Source: Trichosphaerium sp. ATCC 40318 (Eukaryota > Protista > Tubulinea). Taken from it: a stretch of 64,000 bases of DNA. The position numbers and the translations under genes are program-made. The DNA is taken from assembly GCA_038496445.1 (NCBI GenBank), contig JALMLS010000142.1:1-64000 (forward strand), read 5' to 3'. Shown here one piece after another: positions 1 through 64,000 of this stretch. Positions within the stretch are counted from its first letter, which is position 1; the number at the start of each line of letters is the position of its first letter. The notes beneath the pieces are model-generated. The model had not been told where the DNA came from and ran no database searches. It saw only the letters and a program-made list of their open reading frames with translations.

Positions 1-555
1 AAGTTGCAAAGATTAGCAAACTTGAATGATACGGACAATATGTTCACTTAGACTGATTCTTACTATTGATTGTAACATGAGGTCATAAACCTTGTCATCT
101 TTTAGCCTCGACTTTATCGCTACAACTTTTTTCTCCTGAAGGCAACCAATCAACTAGTACAGCCAAATTACGATATCCTTGTTGTTTCTATTTATAGTGA
201 ATTCAACTGAAATTTCCCAAGCAGTAGATATGAAGGATTTTACGCAACAGAATATGAATCTGTGCGTGGTTTGACACTGAGACAATAATGTGGTACCTCA
301 TGATACTTTCCATAAGGCAACTTCTCTGTTTTAAGATACAAAGGGTACTTAAAGAATGTTAAAATGGCCAACACTTTGACGGCAACAACTCCACTTGGTA
401 GCACTGCCAATAATTAAGCTCACTGATCCAACATATGGTACAATACCGCCTAGTGAAAGCCACTCAGCGTCAAAAAAGTCAAAATTAAACCTGTTGTGCG
501 GTGGTCACGTGCGTATTTGGTCATTAAGCGTACGACACTGTTTTACATCTCACAG

Positions 556-2136
556 GTAAGAGAAACGCTGTTAATAATTATTTTCGCTATGATTGGTGTT
601 ACTATGCGGTTTTGGCTTATTGACTTTCATATTGGTAAGGTTTTTAAAAATAGTTTCGTGTAAGAGCGCCAATAACTTTTGACGAAAAACTTCAAAAACA
701 AAGTCAAAAAGCACCGTTTTCTCTGTTTTTCTCGTGTTTTCGGTAGAATATATTTGGGATACAGGATTGTGGCTTCGAAACTCGACAACACCTTCAAGCT
801 CTACAGTAAGTGAACATTGCAATTATTCGCATAAGTTGCTGATTCCTTGCAATAGAGAATTTATTGCAAACGGCCTGGGATCGTTTCTAATGGGTGCAAT
901 GTTGTCTTTAAAACAACACCGCTATTTGTGCGTTACCCTGAGTACTACGTAGGGTTTGGTACGGGATGTCTAGGGTACTATTCGTTCTAAAAAGGAATAA
1001 GAAAAAGTTGTTTTCTTTTCTTCAAAACAATTTTGATCACATGGTATTCACGTGATCTTTAACTGTACCTCTTTGATAACTTGCTAATAATTTAAAAGGA
1101 GCTTGACATCTTTCTCTTCATGGATGAGTGATGTCGCAAAAGACTTTTATGACTTTGAATCTGTAAGTGTAACAATTATTCTAATTTCTTACAATCGAAT
1201 AGGCTTCAAACGGTATTTTGACAGTTTTTATCGGACTTGCTTGGTTCTATGCAGCTCTTGCTTTTGGAAATCACGTATCGTTGGGATCACAAGCGTTACT
1301 ACGGTGTTGTTTCGGAAAACGTAGTTCACCCAGCACGTGACAAGGATGGAAGTTTCAAGGCTAATTAAAAATCAGAATATAGCAGATTGTTTGACGATGT
1401 TGAAGACTTGAAAGACGAGGACTATACAAATATGGGCGAAAATGAGTTGAATTACCTTGCTTCTAAAAATGCAGTACCTGATGCACTGCACACTATTACA
1501 GTTCTTATTATTTTGTGTGCTTGTTATTTCGTGAGCATTGTACGATGATCGTTTTCTATCTTATGCTTAACTAATTTCTTTAATTTAGTATGGCCTGTTT
1601 CTCTCTCCCGCGGCCATGTATCAAGTGCTTCTTTATTCAATTATATTTGGTCCCATTGGTAAAACAATCTATTAATTCGAGTACTTGCTTTTTAACTACT
1701 AAACCAGGTGCTCTTGTTCGTTACTTTTCAGGAAAATTCAATAAGAAGATTCCGAATGTATCCACTAAATTTCGTATTCCAACTTTCTAAAAAATGTTGT
1801 AGTTTCCAGTATTCACACTTTTGGCGAACCTGGGAGGGACTGCACTTGTTGGAATCAACTTGTTTATACTTAATCGTATCAAACTAACCAATGAACAACA
1901 CAATGCGATTGCAGGGGCTATCACTAGTACGTACCCAATTTGAACAAAAAAAAGTCAGATACTCATTTTCGTTCTTACTAGTTGGTATCGCTGGTTGCAT
2001 GTCTACAGTGTCAACGTTTATTAAAGAAGTTGGATCTCTTAAAACAATGTTCGCATATATTTATGCGTGCTCTTCAATATTTCTAGCTCAGGTTATACTA
2101 CTTGCTACATACGGAACTTACTACTGGATGTACTAA
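556..2136 (+). CDS. FEX: FEX-type fluoride exporter (two fused CrcB/Fluc domains), multi-exon; start codon not resolved
   Basis: Spliced pieces read IIFAMIGVTMRF, EFIANGLGSFLMG, GFGTGCLG-SLTSFSSW (domain 1) and PLGALVRYF, FPVFTLLANLGG, GIAGCMSTVSTF (domain 2). These are the CrcB signature motifs present twice. Confidence 0.8.
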
Positions 2137-2502
2137 AGGTGGGTCAAAAAAAATTAAAAAGAATTAAACCACGTGACAGAAATTCAATAAATACATCCAT
2201 AACTGCGCCTTCAATTTAACAAAAACAAAATAACATTTCATTATGGATCTAGTGTTGTTATTAGAGGTATTAGACAATAGTGCAACACGTCAAGTATATA
2301 GAAGTAGCGAAAGGAGTACTTAAAATTTTCACCTTTCTACAACATTTTGAAGCGTCTCAACAGAAAAAATCAAGCGAATACGACATGGTATTAGAAGAGC
2401 AAGCGCAATATAAATAAGAGAAACAAAAAAATAAACCAGTCAAACAATTTCGAGTGTTGAAGAACAAAAAGAAATAAAGCTAGTACAGGTAACATAACAC
2501 TA

Positions 2503-3421
2503 ATGCAAGCGTACAGTAACCCTACAGTGTATTTATCAAGAAGAGAGACTTTTAGCTCCTGGTAATACTTTAAAACGTTCAAATACGCATAAAATATGTT
2601 CTACACGCGTTTTGTAGATAATCACCTAACTATCGTAACGTCCCAAACTCAAATCTCTATAGCCACCGCCTACACAACCCAGCGCTCACTATAGAGGAAA
2701 ACAAGGAGATATACGGTAAATGTAATAACCCAAACGGACATGGTCACAATTACGTCGTTTACGTGACCCTACGCGGTAAAGTACGCTTTACTGGTGTTTA
2801 TAAACTGATAAAATCGCAGGTTGACAAACGTACAGGGATGCTAATGAACTTGACAGACCTAAAAGCATGTCTAATGAAAGTAATCGATAAACTAGATCAC
2901 AAGGTATGCTCTCCCTGCATTTTTATCGTTTGTAATTGCAAAACGCTCTGGGTGTTTTTTTGGTAATGACGTCAGCCAAGAAGATCCTTTTCTAGCTTCT
3001 TACGATTCTCAACTATACGATAGAACCTTGATAAAGACGTACCAGAACTTTCCGGTGTTATAACGTCAACTGAAAATGTTTGCGTGTACTTTTGGCATCA
3101 ACTCATTCAAGTTTTACCGAACCCTTCAATACTTTACGAGGTACCTTTGAATTTAATATTACAAACCAGTACAACTTCGTACTACATAATTCCTTTTCGG
3201 CAAACACGTCGGTTTTTTTTTTTGCAAGCTGACTTCAGAATTCCACTTGTCATTATGAACTTATTTATAACTGTAGCCATTCGCCTTATTAAAATAAACT
3301 TGATAGTTTTTTCTTTCTTTCTTTTTAATGTAAACCTGTTTTGTTACTGACAACGTCACCATTGTAGGTTCGTATTGGAGAGACAGAGAAGAATAGTGCT
3401 TTCTATAGAGGAGAAAGTTGA
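2503..3421 (+). CDS. PTS: 6-pyruvoyl tetrahydropterin synthase
   Basis: Spliced translation MQAYSNPTVYLSRRETFSSCHRLHNPAL...YGKCNNPNGHGHNY...GMLMNLTDLK...LDHKNLDKDV...STENV...VRIGETEKNSAFYRGES* carries the Cys/His PTPS motif CxxxxxHGHNY. Confidence 0.95.
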
Positions 3422-3622
3422 TTACTGTTTTGATTTTTTATAACAAAAAATAAATTTCCTAAGTAACGGATTAATACTAAAACAACTTTGTATATACTAA
3501 TACAAATGTATTTTTTGCAACTACGAACGTGACACCTAAAATACGATTCAACGAAACCAAGAAACAGTCGCTTAACTTTTTTCACACAAATCCAAACTTA
3601 CTGCAGTTAAAAAAGCTACGCT

Positions 3623-5096
3623 ATGAGCACTCACTGTTACAAACTCGTTCTCGTCGGTCTTGGTGGTGTAGGTATGTTATTGGACTCAACTACACTTTGT
3701 AGTTTTATCACGCTATGCGTTTCTCTCCTAAATTAAATATACAGGTAAATCATGCCTTACAATACAGTTCATTTCAAACAAGTAAGTGGTTCGTTTTGTA
3801 GATCTGCAAATTAACCCCTTTCAAGGTTTATTGATGACTACGACCCAACATTGGAGGATTCGTACAGGTAAATTCTTTTATTTTGATACTGGTGGATTCT
3901 AGATCCTCAAACCTCCACAAAAATACGTCGGTCTGCTACAAAATACAGACGTTCGCATTTCACGGTGATATTGGCCTTTAAAACCTACTTCGCTGATATC
4001 ACCCACAAAACATAACTTTTATCTTATCTCGAGCTCACGAGCGCAAAATCGCTTTACCACACCAAGGACGGTTTTTCAAGGTACTAAATTAGTATGTAGG
4101 AAACAAGTAACCATCGACGCGGAGGAATGCATCCTTGGTACGTGACAACTTCATTGGCTTGTTTATCTCCTTTTGTTTTACCAAACACAATTTTTTCGTA
4201 CATTGCGTCATACCAGAACTCATAGCTCTCAAACGCTCACAACTGACTAGATATCTTTGATACCGCCGGACAAGAAGATTTCGTAGCCATCCGTGATCAG
4301 TACATGAAAATTGGACATGGTTTCCTCTGTGTCTACTCTATTACTATGCGTTCTTCATTTGAAGAGGTAGTAAACCTTCACGGTACGTATAAACGCTCAT
4401 ACCTTTTGTTTTTGTTTCGTTGTCGAGAAACAAATCCTTCAAACCGTTTAAAGTCGTATTCGCTTTACCATTACAATGGGTTTACGACAGTACAGAGCGT
4501 AATATTTTTTATGCGCTCAATTCGCCAAAATAGTGTTTTCGGTTTTTCTTTTTCGTTTTTTTGCTTATTTGGCGTTCTTTTAGACCATATGTTACGTGTT
4601 AAGGATGCTGATAAAGTACCATTTGTTCTTGTTGGTAATAAATGCGATTTGGAAGGAGAACGTGAAGTAACGACAAAGGAAGGTCAAGAACTCGCTGATA
4701 AGCTCAGTGTAAAATTCATTGAGACTTCTGCTAAGACTAGACATAATGTAAAAGAGGTACGTGTTGTAACTGGCTTCTCTTCTTTTTTTGGAGACTTTGA
4801 CGACCAAATCCTTGTTATTTTCTGTATTTGCAATTCTTTTGGTTCAAAAAGTGCAATCTTTGACTCTTTTTTAGGCTTTCTTCATGTTAGTACGTGAGAT
4901 TGGTATTAAGGTTGAACCTGCAAGCAATGACGATAAAGCTGACCCTAAATTACACAAGAAAAAGAGGTATGAATCTTGTATCTTAAAATCCCGACAACTC
5001 CGAGCATCGGACTTTTATTATTACATTATCCTTGTTTTAACGTTTATGAGCTAATTGTTTTTTTTCTTCTTTAGACGTGCTTGCAATCTCTTGTAA
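3623..5096 (+). CDS. rasS: Ras GTPase, most like Dictyostelium RasS
   Basis: KLVLVGLGGVGKSCLTIQF, YDPTLEDSYR, DTAGQEDF, NKCD and ETSAK motifs, with a polybasic tail and CaaX (CNLL*). The PTLEDS effector loop and CNLL tail match my recollection of RasS. Confidence 0.85.
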
Positions 5097-5369
5097 AGTG
5101 GTGTTTTATAATTTGTTGTACGGCGACTTGAACCTGTAAGATAGAAAACGATTATAGCCTTATAAAATCTTGTTCTGAAAAAAAAAAAACCTCATCTTGT
5201 CTTCCTCGTACACTGTTAAAAAACCCCAAGTACCATGTGTCCGTAGTTTAATAAAATTTGTGACTTATTTATTTCAAAAAAAAAAATCAAGTAAAAAATG
5301 AGATGGTAGAATCCTGGAGCTTGTTGTCATAGCTTACTAAGAATAAGTATTTTTATTGGTGTTCTTCTC

Positions 5370-7235
5370 TTATAATTTGGCCATTCTCATTGCGAGGTCG
5401 ATCATGACTTCTTCAGAGCCTCCGCCAATAGCAGATACACGCAATTCGCGCCATATACGCTCAATCTTGGCACCAACACCAGTGCGTAAATAAGATGCAC
5501 CGCCGAATATCTGGCACGCTTCTCGTGCGCAATATTCAAGGGTACGCGATGTTTGAACCTTGCAAAGTGCGATTTGACCTCCGAGATGTAATGGTGAAAG
5601 ACCTTGTTGCATTTGGTACGCAAGGCTCTCAATCCATGCCCAAGTTGCTTCAGTGTGTCTTGCCATTTCAGCAATCTTATGTCTGATAACTTGATTATCA
5701 ATGAGTCTCTTTCCTGAACATTTTGATTAGTGACATTTCAACAGGTTGTGACTTAAACTTTCTCGTGTTTTCTTGTTTTTTTGGTGAAGCAAGAGAAGCG
5801 AACATGATAATGATAAACGCACCGAATGTCTTGCGGTTACGAGCAAATTTGATAGATTCCTCAATACAGATACGGCACGAACGATGAGCCATAATTAAAC
5901 CAACCATGCGCTCATGATTAAAGTTAAGCATAATAGGAAGGAATCCTTGGTTTTCTTGGCCGATTATGTTCTTTACAGGCACTTTAACATTCTCAAGTTG
6001 AACAAATGTTGTTGTAGATGTCCACCAGCCTTGTGTCTTTTGTCTGCGTAAGTTAATACCTGGCATACCTACAAAAATGTTAAATTCATCTACGAGTACA
6101 CAAAACAAAAACTCGTGCCTTTCTCGAGCAATAGCAACGAAATACCACCCATGCCCTTTCCACCAGTACGTACAGCAACAGTAAAGTAATCAGCACGCAT
6201 ACCACCAGTGATGAACTTTTTCTCGCCGTTAACGATGTAGAAGTCACCTTGTCTCTCAGCAGTTGTTCTGATAGCAGCGACATCACTTCCACCGTATGGC
6301 TCAGTAATTGCCAAAGCAATTAGTTTTTTACCAGTAATAATGTCCTTAGCGCATTTGTTTTTGATGTAATCAGACCCTACAGATAGTAGTGGTGGGAATC
6401 CGATATGCAACGTCAAAAAACAAGCGGCGAGTAGACCACCACATGCACAACGGGCTATTTCGTCCCAGTAAATAACATCATGAAAGACATCAAAGCCTAA
6501 AACGAAGTCATACTTAAGTTATCATCTTTTTTTTTGTTTTAAGTCAAAACATCTTTCTGGTCCTTTTTGTATCATACCTCCTTCTGGTGGTGTACCACCG
6601 TATTCTACAGGGAAAGGTGCACCATAAAGACCTGCTTCATAAGCTTTTACGTGAAGCTCACGAGGGTAAGATTTAGCGTCCTTAAAAGCATTAGTACTTT
6701 TGGCTTTCAAGGTGTTAAACGTACCTCCCATTCACTTGTGTACGGCATAATTTCCTTTTCAACAAAAGCGCGTACTCTAGCACGCCATTTCTTGTGTGCT
6801 TCAGTGTAGTAAGGGCTCTTGAATGTGGTGTACCAGGATGGATCACCAAATGGGATTCCATCACCAAACGGACCAGAGGTTGACAATTGGTTGTTTGGTT
6901 GCGCCTAACGAGGAATGAGATTCACAACAACCATTGAATACACGGCCAAACTTGCTCTGTTGAAAATTTTTTGGACGTACTCTGGTGTGCTTGGAGCCAG
7001 CAATAACACCTACTCTTAGCTGTTTGCCGTATTTTGCAATGATTGCTCTAGCGTCATGCAAAGCATTAAACGCTTTTGTAGCATCTGTACCAGCGACTTT
7101 TACAACGACGCCCTTGCCACCAGGGTGAGCCTCGAGAAAGTCGGTCATGTTGTAAACTACATCATCGATTATGACCCAGCAATCATTCTCAGTGTTATGT
7201 TGTGCCACTTGGGCGTGCGTGTACGTCTTTGACAT
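5370..7235 (-). CDS. Cytochrome b5 / acyl-CoA dehydrogenase fusion
   Basis: N-terminal HPGG heme motif (MSKTYTHAQVAQHN..DCWVII..HPGG), followed by ACAD motifs AITEPYGGSDVA, NGEKKFITGG, FNHER, QIFGG and IGGGSEEVM. Confidence 0.93.
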
Positions 7236-7438
7236 AATTGTTGCTACAAATTAAGCTTAGTCGTACTACAATAGAGCGACATGGGTGCATGACAGCGTTT
7301 TGAGTGTATTTCTCAACGAGGGAAATTAAAACATCCCTCGCTTCTGTTAAAAAACACCAAAACACTATTATGGTGTAAACTACGTACATTTGGTGTTGAT
7401 GAATCAAATACGGACACAAAAAACAAACAGTTGGAAAA

Positions 7439-9229
7439 ATGCCTGCCTTAATTGCCAATAACAACTCGAACATTCTGGGCTTGTAGAGGAAAAGTCTCTC
7501 GTATAAATTCCCTACCTATGGTTATTAAATGTAAGGGGTTACATTGTAGTGGTTACAGATGGATTGCTTTTGTTGGTTTCACCCTTTATGGCTTGCTTGT
7601 TATTATGACATTTGTGTCACTCGCTTGGGAACTACTAGTAAATACAAGAAAGCGTAAAGGAAAACAAAATGTTGGAACAAGAGGTTTGAGACATTACGAC
7701 GTTACATCATCAATAACCCATAGAATAGGTCAAGTCATAGCGCGGCATGTATTTAGAGGCGTTTTGGGCGTTTTTGCGTGCTGTACGTAAATTGAATTTA
7801 ACTTGACAATCAAAACAACGTTGACGCTTGCTATGAAGTCAACGCTACCGTTTCCCAACTTTGACACCTTCATTCCCAAAAACAAAACGTCAAAACGTCT
7901 AAATGACACGCAATGTTGTTAACTCAACTTGCTTGTGTATTTGATAATAGTTTAACACATTTTTTAGTTAGACTTGGATGGCTAAGCCTCGTTTACTCTG
8001 GACAACGTTCATCGGTCGAGTTCACGCTTAATCGCTTGGCATTCGTGACGTACTTTACAGCTTTCGCCTTAATACTATTCATATGGTACGTTACAGTAAT
8101 GACGCGAAGCGTAAACTCGCAGCAACTGTGTATTGGTTTTTTTAAATATACCATGTGATTTTTTTCTTTTTTTTTTAATGTTGGTTTTCCTCTTTTTAGG
8201 ATTGAAGCGTTCTACCAGAATTATTATGATAGTAATAAGTTTCTACCGAGAGTAGGATGGTTATTTATTGTAGTAACACTAATTGTTTGGGTGCGCGTGT
8301 AGAGACATTGAAGCGACAAGAAAAACTTTTTTCGGAAAAAAAACGTTATTTCGGTTTTTTTTTTTGTTTGTGGTCTTTGGTTGACTCCTTGAATACTAGG
8401 CTTATCAAATAATACTAATAATTATTTTTCTTGAGAATGATGGAAAGCGAGAAGGCAATCCGTTTTATGATATTAATATAGTATCTGGTACTATTCCTTC
8501 CTTGCACACACGTGTTTCTTTTACTTTCTTTCGAGAAATCACTCATGTTTTTACTTAGATGTTGTTATATCTGCTCTTGTAGCTATGGCGTTCTTAATGT
8601 ACGTGTTGCAAAAATAGAACTTGATGAAGAAAATGAAACTCTTAGAGTCTAAGTTTGTTTTAATGTCGTTTTTTGAGTAAAAGTGCTCACTTCGTTCAGG
8701 TATGGGTTCCGTATGCTATTCAAACGTTCTTTGAATGAACTTGATGTAGCCAAAGTGCAAGAAGCCCTACAAGTAAGCCTCACTTAGCGACTCAAAGTTT
8801 CTGGTTTTTTTTTATAAATCACGTGATACTTACTTCTTCGATAGATCACTGGAATGACACTTGTATTTGTTGTATGCTTTCTTCTGCGAGTACTTTTATT
8901 TTCGTTCAGACCAATAACTGGATTTTATATGGACAGTGGGCTGTTCTATTCATTGGCGTACTTTACATCAGAAGGTATGTATAATCATGCGATACCAAAT
9001 ACATTGTCACTTACCTCTTTTAAAAATGATTGCAAGACACTATTTTGTTAAAAAGTTAATTGTTTTGTTACTAGGTATGCCGTCTCTTATTCAACTGTAT
9101 GTTGCTTCAAAGAGCACTGTAAGGGAGGAAAAATCAAGTCAGTGGATAGATGATTTATATGAAGATAAGGATGAGACAACAGCTTCTGATAGAGCAAAGT
9201 TTTTAAGTGTTGCACCTACTACAATGTAA
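7439..9229 (+). CDS. TOM1/THH1/GPR137-like 7-transmembrane protein
   Basis: About seven hydrophobic exonic segments, including FTLNRLAFVTYFTAFALILFIW and TLVFVVCFLLRVLLF..FYSLAYFTSEG(M)P, which is a GPR137/TOM1-like pattern. First exon MPALIANNNSNILG. Confidence 0.6.
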
Positions 9230-9654
9230 AAGATTTGGCTATTCTTTAACAAATCGCCCCCAATTTGGTAGGACTTACTGCTACGACTATTGCACATGTG
9301 GTGATATCGTATAGTAATACCATACAACTTATTACTAAGATAGAAAGTGCTGACACAAAAGGCTATTGTTGTGTAAATAAAACTGTAATTTTAGTGTCCA
9401 AAAAAATAAACAAATCACAAATTATTATTTACATAATTGTCTATTCTCATCCCATTCCTTACGTTTATCACACACTTCACCATTGACAAATATACATTCA
9501 GAACACAATTGTCCATTCATATACCATCTCTTACTTTCACCATGTTTTTTACCCTCAACCCACGTGTTATCAGTGGTAAATTTAAATCGGGGTTTTTAAG
9601 GGATTCCGCCTTAAAATCCTAAGGATTTATAAGCGGAAAATCTCTTCCTTTATT

Positions 9655-9780
9655 CCTATGGAATCCGGACGGAATTCCCTATGGAATCCGAATGGAATTC
9701 CCTATGGAATCCGGATGGAATTCCTTAAAGAATCCGGACGGAATTCCTTAAGGATTAACAACGGAATTCCCAATGGATTT
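9655..9780. repeat. Subterminal ~22-23-bp tandem repeats (GGAATCCGGACGGAATTCCCTAT-like)
   Basis: About four copies are visible directly, each with a palindromic GGAATTCC core. Confidence 0.85.
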
Positions 9781-10359
9781 TTTATGAAATTCCAAACAAA
9801 TTACCTTGAAATACTTTACAATATTTACATCAAGTCTTGTAGCACAAAATTTGTTTTATTTACCAATGATAATTTAGTTACAAAATGCAAATGTTCCACA
9901 CGCTATTGTGTACAGGTCAAACTCATCAAATCTTTTCAATCTTTGGCCAAGAATTTTATTGCACCTGGTATCGCAATCATAAATTGCTAATAACGCATTC
10001 GTAGAAGCTAAAATAAGAAAAAAGTAGTTTTTTGATAAATTAAATGGAAATAACCTTCAAAAACAATGTACTTGAGATTAATGCCCTAAATGCGTGTCCT
10101 AGTGGTGTGTAAAGGCCTTTGAAATGCTTTACAAGCCTCAAAACGGATTAGTAAGCGATATAGAAATATCACTGCTAACGAAAATCACCAAAATACTTAT
10201 CTTGCTTACTTTTTGATTAAACGTCTTTTCGTTGTATCCATTGGTTTTCTACACCAATAAAAGGGTGACGATGTGGTTTACTAAAAAAAAACTTAGTTAG
10301 GTAAGGCTTTGATAGTTGTTGAAATAATGAATAATTTTGAATTTTCACCAAAAATATTT

Positions 10360-10525
10360 TTCAAAGGAATTCTCACAAAATCCATATGGAATTTTGTTAA
10401 AAATCCCAAGGGAATTTTCTACAAAATCCATACGGAATTCCATTAAAAATCCCAAGGGAATTTTCTACAAAATCCCAAGGGAATTTTCTACAAAATCCAT
10501 ATGGAATTCTGTTAAAAATCCCTTC
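10360..10525. repeat. Subterminal ~22-23-bp tandem repeats (AAAATCCCAAGGGAATTTTCTAC-like)
   Basis: About six copies are visible directly, related to the left-end repeats. Confidence 0.85.
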
Positions 10526-13055
10526 AATTATTCCTGTTGATATGCTGCCAACATTTGCCAATATTGTTGTTTGGGATTTTTTTACAAATCCCAAGAAATT
10601 CCTTATTTTAATGGAATATAGCAGAAATCCCATCAAAAATCCAATCGAAAATTCAGATTGCTTAGGGATTTTTTCCACAATTCCGTTAAAATCCTTAAAA
10701 AACACGGAATTTAACAGGATTCCAGAGGAAAATCCCATTTTTAATTTACTACTGATGGTAGTTAAGTTGTCCATTTTCATACCATCCTTTACCTTCGCCA
10801 TGTTGCTTACCATCAGCCCACATGTTCTGGTATTTAAGTTGTCCATTTTCATACCATCCTTTACCTTCGCCATGTTGCTTACCATCAGCCCACATGTGCT
10901 TCATCCTCAACTCAAAAGCTGTGGTCTGAAATCTGTCCATTTTCATACCATCCTTTCCTTTCACCATGTTGCTTACCATCAGTCCACATGCACTGATACT
11001 TTAGTTGTCCATTCTCATTGTCATACCATCCTTTACTTTCACCATGTGCTTTACCATCAACCCACATGCATTGCCTCTCTTGTTGTCCATTTTTATACCA
11101 TGTCTTAGTTTCACCATGTTGTTTACCATTGGCCCACATGTTATGGTACTTAAGTTGTCCATTTTCATGCCATCCCTTACTTTCGCCATGTTGTTTGCCC
11201 TCAACCCAAAAACTATGGTCTGAAATCTGTCCATTTTTATACCATCCCTTACTATCACCGTGTTGTTTATCATCAAACCACATGCATTGCTCCTCAAGTT
11301 GTCCATTCTCATGCCAATATTTGCTTTCGCCATGCTGCTTACCATCAACCCACGCGCATTGCCTCTCTAGTTGACCATTTTTATACCATCCTAAACAAAG
11401 TCCAGTTTTTTTACCATCAATTATTGTATACTGTCTCTCAAGTTGTCCGCTCTCATACCATTGTTTATACACTCCACTTGCAATGTAATTATGAAGCTGT
11501 ACCTTTCCACTTTTGTACCATTGTATCCATACTCCTTTTTTTTGTAGTGTTTCATCAAAATGTGTATTAATCGCAGCTCTCTTTGATAGTGTATGGAATT
11601 TTGTGAATGTTTCTGCATTGAACGTACAAATGTAAGTTTGGAGTTCACATGGGATATCCAGTAAACTCAAGGAGCCTGGTTTACAGTGTATTTTTTTATG
11701 CTTTGCAGTTGACTGTAACAAAATCTGATATCAGCAAAAACACAGGGAGAACAAAATTTGACATTCAATTTTACAGGCAAAAATTGTTGTTAACTTTTTT
11801 CAACAAAGACAAATAATCCCTTTTTCAAAAATTACGTAAGTATGTTTGTATTTGCGTAAGACACAATATGTGAGGCTACAAGGAAAATAAGCGCAGAAGC
11901 TGTACAGCGAGCATACACAAAATTTGAGCCTGTGGTAAAAAAAAGTAAGGCTTTTGCCAAATTCTGAGCTGCATGTGGCCCAAAATAATTTTATAAGCTT
12001 GCACGGTGGATAGGAAACGAAGCGGATTTTGTTCTAAAAAAGAGCCAAAACGGTTAAAGAAATGCGAGTAAAGCAAAGCAAAAGCTTCAAAAACAATTTC
12101 TCTTTACAAAAAAACGAAATACACTCTGTTAGTTTTAATATAGCTGTAGCTGTACGTACCATACACAATTAATACTACCAATCGTATTAAATAACCGGTT
12201 TGCCACAGTGTAGGACGTTCGCGAGTTCGGAATTTCGAAGAAGAGTCATGTAATTAAGCCAACTTGCTTATTGTCAATATTTGATAATTTTCTTTGCAGC
12301 TTCTGACAAGACTCTCAGAGTGGCAACGCTAAAGCACTGGCTTTAAGCAAGCTCCACTTTACATGGACTGTCAAACTTTGTGGTTTGCATGATGCCTCGT
12401 ACCCAACAAAACAGGACGGTTGTAGGTTGATACCTCTACCAAGACGCGAGAAACCACTCATCGCATACTGATGTGCAAAGATTGGTAAACCAAACAGTCC
12501 AAATCACAAGTCCCCAGAAACCTTATTGTACAACGGCCAAATACCGTTGAGATATTGACAATACGAATACCATTTCTATACTAACGTATTGTTCACGCCT
12601 ATGAATAATTGGTAGAGACTGTGCAATCTAACCAATAATCAACTAGGCCATTGTTCCCTTCAAGCAATTATCTCACGCAAGCGTACTAAGAACATGTTGA
12701 AATAACTAGCAGCACTCTAACCAATTTCTTGAAAACAGACAGATATTAAAAAAGCTCTGAGTGATAACGTCCTGTACGTTTCTTTATTATACACACTAAC
12801 TAACACAACTCTACAACAGCTAGTAGAGGTAGTGACCCGCGACAAGTACCCTTTTGACCTGTTAGTACTGGTGATGATTTAATTGACGGAAGACAACAAT
12901 ATAGATTGTGTTGCTCACCCTTAACAAGTGTTAATTTCATACAGAGTGTTCATAAAACCGGATAAACTTTGTGAACATTACATGAGTAAGCATTCACAAC
13001 ATCGGATGTACAAGTTGTGAATTATTTGAGTGTTGTTACCCTATACTCAAACGCA

Positions 13056-13443
13056 ATGCAGCTCTTCTCAACTCTAATTTATACTCTCGCCATCACTTGT
13101 GTACTGTTAATATTCATATGCCCTGCAGCTACTTCTGAAGAAGAGGAGGAGGCACAAACTTGTTTAGGAAAATGGTGTTCAAGATTGTACACCAAAGGCG
13201 AAAGGACTTTTTGTGGGGATAGGTGGGGCACGTGCCCTGACAAAACTTATGACGACGTACGCTTGGATAGCTTCTGTTTGTATACAGTGTTGGTCTTACT
13301 CTAAGTAGCATGATAAAGTCGCAGGTTCGAAAAAGTGTAAGCGTTGTAATAAACGAACGTATGGTGGTAAGAAATGCAATCACCATTCGGCTGAGTTTTA
13401 CATCAAAGGCTTAAGCCAGATCACAAGATACCAGTGTAAATGA
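13056..13443 (+). CDS. Small secreted cysteine-rich precursor (signal peptide, acidic pro-segment, cationic 8-Cys mature region), two exons
   Basis: MQLFSTLIYTLAITCVLLIFICPAATSEEEEEAQTCLGKWC...YDD, then a GT..AG intron, then HDKVAGSKKCKRCNKRTYGGKKCNHHSAEFYIKGLSQITRYQCK*. Confidence 0.65.
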
Positions 13444-14401
13444 TTTTTTTTTAGTACTAAAAAAAGTCACCAACACAAACAACAAAAGTGTAAACAAGAT
13501 AAATAATGTTACTCAACCTGACAGGTGTCTTTGTTCATGATGTTGTAGGATACAGAAAGAATTGTTACATATTGTTCTTTGTATTAGACAGGTAAGAAGC
13601 TGGCTACAACTCAGTTTCCGGTTTGTGGAGACATGTTGAAAATGTTACAACATCAACAAGCAACATTTTTTGATGTAAACAACAAAGAGTACAATAAGGT
13701 CCTAAAATATTCTCACGTTTATCTGTACCTGGCTTCAGTACTAGTTAATTAACTTGACGTTAGTATGGTTACATACCGTAGTATCTAAGTACGCGTATCA
13801 CGTGGTAGTGTCAAATTCCAATGGTCTTCGAGAATATGTGACGACAGAAAACTTATTGATGTGGGGCGTAGTGTCAAGAAATGTATTGGAGAAAAAACAA
13901 CTCAATACAATCTAATGTTGACCAAAAAAAGCCCAAATTACCGCGGTAATAAGAAATGTCGTTATGGTGATAGCTACCTTACAATACGCGTAAAAATGAA
14001 ACAGTGGTGCAATGTCGTCATTACATCAGAATAAGGAGAAATTCGTTGTAGGTTTCTAACCAACCACAAATCTAAACCATGCGCGTAGACACGTAACTTT
14101 ACGTATGACTGATTTCTTTAACTAGCAGTTTCAAAAACGATTGCTGACGTCTTAATTACTGCAAATTACTCAAGAAATTTACTGTTGATAGCGTATCAGA
14201 TAAAGTACGTACGTCATAAAACGTTACGGGGTACCTTAAGGATGAATTCGTTAAGTTGTACCTAATTAGGGAAAAAGATGCTCCACGCGATCGAAAATTT
14301 GCTGTCGCGTGGTTCCTGGTGGAGAATTGGCGGACAATATTACCGCCGTATACAGTAAATTGGCCTACTAACGTTACAACAAAAGCACAACTTATTCTAA
14401 A

Positions 14402-15093
14402 ATGGCTCAACTGCAGAATTCGATGTAAGTTGGAAATTACTTACACTTCCCAACGCTTTTACTTACGGGGCTTCTAGGCTTACTTCTCTACCACTAGAAC
14501 TGCAACATATCATTTTTAACGTAAATCCAGACGTGTACAAAGTATGGCCTTTAATTTGTCGTCAAAACAGCGTAACGTCTCGTTTCACGCACTCTTTACA
14601 AAAATCTGGACGTTGGAAGCGGTTTAATGATCAAAAGCTTACAAAAACACAAATATTTGAATCAGGCACACTAGAAGGTGAATGCAAGTGGTATTATCCC
14701 AACGGAACACTTTTTGAACACTGTTTTTACACAAACAACAAATTATCAGGCAATTACAGAAATTTTAACGAATCTGGAAATCTTGTCCGTCTATGTCAAT
14801 ATAAACAAGGTATACTACACGGACATTATACTGAGATGGATGACTACGGTAATTTATGGAAGTTTTGTACATACAAAGAAGGTATTCTTCACGGAGAATA
14901 TTTAGAATTTTGGTCAAACGGACAACAGAAGAAGACTTGTAAATATGTAGATGGTGTTATTTCTGGTGCTGTAAATACTTGGGATCCTAGAGGACAATGT
15001 ACATCTAAACTACAATCCGCAAAAACGGAACAAAATACAGTGGCAGAGCCACTTGTACCTGTCGATCATAGAAGACCGGTTGCGAGCTGTTAA
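14402..15093 (+). CDS. F-box-like + MORN-variant repeat protein
   Basis: ATG at 14402 and an intron at 14425-14477 (GTAAGT..TTCTAG) give MAQLQNSMLTSLPLELQHIIF..., followed by GECKWYYPNG and GEYLEFWSNGQ repeats. Confidence 0.8.
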
Positions 15094-15477
15094 ATAATAA
15101 TACCAACAATTTTTTCTCACAAAGTCTTTGCGCTCGCCTTCTACTTTCAGTTTTTCTATTAGACGCGCCGCATTGTTATATCAATGGTTGACGGATTAGT
15201 ACGGAGTGGTTCTCTAGCGCCAGTTGCTCGTTGTGGTTGGCCAGCGAGTTCTTGTAAACATTGCCTTAATCATCTTTGTTTTGCTCTTAGCAACAGTTCC
15301 ATACTCGTTCTCAATTTAAAACACCACGTGACGTGCAAGTTCTTTCTCGACAAGTTTCATAGCATGTTATAACTTCGCGGCCGTAGTTGTCAGTGCGGAC
15401 TGACGATTCTTTTTTTTTTTGCCTAAGTCAGGTGTATTCCCAAGGTGCATTATTCATTTGTCGAAAGTTAGTTATAA

Positions 15478-18400
15478 ATGGAGGGTGAACTGGCATCCCG
15501 ATTTTTTAAATGCTATGAGCACCCAACGCCTGCGGAAGGTATATTACGCTGTTGCATAACGTTGTAGACTTATTGTGATGTGTAGCATGGATTATTCAAC
15601 CAAATCAGTTGTTAACGCTCTGGAAGCAACCAGATGTAAAGAATAACGTGAATAGAAAGTTTTTGCGTAGTTTCACAACAGACACGCTTGCCAGTACAAA
15701 TTTTCCACAACAACTGCATAATACGGTTGCCACCGTTCCTTCTCCTTCGGGGTCTATGTTGGTATCTTTTAAAACCTCATCTGAGGATAACAAGACGAAA
15801 AACTTTATTGAGGTACTAGAGACGCCCGAAATGACATATCTTGAGTGTATTGATTCGAAATGTAACGTTTATGTGGCTTTTAGATATGGAATAAGTCAAG
15901 ACTCGTATGTAGTATACAAACGGATGATATTCACGGTAAACTTTACAGTGGCGAGCGTTTTGGTTCGTTTGCTTGGTCCTCTGATGAGAATTACTTGGCG
16001 TATGTTGCCGACAAGAAACAAGCTAAAACAGGTAACTACTGGGATAAGCAAGAAGGCACGTGTTCCGACTGTAAAAAAGAATTTCTTCGGTTCATCACGT
16101 GACGTTTTTTCTTTTGGCTAAATTTTATCTTTAGAGGGATCAAAAGCAAACCTTGGTGATAATTATGTATTCAAAGAGGATTGGGGAGATACATACACAA
16201 CTGGAAATCCTTATATCTTCATGATTGATGTATCTCATAAGCGTATTGTTGAATTTGAAATAGACATTACAGAAAAATTATCGTTTGGAAATGTATGTTT
16301 TTTACACTCCTGCCTCTTACGCTTGTTTGTGGACTATCTCTACTTTTTATTGATATCTTCTTAGCCTATATTCCATCCACAGAAGCCTATTCTAATGTTT
16401 GAGGGTTATAATACTGAGCCACGAAGGTTGGGTATTATTTATTGTTATAATCGTCCTTGTGGTATTTATACTATTGATATGACCGAAGAGTTCAATCCAT
16501 TGGGTACATGGTCGTGTGTAAAAGTTTTTTAACCATATTTAAGATCTAAGAGATCCATTGGTAAAAGTACAAGTGCATGCAAGTACGTCATTTCCACATG
16601 CAATAAAATCTTTTAAGAAAAAAAGGTCACTTATCATTTTTTTTCTATAGCAAGGATTGACATGCCACATTGGGAAGCCTACAGCCCAAGATTTTCTCCA
16701 AATGGAGATTTTATTGTATTCTTAGCATACAGAAGTACGACAGGAACTCATAATACGTGTATGGAGTTGCACAAGGTAAAAAAAGAACATAACAAAAAGT
16801 TATACTTATTTTGTTTTATAGTACTCTATGGAAAAAAAGGAACATTCAGTGTTGGTAGCTCAAGTGTCTCGTAGTAACAATGAAGACGAATTTGGTGGTA
16901 TATATGCAATTGAATTACCTCAAAATTGCTTTGTTACTGAGAATCATATTATCATACAGACGCTATGGAGAAGTTCTACGGTATGTGAATTTGTTACTTG
17001 TTTTTTGAAAGTTATCACAAATACTTGCCACCTCGTGCAGTTTATGTTAAATCATAAATCAGAATTTCTGTTTATTTAAAATGGAACACATCACTTGGGA
17101 GTTTTTGAATGACTCTCAAGTGATGAGAGTCTTTGATTTGCTTGCTCTATTACAAGTTTTGAAAACAATGTATAAGAGTTTTTGTTTCTTACCTTTTTTT
17201 GAAAGAGACTTGTTCATGTTGATCTTTCAAACGGATCAGTAAAACCTCTAACACCACGTACGTTGTAAATTAATATCAGAAAAAAAAATGCCACGAAAGG
17301 AACGTAATAATGAAGTTGACTTGTTTCTATCAAAATAGTTGACATGGTAACAAAAGTACTTGCTATTGGTAATGATAAGGTATTCGCTGTTGAGAGTAGT
17401 CTTCAACAAAAACCTACACTAGTATCCTATGATATAACTACAAAGGACGATATCATTACTCTAGAGAAAAGGAACGCTTACACTGAAGATACAAATAATA
17501 TCCCAGCAACAAAAACAAAAGTATTAAAGTCAATTGCAACCAGGAAGAATGGATACAATATCGAGTATTTTATGCTATTACCTAATAAACAACAAGTCAA
17601 AGATGAATCTTTACCACTTGTAATGTATCCACATGGTACGTAGTAGTTCCTTTTCACGAAATTGTACTTTTTTTTTTTTCTACTTTTTTTCTGTTTTTTC
17701 TTCTTGGCTTGTATGAGCCTTCTCATACTTGATATCAAGTATGGGAGGTTGGCTATGAGCTCACAAAACAATTGAACACTTGTATTGATCGTTTTGTTTT
17801 CAAACTGAAGTGGTTATGTCGTATTAATCAATAAGAAAGGTGGCCCACATTCGGCTTTTACTATGGATTATTCTGCAATTATGACATTCTTGGTCGGGTT
17901 GGGTTACGCTGTTGCAGTACCTAATTATCGCGGTTCCATTGGATACGGACAAGATTTCGTAGATGTGCTTCCTGGTAATTGCGGTACTTTTGAAGTACAA
18001 GACGTGCAGGTACATTACAAAACAACTTTAATTAGTGAAACATGATTCTTTTAACGTGTTTATAGCTTGTCATGGAAGACATTTGGAAGAAAAACCCCGG
18101 GTTAGTAAGTAAGGAAAACATTGGTGTCATGGGAGGAAGTCACGGTGGATTTACCGCTACACAACTTATTGGACAGGACCCTCGGTAAGGGCACCTTTCT
18201 TGCTCTCATTTTATTAACACTGTTTCTAGCTTCAAAGTTGCGGTTGTTAGAAATCCTGTATGTTCTGTTTGTTGTAACCTCAAATGCCCACTTGTTTACT
18301 GTATTTTAGGTAATTAATATTGCTGCGTTGGCAATAGTATCTGATATCCCTGATTGGAGTTTAATGGAAGCGACAGGAAGTTGTAAAACAAAATTAACTG

Positions 18401-18968
18401 GCGATGTTTTAAAGGTATTTGTATTGGACTCTATTTTCCCTTCTAACCGTCCTCTTTTAAAGAAAATGCATGAAATGTCACCTATTGCACATGTTGACAA
18501 AGTAAAGGCACCAACTTTGGTACGGCTTAGAACCCTACTTCGAACTTTTTTCTCACGGAAACACTTCGTTCTTCTTTTTTTCTTACTATTTGATAGCTTC
18601 TCCTCAGCACCGGCGATAAACGTGTGCCTCCATCTCAAGGTAGTTAATATGTTAACTATATAAAGTTCAAGTGGTCAAGTTGTTCGCAATTAGAACATGT
18701 ATAAGTACTATCTATTGCGAACAAGTTGACCTCCCTTACTAGTTGTGAGTGACAATTAACACTTAAATTATAGGAAAAGAGTATTTCTATGCACTAAAGG
18801 AGCGTGGTGTAGAGACTGAGATGATTGTGTATCCAGACGAGGTAAGTAGTATGTTTGTGATTATCTGATTGTGATTTGTACCTGTAGTATCACGCTGTTA
18901 TACAACCTGAACATCTCGCTGATTTTTGCATTAAACATGCTGTATGGTTTAATAGGTATCTAAAGTAA
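15478..18968 (+). CDS. APEH: Acylamino-acid-releasing enzyme (peptidase S9C)
   Basis: EDWG, RRLGIIYCYNRP, SPRFSPNG, PLVMYPHGGPH, NYRGSIGYGQ, catalytic GGSHGG, SPIAHVDKVKAPTL, GDKRVP and a C-terminal catalytic His exon. Confidence 0.92.
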
Positions 18969-19061
18969 CACTTTTACAAGAAAAAAGAAAACAGAGAGAG
19001 ATACAAGAGCGAGAGCAAGCCAGCCTTACGGTAATAAACTAACACTTAAATTACATTATCC

Positions 19062-19904
19062 TCAACATATGATACACCCTTTCTCTCGTTTACCATTGAC
19101 ATAAGTAGATTGAGACTTCAATGTGCCATCAATGTTCCATGTCTTTTGCTCTCCATGAAGCTCGCCTTTTACATAGTGGGCAACAGCCTTTAGTTGCCCA
19201 TTTTTAAACCACCTCATTGCCTCTCCTTCAAGTTTACCATTAACATAGTTACATTGCTTACGCAGTTGACCATTTGGAAGCCAAGATTTTGCTTCACCCT
19301 CCATGTTACCTCTGACATAGTAACACTGATCACTTAACTTTCCGTTATCATGCCACATTTTGTATTCTCCTTCGAGTTTATCATTAACATAGTTTCTAAG
19401 CTCGTACTGCTTTCCAAACTCATCCCAACACTTGTACTCTCCTTCTAGTTTACTATTGGCATAGTAACATTGATAACGTAATTGACCATTGAAGAACCAT
19501 TGATTTTGTTCCCCTTCAACAAAATCTTGAACATAATTACACTTCATTTGAAGTGTACCATTATCATGCCATTTCTTGTACTCTCCTTCAAGCTTACCTT
19601 TAACATAACAACCCTCTACTTTCAATGGACCAAAATCATACCATTTCTTAAACTCTCCTTCGAGTACACCATGATTCCAATGGTATTGTTGTAGTACTTG
19701 TACATTCGACTCATCAACTTTATTCCTTTTTATCCATTTGCCTTGTTTTTTGAAATCACAGTCAAACCTTGAACTCACAGCTGTTTGTTTTGATAACAGA
19801 GGCCATTGAACGTATAATTTAATATCCAAATCGACAATATCGAGTAGTAGCTCAGTAGGAAGACCCAATAAATGGCAAAGATTCGATTTTGTACCAGTAT
19901 TCAT
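19062..19904 (-). CDS. F-box-like + MORN-variant repeat protein (intronless)
   Basis: LLGLPTELLLDIV N-terminus and about eight 24-aa YVxGKLEGEYKxWxxNGxL repeats. Confidence 0.88.
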   Translation of the reverse strand: MNTGTKSNLCHLLGLPTELLLDIVDLDIKLYVQWPLLSKQTAVSSRFDCDFKKQGKWIKRNKVDESNVQVLQQYHWNHGVLEGEFKKWYDFGPLKVEGCYVKGKLEGEYKKWHDNGTLQMKCNYVQDFVEGEQNQWFFNGQLRYQCYYANSKLEGEYKCWDEFGKQYELRNYVNDKLEGEYKMWHDNGKLSDQCYYVRGNMEGEAKSWLPNGQLRKQCNYVNGKLEGEAMRWFKNGQLKAVAHYVKGELHGEQKTWNIDGTLKSQSTYVNGKREKGCIIC

Positions 19905-20155
19905 CTATTTATCACCAATCCTCAAATTGAACGATGTGAACTAGGTACAGGAAGTGGTAGAGCGATGTTATGATAACTCCGGTGTTACTCGCTATTAGTG
20001 TAGCGAGAAATTGACTTTTTGTTATTGGTTTGTGTACATAACTAAAGTCAACTCCGGTCCATCTAGATCACGTTTACGTACTTAATACAATATCACCACA
20101 AACCTGCAAACAAACTTTCGCTTTAAAAAAAATACATTAGCTAGGAAATTATATA

Positions 20156-21093
20156 ATGAACTCAACTACAGCATTCTTTGATGAGATTCCAGTAGAATAA
20201 TAATTATTATTCTACAATTCGTTTCCACGTTATCTATGCATTCCGTTGTATGTACGTGTACGTTATTATCAAATGTAGCAACACAGCACCTGGGATTTGA
20301 ACTGAAACCGGCTAATACTGTGGTTAATACAAAGAAAGAACTAAAACAACTGTACAAACAATCATCCCCACATATCAGAAAGACAACTAAAATAATTCTT
20401 AAGTTCCCTATTAAACAAAAGCATTTGAAGTACCTACAAGGAGTGTATGCACTCAAAATTCGTAGAATGGAACAGCCAGACTGTATGGACTTTACAGATT
20501 TTAAAGTGATTGACAGTATCAACTTTACTTATTGTCACTTTGTAACTGATGAGCATCTTCACCAACTATCTAAGGTTACAGATGAAGGTGTCAAAGATTT
20601 AGCTGGTGTACATACAATTAGAATTAATCTAGCATGGTGCAACGTTACAGATAAAGGTGTTAGAGCATTGGCTGGTGTTCACAACATTTGCTTGAATGGT
20701 AATACAGATAATGGTATTAAAGCATTGGTTGGTGTTTATGAAATTCATTTGGGTAGTTGTAGCAAAGTTACTGATAAGAGTATTAAAATGTTAGTTGCGT
20801 TCACACCATCAATTTAAGGAATACAAAAGTGTCAGATGCAAGCATTAGCTGGTATTCATTCAATTACTGTATCAGGGTGTAAAGTTACAGATAATGGTAT
20901 TAAGGCATTGGTTGGTGTTAATAGGATCAATGTATTAAAATGTAGTGTGACAGATGATGGAGTTAATGCATTAGATGGCGTTAGAGAACTTAATGTTTCT
21001 CATTGTCAGAATGTTACAATTACTAGTATTGATGGGTGTTATGTTTTAACCAATGAAGCAATGCCTTTGGTTTATTTTAATGAGGACCTATAA
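20156..21093 (+). pseudogene. Truncated, frameshifted copy of the F-box/LRR gene at 30345-32369
   Basis: The 5' ~410 nt are nearly identical to the reverse complement of 31955-32369 but carry a 1-nt deletion (GTAGAATAA, creating a stop). There is a large internal LRR deletion, a second frameshift near 20797 and a divergent 3' tail. Confidence 0.8.
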
Positions 21094-21353
21094 ACATTTA
21101 TTATTGTCTATCTGTAGTGTAAAAATGAACATTTATTTAAGCAGCAAAAACACTCACTCTCAATACTCTTTCTAAAGTGTGTAACAATCGGTGATATGTT
21201 TGTTGTTTTTAAGTTTGCTTTGTCAGCTGTATATCTTTAAGAAGGAATGCAAGTGCCTTAAAAAAGAGGAGTGATGAAATGCTGACATGGTATTGTTTTA
21301 TTGCTTTCTCAATTACAAAACATAGTGGGTGTTATGCTGACTTAACTATATTA

Positions 21354-22303
21354 TTAAATCCTGCGACAACACGTAGGAACTTCACATACAGGACCTATGC
21401 TCTCACAGTTTGTAATGAAAGGGAATTGGTCAGAAAAACAACTAGAAAACAGAGATTGTTAGCTAACATCTGTTTTCTGACTATTAACAAGAGTACCAAT
21501 CACTGCCGGAGCCTCCTGTTATCACCAATGCCGAATTGATTTGAGTGGCAGTGACTATATCACATCCAGCACCTCCATCAACAACCACTTCAGGTGTACT
21601 ACCAGAAAATTGACGAAGGGTAATTACATCATTGCCTGGCCCAGTAGAAATACCTTGTATAGTTGCTCTTGCAACATCAATTGAATCATCACCTGCACCA
21701 GTATCAACAGGTCCAAATTCCCCGTTTCGTATGATAATAGTATCACTACCTCCACCAGCTTTTATAGAGTTGTGTTTAGGTTCAGTCCCTGTAGTTAAAT
21801 GGTTTTCCTATTAATTAAATTGATTGAGTCCCTGGTTCAAGTCCCTTCAAGAGAAAATTCTTTCTCATTTTAAAAAGCTGTTGGCCAATTCCAAATTCCA
21901 CCGGATAACCCCCAAAAGAGTGGGTTGCGGCAGGTATGATGGGATGAAAGCTTATAAATGAGTTGATATTGACTAGTGATGTTGGTTTGATTCTTGGGAA
22001 CGACCAGGCATGCTGTGCCTGGGTGACCACCCACAAAAACAACTAGCAATCTCCAGACTAGAGGCAAGGTAAAATATACGGTTGTCAGCCCCCTCATACA
22101 TGGATGATTCAAATACAAATAGAAAAATAGACTGCCATTTGAAAATTAATACATGGTGCTGGAATGGAAAGGTTCAAACCCTTAACACAGAAATGTGCTC
22201 CACAAATATAATTTCATTGTAGTTGTGTAAAGTTGTAAAACCTGATTGAAAAACATCAATGTTGTATACTGGATGGTGAGACATCCCAATAAAAACCATA
22301 GAC

Positions 22304-22334
<31 letters not shown>

Positions 22335-23219
22335 TTGTGTTAGTTAGTATGTTTTAAAGAAACGTCTAGAGGGCGTACTTGCAACACTTCGAATTTCCAT
22401 ATTTTGGAGCTGAATACAATTATCGCCACCAGCGTCTGTTATGTCACCATAATTTTGTGCTGATATTTCATAGCAGTTGTTTCCAGTCCCTGCAGTAACA
22501 CTATTCAACCTAAATGAAGTGTTAAGAATGAATAAGTTGTAGTACATACATAACTGGACTAACTGGGCGCACAGCTCCATACAAAAAGTCATTGTTACCA
22601 TCACCCATTGTAATGTCCATAAACGCTTCGCCACTACTTAAATTTATACAGTTATCGCCCTCTCCTGTAGAACTGATTTTAGAACCTTTTGTGAAGCTTG
22701 GTTGAGTACCCATATTGATGGCTGAGTTAAACGTAAATTCGTTCTGAGCCATGAGATAGTCATTACCTCCCATGAGATCAATTGCACCTGTTACGGTACT
22801 GTCTGATTCAAGGAGAATGCAATCATCGCCTGCTGTTCCCGTTACTGATCCCACAACTGATGTCCCTGTGATTGCAAAGCAGGATCCAGTAACTGTTGTA
22901 TTTTGTAAATGTAAATCAAGTAATTTTGCAAAATAATATCACGTGTGTTTTCAGTCTTGTTGGAAAATACATTTTTGTACTGAAAAACAAACGAAGAACT
23001 TTCAAATTAAAACGTACGATCTGTTTGGCTGGTGTCACCGGTTATCATCGTACAGCTGGCTGCCATAAAATCGCAGCTACTACAAGCATCACAACCGCAA
23101 TTACATGATTGTGCTTGTACAAGGGTAGAGAGTACAGTTAAACCTAAAATCTTGTTAAAAACGTAGTCGGGTTGAGCAAGAGATTTACTTAAAACGAGCG
23201 TAATAGTATGCATATTCAT
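21354..23219 (-). pseudogene. Secreted RTX-like (GGxGxD beta-roll) protein, copy A, probably inactivated
   Basis: Paralog of 24524-25810. A SINE sits between the TACTAAC branch point and the acceptor of one intron, and the last acceptor reads TTACAA instead of TTACAG. Confidence 0.7.
21777..22330 (+). mobile_element. SINE-like retroposon (554 bp) with tRNA-type internal promoter, poly(A) tail and 11-bp TSD
   Basis: TSD AGAGTTGTGTT at 21766-21776 and 22331-22341. A box TAGTTAAATGG at 21792-21802, B box GGTTCAAGTCC at 21834-21844, AATAAA then A25 at 22306-22330. The element is absent from the equivalent intron of paralog B (~24935). Confidence 0.88.
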
Positions 23220-24523
23220 CAAGAGATTATGAAAAGATGCTGAACTTGCGAGGAGTTTACGAGATTTGCTTATTAAACTGTGAATTGATCACTCTGAGCT
23301 TGGATTCACATTAAAGTTTGTACATTAAGATGAATAGGAGCTATTGTATGTATTTAAGTGTTTGTAATTAGAATAAACTAGATACAAGTCACAATTGTTC
23401 TGTTGTATTTGGCGACGCGATACCTGGACGTCATGACAAAATTGGAGGATAGGAGAGATGGTTGCACATGGATTTTATGGATTCTAAACCCACCCCTTAA
23501 CTAACAATTGGATTATGTTAACACCATCAAGCCCAATGTGAAGTTTACATGTTAATTCTAGCCATCCTTATTTGGCTAGATTGAACTTATCCATTGATGC
23601 TCAATATTAACTTCCTTGCTAGTAAATGGTTCGACCTATTCTTTGTTTCATTTATAACTCAAATCGTATTTTTTTCGTGATTTTTGTTTTGAAAATTTCG
23701 CACAATTAGGTTATTATTTTTTCATTACAGGCTTGAAATAACCAAGGAGTTAAGTTGATCAGCCTGGATAGATTGTCGATATCCAATGTAGCGCCAACTT
23801 CATCTGATACTTGCTCCAAGGAATAGCAAGTTATACACCACCTGTGTTAAGAATAAAATTCACCACAACCAAAGTATTAAGCTCGAAGCGAATACTGTTC
23901 AGTGTAGTGATAGGCTGCTATTGGCTATCTTATTGGCTGTGATGTCTTTGTAGTGGAAAGACTGGTGTATTTCTATCATATTCGACAGAATAAAGTAGCT
24001 GGAGATGTCAAGCCAGTACTTGCGCCATACCAAGTTCAACTAAAGACTGACTCTTGAAAAATAGCATAGCTTTGTGGTGTTGTTAGCAAATTTGATTGTA
24101 CCTAACGAACGACGATTCTAGCGTGTATAAGCTCTGTAAGCAAGATGCCCCCAAACTAATTTTAGCTTGTACTAACGTTTCTAAGGTTGATCATAGTTTA
24201 TGATGTTTGTCCACTTTAAGCAAACTTGGACTGTAAGTTAAACCACCTCAATATTTCAAGGTTCAGACAAGACATTAAAGGTACAGATGATATTACATCA
24301 TTGGCTGAAGCTATTGCACACGTATTATAAGTAAATGCATTTTGCGTTAGCAGGGTCATAAAATTGCAGGGATAAAGGTTACATGAACTAAGGCAAGGGC
24401 AAAGAAAAAATTACTTCTTTAAGAACCAACACAAGCCTTTTGTTATAAAAGTATGAAGTGATATATCACTGTCATTTATTGCTATTACAACATTATAGGT
24501 GTTACTTTTTACTTAGTACGTTA

Positions 24524-25810
24524 TTAAATCCTGCGGCAACATGTAGGCGGTTCGCATACAGGACCTATGCTCTCACAGTCTGTAATGAAAGGGAATTGGT
24601 CAGAAAAACAACTAGAAAATAGAGATTGTTAACTACATCTGTTTGTTTACAAAATATGTGTACCAATCTATGCCAGAGCCTCCTGTTATAGTCAAGGACG
24701 AACTGAATTCATTGGCAGTGACCATATCACACCCAGCGCCTCCATCAACAACTACTCCAGATGTACCACCACCTAGTTGACGAAGGGTAATTACATCATT
24801 GCCTGGCCCACCAGAAATATCGAGTATGTTCGCTTGAAAAACATCAATTGAATCATCACCTGCACCAGTATCAACAGTTCCAAATCCCCCGTTTCGCATG
24901 ATAACGGTATCACTACCCCCACCAGCTGCTGTAGATTTGTGTTAGTTAGTATGTTTTAAAGAAACGTATAGAGGGCGTACTTGTAACACTTCGAATGTCC
25001 ATTGAATTGAGCTGAATACAATTATCGCCACCAGCATCTATTAGGTCACCATACTTCACTGACTCTATTTCATAGCAATTGTTCCCAGTACCTGCAGTAA
25101 CGCTATTCAATCTAAATGAAGTGTTAAAGAATGCATAAAATAATTCATTGCATACATAGTAACTGGAGTAAATGGGCCCATAGATTTGTACAAAAAGTCA
25201 TTGTTGCCATCACCCATTGTAACGTCCATAAACGCTTCGCCACCATTTACATTAAGACAATTATCGCCCTCTCCTGTAGAACTGATTTAGAACCTTTTGT
25301 GAAGCTTGGTTGAGTACCCATATTGATGGCTGAGTTAAAAGTAAACCCATTCTGAGCCATAAGACAGTCGTTGCCTCCCATGAGATCAATTGCACCTGCT
25401 ATTCTACTATCTGATTCAAGGAGAATACAATCATCGCCTGCTGTTCCCGTTACCGATCCCACAGCTGAAATCGCCGTGATTACAAAGCAAGAGCCAGCTA
25501 CTGTTGTAGTTTTGTTAACGTAAATCAACAAAGTAATGCTTCTCGAAAAATGTCACGTGCTGATCTCGTCATTTGAAAAAACGTTTTGACCCGAAAAACA
25601 AAACAATCAAACGTACGATCTGTTTCACTAGTGTCACCAGTTATCGTCATACAGCTGGCTGCCATAAAATCGCATCTACTACAAGCATCACAACCGCAAT
25701 TACATGTTTGTGCTTGTACAAGGGTAGAGAGTACCGCTAAACCTAAAACCTTGTTTAGAAACAGTTGAGCAACAAAGAGATTTACTTAAAACGAGCGTAA
25801 TAGTATGCAT
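24524..25810 (-). CDS. Secreted RTX-like (hemolysin-type Ca-binding GGxGxD repeats) protein with Cys-rich caps, copy B
   Basis: Signal peptide, then CNCGCDACSRCD, then repeats GTAGDD, MGGND, GEGDN, GDGNND, GTGNN, GGGSD, GAGDD, GPGND, GGAGCD and GGSGID, ending DCESIGPVCEPPTCCRRI*. Introns are canonical. Confidence 0.75.
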
Positions 25811-27209
25811 ATTCACTCGGTAGTATCAAGAGAGGCTGTTCTTACGAGGCGTTACGAGATTTTCAAGTGTGAATTGACTTATGTTACACACTTCCGAACC
25901 TTTAGGATTCACAAGAATTTATTGTAGTCAGGAGATCTTTCTTTGAGCCTCTGTATGTGTTTTGCTCGCAACGCTACGCGATGCGCCTATGAGCAGAAAC
26001 TACAATCATGATACTACCACAAAATATCTCCCTCATTTGTAGATATTTGTCGTATTATCAGTCATACGGCTACGAAAACGTGTACGTTCGCCACCCTACA
26101 AAACGCGCTTGAAGCGTGTAAGATAGATAGCCTCAACTTGTGTTTAGAGCCTGAAAAAATTGTTTCCTGCAGTTCGTTTGACGCTAAAGCAAAACTGGTC
26201 ATTACAACTGAATCATGAACCAGTTAATACCTCACTGAACGGGTAGATCAAGAGCTCTAAAGAGTTTAAAGGTATTGAAACATTTTGGTAGCAAATGTTC
26301 ACTTCAAACTCACAACATCTCGACTTAATCGTTTAATAGTCCTTAATATATTTACTTGTGTTACGTAAGAGATTAGCTATCTGAGATATCTAGATATTGT
26401 ACGCTTCGTTCAAGTTTTCAGCCAGACTGACTTGTAGACATGTCAATTTAACTGCTTTGTTGTTTGAATGCTGCGAGAGCGCTTCTGTTAGCGTGGAGTA
26501 GGCTCTAGCGTAGCGCTTGCAAGTATATATTGGTTGATTTTTAAGCAAAACAACGGAATGCTCAAGCTTTGTAGACCATATAACCTTGAAATTGGCTTTT
26601 AGCTCAATAAAGACTGATGTGGTTTTAACGTACATGTGTAGTGTCTACGTAAAATACTGCGATCGTCTTGCCTGAAACTGACATTAAAAATGTGTTTATC
26701 ACTCAAGGGATGTAAGTCGTACTATGATCAGACAGCATCGTGATTAATGGCACGCAAATAGTTCACATTGTGATACATCTACACCATTTTGCCAGAAGTG
26801 TCAGATCTTGCTAGATCTGCTAAAAGTGCTAGAAACTCACTTTCTAGAAAGTATTAGTAAACCTTGACTCACACAGACAACATTTGCGAATTATCTAGTT
26901 TTGCGAAATATCGAAACATCTCTGTGGTTGTAACCTCACGTCAACATGAACACTACCAATTTTGTTTTCATACACGTGTTAAACGTTTCTCATAATTTAG
27001 AAAAATACGCTTCCAGCTTGTACGCAATGGCTTATCTTTCACGTGAGAGTGACGACATATAAACCACAACTCCATTGTTAGCATTATTACAGTGTTAACT
27101 GGGTATAAGTAGAACTTGGGAGGGTGATTTTACGACTACAAGTGATAAAAAACGTGAATCACACATTTTTCAACTTAGTCTTATCACGATAGCAATTAAA
27201 AAATAAAAA

Positions 27210-29963
27210 ATGTTTAAAGTAGCAAAGGTCCTTTGCCCGATATGCGATAAGCGTGTATACGCAATGGATAAGCTAGTAATCGAAACTATAGCTTACCACA
27301 AGGTAAATTTAACAAAGAAAACCCCATCACGTGATGATAAACGTCGTAACGCTTACTAACACGTTTCTTAGACTTGTGTAAAATGTACTCAATGTAAAAA
27401 GACCCTAAACGCTGGAAATTACGCCAGTCTGGCTGGTAACTTCTATTGTAAACCTCATTTTAAACAAGTACGCTTTTACTACGCCGAAAAGCCTTACCCT
27501 CTTATTTTTTTTTGATGTAAGCTCTTCAAACTTAAAGGAAACTATGATGAAGGTACTCTATGCTGCTTTTATCTTCTATTTTTAAACTTTTAAACAGGTT
27601 TTGGTGGAACACAACATAAGATGAAGTGGGCCAATAAAAGAAACGGAGGTACGTGCATAAGCCATTTAATTTTTCACGCGTCACGTGAATTACTCTAATT
27701 TTTTTTGGGTTGATTAGATTCCAAGTCTTTATCATTTATTCCAACACCTGGTTCGTAGTTTGTAATAGGACATCCAAAAACGCGTTGCTCATACTCTGTA
27801 GGCAATAATTTCGCAGCTCCAAGTTCAAAGGATTCACCAGTTATAAAGAATGTTACCACATCAAAAAAATCGGATACTACTAAGCCTGTAGCACAAGAAC
27901 CAGCGAAGAGGAAGCGACCACTAGCTGTACGATTGAAATTTACTTCACGCTTGAGCTATTTTTACTATATTTGTTTATTTCATCCCACGTGACCTTTTTG
28001 GGTGTTTACTACGAGCTTATTAATTAATCACGTGGTTAGGTTTCTTTACCAGGCAAAAAAACATCTGAACTTGCTAGCAGGTTTGAAAGGATGGCAAACA
28101 AGGTACATCAAACTAACTGCTTTAATACATGCGTTAATATTTATGCAGGGCCTAAACGCTGTCAAGAAGTCTCCTGCAGCCATCACAAATAAACTGTTCG
28201 ATTCAAAAAAAGAGAATAACCAAACAGAAAAGAGCAGTAAACCTACAAATGAAGCACTTGCTTCACAAAGCGAACGCCCTCAAGCAACTGCTGGTTCTAC
28301 TAAAGGACCAGCTGCACTAGTGGCTACTGGTACTAATGGAGATCATGTAAAGCTTGATGGCGATAGTTCGGCGTCCAAAAACAATCAAAGTGCTGGAAAG
28401 GTGCCTGAACCTGCCAAAGACTTTGCAGCAAAACCTGTTCAAGAGCCAGTGAAAGAACGTGAAGCAGAGCCGGCCAAACAACCAGAACCTGAAGCAAAGA
28501 AGGAACGTGAACCAACTAAAGCACCACAACCTGTAAAAGAACAAGAAACAGAGCCAACTAAGGAGCCAGAACTAGAGCCAGCTAAGGAACCAGAACCAGA
28601 ACCTGTAAAAGAATCCGAACCAACTAAGGAGCCAGAACTAGAGCCAGCTAAGGAGCCAGAACCTGAACCTGTAAAAGAACATGAACCAGAGCCAACTAAG
28701 GAGCCAGAACCAGAGCCAGTTAAGGATCCAGAACCTGAGGCTGCGAAAGAGCCTGAATCGGTAAAGGCGCTAGAACCAGAACATGCTGAAGAAGCTGAGT
28801 CTGAAGAGCCAAAGTCAGCGTTTACAGAAGAAACGCAAGAGCCTATTGAAGAACCTGTCAAAGAACCAGAAGAAGAGCCAGTGGTAGCAACACCTGATCC
28901 AACACTTGCTAACGAGCCTGAGCCAACGCCTATCGAGAAGCCTGAACCAGAGCCTATGCAAGAACCAACAGAACCAGAACCTGAGCAAGAATCAACAAAA
29001 CCAGAACCTGAACAACAAGAATCAGTTACAGAACTTGCGAATAAGCCACAACCAGCGCACCAGGATGTAATAGCAGAATCTGAACCAGAGCAAGAACCAC
29101 CCGAAGAACCAGAACAACCAACTCCACAAACTGCCAAGGCACCTACACAAGAATCTCAACCGCAAACCAACAAAACCGATCCTAAACCTGCTTCTCACCC
29201 AGTGGAAGTGCACAATCCTACAGGTACCCTTTTACAACCAAATGTACATTAATTGACTTGCATAGAAGCCATTGCATCTGAAAAAGATAACCATGAAACC
29301 AACGTTGTGGTAGATTCAGTCGAAATCGCGGAACCTAAACAAGAAGTAAAAGATATTCTTTTCAATATAGAACATCAAACAAATATAGAAAAGAAGGAAG
29401 AAGACCTATCGCCAGCACTCCAAGTTGACACTTTGGTAGAGAGTGACGATGTCGCACTAATTTCGTTGATGGAAGTGCCTCAAATAATAAACGCAACAAA
29501 GTCATCACAAGAACAGCCAGTAGGTTCTATCCCAACTCAAGAAGCCCCATTAGATGTGGACGTTACTCCCTCAGCTCGAGATAAACTCAGCGTACAACAG
29601 GAAGAGAAGCTTGAGAGCTCTCCTACAATCAAAGAAGAACCAAAACAAGATTCTTCCGATATCACACTTTCAAAAGACACTTTTGATTCACCTACTTCAG
29701 TACAGTCCAACAAGGAATCAATTAAAGTATCTAATCACTCTGATGCAGTCACCAAAACCAGCTCTTCAGTGGCGAAATCGCTCCCAATGTCAAAAAGTAC
29801 TTGTGAAAGATAATCATCCTCTTTTTACATTTTTTTTTAGTTAAATTTGTACTTACTTTTTTCTCTTTTTTTAGCAGGTCAAAGCACTCTTAGTTATGTA
29901 CCGTTGATGGGTATTATAGGAGCTATTGTTTTAATAGTATCTATAGTTGTAGTTTTTAAATAA
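27210..29963 (+). CDS. LIM-domain protein (LIMD2/EPLIN-type LIM) with long Pro/Glu/Lys-rich spacer and C-terminal transmembrane anchor
   Basis: [58 protein letters not shown], then KEPEPEP repeats, and a last exon ..[20 protein letters not shown]. Confidence 0.85.
28440..29130 (+). repeat. Coding low-complexity tandem repeat (EPxKEPEP)n
   Basis: Repeated GAGCCA/GAACCA units in the LIM gene exon. Confidence 0.9.
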
Positions 29964-30158
29964 ATTGTATGTTCACGGTTACGGTGGTATACAATGGTGA
30001 GCATCTTGACTATTGTCATTTGATTGCTGTTGTAGTCACTTTAGGTTGCATCGAGTAGTGTTTAGCAAATGCTCAAAGAAAGATCTCGGTAGTGACTCAC
30101 AGAAATAAAATACTACAAAGAAAGCAGAGGCTGCTTTTGAACCACAAACAGAACTATT

Positions 30159-30275
30159 GTAATTACCCTTCATCAACTTGCTGGTGTTAGATCTGGAGTT
30201 GTTGATGGAGGTGCTGGACGTGATACAGTTAGTGCCACTTTATTCAATTAGTTCTTGGAGATAACAGGATGCTAC
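30159..30275 (+). pseudogene. Relic of a third RTX-like gene
   Basis: Translates VITLHQLAGVRSGVVDGGAGRDTVSATLFN*FLEITG, homologous to VITLRQLGGGTSGVVVDGGAGCDMVTAN...TITGG of copy B. Confidence 0.7.
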
Positions 30276-30344
30276 TCATTTAGCTCTGTTAAGAAAAAAG
30301 TACAACCATTAAGTTGTCACCAGCTAGCCATATTTATTGCTACA

Positions 30345-32369
30345 CTACAAGACACCACAGAACCTTACAACGTCCAAATAGGTCTCAGAACAAACATAGC
30401 GCTGATTAATATTATTTTTAATTGTAACATTCTCACAACCGGTAACATTAATAAATCCTACCCCCTCTAATGCCTTAACACCATCATCTGTGACACAGGT
30501 TTTACATACATCAATTGTTTTAACGCCAACCAATGCCTTAATACCCTCATCTGTAACTTTGCACCCTGATAAATCAATTGTATGAACACCAGCCAATGCC
30601 TTAATACTTGCATCTGACACTTCTGTATTCCTTAAATTAATGGTGTGAACGCCAACTAACATTTTAATACTCTTATCAGTAACCTTGCTACAACTGCCCA
30701 AATGAATTTCATGAACACCAACCAATGCTTTAATACCATTATCTGTAACATGTGTATTACCATTCAAACAAATGTTGTGAACACCAGCCAATGCTCTAAC
30801 ACCTTTATCTGTAACTTGGCACGCCACCAGACTAATTTTATGTACACCAGCTAAAGCTTTGACACCTTCATCTGTAACATTGGTCCCTGATAAATAAATT
30901 GTATGAACGCCAGCCAAATGTTTAACACCCTTATCAGTAACTTTGCTACAATTTCTTAAACTGATTTTATGAACGCCAGCCAATGCCATAACACCTTCAT
31001 CTGTAACAAGTTTATTCTGTGATAAATCAATAGTATGAACACCTGCCAGTGCTTTAATACCATCATCTGAAATCCGATTAGCATCACATAATAGAATTGT
31101 ATGAACACCTGCCAATGATTTAATGCCTTTATCTGAAACACTTGTGCGCCCTAAATTAATAGTATGAACTCCAGCCAAAGCCTTAACACCTTTGTCTGTA
31201 ACTTTTGATTTCCAAAGGTTGATAGTATGTACTCCAGAAAATGCTTTAATGCAGTCATCCCCAACACGACATCCTTTGAAGTCTATTTCATGAGCACCTG
31301 CCAACGCTTTAATGCCGTCAGCTGTAATACCTTCACACTTTGAAACATGAATTGTATGAACCCCAGCTAGTGCTTTAATGCTTCTATCTGAAAAATTGTA
31401 ACAATTCATTAACATAACAGTGTGAACGCCAGCCAGTGCTTTAATACCCTTGTTGGTAACTTGAGAATAAGAAAGGTTAATTGAATGAACACCACCTTTT
31501 GCGAGAGCTTTAATGCAATTATCTTTAAGTTTACAACATTGTAGCTGTATAGTATGAACACCTGCCAATGCTTTAATTCCATCACTTGTCACAGAACAAC
31601 GAGTTAAATTAATGTTGTGAACACCAATTAAGCAGTTAAGTCCTTCATCTGTGATATTGGTACAATTGCTTAAATTAATTGTATGAACGCCAGCTAATGA
31701 TTGAAGTGCTTCATCTGTGATATTGGTACAATTGCTTAAATTAATTGTATGAACGCCAGCTAATGATTGAAGTGCATCATCTGTGACACGTGTACAATCG
31801 CTTAAATCAATTTCATGAACGCCTGCCAACGCTTTAATACCTTTATCTGTAATACGCGTACAATAACTTAAGCCAATTGTATGAATACCAGCCAATGATT
31901 TGATACCATCATCCGTTACTTTTGTACCGTCTAAAATAATTTTGTGAATTCCAGAAAGTTGGTGAAGATGCTCATCAGTTACAAAGTGACAATAACTAAA
32001 GTCGATACTGTCAATCACTTTAAAGTCTGTAAAGTCCATACAGTCTGGCTGTTCCATTCTACGAATTTTGAGTGCATACACTCCTTGTAGGTACTTCAAA
32101 TGCTTTTGTTTAATAGGGAACTTAAGAATTATTTTAGTTGTCTTTCTGATATGTGGGGATGATTGTTTGTACAGTTGTTTTAGTTCTTTCTTTGTATTAA
32201 CCACAGTATTAGCCGGTTTCAGTTCAAATCCCAGGTGCTGTGTTGCTACATTTGATAATAACGTACATGTACATACAACGGAATGCATAGATAACGTAGA
32301 AACGAACTGTAGAATAATAATTATTATTTCTACCGGAATCTCATCAAAGAATGCTGTAGTTGAGTTCAT
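30345..32369 (-). CDS. F-box + leucine-rich repeat protein (~24 LRRs of 21-22 aa), intronless
   Basis: FFDEIPVEIIIIILQFV F-box, and the repeat consensus LAGVHxIxLxxCxxVTDxGIKA in a 674-aa ORF. Confidence 0.92.
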   Translation of the reverse strand: MNSTTAFFDEIPVEIIIIILQFVSTLSMHSVVCTCTLLSNVATQHLGFELKPANTVVNTKKELKQLYKQSSPHIRKTTKIILKFPIKQKHLKYLQGVYALKIRRMEQPDCMDFTDFKVIDSIDFSYCHFVTDEHLHQLSGIHKIILDGTKVTDDGIKSLAGIHTIGLSYCTRITDKGIKALAGVHEIDLSDCTRVTDDALQSLAGVHTINLSNCTNITDEALQSLAGVHTINLSNCTNITDEGLNCLIGVHNINLTRCSVTSDGIKALAGVHTIQLQCCKLKDNCIKALAKGGVHSINLSYSQVTNKGIKALAGVHTVMLMNCYNFSDRSIKALAGVHTIHVSKCEGITADGIKALAGAHEIDFKGCRVGDDCIKAFSGVHTINLWKSKVTDKGVKALAGVHTINLGRTSVSDKGIKSLAGVHTILLCDANRISDDGIKALAGVHTIDLSQNKLVTDEGVMALAGVHKISLRNCSKVTDKGVKHLAGVHTIYLSGTNVTDEGVKALAGVHKISLVACQVTDKGVRALAGVHNICLNGNTHVTDNGIKALVGVHEIHLGSCSKVTDKSIKMLVGVHTINLRNTEVSDASIKALAGVHTIDLSGCKVTDEGIKALVGVKTIDVCKTCVTDDGVKALEGVGFINVTGCENVTIKNNINQRYVCSETYLDVVRFCGVL

Positions 32370-33322
32370 TTTATTTTTGTAGCTCAGTGTTGTTGTTTGT
32401 AGGTTTATGGGATGTTATGTGATCTAGACGGACCGGAGTTGACTTTAGTTTCCGTCTTTATGCAATGTTCGATACTGCCGGATTATCATAACACCGCCCT
32501 ACTCTTACCAGTACACATATCGGAGAGATAATTGGATTCTTTATAGCCAGCGTTTGTGTTACAAACGTTTGATTTAAGTACCCATTATTATAGGTAATGC
32601 TTGTATATTATACGTGGTATTAACACTCTACTTCAAAGCTATCCAATGGCAATGCAAACAGCACGTGATGTCGGTAAACAACTTTTTTGTAAAAATATCA
32701 AAAAGCGAGAGATTGCGTCGCACGTTGTATCTTAAGGTAGCCAAACCCTCGACACATATACAGACGCTATCATCGTCAATTAAACGACTAATACTACCTT
32801 CAGGAGCCATAGTTGCAAATTTGAAAGTTTTCGAAGGAACATGATGACATGATAACCTTAGCTAACGCAACGCCTAGGATAGGTGGTCCCAGACTGCGGA
32901 ATACTTGGGTCGATGCTCTCGCACTAGTAAACTGAACCAAGGTGTTTTTAAACAGGACAAATCTGTTCGGAAAAAAATTGTGGTTTGGCTTTCACTGAAA
33001 TATCCAGTTTTTGTCACAAAAAACACACAGATTTTAAAAGCGGTTTATTCACCAGGCGGCGTTTGTGTTTACCATGCTTGTAAGTGTATAGATTTTTTGT
33101 CTTTTCAAAGTTTAATGAGACAAGTTTTTTTTAAAGAACTACAACTACTTGAAAAAATCCGCCAGCAAGGCGTACTTCCCTGTCACATTAATAAAGCTAG
33201 CCTGTAAAATAGCTGTTCTTACTCGCAAAGCGTCGTAAAACCTATACACAGTAACACGAGTGGTTTTGCAGGCGAAATAGTCACAAAAAAAAATGAACGA
33301 AAATGTTTTTTTCTTGTGTTTT

Positions 33323-36300
33323 CTACATTTTATTGACAAACTTCTCCAGTTCATCTCCCGGATCTTCTAAAGTACTTAGACCACCTAACTCTTTTCTGAA
33401 GTATATTACATCTTCAAGCAACCTTGTTTTTTGTTCTTGGTTTAATTTTAAGCGTCCAAACGCCTCTTTAAGTGTATCATGATACATCTCTATTACCATA
33501 CCAAAGACGTGTCTCATTTTATCTTCAGACAACACGGGAGCAATTATATTATGTAGTAATCCGGTCTTATGACAGAGTACTTGGAAGGGTTTACTAGGAG
33601 AAGGATTTTGCGTATAAACCTAAACAGTACAGTCAAATAAAATATGGCGTTTACGGACAACCCAAAAACTAAAGGTTTTTGGTCTTTCTCACTCACCTTG
33701 AAGTCTTTGAATTCTTTATTAAGGCGGTCACGCATGATAGCAACTATAGACCTAAAAATCTCATTCTTATGTGTAACATAATCCTAAAATAGTTTAAGAA
33801 CTTGATACTGAAAAAAAGGTAGAAAATATTTGTTTTGCAAACCTGTTTTATGCGCTCCAAGTCTTGTAGCATAGGATGTATCTCGTCCTCATCATGTTTT
33901 GGTAAAAAAGGTCTAGCATGCGCTGATATTGCAGGGAGCGTTTTCGCAATGAGATCTAGAGCCTGTGTAGCAAGTGCCAAGTTTTTAGCTGTAACTGCTT
34001 TTACAGCACGTTTTTCTCTCATTCCTTGTCCCAGCACTAATGAACAAGTACGTTGATTATAAACCTATAAAATACTTATTACTTAAATAGCGATAATCTA
34101 GAATAAAGCCTGGCAGCCCAAAAAATAAGTAAACAAGATTTGTTTCTGTGAAAAAAAACCTAACTTTACAGCGTTTGAAACTGTCATGGGCTGTAGGCAC
34201 CATACAACAGTTAAAAGTATTTTGAAAACTCTTTTCAGGAAATTATAGGCAGTTTTTTGGTCACGTTGTTATCACGTGATTGTATCAAAAAAGGGAGAAA
34301 ACTGCGTACCATTAGAATTTCGCCAACTCTTTGTATGTAGTCACCAACAAGGAAAGGTATATGCTCTAAAAATGTACGATACTCATCCAATATAACGCAA
34401 AACATAAGAGCGCTATTAACAAGAACAAACCTCTCATCTCCAAGATAAACAACATCCATACTCTCATCTCCAGCATCCTTTGTTGCAGGTTTTCTTGAAA
34501 GGGAATGAATAATATTTCTTATTTCTGGTATAATCATAGACTGATTCCAATCCTCATTATCAAGGACACCACATGTCTTTTCCATCTTATGTTTATGAAA
34601 TGTTTGTAGATATAGTTTAGATTGCTTAACAAGCGTAGGACGAAGTGCAACAGAAGATTTTTGTGAAATAGAAACAACTTTTTTGATGAAAGTGTCAACA
34701 CTCTCAACAAGGTTCGTAAAATGCTCTAAAGTCAATCTACGGTGTACTTGTTTACGTAATAGAATAATCTTGTTTATACGAAACTGTGCATTCTCACTAA
34801 GATCAACAACAAGAGTATTTATCATGATCTATAGGTTCGTCAGTCCAGCAATGAAATAAAAACAAAGAAAAAATAAAGAAAAAAATAATAATAAGCACTG
34901 AAAGACTTGAATATATTCTTAAACTGTTGTAAGGTTGGTAGCTTTGCATTTTCGCTACAATACCAACCATCATATTTTTGTGCGTGTAGACCAAAGCAAG
35001 AAAAAAAGAGGAAAAATACAAAGAGGATTACAAACAACAAGAATCTTCAAATTTCTGTTTTGAAGTCGTTTGTTTTTTGTGTAATATATTTCGACGTACA
35101 TCTGCTCTCTTTTGCGACTCAGTTTCTTCTTGTCCATTAAAAGCTGGCATATCCCATATAGCCTCAAGTACAGTCTTGAACGTTTTCGCTTTCGTCAAAA
35201 TCTTTAAAAGACTATCCATAGCAATCGTCAGAGCACCACTGAACGTAGCAACATCCATAGAGCGAATACGATCTTCTATTTTCCTCTCATCTTTCTCATC
35301 TACAATATCAATTAAATCAAGCAACATCAGTTAACCGTTCGGTAAGCTCGCCAAAGCAATTTTCTAAACGAAGAGAAAAAAAAAGAAAAAAGTTGTACCT
35401 TCAAAAGGCTGTCTTGCTTGCTGTTTGATTTGTCCATACAGTATCTCTCTATACTTTTCAATAACATCTTGTAGTATATCTCTAGTAGCTAGGTTATAAG
35501 CTAATGTAGATATATCACTAATTGGAGGCTCATCCATGACGACAACTGCCAAGAATTTTTCTTTAACTTTATCTTGTAATTCAACAAAACAAGTCTTCAA
35601 TTTATTCTTCAGAGGTCTGCAATACAGAAACAAAGAGTTAGAGTACGAGAAAACAATAATAACTCTTAAATAGAGGTTAAAACAATTACCCAAGTGAAGA
35701 TACGCCTTGTAAACGATCAGAAAAAAGCTGTAAAGCTTGTTCTACAAATTCCAACGCTACAACAAATAACTCTTTCTCTCTAGCCTCAAGAGCACTCTTA
35801 TAAAAGCTCTGAACTCGTCGTATTGTAGTGAGCTAAAGAAAAAAGTGTTAACTATAAGTGGAAGAAAGAAGACAAAAGAACAAGAGAAATCCTCGAATAA
35901 CAAGCCTCGCGTTGGGTCTCACTTACCTTGCTTGCTAGTATTTCCAAGTTTCTTCTTTTATTTCTTAGTTTAATAACGTTTAAAGGTTGTTGGACTTGAC
36001 TCTCATGTACTGTAACCAAATCTCTCTTTATGCCCTCAATACGCTTTAAAGTACCAGATACTTCACCATCAAGTGATTCTAGAGTTAACAGCGCTGAGAA
36101 TACGGCAGTGGAACGGCTTGAGATAGCGTTGACGAGTTTTAATTCTATTAAATCCAAGTACACGCAAAGCTAAATGAGCAACTTAGCAATGAGATTGCCT
36201 TGAAGACATAAATGAGGTTATCTCTTCGTACCTTTTCTTGAATGAGATTTGATAATTTTCGTCCTGCAGCTGCTGTTGGCTCCTGGTAAACGACGCGGAA

Positions 36301-36956
36301 TGTTTGTGGATCACTTAGGTCGAATGTGGATGAAAAGAATAGTTTGGGGACTACTTTGTATACTTCTGTATTCTCCGCTCGTGTTCTCGTCTAATATTGA
36401 GTTAAAACAAGCGCTTGGCAGCATTTCGCGTCTTTAAAATTTGACACTTGAATTGACGTACGCGCTCGCTGTCTTTACGTCGTAAGCGGCGTCCTCTGTC
36501 TAATTGCTAGGCGGTTCTTTAAGCAATGTACATCAAAGCAGCAAATAGTTCTGGTAGAAGCGTTTTTGATGCTGTACTGCTAATTACCTTGTGTATTGAG
36601 TCAAAATAGCTCTTAAAACTTGCAACGTCAATATCAGACGTTGGAGCCACTGTCGGTTTAGGAAAGTATAAAGTGCTCTTCTTGCGTGCGTTCTGTGTGG
36701 TTACATGGTTTAGAAATTATAATTAGGCCATAAACGGTTAATTACCCTTGGATCCGCTAGTACAGCTGTTAGTGAGCGTCCATACACTATTTGAGGGCCA
36801 TTATAAGTCCTGTCTTTATTTTCGCCTTTTTGCCCGTGCTCTGCCATACAAGCATACCGTTGAGGGGTTTTGAGCGAAAGATGGTTACCGAAGCGTGTCG
36901 ACGTTGACTGTTAGAGAAAACAACAAAACGACAAAAACGCGAAGTGTATAAACCAT
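33323..36956 (-). CDS. VPS54: GARP complex subunit Vps54
   Basis: RSLTAVLADPR, YLDLIELKLVNAISSRSTAVFSAL, LDNEDW, FVLVNSALM and TCSLVLGQGM..VTAKNLALATQAL are conserved Vps54 blocks. Confidence 0.85.
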
Positions 36957-37088
36957 TTCGAGTTATAGACGCATTGCATGCTTCAGGCACGGTAAAATTC
37001 AATATTTACTAATACACGTGGACATGCAAAGACATCATCTTGTTAAACTGCGAGTATCTTTCGTAAACATACTATTGCTTGTTGTACG

Positions 37089-38085
37089 TCAACCCAAATG
37101 TTGTCGTATAAAATTCGTTGCATCTGCCATTGCCTTGTCAGCTTGCTCTTTTAGCAGAGAATTATTCTCATGATCGCCTCTAACAACAAATCCATGCATC
37201 ATACCTAAATATCATTTGATGTCAGCAAACACGTGCGGATTATAATACATTGTATTAGTACCATGTCCAAAAATTTTAAGAGTGCCAACACCTTCACCAT
37301 CATTGAACGCTTTAATTATTTCATTCTTTGCCTCTTCTTTAAAAAATTTATCTTTTGCAACTGTTATGTAGAACAAAGGACACTTTGCCTTTTTAACTGC
37401 TTCACCGCCATCACCTACACCATGAATAGATACAGCGGCTCCTACAACTCCACTAGCAGCTAAATGACTACTGCAACAAAGGCCACCTAAGAATTAAATG
37501 AGAACGCTAGCTTGCTACAAACAAAAGAGCACCCCAACAAAAGCCGACACATCCTACTTTCTCGTAACCTTTCACCTTTAAAAACTGAACCACTAGCTTA
37601 ACATAACGTTATCACTACTATACCGAACTACAAACAAGGCGTACAGGCAATTGATTGTTGATAAGGTTGTCCATAAACTGTTGCGATGAAACTTTTTCAA
37701 ACCATTTTTTATAATCGCTACTACCGTGCTTTGCATGTTTAGGCCGCGGGTGTTGCGAAAAAAAGTCTACAAGAGTGTCAGGAAATACGTAGTTTTGTGT
37801 TGTAAATACTTGGCATAATAGCGTAAAACCCTTTTGACGCCATGTAATCTACTATGTATTTACAATTAGGTATATCTAGAACAGTTTTTTAGATGGTTGG
37901 TTATGTATTTATCAATAGCGCCTACCAAAGCCGTATACATCGTGTAAGACTATCACAGCGCGTTTTGGCCCATTATTAGGTGTTTCTGGTGCTAAATGGT
38001 AGATAGGAAGAGATTTGAGCTTGCCGACGCTTCCCTTCAACTGAGCGCCATCGCGGACAATACCTATACAACAAGGTTCCTCCAT
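37089..38085 (-). CDS. Dienelactone hydrolase family protein (not captured by the ORF track)
   Basis: Manual minus-strand splicing gives MEEPCCIG..RAVIVLHDVYGF..KVGCVGFCWG..SIHG..KCPLFYI..MMHGFVVRGD..FIRQHLG*, with the GFCWG nucleophile motif and HGF. Confidence 0.88.
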
Positions 38086-38656
38086 TAAACTGTTAAGTTG
38101 TTATTAATTGAATCAAATAATTCGAAAAAAGAAATTTTCACAAAGTCAAATGTTTAACGTATTCCTGGGTGAGTGTCAAGCGAACTGAATTTAAAGTATC
38201 AAATAATGATGTATGGTTCGCTTAGAATTGCATCCTACTAGGCAGAGGCCTAAATGTCTTCATTATACTACATAACAAAAGCGGGTACGAATTTAGCTGA
38301 AACCAATTTGTTTCAACTTCTAAATGTCCTCAACGCGTAACCATGATGTTTGACGAGATTTGCAGCTCGTTCACGGTTTTTGAAGTGCCAATCGTGATTT
38401 CATATGCCGCGTTCTTTCTTTTTTAGAACATAATTGATGGGGCTGTAACGGCAAGTATCTATTGGACAGTCACGTTACAAACACGTGATAAATTTAAAAA
38501 AAGGGATTTGACAAAAAATTAATCTCAAATCGCACTGACGAACAGCAGGACAATCAGATAACAAGACCATGTTTTTTTTTTCACTAATACCATTCAATTT
38601 GCTTCTAGTCAACGTAAAACAAGGCTTGTTTTTTTGCCTTTTTATACTAAAAAGGA

Positions 38657-41600
38657 ATGAAATATAGCAGTTTATTGTTTGCTCTCATTGCCTCTGTATT
38701 ATGTACAATTAGATACGTTAACAATAATGGCATGTGTAAAACTCCGATTTAAACAGCAAGCTCTTGTAAGTTTACACACCTGTAGGCGTTGATCAAGGTA
38801 ATTGTACAAGCGGAGCAAGCCCTTGTATGACAATAAAATACGCGCTTCTCGATGTAGCTGAGCCAAGTGATGTAATTAACCTCAGTGAAGGCATTTTCAA
38901 AGGTAAAATCGATCACGTGAAACTAATTCTATAAATATTTACTTAAAACTAAGTGTCGTTGTTTCAGGCGAAGGTAATACCAGGATCGATGTCTTATTTG
39001 GTAAGATTCATAATGTTACGATACGAGGTACGTCGGCCCATTAAATACCCCACCATATTCAAATCATCAGAAAAAAACACACATTAAATTCAACTGCTTT
39101 TTTGGATACCCGAACAGCCCAACGTTTTGGGTTATTACCTATGGGACGGCTTCCCAAAATGGCTATAACGGTTGGAAAACAAATATTATCGGTTCAGAGT
39201 TTTCTGTTGTTTCTAACCGGACTTTAGGTGACCCAAATGGAGGCACAGTCATTGATGGAGAAAATGTGAACTACATGTTTTATCTACATTGGTGTGGGAG
39301 TACTCACTACACGAGCCCCGTATTCAATATGTCTATATTAAACTTTCATGACATTACTTTCACGAGAGCGTTTTATGAATATGAAAACAACAACTTGCCT
39401 GGGCACCATAAGGTACTACACACCAAGGTTTAAGACTGTGTTCTCACTTGTTATGTTAAGAATGATGTGGGTGGTAGTGTTATTTTCGCCAGGGAAAGCT
39501 GTGACTTTACCATGACGTGCGTATATTTTTTGATTTGTTTTTGTAGAAATACAAACTCGTGACTTGATGTGTGTTAACATACTGTATTTTAGCAATTGCA
39601 AAATCATTGAAAACAAACTAGGCCCTTATCTAAACCTGACTTCTGGTGAAATACTCCCCAACAGTAACAGAATAAGAGGTATTTTCCATGTTGTAAGGTC
39701 AAAAATACAGCTTACAAGGTACCGCCAAGTGAAGCTTCACAGTCGGCTTAATCTACTTTTATAGGGTTGATTTCATAAGAAACGTTGCAACGTATAAAAT
39801 AGACGGTGGCATACTATTCCTTGAACGTGTGAACGCGTCTATAACTGATACAACGTTTCAACGTAACTCAGTCAGATTTGGTATGCTTTACTTCATGTCG
39901 CTTAGTTTTTTGTTAAATCTATTTATAGGAACATTATATGCTGTTAATCAAGCCTATCTTACTGTAAAGGATTCTCAGTTTATTAATAATTTTGCTGATG
40001 ATAGAGGAGGTGGTATTTGTATGTCTTTAATACAGTAACATTCAAGTAACTAATTTGTAGATGTTCTTAACATTAGAGAAGATACCGAAGTGTTAGTACA
40101 AAATTCACTATTTGCGGACAACAGGGTGCGCATTGCTGGTGGAGGTATCAATAACATCTTCGATTTATAAAACGCATTAATTACCCGTAAGGAATGGAGC
40201 TTAGTAGCACAAGAGATAGTCGTGTGGTTGTAGAAGGATGCACTTTTAAGTACGCTGCTGTAGATTTTGTTCCAGCTTAAGTTTGTATTAGGAACAACTC
40301 TGTTCTTAATGAAGGTTCACAAGGAGGTGGTGTGCGTATTACTAACCAAGTCAATGACGTAAAGATACTTTCAAGCACCTTCGATGGAAATAGAGCAGAG
40401 TTTGGAGGAGGTCTAGCGAACGTATCACCTAACAATAACGTCACAATTGAAGGTTGTACTTTTGTAAATAACGAAGCAAAGAAAGGCGGAGGAGTTTTTA
40501 TCGACACAATTCGAGATAAGAATCGAATAGACAACTGTCAGTTTAAACAAAATACAGCGGAATTAGGAGGTGGTATATTTATGACAGATGGGGCAGTCAA
40601 TAATTGTACTTTTGACGCCAACACAGATACAGGTTATTACCTTTTTTAAAATTCATCATTCCTCATTGTTTTTTTATTAAGTTGTTTATTAGGGCTTGAA
40701 GCTGAACGTGGAATACTAACTGAATCATTCTTTTATAATTCTGTTATATTTGATGTTGTAGGCGCTTTATCATACCAAAGTGGTACGTGCGATAAGTGAT
40801 ACCAAGTAGAAACTCATAGTACTCTGTTTTTGTTTAACAACAGCTACAGGCAACAAGTTTGTGGAAGGAAATGTTAAGATTGTAAGAGGAACTTGGGAAC
40901 CTACTGAGTCTTTGGATTATAGATTAGTAGTATCAGATACCCGCGTACACATCAAAGCAAAAACTCCATTACGTGTACAATCACAATTGGCAGTAGAAGG
41001 CAACTCCAAATTAGTGGTATTGGATTTTGCAACAAAAACGAAATTCGTTTTTTTTATTGACTCGTTACAGGGTTTTCCTGAAGGTAATGAAACGTTACCT
41101 TCACTTACACTCGATCATAATTCTATATCAACAATTACTCTTGGGTTGTTTGAGGTCATTAATTTGAACGTTATCAATCATGGTATCCTAGACTGTTTTG
41201 TGCCTCTTCGACTGTTAATGGTTTATTTTTAGGTGAGTTCAAAATATCAAGGTTGAATCGAAATCAGATATCATTACTATCCTCTGTGTTCAACAATACG
41301 CATGGATCAATATTCTTTGTGGTACCTAATGTCATAATTCATGGTTACTCATCCATACTTGCGTTTCAAAACGCAACATTCCGTACAAGTGTATGAATTT
41401 TGAATCTTTTTTTTTTCTCGCTCACATCACGTCATAGGGAATTACAAACATTGATGTACCTTTAATTCTTGATGACTCCAGTATTTTTTCTGTTGTTAAA
41501 GGATTCCCAATAAGCTTTAGTAAACCTCCTAAACTCGGTACATCAAACACGTGACTCGTTTTATTTTAACACTACATTGGCTTAACAATACACTTAAGGA

Positions 41601-43253
41601 GGAACACTAAAGATCACAATACCAAAGAATGTCCAAATTCCGAAGCTTGGTGATGTATTCATAGTATTCAGTTGGGACTCTGCTGAGATATCTTCACAAG
41701 TTCAAGGACAATTTCATACAATAGATGCTCAGTTTAAAGCCGAAATAATCATGGACAATAGTACAATGAGTATACGTCATGTCGATAAGATTCGGACACT
41801 TTCTGAGAAAGATTGGGCAAATACTAATGTATGGGTTCTCTTAATAGTCGCTGGTATTGGTATATTATTAACATTTATCATTGTTGGTCTTGTATTCTAC
41901 AATTGGTTCGTTGACAGAAGCAGCCTCTAGCTTTAGTTTATTTTTTACCAGAGTACTTTCTCATTTTTTTATCAAAAATAGGAACAGCGCAGTAATTGTT
42001 GCATCAACAAAAGAGTTCCTTGTTATGATTCTAGTAGGGTCATTGCTGCTATTTATTGGTGTGGTAACTTGGTACGAGCAAACAAAACCTATTTTTTGTA
42101 TTGTAGCACTATTGTGTAACTCTTGTGTTAGGGCCGCGCCAGTAGGTGACATTATATGTGAATTAAGAGTATGGGCACCGTTTTTAGGGTTTGTTCTCAT
42201 ATTTGCGTGCGTACTCTTTGATTTTGTAATATCGCTGTTAATCTTTCTCTATTGACACTAAATTTATACTGAATGTAGGCCATTGGTATCCAAGACTTAC
42301 AGGATACAGAAAATATTCGATAAATCAAACCTTACCGTACATGTTATATCATTCGGCAACATGGTGAATGTAACAGCAGCTATGATAATTATTCAAATTG
42401 TAAGAAAAAAAACAAGACTTTTGTTGAACTAACTCTTTGCTCCTCATCAGATACTACTTATTATATGGTCTGCTGCATCACCAAATAGAAGAGGAATACG
42501 AGTATTGGATTCTAATGATGACTACACAGAAGCTGTGTGTGCAAGCAAGAACAGTTTGATCTTCTTGGTGCTACTTATAATCTACGATGTACGCCTACCA
42601 CACCTTAGTATTCCACAAAGTCACGTGTACTAATTGTATTTTTTGTAAGGGTGTCATACTTATTGCTGGATCGTATCTTGCTTTTGCTGTACGTAGAGTG
42701 CCAGTAATGTACAACGAATCAAAATGGATTGGCGCAACAATTTACAATCTTGCAATATGGGCACTTATTCTACTTCTCCTCGGATTCTCATTAACTTCAT
42801 CTGTATCACATGATAACATATCAACCATTATAGGAACAGCTATTTGGTTCAGTACAACAGGTAAACCACATCAAAACTATAAAGTCAGACAATCGAAGGA
42901 CGACACCAACTAATCTGTCTGTTTAAGTGACCATGATTTTAATCTTTGGGCCGAAGATGTACACACTATTCTTTAACTTAGAGTCATTTAAAAGGTACCT
43001 TAACATCTTTGAGATTTAAGACATAATCTGATGACGTTTCGATAGCAAAAGCTCAAGTGCAACTGGAGTAAACAAACATTCAGTATCTCAAAGAATATCA
43101 TCTCGAAATCTCGGTGGAGTTTCATCTGATAAAACTAGGATTGAAGAATTGGAGAATGAAAACCGTGAGTTGAAAGAAGAGAATATTCAGCTCAAGAAAA
43201 AATGCAGTAAGTTTGCGGGATCAGCAGCTGAAATACAAACAGTGAAAACGTAA
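38657..43253 (+). CDS. Class C (GABA-B/Grl-like) GPCR with a pectin-lyase-like beta-helix ectodomain
   Basis: Signal peptide, then PCMTIKYAL..GEGN, then repeated FxxNxAxxGGGI turns. The 7TM region has ICELRVW, LVSKTYRIQKIF, YNESKWIGATIYN and LIFGPK, followed by a C-terminal coiled coil RIEELENENRELKEEN. Confidence 0.85.
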
Positions 43254-43483
43254 ATGTAAAAACTTGTGAAACAAAAACTCTGTCAGCTGTCCTCTTTGTT
43301 GTAGAATCTGAAGTACAGTACGAAAAAAAACCCAGTAAGCATTGGAAAACCTATTCCTGATTCCAACAGTTTGCTGTGAAGTTACTAGGGCGAACGTGGA
43401 ATACTAACCGTCTCTACCTTGTTATAATTCTGTTATACTACTAAGAAAATAATAAGAATAAACAAACGAGCATACAAAAATGA

Positions 43484-46400
43484 TCAGCACCTCAGATTGC
43501 CTTTAAATTGTCTAAAACTATCTCTAGTGTAGTGTGAACTATACATTGTGCGGCTGCCATGCAACGAAAAACGGCGAAAAAGTATTTTGTCATGTAACCT
43601 TAATGAATCAAGAGCAATAAAAGATGGTCTGCTCTCGTGGTTCTCGCTCCAGCATATCTCCATAAGATGCTTGAGGTTTGGGTCGCAATCCTTTGGAATA
43701 ATTGGTCGTTTTTTTAATCGGCATACGTTATTTTTAAGCTCATGTAAGGTTATCGTCTTTGGCCAAGGCAACTTGCCAGTAGCTAGTTCGTATACGACTA
43801 ATCCAAAAGAATAAACATCACAGCTTTGGTTGTAGGGTTGACCTCTCATCACCTCTGGTGCCATCCACAATGGAGTACCTAGTATAAGTTAGTAGGTTAA
43901 ACATGTAACTTTACGTACCCTGGTTACATGTCATTGCTGTAACGGTTGCACCTCCACTATCAAACGATGCTACCAAGTTCTTAGTCAGTTCTTTGTCAAC
44001 GCCAAAGTCAGTTATCTTAGGGACGAAGTGAGCACCATCATGCATGATCTATTAAAAAACTCAATTAACAGATGGATTTTTTGGAAACAGGCGTTGTTTT
44101 AATACCATAATATTGCTTGATTTTATATCCCCGTGTATAATCTATAATTATATTATTACATGAGGCAAATAGAAAGTACTAAAGAAATACAATTAATAAC
44201 TAAGTCACTTACGCCAATGTGTTCATGAACATAAGTCATCGCTTGAATAATCTTACATATGATAATCTTCTTTTGTTCACGAGTAAAAAGAAAATTCTTG
44301 TCAGTGTATAAATAATAATACAAGTCTCTCCCTGTTCTTGTAAATTAAAAAGGAGATTTTATATTTTTTTGGATATTTTCTTCTTTGTGGTGTGTAGACG
44401 TACCATTCACATATTCCAGAGCCATAGCCGTCGGTTTAATACCATCAAATATGACACCATAAAAGGTGACAATATTTTCGTGATGACATTTGCTGTTGGT
44501 AAAAATTAGCACGTTTTTTTTGCTTGGATTTGTGAAGTGGTTTTTGTGTTGTACGGCCTTACGCTAGTTTTGATAAAAGTTCCGTTTCATCTTGCAAGTA
44601 TGCTACAGTTTCGTTTGATTCAATAGCATTAAAGACCTAACAGTGTCATGTCCCTACTGAAAAAAACAAAAACGTTTGTTTTCGGTCCTGTTAACAAACA
44701 TGTGTCATTACCTTCAAGGCAACCTGAAATTTGCGGCATCCCGGAGCCTTGTATGATACCTTGTAGACCTTAGATGTAGCGCCTGCACCTATTTCGACTT
44801 TGGTATCCATGTCAAAGAACTTTTTGTCCAATTCGTGCTGCCAATACTTAGACTGAAGAGAAGCACAAGCGTGGGCTAGACAATCACGTTAACATATTAA
44901 TTAATTTGGTTTTATCAAAAAAAAACGTGTCTTCTACTTGATGAAACATACAGTTTTTTTCAGGTTTGTCAGCATACTTGCCAACCAAGTTTCGTTTTTC
45001 TTCCTCTGTGAAAACAACAATATCAGCTGGTAACGGATTTTGCTCCACTGTAGCTTTTTGGTCATCCTGGAGCGCAGCCTTTTTATTGCTATTGATGGTT
45101 GGGTGTGCTTTTTTTTTTGTCCTTGCTTGTTCAGCTTTTTGGTAGGCTAAACTGTGAGCTATTAAAAGGGCAGATTTTTCTTCACAAAACAATTCTGCTA
45201 CTTGTAGTGCCGTTTTACCACGATGATTTTTAACTCTAGCATCAGCTCCTATAACAAATTAAACTTGTATAGAAATTACGGCATGCTTTTGTACCATGTA
45301 ATAAATACAACTCAACCATTTCCGGGCACTGCGAGGCAACAGCATAAAATAAAGGAGTTGCTCCAATGTTATTTGCCACATTAATAGAATCATGTTTTGC
45401 AAGAAACCACGCAGCATCTTTCAGTGTGCATCGTGCTGCGACAACATGTAGGATTGTGTTTCCATCTTTAAAAAATGAGGTGATTAGTATACTGTAAGCT
45501 ACAAGAGAACTTACCAGGTGTTGGAAAAGAATTTTCAAATTCTTGCAAATAAGCGACCACATTATTTTCATTCATTTCATCGGTCGCAACTATCGGAGTT
45601 TCTTTTGGTGTCTTTACAGTAGATAAATTTTGTCTCTTAGAATTCGTTGCAGTAGCACAGTATTCAAGAGGCACTCTATTTGAGGATCCACAAACTAACA
45701 AGTTGTAAGTCACGAAATGTAACAAAAGTCGTACCAGATTTGACGTGCACCCATGCAGTGCAGGGTTGTGATTTGACTGGCATTTCCACAGCCAAAAATG
45801 ATTTGCCCGCAATAGTGATAGCAAGTTGCTCTTCTTTTTCAAATGTTATGTGCGCAGTGGCATATGTAACTTGTGTGCCAATTATACATACTATGTATGA
45901 AGAGAATTATCAACAGAATTATGAACTAAGTAAAACACACCTTCTACTTGTTGATTGATCATAATTTTACTTGGGATAATTTTGATTATTGTAGGCGCTT
46001 CAAATACGTCTAGGTATTACTGTAAGATATTGTTTCCAGGCGACTTCGACAAACCACTTACCACACCAATCACCGTCCAGCTTAAAATCAACCTCTTTGT
46101 TAAAAACAACTGTTCCTTTTTTCTATTTTAGTGTTAGCATTTAAATGCCAAATTCAATTGCAAACGCACGTGGATAACAGAGAAGTTAATTTTAGCTCTG
46201 TACGTAATGTGTGGGTCACAATCGATGGTTCTAATACCTACCACGTGTCAATAAAAATACCATTTAAATCGGATTACCCAGCTGTAATTTCTCGAAGATA
46301 GCTTGATTAGTGTGAGCGTTGAAGTTCGCGACAGCGCATACTACACGAAATATGGTTAATCTAGTGTGCAACACAAACGACTTAAAAATTTAAGTTGAAC

Positions 46401-46862
46401 TGAAAAAAAACCTAAAAATGTTTTTCTGTCTTTGATCACGTGTAACAAAATTACCTCGGAATTTTGTTACATGATATTACGTAATTTGCACAAAACGACT
46501 TTTGCTGAAAAATTTGTCTCGACTTAAAAGACTTTTTAGAGCCAAGAAAGATCCACTATTTGGCAAATTTTTGTTTACCTGACTCTTCACCATTGTTTCG
46601 CAGCGAAACGATGCCATTTTCCTGGATGGTGCATTTAGCTATGTAGTTGGAAGAATCTTCACCTGAGGAAAGCTACGCAAGTCAGTACTTAACAATAGTG
46701 TAGGTGTACCGTAAATGTTGGCGGTGGCATGTATTTTGCGTTTTTACATACTTGGTTGTAGCGGAAGTTAACTAAAGTATCAACTGAATCCGTCGTGATG
46801 GAAAATGTGACTATTTGTTTCTGGTACAGAGGGTTGAACCACGGTTGTTGGTTAACCGCCAT
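43484..46862 (-). CDS. Ankyrin-repeat TKL protein kinase; 5' exons (45.6-46.9 kb) uncertain
   Basis: Ankyrin motifs DGNTILH, GATPLFYA and GKTALQ. Kinase motifs IGAGATSKVY, VALK, HGDIKSSN, KITDFG, GTPLWMAPE, DVYSFG and CWSENHESRPSF. Confidence 0.85.
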
Positions 46863-46974
46863 TTGCGATTGAGAAAACTGACTTTCGTTGTACCAGTAAC
46901 TACAACAATCTTACAGCATTTGGTCTCGTATATTCAACGTTCGAAGCAAATTGGTTCGAACACTTTTTGTGTTA

Positions 46975-48320
46975 TGAACGACCGCCTTGACCCGTTACAA
47001 TGTCACGTGGTACAATCAATTATAATAGTAAATCTCTATAACACGCGGACAAGCCGCTTTTAGCCTAGTATTAAACGCTACGTACCAAGAACTTGAAGAA
47101 AGCCTAAATAAACACTCAGCACATTTAAGAGCGTATAGATTGTCTCCTAGTACGTTTTTTTCCAGCCAACAACGGTACACTAACATTCTTCCTAGCAAGA
47201 GAAACTCTCCTACATGCTGCTGCCAACAGAGGTGATGTGAGCGTCATTAATTTATTAATACTCCTTGGATGTTGTTTAGACGCAACAAACAACTTAGGAA
47301 ACACTGCCTTGCACTTTGCATCACTAAAAGGCAACTTTGACGCAGTGGATTGCCTCTTGGATCACGGTACGTTCCCGTTAAAATCCGTGAAGCTGATTTG
47401 TTACAAAAACAGGTGCTGACACCTCTGTCCAGAATATGAAGTGTAAAACCGCGTTGAACATTGCAGTCATACTTGGGAACGATAAAGTGATAACTAGACT
47501 ACGTCAGGGAATGAAAACTCAACTAAGTCAACGAAACATACAAAATTGTTTGCATAAAACACGTGTAAGAAGCACTCCTTCTTTACCCCAACAAATTCTC
47601 TATACACGTTCATGCAAATACTGGGGATTTATAAAGATGCTATCAAGTGGTAGAAGTCTAAATAGTGGGGTATGAGTTTGGAATATCGTATTAACCTAAT
47701 GGCATTTTACTTAGAAAAAAAACCCGAACATACAAGGTAAAAATATACAACAATTTAGTGTGCATCTACAAGGAAATATCAATGAGTACTATTGTGTTAT
47801 TAATAGCAAGGTAAGAAACCTTGGCTACGTTACAAAAGAATACGAATGTACGGAACCTGAAGTGGAAAAACAAAACTTTGTAGTTGCAACACAATCATGC
47901 GAGAATTTTTACAACCAAGGAACCAAGTACACAGCAGAATTATCATTTCTACGTGGTGGCTATTACATCATTTCTATTAACAGAGAAGGTATTACAGACG
48001 CAGTAGTTTATGTAAGAGTTTATAGCAGTCGTGGCGTAAAAGCTGGAAAAGTTTTTGAGCCTATGGTAAAATATGATTCATTCAAAGAAATTAACCAGGT
48101 GTTTGCTGGCGACAAAGATCTGATGCCTTTTACACGTATTACAATTTCTCGCTCTAATACTAAGGAAATGGATTGTGATAATTCCAACCGCAAACGATCA
48201 GCGAATGATGAGTACGATTCCCTTCCAACGTTTGATTTAACTAAAAATGTGTATAGTGCGAACCCAAACCCAAAGAAGCGACCTAACTTACAAGTGCCTC
48301 AAATCATTTCACTAGTTTAA
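46975..48320 (+). CDS. Ankyrin-repeat protein with unknown C-terminal domain (model uncertain)
   Basis: ETLLHAAANRGD, LGNTALHFASLKG and KTALNIAV ankyrin repeats. The downstream 186-aa ORF ends with an NLS-like PKKRP. Confidence 0.55.
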
Positions 48321-48579
48321 ATTAAACCGTTTGTATTGATACTGATTTTAGACAATAAAGTAGAATTTTATAGCGAAAATGTTTCTAAAGCAACTTTTGC
48401 TCAGCTGTATGCGCCACTGGGCAATAACTGTAGGTGCTAACGCAGCGAATTTTGAGTCATTAAATTCTTAAACAAGGCTGTATAATTTAAGTGTGATTGA
48501 GCAATGTTTACAAATGTACATGTGTTTTATTTGTGTATTGTTTTTACTGTCTTCGCAGTTTACCTTCCTCAACTCTTTT

Positions 48580-49420
48580 TTGAAATATTGAATTACATTT
48601 CGTAATATCATCAACGTTTTTAAGACCAGTACCAAGAAGTCTAGCACCACGTGAAACCTAAGTAACAACATCAGAACAACATTCCGTTCTCTGAAAAAAA
48701 AAGAGAGAAAAGTTTTCAAAGCAATAAAGTCGTACGTATATCATCTTCAAGCTCAGGAATACCAACATCAAAGGCATAGTAACTTCTAATATTTCAATAT
48801 CTACAATATCTGATGTAATTGGATCCTTCCATTTTCGTCGTAGAGGATGTTTATGTACAATCTCCATAATTTCTTTTTCAAGTCCCCATAGCTTTTTAAT
48901 ACTTTTTGATTTAAGTACATACCATCCAGATATACCAGACAGACATAAGAAATCAGATGTATTAATTTTAGTCTGACGGTAATAACCCTTAGGTACACCA
49001 CGACGCTTATTTGCAAGAACATCAAATCGATTACAGCTCACTTCTGTGGATAAGTCAAGGTCGTTGTAAACAGCCAACCCACATTCCGCAGGATCATTTG
49101 TTACTGTATCTAGTAAGCTCTGTACTTTTTCTAGTGTATGGCCGACCTGTTACGAGTGTAAACTTCAAAAAATTCAGAAAAAAACAGTTGACGGAATATT
49201 TTTGATTGAGTTGAGTTTTACATGCTATGGTTCCGTAAGTACCTTGGTGCCATCTGTAAGTATGATATACTCAACGCCTTCGGCGATTAAGCGATTTGTG
49301 ATCGTTTTCTCTTCAAAGAGCCAGGAAGCTGCACCGGAAGGGTATTCTGGTAGATCAGGCGACGTACTAGCACACCGAGGCTTTTTGTAAACGCTTGGGA
49401 TCCACACTATTTTGTCTATG
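48580..49420 (-). CDS. Hypothetical protein or degenerate gene
   Basis: Protein-like ORFs at 48658-49077 and 49225-49407 with no recognisable family. Confidence 0.3.
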
Positions 49421-50132
49421 TCGTGCCCGAATCCGTTGTGCTCCTTTAAATACGCCAGTATGGCATGTTTGTTTCTTCCTAAACGAGGAGCTTAGTTTAC
49501 GATTTTTTAAATGTTTTGTACCTGCGCTTAGCGCAATCCGAGTGCCCACTGGCATTAACCGCATGTGATAGCTCATTGAAGTGCATGTTTCAGGTTTATT
49601 GTTTAATTCTACAATAACTTTCGGTTTGCTCTTTCCTAACCGAGTTCCTATGCGTATTAATCAGTATGAGACGTATTTTTAGATGCTTTACAATATTACC
49701 TAGCCCAGCGCACGAAAGTACATATAAAACTGTCTTTGAAGGTGTTAATACTGATACCGTGTTGCTCATATAAGTGTTTGTAAATTATGCAGCAAAGTAT
49801 GCGTAAAGGCCTTTCCCATTCATTGAATACTTTGTCAACGAATTTCAAGTAAACAAATACTCTGTGGTGAAAGTACCGCTCAGAAGCAAGCCTTATAGTA
49901 CTTCCTCTTCTGTTGCATATTTCTCGTAATTTTCTTGCCGAATTACAACAATTAAGGTCTCTGAAGTGCCACGTCAACTGTATGATTTACAAAAAAACAA
50001 GAAAAAAAAGATGCTGCTATATTGGAAAATATTTAGCAAAAAGCTTCATCCAAGTTGAGATAGTTACTACTAAGGTAGGATCTAGCATAAATTGAAATAG
50101 TTCCATATGTGAAGCACAAAATAGCAAGTTTA

Positions 50133-51872
50133 TTAATTCTCGTTGGTTACAACTTTGTTGTATGGTATTTTATGAGCACAAACACCGTTTTTCTTCTGGT
50201 TGGAACAAGAACATCCATCAGGACATACAGCAGGATCAACGTTTTCAACATCCTCCCATCCTACGCAATGATAACAAGTAAGGACATAGTCAGGATCATA
50301 TTTTTTCTTGACAGATAGTAGTTGGTTGTAGGCTTCGATTGAGCCATAGTAACTTATTTGCCAATCCTCATCAGATACAAAGTTATGTTGTGGTTCATTC
50401 CAATATACAAAGTTGTTTATGCCTGTTGGTTTCAATACAGTGTCTGCCCATTTATCAGCCTTTTCTATTAAGTCAGGACGAGGTTTTCCTTTATCGACAT
50501 CCCATCCTACATAACACGTGATAGCGATTGACGCTTTTCTTAAAGCTAGATTTACTGCTGTTTCTTTACCAAGAGGATCAAGCGTACCGCTATAACCTCC
50601 AACAACAGAATTACAGTAGCAACCAATTAAAGCGCCAGGCCATTCTGTATCTGAATAGTCGTTTAACCATTTCGAAATCTTCTCCATCTGACCATCTGTT
50701 TTTAAGTCGACAGCTGTTGACATCATATACATACTAACAGCTCCTCCGACATCGCTATAGTTATTAGCCTTCATAAAGTCGGAGTATGAGTCATGTGTTT
50801 GCTGAACTTTGCATGTAAGAAAGGCACAACCAGGTATTTTCGACAGCGGCTCCAATGCAGTTGTACACTCTTTTGGATCACCTATACAATACGCATCTAT
50901 GGTCACAACAGGAGCACCTGTTTCAGGGTCTATAACAGCGATGAAATAAGCACCAGCATTGTTCGGAGCATCACGCATCCAATCTTGATAAGTGTTCGCA
51001 ATTTCGTCAGTAATGAGGAATCCTCCGTTGAACTCTGTTACAACTCCAGGATCTTCAAATACCTTGAACGTAAGGGAAGTGACGATTCCGAACGGATTTC
51101 CCGAACTCCCTCTCAGCGCTCTGAATAGCTCTGGATGGCTATCAGCTGAAGCGGTTATTGGTGTGCCATCAGCGAGGATTAAATCGATGGATACAATCAA
51201 ATCCGCTCCTAAGCCAACCATTCGTGTCAAACGTCCATGACCACCGCCAAGAGCCCATCCAGCAGGTCCAACAGTTGGATCAGCACCGGTTGAAGCTACT
51301 AAGGTATTGCCACTTTCTTCACCAAGCCAGTTTTGTATTTCGCCCCATGTTTGTCCTAACAATTATTAGCAATTGACAAACAATCGGTCCATTGCTAGCG
51401 TACCTGGTCCAACTTTTATTTGTTTTGCTTCCTCGAATAACTCCTTGTCGTTATATTTCTTCATGAATATAAGAATAGCATCGTCAACAGAGCTTCTAAG
51501 GGTAATGTAAGAACGTTATTTCCTTAAATAATATAGATTATACCTAACATCTTGATGATGTCCTGTGCTCTTTACAGCAATTCTGATATTGTGCTTAACA
51601 GCAAATGCCAAAGTGCTTATAATATCGTCATCGTTCTCGGGTATAACAACAAGAAGAGGTTGTGGAGGACCAGTGCGAAGATTATACGTAAAAATAGAAT
51701 GTTTGTAAAGATCATCTCCTTTTTCGAATACTTCACCTTTGATGGTTGACTTGAACAACTCCACGTCAGTCGTGGTCGGCCATAGATCATCGCCGGGTAG
51801 AGAAAACTCTTTGGCATCTATGATATACAGCGCAAAGAGTATTATTACTGAGATTAAAAGCTGTTGATGCAT
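50133..51872 (-). CDS. Secreted FAD-linked oxidoreductase, berberine-bridge-enzyme-like
   Basis: Signal peptide, VKSTGHH (covalent-FAD His motif), VGPAGWALGGGHG, ELFRALRG, FGIVTS, and a BBE tail YWNE..YYG..YNQLLSVKKKYDP. Confidence 0.92.
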
Positions 51873-52009
51873 TGTTTGTTGTTTGTTTAGCAATATGAAA
51901 AAGTCACGTGATTAAGTCAACATAAACCCGAGTCGGATATTTCTAACGTGAAATTATGCGAGATCACAAAACCGGCCGAATTATGTAGCCGAGCTTTGAT
52001 ACTTTACGG

Positions 52010-52330
52010 AGGTATTCTGCTCCTTTAGAACTACACGCTCTTTAAATAATCGGTTACCCTAGACTTTGTAAAGCTATACTGGTCGGTAATTTAACACACA
52101 AACAGCAGTAGATATCTACAATGATTATATCCTATTGGCGGTAGTAGCACTAAGAATGGTTCAGATAAAATAAAGGCTTGGTCCTTTTGGTATAACGAGC
52201 GGGTAAACGTAAAGCATAATTATGCCACGCGAACCGCCTACATTCGATGAATATGACTATTGTAAGTACACATTTTTGGTTGAATAGGCAGTCCCACAAA
52301 TGCCGAAAGGATGCCATACTTTAGTGTAAT
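52010..52330 (+). pseudogene. Probable decayed F-box/MORN relic
   Basis: Fragments PLELH, KLY, QTAVD and WSFWYNE occur in the same order as in the intact 19062-19904 and 14402-15093 proteins, with several frameshifts. Confidence 0.35.
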
Positions 52331-53113
52331 TAAAAAAACCTCACTCTGGTTGGATAGTGGCTGCGCTGTTGTAATTAATACGATAGATTGCATGTCGAAA
52401 ATTTATAGAAAGAAAGGAAAGCACCAAAAATATAGCAACGTTCTTTATTTTGTAGATTACACGTGCTAATTATTTGCATGTTTAAACCACCCCTACTGGA
52501 CAAATATGAGATCAAGCGACCAAACAAAGCATTTTCGGAAAGAACCCGTGCAAGTAAAGTGCAGCGTAGCACTTGAAAGTCCTCTTGCTTGTAGTCTTTT
52601 CTTTGTTGAATCTGGTTTTTTTCCAACAGCTAGAATTACATTTATGCCTTGTAATGAGCATTTCACAGTAGAAATCGCGTAGGATTTAATACTAAGTGCC
52701 AGACACTGCCACAAATTAGTTTGTTGAGTTTAAACATTCTTAGCTAACACATAACTTGCGCATTACACAAGTAGAAACATGTATACTACTTCTCTGGATA
52801 CAAAGTTACGAAAACAGTGAACTTCCCTTTACCGTGTCATTATATTTAATTTGGATTCTTAGGAGGCTGAATCCATCCGGTTTAAGGATTCAGTTGACGA
52901 TGTCACAAGATACTCTCTAACAGAAACTCACGTGGAGAAAAAAAACGTGATTAATAGGAGATGTAAGTGGATTGCGCTTGTTCTTCGTAAAAGATCCGAA
53001 AGTGCTACGTTTATAAAGTATAAAGGCCTTGCACAGTGACTGTTTGTTACAATCACAATCTGATCTCGGCCGATTTTTTTCGGTCGTTATAAATTCATTG
53101 GCGTACACTCAAT

Positions 53114-54214
53114 ATGAATAAACACCTCGTCATCGTGTTAATAGCTATCGCAGTTGTATACTGTCAGGAGTTTGAGAGAGAACATAAAACAGAGAACGCT
53201 ACAGTTAGATTTTTCGCTAATAGCAAGGTATCTTCAGTATCATTTGTATTTGAGAAAGGAAACGGTATGCCAGTGTACGTTTTATTAATCTTTTTCAAAA
53301 AAAACTCCTTATTTCACGTACGAATAGACTAAACGGCGTTAAAACTATCGTAGGAGTCCAGATAAAAGCCACGCCGAGATATTCAGATCATTAACAGGTG
53401 AAAAAGCGCCTAAGCTACTCAGCCATCATAAACCAGAGTTCCAGGACTCAAAACAGGTAAGCACAACAAAAAACGGACACGTGTTTTTTGTAAACAAACG
53501 TGTTCTTAAAATCGATTTTAAGGTTTTTCTAGGCGGAGGTTATTGGTAAGAGAAACATTGTATGTAACAAGGCATGGGATTATATCGAAGAATTCGTGAA
53601 GGTACATTATATAATCATGAACGTGATACGTTTGCCTTTTTCTTTTTTTTTTTCGATTTCTTCTTCGGTTGTTAATTATTTGGCTTAGCCTATTGATTAC
53701 TATAACTACCTTTACAGTGATTACTGTAGATCAAGTTTAACAGCTAGTCCGTAAGTTAGCTCAGCTCCGTATTTTTCCGTGGTGAATTAACACGTGTATT
53801 TTATAGAAGCATGAGAGCGAGATTTGTTAACCAACTTACTATGGTTGTTGAGGGTCATGTATGCTTTCAAAAAAAATATTTTATGTTTTCTCGTTATTAA
53901 CTCTTAACAGGCTTGCAGCGCTTTGCAAATGCGCTGGTATAATAACAGGTGGAGCACAAGAGCAGAAAAGTACGTTAATACAGTTATGTACTCATGAGTG
54001 TTTCTAATTCAAAATAGTTGTGCCGCTGCAAGTAGTACTGGTCGCGAAAAGTTGATTTACTCTTCTTATTACATGAAGGTATATTTATTTTTATTCTTCT
54101 TTGATTCATTGCTTATGCCTTTGTTTTTAGGAATATCATAGACCTACGCTTAGAGTAGCCACCAGATGTGAAAGCGATGAATGTGAATACCATAGATCCA
54201 TATGGGATTGCTAA
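53114..54214 (+). CDS. Secreted prepro-protein of unknown function (~8 exons)
   Basis: Signal MNKHLVIVLIAIAVVYC. The spliced frame stays open through ..AEVIGKR|NIVCNKAWDY..YCRSS..ACSALQMRWYNNRW..CAAA..RCESDECEYHRSIWDC*. Confidence 0.65.
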
Positions 54215-55373
54215 GGAATGAACTTTGAAGATAAAAAAAAAACTGCTGTTATTTTGTTAGCAATGAAAATAACGTTCTATAAACACGTGTTAGTAAATTA
54301 AAATCTCATCATTTTACAATTTTCCCTTGCAACCATAAAATAGTGCTTAAAAGATGAGACACAAGTAGTAATTCAAATCAAGAACAACATTCTGAAACCG
54401 AAATTTCTACAGAAGATTTCCAAAAACTCATTAAACCGAAAAAAAACATTTTGTTTGGAAAAAAGTTGACAAGTCGAAACCGTTTTTGTGACATCTACTC
54501 AGGTTTGTGAGCATGTGGAGCACAAGTTAAACTTTGTTTTGGGATACGCCTATGTCTCATTGTTTGGGCACTAAGTAATCCATTCTCATGCAAGTAGGTG
54601 TATTTGTTTACCAAACAATCGATGTTTTCATGCTACATCGATATTTATTGGGTGTACTATCTTCTTATTATTTTACGATCTTTGATGTGCCGCTTTTATA
54701 CCACTTATTCACCTTCTTGCCACACTTTAACTATTTCTGTGCCTCTCTTGTACGCTCCAGTCGGTTTGCCATGTATACATCCACTTAAAAGTTTCCGCTT
54801 TTCGGCTATGAAGCCTAAAATTGTGCGACTTTCCTGTCATTGGGAGCATTTTGTTTACTACTTTAATACTGATTACCATCGAACTCTTGTAGTACTCCAC
54901 CTTTACTATTGTTAATCCTTATTTGATTCAATAGATTACAAGGATAGAAGTCGGATAACCAAATTTGACAAGCTTGTTGCAATGCAAATGAAAGACAATC
55001 CAAAAAATGAGTACTATCAATTGTATTCACAATGTAATAACTCACAAACGCTAGCTCTGCGCTAGACTGTCTTACAATAACTTATAATTCTTCTCCTAGC
55101 GTAGTTCCTTTGGCTGGACACTAGAAGCCTTATACTCAAATAAGGCAATCTTACTTTCAAATTGGGAAACTTACTAATTTCGAACTCACAACACAAAACC
55201 GCTACTCCTTCGATTTCGTAGGTTTTTTTCGAACAAATATTGTACGTACACGCGTATCTTTCTATCAAAACTGTATGCAGTTCTACAGTCAAACTCGCTG
55301 TATACGCTTTCGTATAAGAAAAAACAAACACTACTGTCGTTTAACACATCTAAGTACTACTTTCAGGCTCAAA

Positions 55374-58300
55374 ATGAACTCTGCAGTTTGTGGTCTCGCA
55401 TTCTTCCTTATCGTTCTCGTAACTCGCTCGAACTGCGCTTCAAACGCTAGTCCAAGTACTGTTTTCTTATGTAACGCGACCTCAACAAAATGGGGATGTG
55501 CACTGGAAGACTGGACTCTAAAACGACAAAAATTAGATGACGACACATTCATTATGGTTCCAAACCGATTGAAATGTACAACAGTACCAGAACAATATAT
55601 GAGTTGGGCGACAAAAACTGTTCGTACTGACAGATACCTTCTCTTTGCTGGCGAAGAATCATCCCCACAACAAGAGTATATACCTGGGAGTATTGTACAA
55701 GTATCATTAATCGCGACAAAGTACTCGGCAAAGTACAGAGGTCTACTGTTGTGCGTACATTGACAACTTTAGTCCGGAGATCATTGTTTTTTTTTTTTGA
55801 TTGTTACAGAAAAAATCACTTTCTTGATGTGTCTTCGTATTAACTTACTAACAATATTCGTTTTAGATACGCAGAAGATGATAATAATAACCATGTCGGA
55901 GAGTGGAAGCTATCTACAACTGAATCTCCTCGTAAGAACACCTTTTTTGGAAAACGCTTTTGCGTTTTGCCGGTTTTCTTGGATATTTTCCGTCAATGTC
56001 ATCCTTTTAACATGTTTCTTGTAGCATTGTTCCAATTACCTTGGGGAAATGGATCGTTTTGCAGACAATCTGTAATGCACTCAACAGCAGAATTGAAGCC
56101 TTTAAAATATACCTTTACTTTTATCGCTCCTCCAATGGGTACTGGAAAGATCACTTTCAGAGCTCTTGTAAAGAGCGGTGATGCAAATACTGGCGACTTT
56201 TGGTGGCCTAACTTGGAAGGAGATGTCACCTTGACAGAATCGTCGGAATCCCTTCCAAACACAGGATGGTTCCAAACTCAAGTACGCTTTTTTCCTCTCA
56301 TGTTGTTTTCGTAAGTTGTCACATACTTATTCTCTACCAAGCTTGGACAATCATGCGCTGATAGATGTGAGGCTGAGAGCCTCAAATGTGATACTGTTTC
56401 AATGGAAGTATCAACAGCATCAGTAAAGTTGAATCTGAATTATCGCCAGCAGGCTTTATTTGCGAAAAACCAATCTTGAGCGGTTGTAGCTCTATTGGTG
56501 CTTCTCAAAGTGCTGATGGATTTTGCTACTTTGACGACACAAAATGCGAATCTCAAGGTCGTACAGATGAAGCTGTTTCATGTGAGGCTAAAACCACAGA
56601 TGAAGAAGACGGGTATGCTCCTTTTTTTCAGGAAACTGTTTTTCTCAAACTAACTCTTTCACTGTAGTCTTCGCTTCTGTAAATGTATTGAAGTCACTCA
56701 AGCACCTGTAGAGCCAGAAAACACCACAGTTCCAACAAATGCTCCTCCAACAACTGATGCGCCTACTGTTGCTCCTACTGTTACTGCTATTGAAGTACTT
56801 GCTCCTTCAAACGAAACCTCCTTTTTGTCACCATCATCGCGACCAACGGTTTCAGTATTGTTCCTCTGTTTGTGCACACTTGGCTTGGCTTTCTTCAAAG
56901 GAGGTCGTTCATCAACACCCATGCTACTTGTAGTTGTACTAGTTGCTCTTATTGCTATGCCATCCGTACAAGGACATAACTGGATGTTCAGTCTTAGTAG
57001 ACGTCCATACGCAAGTACAGAAACACCTTGTCCTCCGGTAAATCAAGAATATCCTCATGTTCAAGTTGGACCGAATCAAGAGTTCGAGATGGAGTGGGCT
57101 CAAGGCCACAGCAGTACATCTTACTTTATTATCATGCACCAGAAGTACGAGGACAAGTTGAAGCTAAACAACCAAGCTCTATTTGCAAAGTACTTTAATG
57201 ACGCACCTGCCGGAGCTGTAAAGACACTTGAAGTCCTTCACAGACGTTTCGCTTATCGTGAACCTAATGCAGTAAAAGACGCTCCACTTGGTGACGAGAT
57301 CTTAAGCACAGATGGAGACTTTATTCCTAGACCAGAAGCTTTTGGTGGTTGGGGTGTTAACGCAACGTTATTCAAATACAAGGAAAACCTTCACGAGAAT
57401 AACTACGCTGAATATGAACATCCAGATATGCCTTGGGTTGAAGCCATCTTTAAAGCAGAACATCTCACAGGACAACCTAGAGATGCTGATATGGCTAAAT
57501 TTACTATACCTGGCCGAGCTGGTACAGGTAGATACATCGTTCATTGGCTATGGAGAGGTTACAGGGATTGTATTGATGTTGATTACGTTGAAGAAAATGT
57601 TGAAGAGATCTATGGTGTTGCAGACGAATCAGAATCTTACGCGTACGATAGCATACGTTTTAGTGCCTTTTTTTTTTGACTAGTTTTGGTCGTTTTCGTG
57701 ACCTCATTTTATGTAAATCTACTGGTTTAGACTTGAATCACGTGATCGTAGTGTTCGAAAACTTATTTTATTTTAGACGCGTAGATCATTGTTATTTCCC
57801 AGAATACCGTTCGGCAGGAGGTAAGCGTATATGATTAATACAAACGAATCTTTGTTGACACCTTTTTGTAGATTGCAGTCGCTTAGTCTCTAACGATTTG
57901 GCCTACTGCCAAAGAAGGTGTACAACCAACTGTGCTGGTGTGGCTGTTATGCCTTTATCAGTAGCAAATTTCTACAGCGAAGAAGCTGGTCTTGTTGACC
58001 CTTCGTGCATGAACCTATTCAATATGACAATAGAAACTGAAGCACCAGAGGATATTAATGTTTGCTTTTATGTTAGAGCTAGACTGCCTTCTGATACTTT
58101 TGGTGTCAACGAAATTGTATATCCAGATGACCCAGCATATCAAGCAACTTGCTTCATGAAAACCCCAGGGCGTATATTCCCTGGGTACGTACCACCAACG
58201 ACAAAACACATTCCATGGAAACACGGAGACAAATGCATTGATTGTGACACTGTTAAATTGAATAGTGTTTTATCAGTAATCCCAAAATGGCCTCTTTCTG

Positions 58301-58719
58301 ACGATTGTGTTAATTGTGACCGCGAGCCGAGCACAATTGAACTACCCAAGGTACCTACACTTACAAATGAAAGGGTAAACTCTACCTGTAATGGAGCAAA
58401 CGGCCTCTGGAGAAATGTCAATGGATCAAAATATCATACTTGTAATGGTACAAACGCAGAAGTTGGTGAACTATGTCACAAGCAACTTTCTATCAACGGA
58501 CGTTCGCTAAATGTCCAATTCTTCCCTTCAGAGTGCGCAGCAGCTGCAGCTAGGGATCCTGAATGTGCAGGCCATGTATCAATATACGGAGGTAGTCTAT
58601 ATGTTGGCTCTAAACGAAGTGGAAAATGCTACTGCCAAACAAAGGTAGAGTGTTGTAATGGGTGTCATCGCATATCTAGAAATGAACGTTGGACATTATT
58701 CGATGTTGAATACTTGTAA
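55374..58719 (+). CDS. Modular secreted polyprotein: Reeler domain, Cys-rich, Pro/Thr stalk, anchor, internal signal peptide, His-brace LPMO-like domain, Cys-rich tail
   Basis: Reeler motifs YRGLLL-YAED..VGEW, CRQSVMHS and FTFIAPPMGTGKITFRALV. One continuous exon reads ..VSVLFLCLCTLGLAFFKGGRSSTPMLLVVVLVALIAMPSVQG-HNWM..PC..EWAQGH..GRYIVHWLWRGYRDCIDV. There is an apparent 1-nt frameshift near 56406. Confidence 0.7.
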
Positions 58720-59179
58720 ACCTATAACAATAAAACCATCCTTGTGATTTAAGAGTACACTAAATCGTTGAGTCTTGTGATCTGCGACAAACATTACTTT
58801 TATTGGAAAAAACCAAGAATCAAACAATGACACTGATTCAATTTTTCCTACGCCTAGGACGCGTTTGGAGAACTCTCAAGTATTTGTGTATAATTAATTG
58901 TTTAGTTTGTCATATATGAAGACGTATGCTTCTTAAAATAGTGAGGAACTATGTGTTTGAACACAACAACTAGTTGTTTATTACAAATCAGAACTAGTTC
59001 TTAAACGCTTGCTAGTATAGATCAACCAATACACTAATCAAAGATGCTGTCATTAACGTATTACAGCGGGGCGAAAACTCCTAACGTTCTCCCCATACAG
59101 CCTCGAAATTTCTATTAATAAGCTACAAAAGACATATGAGTTTGTTTTTGTGAAATGGTCGAGCACTTTATTTGATGTT

Positions 59180-60300
59180 TTACAAAATAGTTACAATGTT
59201 AGTAAATGTTTGTTCTTGTGTTGCATCATTATCGAATATATTATCATCATAAAGAACTGCTTGCTGGTCAATAACAGTATTAATATGAGGAGTGAAAGTA
59301 TCACCAAAATCAAGACCAACAAGAACACCATAACGACTAACAAGAAGGTTTGTTAAAACAGTTTCCAATGTAAGTTCATCAACAATAACACCTTGAGCAT
59401 GTACAGAAAGTCTTTGTAACCTTGGTACCATACTACTATTAGCTAGAGACTCAAAGAAGTTTACTTTATCAGATATTGATGCATCAGCATAACCAAGAGT
59501 AGTAATAGAAGAATTAGGGTTGTTAAGAGCATCTAAGAAAAGCTTGTTGTAACTTTCTTCGAATCCAGGAATTTCATGGCTAAATCACGTGTAAGTGTCA
59601 AATGTCAAACCAAAAAAAATCAAAAATTCGAGAAAACTACGATCACATTTATCACGTGTGTTTTGTGAAACGTCGGGTTTTAATCCTCAAGGCATGTAAA
59701 ACTAATTTACATCATAATATAACGTAAATGATGTTGTAACGAAGCTGTAGCATTAGCAGAATAAAATTTCTTTTTAAAAAAAAAAAAAAAGAATTTCACG
59801 ACAGGTTTGGAAGCGCTTGACAACAAACATATCCAAATATCTAAACGACTGTGTTACGTACTTATTACAGAACCTTATGAGAAGAGTCTTCAATGATGAA
59901 TTATACTTTATAGACTTCATCAATACATAGAAAGTCTCCTTTCTGAAAACAACACCATCCAAACATAAATACGTTAAAACATTTCTTTCAAGCCTATAAG
60001 TCATAGCTTTTGTTATAGCCATATCGATAACATATCCATTATTACTCAACCTTGTAGCTTTTGTAATATTCCTACAAAGTATTTTCTTTATAAGGTCAAA
60101 AGAGAGGAACTGAAAGAGACCATCTTGCTTGTATTTCGAGATAAGGATCAATCTAACTTCTGACCATGTGAAATCACTTGATACCTTATTTATAGTAGAT
60201 ACACGCCAACCAGATGCTTGTTCCGAGTTTACGAAAACGTTTATAGCGTTTATAGTAATATTGCCGTTATACCTTTTAATAAATACGTTAATTAATGCGC
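59180..60300 (-). CDS. Divergent F-box-like/RNI-like LRR protein or pseudogene
   Basis: WSEVRLILI..LFQFLSFDLIKKIL motif followed by LRR-like LTYLCL, NSSLKTLLI, SITTLGY and LQRLSV segments. Confidence 0.4.
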
Positions 60301-60369
60301 TACACGATAAACAGCGAAAATGGCGTCGTTGTGGTGTATTTGCTAAAAACCGACAACTTTTTATTAAAA

Positions 60370-60738
60370 TCATAATTTGAAGCCTTTTTCTAGTCTGTGA
60401 TGGTGTATAGTATAAAATAGCGAATGTTTGACGCCGACGTACAAATCTGGATGATAATCAACTTGATACGGCGTTAAACGCCCTAAACGCTTTGTGAACT
60501 CTGCAACCACCTCTTTTAACTTGTGTACACGCGTCTTCGGTATTAGATAATTTAGAACATTCTTGCGATCCCATACTGACATACAAAAGCACTCTGGTTT
60601 GGATCCAGAGTCACGAAATATGAATGTTTTGCCTTTTGCTTTTTTACCATGTACAAGAAGGCTTTGCGCATCTTCTTCCCTTAGTATTGGAAGGTAGAAA
60701 CCCATAATGCCACCCCAGAGTTGTTTACGCAACCGCAA
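60370..60738 (-). CDS. SH2-domain-containing exon or small protein
   Basis: FYLPILREEDAQSLL..GKTFIFRDSGSKPECFCMSVW..VLNYLI fits the SH2 alphaA-betaB (FLVRES-like FIFRDS)-betaC pattern. Confidence 0.65.
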   Translation of the reverse strand: MRLRKQLWGGIMGFYLPILREEDAQSLLVHGKKAKGKTFIFRDSGSKPECFCMSVWDRKNVLNYLIPKTRVHKLKEVVAEFTKRLGRLTPYQVDYHPDLYVGVKHSLFYTIHHHRLEKGFKL

Positions 60739-61003
60739 CTGTAGGCTGAAGAAAATACAAGACTTCCATTGTGACTTTTCAAAGTTATTATTTTTTTTTA
60801 TTGAGATGACTTTTTAACCTTCGAAGACCTCTTCAACAGAATAACAAAATGAGTCAGCTCAGTTACTACGGACTTGAGTCAAACTACAAGGACTAAGACA
60901 GCCATAACACGTGCTATGTTTGCATCAAGTAGAAATACTGCTGTGATTTGAACTATTCATTTAACTACAATTTGCCATTCATGTTTCTCAACTAATGAGT
61001 TGT

Positions 61004-61819
61004 TTATTTGACTGAAAAAGTCCACTGTGTACTTCCTATGGTTTCAGGCATATTACCAGTATGCTTTAGTGATGAATCATTAAAAACAACAGAGTACATT
61101 CCGGCAAGAATATTATCAGAAACCCACACAATCGTTGGGCGTTTTTGTTTAGTCCACTTTCCTTTACGACTCTCAATACATCCTGGAACGATTTCTCCAT
61201 GTTCATTCTTTACTATAAAGTCAGTACCAGATACTATCTTGTCCAACAAGATCGTAAAAAAGTCATCTCCACCAGGGTACGAGAAACGTTTGAATTGCAA
61301 AGATATCTCCACTTGTGACTCATAAGGACAATCAGGTATCTCGTGATGCTGTAGTACAGCCTTGCAGTATGGTAGCCTACCGCAGTGCTTACAAACATCC
61401 TCAGATCTCTTGTCGTGTCTTGTTGTAGGGCACTTTTGTTCAAACGTGAAACGTTCGCTGTGAGTATGAATCTTATCCCCAGATGCTCTTGTTTCGTATT
61501 TCACTCGTGTGAGGAGTGTTGTAGGAGGTGCTAGGCCTGCTCCAAGAGCGAAGACGATGAAAACCTCATTCTTCTCACCTGGAACGAAACCAAGCTCTGA
61601 TACTCTTGCGAGAGGACAAAGCAGTTGTCTTTTGAATACACAACGGTCCAATGAGGAAACGTTAACAGTTTCTATTGTATTGCCGCTGTAAGAAGGGTTT
61701 TTAACCAAAATAAGGCGTTTTGCGTATTCCCAGAGCATTTCAGGTTGTTTGCTCAACTCCAGGGTTACTTTGTAGCTAGAACCGCTTAAAGCCTTTATAG
61801 TGATTGTAATATCAGTCAT
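61004..61819 (-). CDS. Intronless protein: ubiquitin-like N-terminus, Cys/His cluster and Ig-like C-terminus
   Basis: ITITIKALSGSSYKVTLE...EVFIVFALGAG resembles the Ub fold. It is followed by CPTTRH..CKHCG..C..HH..C and a beta-rich tail ending WTFSVK. Confidence 0.55.
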   Translation of the reverse strand: MTDITITIKALSGSSYKVTLELSKQPEMLWEYAKRLILVKNPSYSGNTIETVNVSSLDRCVFKRQLLCPLARVSELGFVPGEKNEVFIVFALGAGLAPPTTLLTRVKYETRASGDKIHTHSERFTFEQKCPTTRHDKRSEDVCKHCGRLPYCKAVLQHHEIPDCPYESQVEISLQFKRFSYPGGDDFFTILLDKIVSGTDFIVKNEHGEIVPGCIESRKGKWTKQKRPTIVWVSDNILAGMYSVVFNDSSLKHTGNMPETIGSTQWTFSVK

Positions 61820-62049
61820 TGCTTGTGTTGTATTGCTTTATTAGTTTGTTTCGAAGGTTAAAAGGAAATCATGAGAACTTTTCGTAGTATTCAATGAAAA
61901 AACAACTTTCTAGAAATGACGGTTGGTTTTCGTACATTAGAAGTATGTGAGCGAAGATACCCATGTATTCTAAGTAGGCGTTGATAACAAAGTTCAAGAA
62001 CACATGAAACATTTTCAAATAAACCCGTATGTGTATTGTATATTCACGT

Positions 62050-64000
62050 GAAGTTGCATTCTCTTAAATCTTCAAAACATCCTGAGCTTTGTTTGTGATA
62101 AAAACCTTCTTGTATTTTTTTTTCAAGTAAGCTACCTTTGCTGTATCTCCTACCAAAGGTTATTTATAAAACCCAAAACAACATGATCAAGTAATTATAA
62201 ACCACGTACTGCAATAAACAAGAATAGGTGTTTTAGCACATGTTTTAATCTTTCTTATACTTTTCACTAACTTTTCTGCTGCAAGCTCATCTCCATCACC
62301 CTTACGATAACTGTTTGTGATAATACGTAACCTGTTGTTACAAAACCCTTTAAACTTTTGAATCCATGCCAAAATCTCAGATGATGACTTCATGCTCAAT
62401 ACCTTTTTTTGAAGTGTTTTTGTTAAACAGAGCCACATGTCTCAGTTATTTTGTTGAAGTACCTCTGTTTTCTTCTGTCGTTTTCTTAATAGCTCCACTA
62501 GCTTCATATTTTCATTTGATAGATTGTTGTCAACCCATAATACAAGGCACTTTGCATCTCTGTACTTGAGCTTATATGCCTTCATATTAGCACTGTCTAT
62601 TGCTTTATAATACACAAGATATCGTGGAAGAATCTACTGCCAGTAAACAAGTACTCAAAGAGTGTCGATTTGCAGGTACTTGGTTTTTTGAAAAGACAAC
62701 AATCTCATTTTGGTCTATTTTGTCATCATAACCGCATGGGAATCCATTTGATTTAGTGATAACATAGTGAGAATCGTATCCTTTCTAGAAAATGCTCAGT
62801 AGTGAACCATCAATCTACAAGCTGAAGTCTACCAGCAGTGCTTCTATAGTACCTTGCATTTCTTTCCTAAAAGGCTTTTGGGATCATTCACTACAGGTTT
62901 CTCTGTTGCAGGGTATGGGTTTCCCATCATTACCCATGATATTAACATGCACGGGTTCGTACTTTGACCCCATTCAGCATATTTCCTCCCTATACCAGTT
63001 GTTACACATTTATCAAACAAATTCCTATGTACCACAATCAGGGTATTGAGTAAAGTAAATGCCATCACCTATGTCATTATTAGCTAATGTATTTTCATTC
63101 AACATCCTGTCCTTACCATAATACCCTGGATCTTTCTTGTTTGAGTTTTCATGTGGTTCTCTAAAGTTACTACATGCAATCTTATAGCTAGTTTCCTACT
63201 CAAGCATAAGTTAGTACAACGCTACTTCCGGATTGATTTATTGCATGCCTCTGATGTGCCATGTAATCCAGGTATAAGGTTGATTTGCTCATTTCCAGAA
63301 ACGTGCATCACATAATTCTTCAAATGATTAAGAGTTCTTTCTTGTGATTTACTTATACTATCCACTGTGACACTGTCCTTTGAACCTAAAGCAATTAAAC
63401 AACAAATCCAAATAACAAATGAACATATTGTTTATCTGGCTCACTTGATTGATCTGATTGAAGTACTTTTTTCACAAAAACTTGGTACTGTTTTTTAAAG
63501 TTGGCTTCAAGTTTCGGATTGTCCAAGAATGCAATCTTTTCTAATTTATAGAAAGATTCGCTTTCTGTTCCCATAAACTTATAAAAAATATTACAAGCCC
63601 TCAGGTATTCATCATAACGTTCCTTTTGTCAATATTTTCAGTGAGAAAGCAAAGATATATATAGGGGTTATACCTTGTTCTTTTCATTTTTGTAAGAAAG
63701 GTAATCCGTAACCCAGGACAATTCTTAGGTGTACTCCAGTCGCCTGCTTTTAAGAAATCTTCACCATGCAAGCTACTCCAGAGGTGATGCCTCCCATCTT
63801 TCAGCATGGGATAACCTTGTTTCAAATGAGATGTAGTGATAATATGTTCTATACACGTCAGGTTATATGTGTTGTGTTTTTACTATGGTGACACTTACTT
63901 GTTTTCTTGCACTGATATGGGCATTTCATAACCTTCAAAACTGTCCACTTTGTATTCTAACCGGACATAGTTGAGATGGTACTATATTTAATGGGTTTAA
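62050..64000 (-). pseudogene. PARP-like ADP-ribosyltransferase + receiver-like domain gene with in-frame stops; runs off the window
   Basis: GLHGTS, KDPGYYG-DGIYFTQYP, LISWVMMGNPYP, GYDSHYVI and EIVVF form the ART H-Y-E layout. The C-terminal region reads RIITNSYRKGDG..PILVYC. Stop codons occur within conserved segments. Confidence 0.65.

Follow-up and report, generated by a model that had tools for sequence, protein, structure and literature searches.

Within the window analysed here, a 64,000-nucleotide stretch (positions 1 to 64,000, forward strand) of contig JALMLS010000142.1 from Trichosphaerium sp. ATCC 40318 (GenBank assembly GCA_038496445.1), we delineated a gene model of seven exons in which a Reeler-type half is followed, inside a single exon, by two short hydrophobic segments and a domain beginning with the residues HNW. 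Its features are as follows.

55374..55750, + strand: exon 1, the ATG of the open reading frame, a signal peptide (about 55374-55439), and the beginning of the Reeler-type half
55867..55931, + strand: exon 2, Reeler-type domain, YAEDDNNNHVGEWKL..., with compatible splice phases
56025..56281, + strand: exon 3, remainder of the Reeler-type domain, with VMHS and GTGKITFRALVKSGDANTGDFWWPN
56342..56612, + strand: exon 4, encoding a module rich in Cys and akin to the C-terminal domain of GnT-V/MGAT5, with a frame break inside
56668..57642, + strand: exon 5, a single frame without a stop, preceded by the acceptor CACTGTAG
56668..56848, + strand: start of exon 5, comprising the LRFCKC end of the Cys-rich module, a Pro/Thr stalk, and SPSS
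56828-56839, + strand: the small residues SPSS, where a GPI attachment site would fall
56849..56896, + strand: H1, a 16-residue hydrophobic tail, VSVLFLCLCTLGLAFF, read as GPI-signal-like or as a stop-transfer segment
56897..56920, + strand: the loop KGGRSSTP, short and basic (net charge +2), predicted to be cytosolic
56921..56974, + strand: H2, an 18-residue internal segment resembling a signal peptide, MLLVVVLVALIAMPSVQG, ending in VQG (Val at -3, Gly at -1)
56975..57642, + strand: the HNW domain, about 222 residues, with His1 (56975-56977), His45, and Tyr196, a candidate histidine brace
57777..57820, + strand: exon 6, linker to the C-terminal region, RVDHCYFPEYRSAGG, with compatible splice phases
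57872..58719, + strand: exon 7, a conserved Cys-rich C-terminal region without a hydrophobic tail, ending at TAA 58717-58719

Every intron was of the GT..AG type and 51-134 nt long. Exon 1, which ends at a donor at 55751 (GTGCGT), was collinear in tblastn with the N-termini of the homologues P0001, P0004, and P0008, exon 2 corresponded to the conserved YRGLLLYAV..KVGEW block of the upstream-half alignment (A2), and the RIDHC.F motif of the exon 6 region was conserved in alignment A3 and in a homologous genomic contig (L001). The exon 7 region aligned with the C-terminal part of HNW proteins, whether these are fused or stand alone, and had no relatives in Pfam or PDB. Searches of the window yielded no second copy of the gene and no Rfam match.

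A preliminary description of the locus, made from the sequence alone, had taken 55374-58719 to encode one polyprotein, with an uninterrupted exon from 56668 onward. For that exon, exon 5, this was borne out, in that the stalk, hydrophobic tail, KGGRSSTP loop, signal-peptide segment, and HNWM follow one another in one frame from 56668 to 57642 with no stop, and the GRYIVHWLWRGYRDCIDV strand and His45 both lie in that frame. The frame opened by the ATG at 55374, in contrast, is not intact; it ends at a TGA (56474-56476) in exon 4, where alignment of homologues by tblastn revealed that the homologous coding sequence switches frame between 56405 and 56457. Enumeration of GT..AG pairs gave no canonical intron of fitting length to explain the shift, and an additional frame-restoring intron at 56367-56449 was rejected because Cys residues conserved in all homologues would be lost with it. 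Apart from the break, the upstream half retains all conserved family positions save one, and with an X at the break it matched the A2 family profile at E 1.6e-97; because it is otherwise so nearly intact, the break more likely reflects an indel of the assembly or a mutation of very recent date than an old pseudogene. In the sequence as assembled, the first ATG could give a truncated Reeler product only.

Profile comparisons place a Reeler domain in the upstream half, as the preliminary description had held. PF02014 matched 4 of 10 upstream halves of homologues belonging to A2 (best E 1e-9), and the A2 profile reached the reeler domain of F-spondin in PDB (chains 2ZOU, 2ZOT, and 3COO; E 0.02). 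Pfam gave no match for the individual exons of the locus, because introns divide the domain. The same profile matched MGAT5 chains with an E of 8e-6, and the RFC.C motif at the end of the Cys-rich module is conserved among homologues. The upstream half thus shares its Reeler domain with F-spondin, the N-terminus of reelin, the insect protein Noduler, and FRRS1/SDR2, but differs from these known Reeler proteins in being joined to a Cys-rich module like the C-terminal domain of GnT-V and to a GPI-type tail, and in its in-frame fusion to a second secreted protein. The first reading of the locus had mentioned neither the break of frame in exon 4, nor the GnT-V-like module, nor the spread of the arrangement.

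An exhaustive HMMER search with the 222 residues of the HNW domain found 396 proteins (cluster representatives) at E<=1e-3, while a word-indexed search limited to homologues of 178-567 aa returned no match because most relatives are longer. Among named organisms, leptomyxid amoebae come nearest, at less than 40% identity. Both halves were found on one Trinity transcript in Flabellula baltica (P0004) and in Rhizamoeba saxonica (P0012), in single ORFs of MMETSP0206 and MMETSP0437, and in a complete 976-aa ORF of contig L002 that has an in-frame stop 5' of its ATG; on the genomic contig L001, the Reeler half, the H1-loop-H2 cassette, and the start of the HNW domain share one uninterrupted ORF of 540 aa. 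Stand-alone halves also exist. In P0005 and P0017 the HNW residues come directly after an N-terminal signal peptide, with in-frame stops upstream, and P0206 and P0201 are Reeler-type proteins whose stop codon falls straight after the hydrophobic tail, which is the layout of a GPI signal. No C-terminal anchor was found in the HNW proteins checked for one. The stand-alone halves keep the same signals as the fused forms and therefore match what a splitting polyprotein predicts.

Junction statistics were drawn from the 124 cluster representatives whose match begins at query residue 1 (His). HNW forms the first residues in 120 of them, so that the conservation of this histidine expected from the locus holds in the family; the residue at -1 is A, G, or S in 121, and that at -3 is small or Val in 123. 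The domain is internal in 82 representatives, every one of which has A, G, or S at -1 and A, V, T, S, C, or G at -3. Because the same kind of junction recurs in 82 clusters with this perfect pattern, the VQG|HNW site, first proposed as an internal signal peptide leading into His1, is no local accident. Two hydrophobic segments were recognised in 75 of these 82 (medians of 17 residues, a 4-residue loop, and 17 residues), the loop carrying a net positive charge in 53 of the 75, and small residues were enriched immediately before H1 (65 homologues). The same Reeler-type family lies upstream in 75 of the 82 internal forms, in keeping with the order of Reeler domain, anchor, signal peptide, and HNW proposed at the outset. 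From these alignments and transcripts, we regard as strongly supported that an architecture running from a Reeler domain through an anchor-like tail, a basic loop, and a signal-peptide-like segment to His1 is real, conserved, and in homologues carried on a single mRNA.

As in polyproteins processed by signal peptidase, the locus has a segment of the stop-transfer type, then a short loop, then an internal signal with a -3/-1 site. Of the features typical of GPI proteins, it shows an N-terminal signal peptide, the SPSS residues, and a 16-residue tail, but here the tail is internal. Viral envelope polyproteins (prM/E and E1/E2 of flaviviruses, pestiviruses, and hepaciviruses; PE2-6K-E1 of alphaviruses) are processed by signal peptidase. 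Like the locus, they run from an ectodomain through a stop-transfer segment and a very short cytosolic loop to a second hydrophobic segment that acts as signal peptide for the protein behind it, with a lumenal cut (predicted here) at small -3/-1 residues. The locus differs from them in being cellular, in having two products only, in that H1 looks less like a permanent anchor than like a signal for GPI attachment, and in that the apparent purpose is to start the second product with a defined residue, His1. The literature yielded no paper on this family or arrangement, which agrees with the earlier impression that no eukaryotic LPMO arranged in this way has been described; the only precedent found was a 1991 engineered chimera of DAF and hGH, in which a GPI signal in mid-protein, followed by a second secretory protein, was still processed to give GPI-anchored DAF (Caras 1991, PMC2288913). 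The internal position of H1 is therefore compatible with GPI anchoring. That chimera was artificial, whereas the arrangement at the locus is natural, conserved in many protist lineages, and has a cleavable signal peptide, as predicted, after the GPI-type tail.

Based on these features, we think it rather probable that the locus encodes a natural secretory polyprotein, predicted to split, in which the freed His1 together with His45 and Tyr196 most likely makes a copper brace. The N-terminal signal peptide would bring the Reeler domain, the GnT-V-like Cys-rich module, and the Pro/Thr stalk into the ER, where H1 would stop transfer and leave the small basic loop in the cytosol. H2 would then re-insert as an ordinary signal peptide, and signal peptidase would cleave VQG|H after the small residues at -3 and -1, freeing a downstream protein with histidine as residue 1, which would be soluble because it has no hydrophobic tail. 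Ordinary secretory processing would thus probably suffice to divide the gene product in two and to place the histidine first in the second. The upstream product would retain the H1-loop-H2 hairpin or, more likely, exchange it for a GPI anchor attached before H1. The cut itself, the GPI anchor, the binding of copper, and any oxidative chemistry are inferred; the sequence layout, its conservation, the homologous transcripts across both halves, and the separate halves with the same signals were observed. A more specific version, which we put forward tentatively and at less than even odds, is that H1-loop-H2 is a dedicated natural splitting cassette, a GPI-attachment signal set directly before a signal peptide, on which GPI transamidase and signal peptidase both act, yielding in a 1:1 ratio a GPI-anchored Reeler/GnT-V-like protein and a soluble copper enzyme of a new LPMO family that would act as partners at the cell surface.

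A histidine exactly at the signal-peptidase site is a hallmark of histidine-brace proteins (LPMOs, X325/Bim1, CopC). In the 111 aligned HNW domains, His45 is invariant and His1 and Tyr196 are at least 90% conserved, with Tyr196 located in a conserved G.Y....W..GY.DC.DV strand that aligns with the axial Phe strand of AA10. The LPMO-like layout of His1, His45, and Tyr that had been proposed from the locus was upheld at the sequence level, with His1 directly after a predicted signal-peptidase site (VQG|HNW), a second conserved His, and a candidate axial aromatic residue on the C-terminal strand, collinear with AA10; for the proposed fold, matches stayed below significance. Our AlphaFold2 modelling gave a β-sandwich with a pLDDT of 92.6 when based on the alignment, which is the model we used (single-sequence prediction reached only 37.5). 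In Foldseek searches of PDB and BFVD, this model had no significant match (best E 0.011); LPMO chains made up 5 of the 50 top matches, with AA10/AA11 at ranks 12, 15, 17, 28, and 50, at a probability of at most 0.69 and a TM of at most 0.33. Neither phmmer nor the family profile found an LPMO among PDB sequences, Pfam did not match the HNW domain of the locus, and AA9 was the sole Pfam family matched by more than one HNW member (3 of 111, weakly, best E 0.0057); none of the matches to profiles of CAZy AA families such as AA9 and AA10 reached significance. Aligned over its full length by hhalign, the HNW domain matched AA10 at P ~0.04, which is not significant, using AA10 sequences from bacterial genomes, and the addition of 80 metagenomic AA10 sequences brought no gain.

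Segment by segment, hhalign aligned His1 with His1 of AA10, His45 with the second His, and Tyr196 with the axial Phe, all collinear, and the summed score was equalled by none of 120 column shuffles. The Tyr196 segment contributed a match to the AA10 ..NAFY..IDV strand at P 0.016 (1 of 120 shuffles attained its score), while the His45 segment was not significant alone (25 of 120). In both families the mature protein, as predicted for HNW, would open with H-x-aromatic-hydrophobic-x-x-P-(x)-S-R; the second His lies in a strand of the form F..W....H....YF, and the axial aromatic residue in a strand near the C-terminus that reads G.(Y/H)V/I....W......(F/Y)Y..IDV. Both are also secreted β-sandwiches, often followed by binding modules. 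They differ in that the HNW domain has N2 and W3 where AA10 has G2 and Y3, lacks most of the region of loops between the two histidines, has about 100 residues inserted later, is covered by no Pfam model, and shows no significant profile or fold match to AA10. AA15 LPMOs resemble the HNW domain in the same features as AA10. The fungal X325/Bim1-type proteins, which are LPMO-like copper proteins, resemble the predicted HNW product in an N-terminal His after the signal peptide, in an association with GPI anchoring, and in a role that may lie in handling copper and not in cleaving polysaccharides. The copper domain of X325 bears its own C-terminal GPI anchor, whereas at the locus it is the upstream partner that carries the anchor signal, and the HNW protein is without one; X325/Bim1 and the HNW domain show no sequence or fold match. 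Taken as a whole, these comparisons are only suggestive of an LPMO-like copper histidine brace in the HNW domain.

We give a smaller but appreciable probability to the reading that the polyprotein does split and that the HNW domain is another kind of secreted β-sandwich (a lectin, an adhesin, or a non-redox metal binder) with a His1 kept for some other reason. The failure to obtain a significant structure or profile match to any LPMO family fits this reading, as does the position of His45: with the inter-His loop region of AA10 largely missing, the two histidines are far nearer to each other in sequence than their AA10 counterparts. Set against it are the fixation of His at the signal-peptidase site across the 120 representatives, the invariant second His, the alignment of the Tyr strand with the axial Phe strand of AA10, the collinear segment matches that beat all the shuffles, and the presence of LPMO chains among the top Foldseek matches.

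It is improbable, in our judgement, that the protein is instead an uncleaved double-pass membrane protein, with H1 and H2 as a permanent helical hairpin, both halves extracellular, His not N-terminal, and hence no brace. A hairpin anchor would also look like two hydrophobic segments around a short positive loop, and the lack of Foldseek confirmation of an LPMO fold accords with it; yet internal forms conserve the residues at -3/-1 and the Pro/Ser/Thr/Gly-rich stretch at -5/-4 as strictly as forms in which H2 is an N-terminal signal, the HNW start always lies exactly at the predicted cleavage site, the h-regions of about 12-15 residues are short for a stable membrane span, and among stand-alone relatives H1 closes the Reeler-type proteins as their tail and H2 opens the HNW proteins as their signal peptide. 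Because the loop is often only 1-5 residues long among homologues and both hydrophobic segments are short, a stable hairpin topology is uncertain, which also weighs against the polyprotein reading.

Two expression units, at least in this genome, with a Reeler ORF that ends early and an HNW protein made from the ATG at 56921 with its own signal peptide and from an internal transcription start, would suit the frame break with its TGA, the Met at the start of H2 in the locus copy, and the stand-alone HNW genes of other organisms, but we consider this likewise improbable given the stop-free exon 5 frame between the halves, the undecayed upstream half, the homologous transcripts covering both halves, a break that may be an assembly indel, and a Met near the H2 start in only 15 of 75 homologues, because of which H2 is not a hidden second start codon. 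As a general explanation, we rejected a separate gene from ATG 56921 on account of the absence of this Met from most homologues.

A splitting polyprotein thus remains the reading that we favour. That the HNW domain is so strictly paired with one Reeler-type partner, in 75 of the 82 internal forms, points to two components that function as a system, and if the cassette reading is true, the partners may act in substrate capture or electron supply on the one side and oxidative attack on the other; the attack on prey or cyst walls proposed in the first reading would be a hypothetical role. On the cassette reading, the locus would also be without natural precedent, both as an internal GPI signal and as a cellular polyprotein linked to an LPMO, and widespread in protists, and the catalytic His1 of a copper enzyme would be obtainable only by the split. 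Because a histidine brace requires His at position 1, such proteins can normally not be placed behind another domain, a constraint to which a splitting cassette would be a neat answer. If the cassette is processed as predicted, cells, and not viruses alone, would use signal peptidase on internal signals to make two proteins from one ORF, and a natural GPI signal would act from within a polypeptide. The HNW domain defines a large eukaryotic family (the 396 cluster representatives) for which we found no Pfam model, solved structure, or paper, and which may represent a new class of copper proteins or LPMOs, with members in amoebae, Rhizaria, and marine plankton.

The window has a eukaryotic character (37% GC, short GT..AG introns), and its gene could be modelled as seven exons with compatible splice phases and introns of 51-134 nt, collinear over its entire length with homologues roughly 900-1100 AA long; identity to even its nearest named relatives stays below 40%. 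The preliminary description had placed a hydrophobic tail (H1), a basic loop, and an internal signal peptide-like segment (H2) directly ahead of an HNW motif, and a rereading of the exon 5 translation bore out its coordinates for this junction, but it had overlooked a frame break in exon 4. Exon 5 runs from LRFCKC, the end of a Cys-rich module, through a Pro/Thr stalk and then a cluster of small residues to H1, the loop, H2, and HNWM.

Exons and junction features of the window gene (junction features from the exon 5 translation)
55374-55750 (+), exon 1
55867-55931 (+), exon 2
56025-56281 (+), exon 3
56342-56612 (+), exon 4, frame break within
56668-57642 (+), exon 5, single open frame
56849-56896 (+), H1, 16-residue hydrophobic tail
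between H1 and H2 (+), loop KGGRSSTP
56921-56974 (+), H2, 18-residue signal peptide-like segment ending VQG
56975 (+), His codon, HNWM start
57777-57820 (+), exon 6
57872-58719 (+), exon 7

The protein ends at 58717-58719, as do some homologues at the corresponding point (e.g. P0007); most relatives, and the homologous contig L001, carry an extra Cys-rich module of about 60 residues past it, ending ..RSC..YGPPC...

At the level of sequence, the junction is conserved across a large family. With the 222-residue HNW domain as query, an exhaustive HMMER search returned 396 cluster representatives (E<=1e-3), 124 of which matched from query residue 1; HNW was the start in 120 of these, with A, G or S before the His in 121 and A, V, T, S, C or G at -3 in 123. 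The domain was internal in 82 representatives, starting at about residue 90-920, and all 82 had permitted signal-peptidase residues at -1 and -3, with enrichment of P, S, T and G at -5/-4; the upstream family was that of the window gene in 75/82. Two hydrophobic segments lay within 80 residues upstream of HNW in 75 of the 82 (medians: 17-residue segment, 4-residue loop, 17-residue segment), with a positive loop net charge in 53 of the 75. A Met occurred near the start of H2 in only 15/75, so the internal signal peptide is no start codon in disguise. The fixation of His exactly at the signal-peptidase site throughout the family argues most strongly for a histidine brace, and we know of no explanation for it besides the need for a free His amino terminus, as in LPMO, X325, and CopC chemistry.

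Sequence and profile searches found neither a Pfam model nor a PDB relative for the HNW domain. AlphaFold2, given a 111-sequence alignment, modelled it as a confident β-sandwich (pLDDT 92.6, pTM 0.90); the conserved positions include H1, N2, W3, R9, P18, G44, the invariant H45, Y73, D142, Y147, G185, Y187, W193, G195, Y196, D198, and D201. The LPMO-like fold proposed initially was not recovered by Foldseek, which returned nothing significant from PDB or BFVD (best E 0.011), LPMO chains (AA11 9exj; AA10 9i1u, 6ndq, 5ftz) taking five of the top 50 places at TM <=0.33. Because the family consensus resembled motifs of AA10, CBP21-type AA10 genes were fetched from bacterial genomes and metagenomes and compared by hhalign. 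The full-length match was weak (P about 0.04), but three separate segments each matched their AA10 counterpart, and the order was the same in both proteins.

HNW segments, matching AA10 elements, hhalign P, and column-shuffled AA10 profiles reaching the observed score
HNW..P-SR (His1); HGYVESPASR (His1); P 0.003; 0/120
F..EW..GH....YF (His45); FTW.LTA.H....YFIT (second His); P about 0.1; 25/120
G.YIVHW.W..GY.DC.DV (Tyr196); G.HVILAVW......AFY..IDV (axial Phe); P 0.016; 1/120

The summed three-segment score was reached by none of the 120 shuffled profiles, and AA9 was the sole Pfam family matched by more than one HNW member (3/111, best E 0.0057). The collinear segments speak for the LPMO-like reading and the full-length, Foldseek, Pfam, and PDB comparisons against it, leaving a remote link to LPMOs suggestive but unproven. 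With fold and profile searches negative, the processing may be real but the HNW domain no copper protein. The C-terminal region, a Cys-rich stretch without a hydrophobic tail, is conserved in HNW proteins whether fused or stand-alone and has no known relatives.

In exon 4, the frame that matches homologues switches between 56405 and 56457, the initial frame meeting a TGA at 56474. No canonical intron of suitable length was found across the break; a frame-restoring intron at 56367-56449 was rejected, as it would remove several Cys conserved in every homologue. The conserved-Cys spacing is compatible with a simple small indel. If the break is real, the HNW half could possibly be expressed separately in this genome, a reading confined to this copy. 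Since the upstream half, when the break is read as X, scores E 1.6e-97 against the family profile and lacks only one of the invariant positions, we treated the break as a probable assembly error or recent lesion.

Fused ORFs occur on single assembled transcripts from the cultured organisms Flabellula baltica and Rhizamoeba saxonica (Amoebozoa, order Leptomyxida), MMETSP0206, and MMETSP0437, and on environmental contigs of about 3 kb without introns; contig L002 has a complete 976-AA fused ORF with an in-frame stop ahead of the ATG. In L001, a 23-kb genomic contig of 38.9% GC, an unbroken 540-AA ORF extends from the Reeler half through the cassette (..VNERMAITLLLLLGLSSYASA|HNW..) into the HNW domain, most of which it covers. 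Each half is also encoded on its own. In the HNW proteins P0005 (whose cluster includes a protein of the acantharian Phyllostaurus) and P0017, the domain directly follows an N-terminal signal peptide, with in-frame stops upstream; in the Reeler-type proteins P0206/L003 and P0201/L004, a genuine stop codon directly follows an H1-like tail, as is classical for GPI-anchored proteins. The fused gene therefore resembles an in-frame fusion of a GPI-type protein with a secreted one, both sorting signals kept. In a quick HNW-domain tree, fused and stand-alone forms were mixed, with at least eight well-supported switches, the true number being uncertain because some "N-terminal" entries are probably 5'-truncated contigs.

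We infer that an N-terminal signal peptide would begin translocation of the window polyprotein, which H1 would halt, leaving the basic loop cytosolic; H2 would re-insert, its N-terminus facing the cytosol, and cleavage by signal peptidase after VQG would free the HNW protein into the lumen for secretion with His1 exposed. This topology would copy the hairpin of flavivirus-type envelope polyproteins. The Reeler product would stay on the hairpin or receive a GPI anchor at the small residues that precede H1. Such a transfer is plausible because the same tail serves stand-alone relatives as their C-terminal signal and because an engineered DAF-hGH chimera had its internal GPI signal processed (PMC2288913). 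The strict signal-peptidase pattern and the existence of each half on its own make an uncleaved two-pass membrane protein unlikely.

The upstream half contains a Reeler domain: PF02014 matches 4/10 members (best E 1e-9), and among solved structures the profile picks up the reeler domain of F-spondin (E 0.02). Between this domain and the stalk, the Cys-rich module (56342-56612; positions 208-306 of the upstream-half alignment) is a relative of the animal GnT-V/MGAT5 C-terminal domain (PDB 6yjr, 5zib; E about 8e-6), which to our knowledge has no clearly assigned function. The Reeler-type half (55374-56281) has an invariant Met (..M.WA..) and His (..VMHAS..) about 90 residues apart, a spacing reminiscent of the Met/His pair that ligates haem in the cytochrome domain of cellobiose dehydrogenase; a redox-partner role would be pure speculation.

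About 4 kb upstream of the gene, an ORF at 50133-51362 (-) has the FAD_binding_4 and BBE domains of a berberine-bridge-like FAD oxidase. Such enzymes (CAZy AA7) are known LPMO partners or H2O2 sources; the proximity may be coincidence. On L001, an independent genomic contig, ORF fragments at 2633-3307 (-) with DOMON and Cu2_monooxygen (PHM/DBH-type copper monooxygenase) domains lie about 7 kb from the fused gene (10001-12898), and a Ras-family fragment is near that gene too; in the window, a Ras-family ORF occupies 4304-4897. The window also has large single-exon ORFs with LRR_6 (RNI-like) and MORN_2 repeats at 30345-32369 (-), 20236-20817 (+), 19062-19904 (-), and 10912-11721 (-), of a kind typical for the genomes of free-living protists, amoeboid or flagellate.

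In the openly accessible literature, we found no account of the HNW family, of an LPMO-like domain placed after an internal signal peptide, or of a natural GPI-signal-plus-signal-peptide cassette. The machinery involved in the proposed processing is already known; the HNW protein family is new and sizeable.
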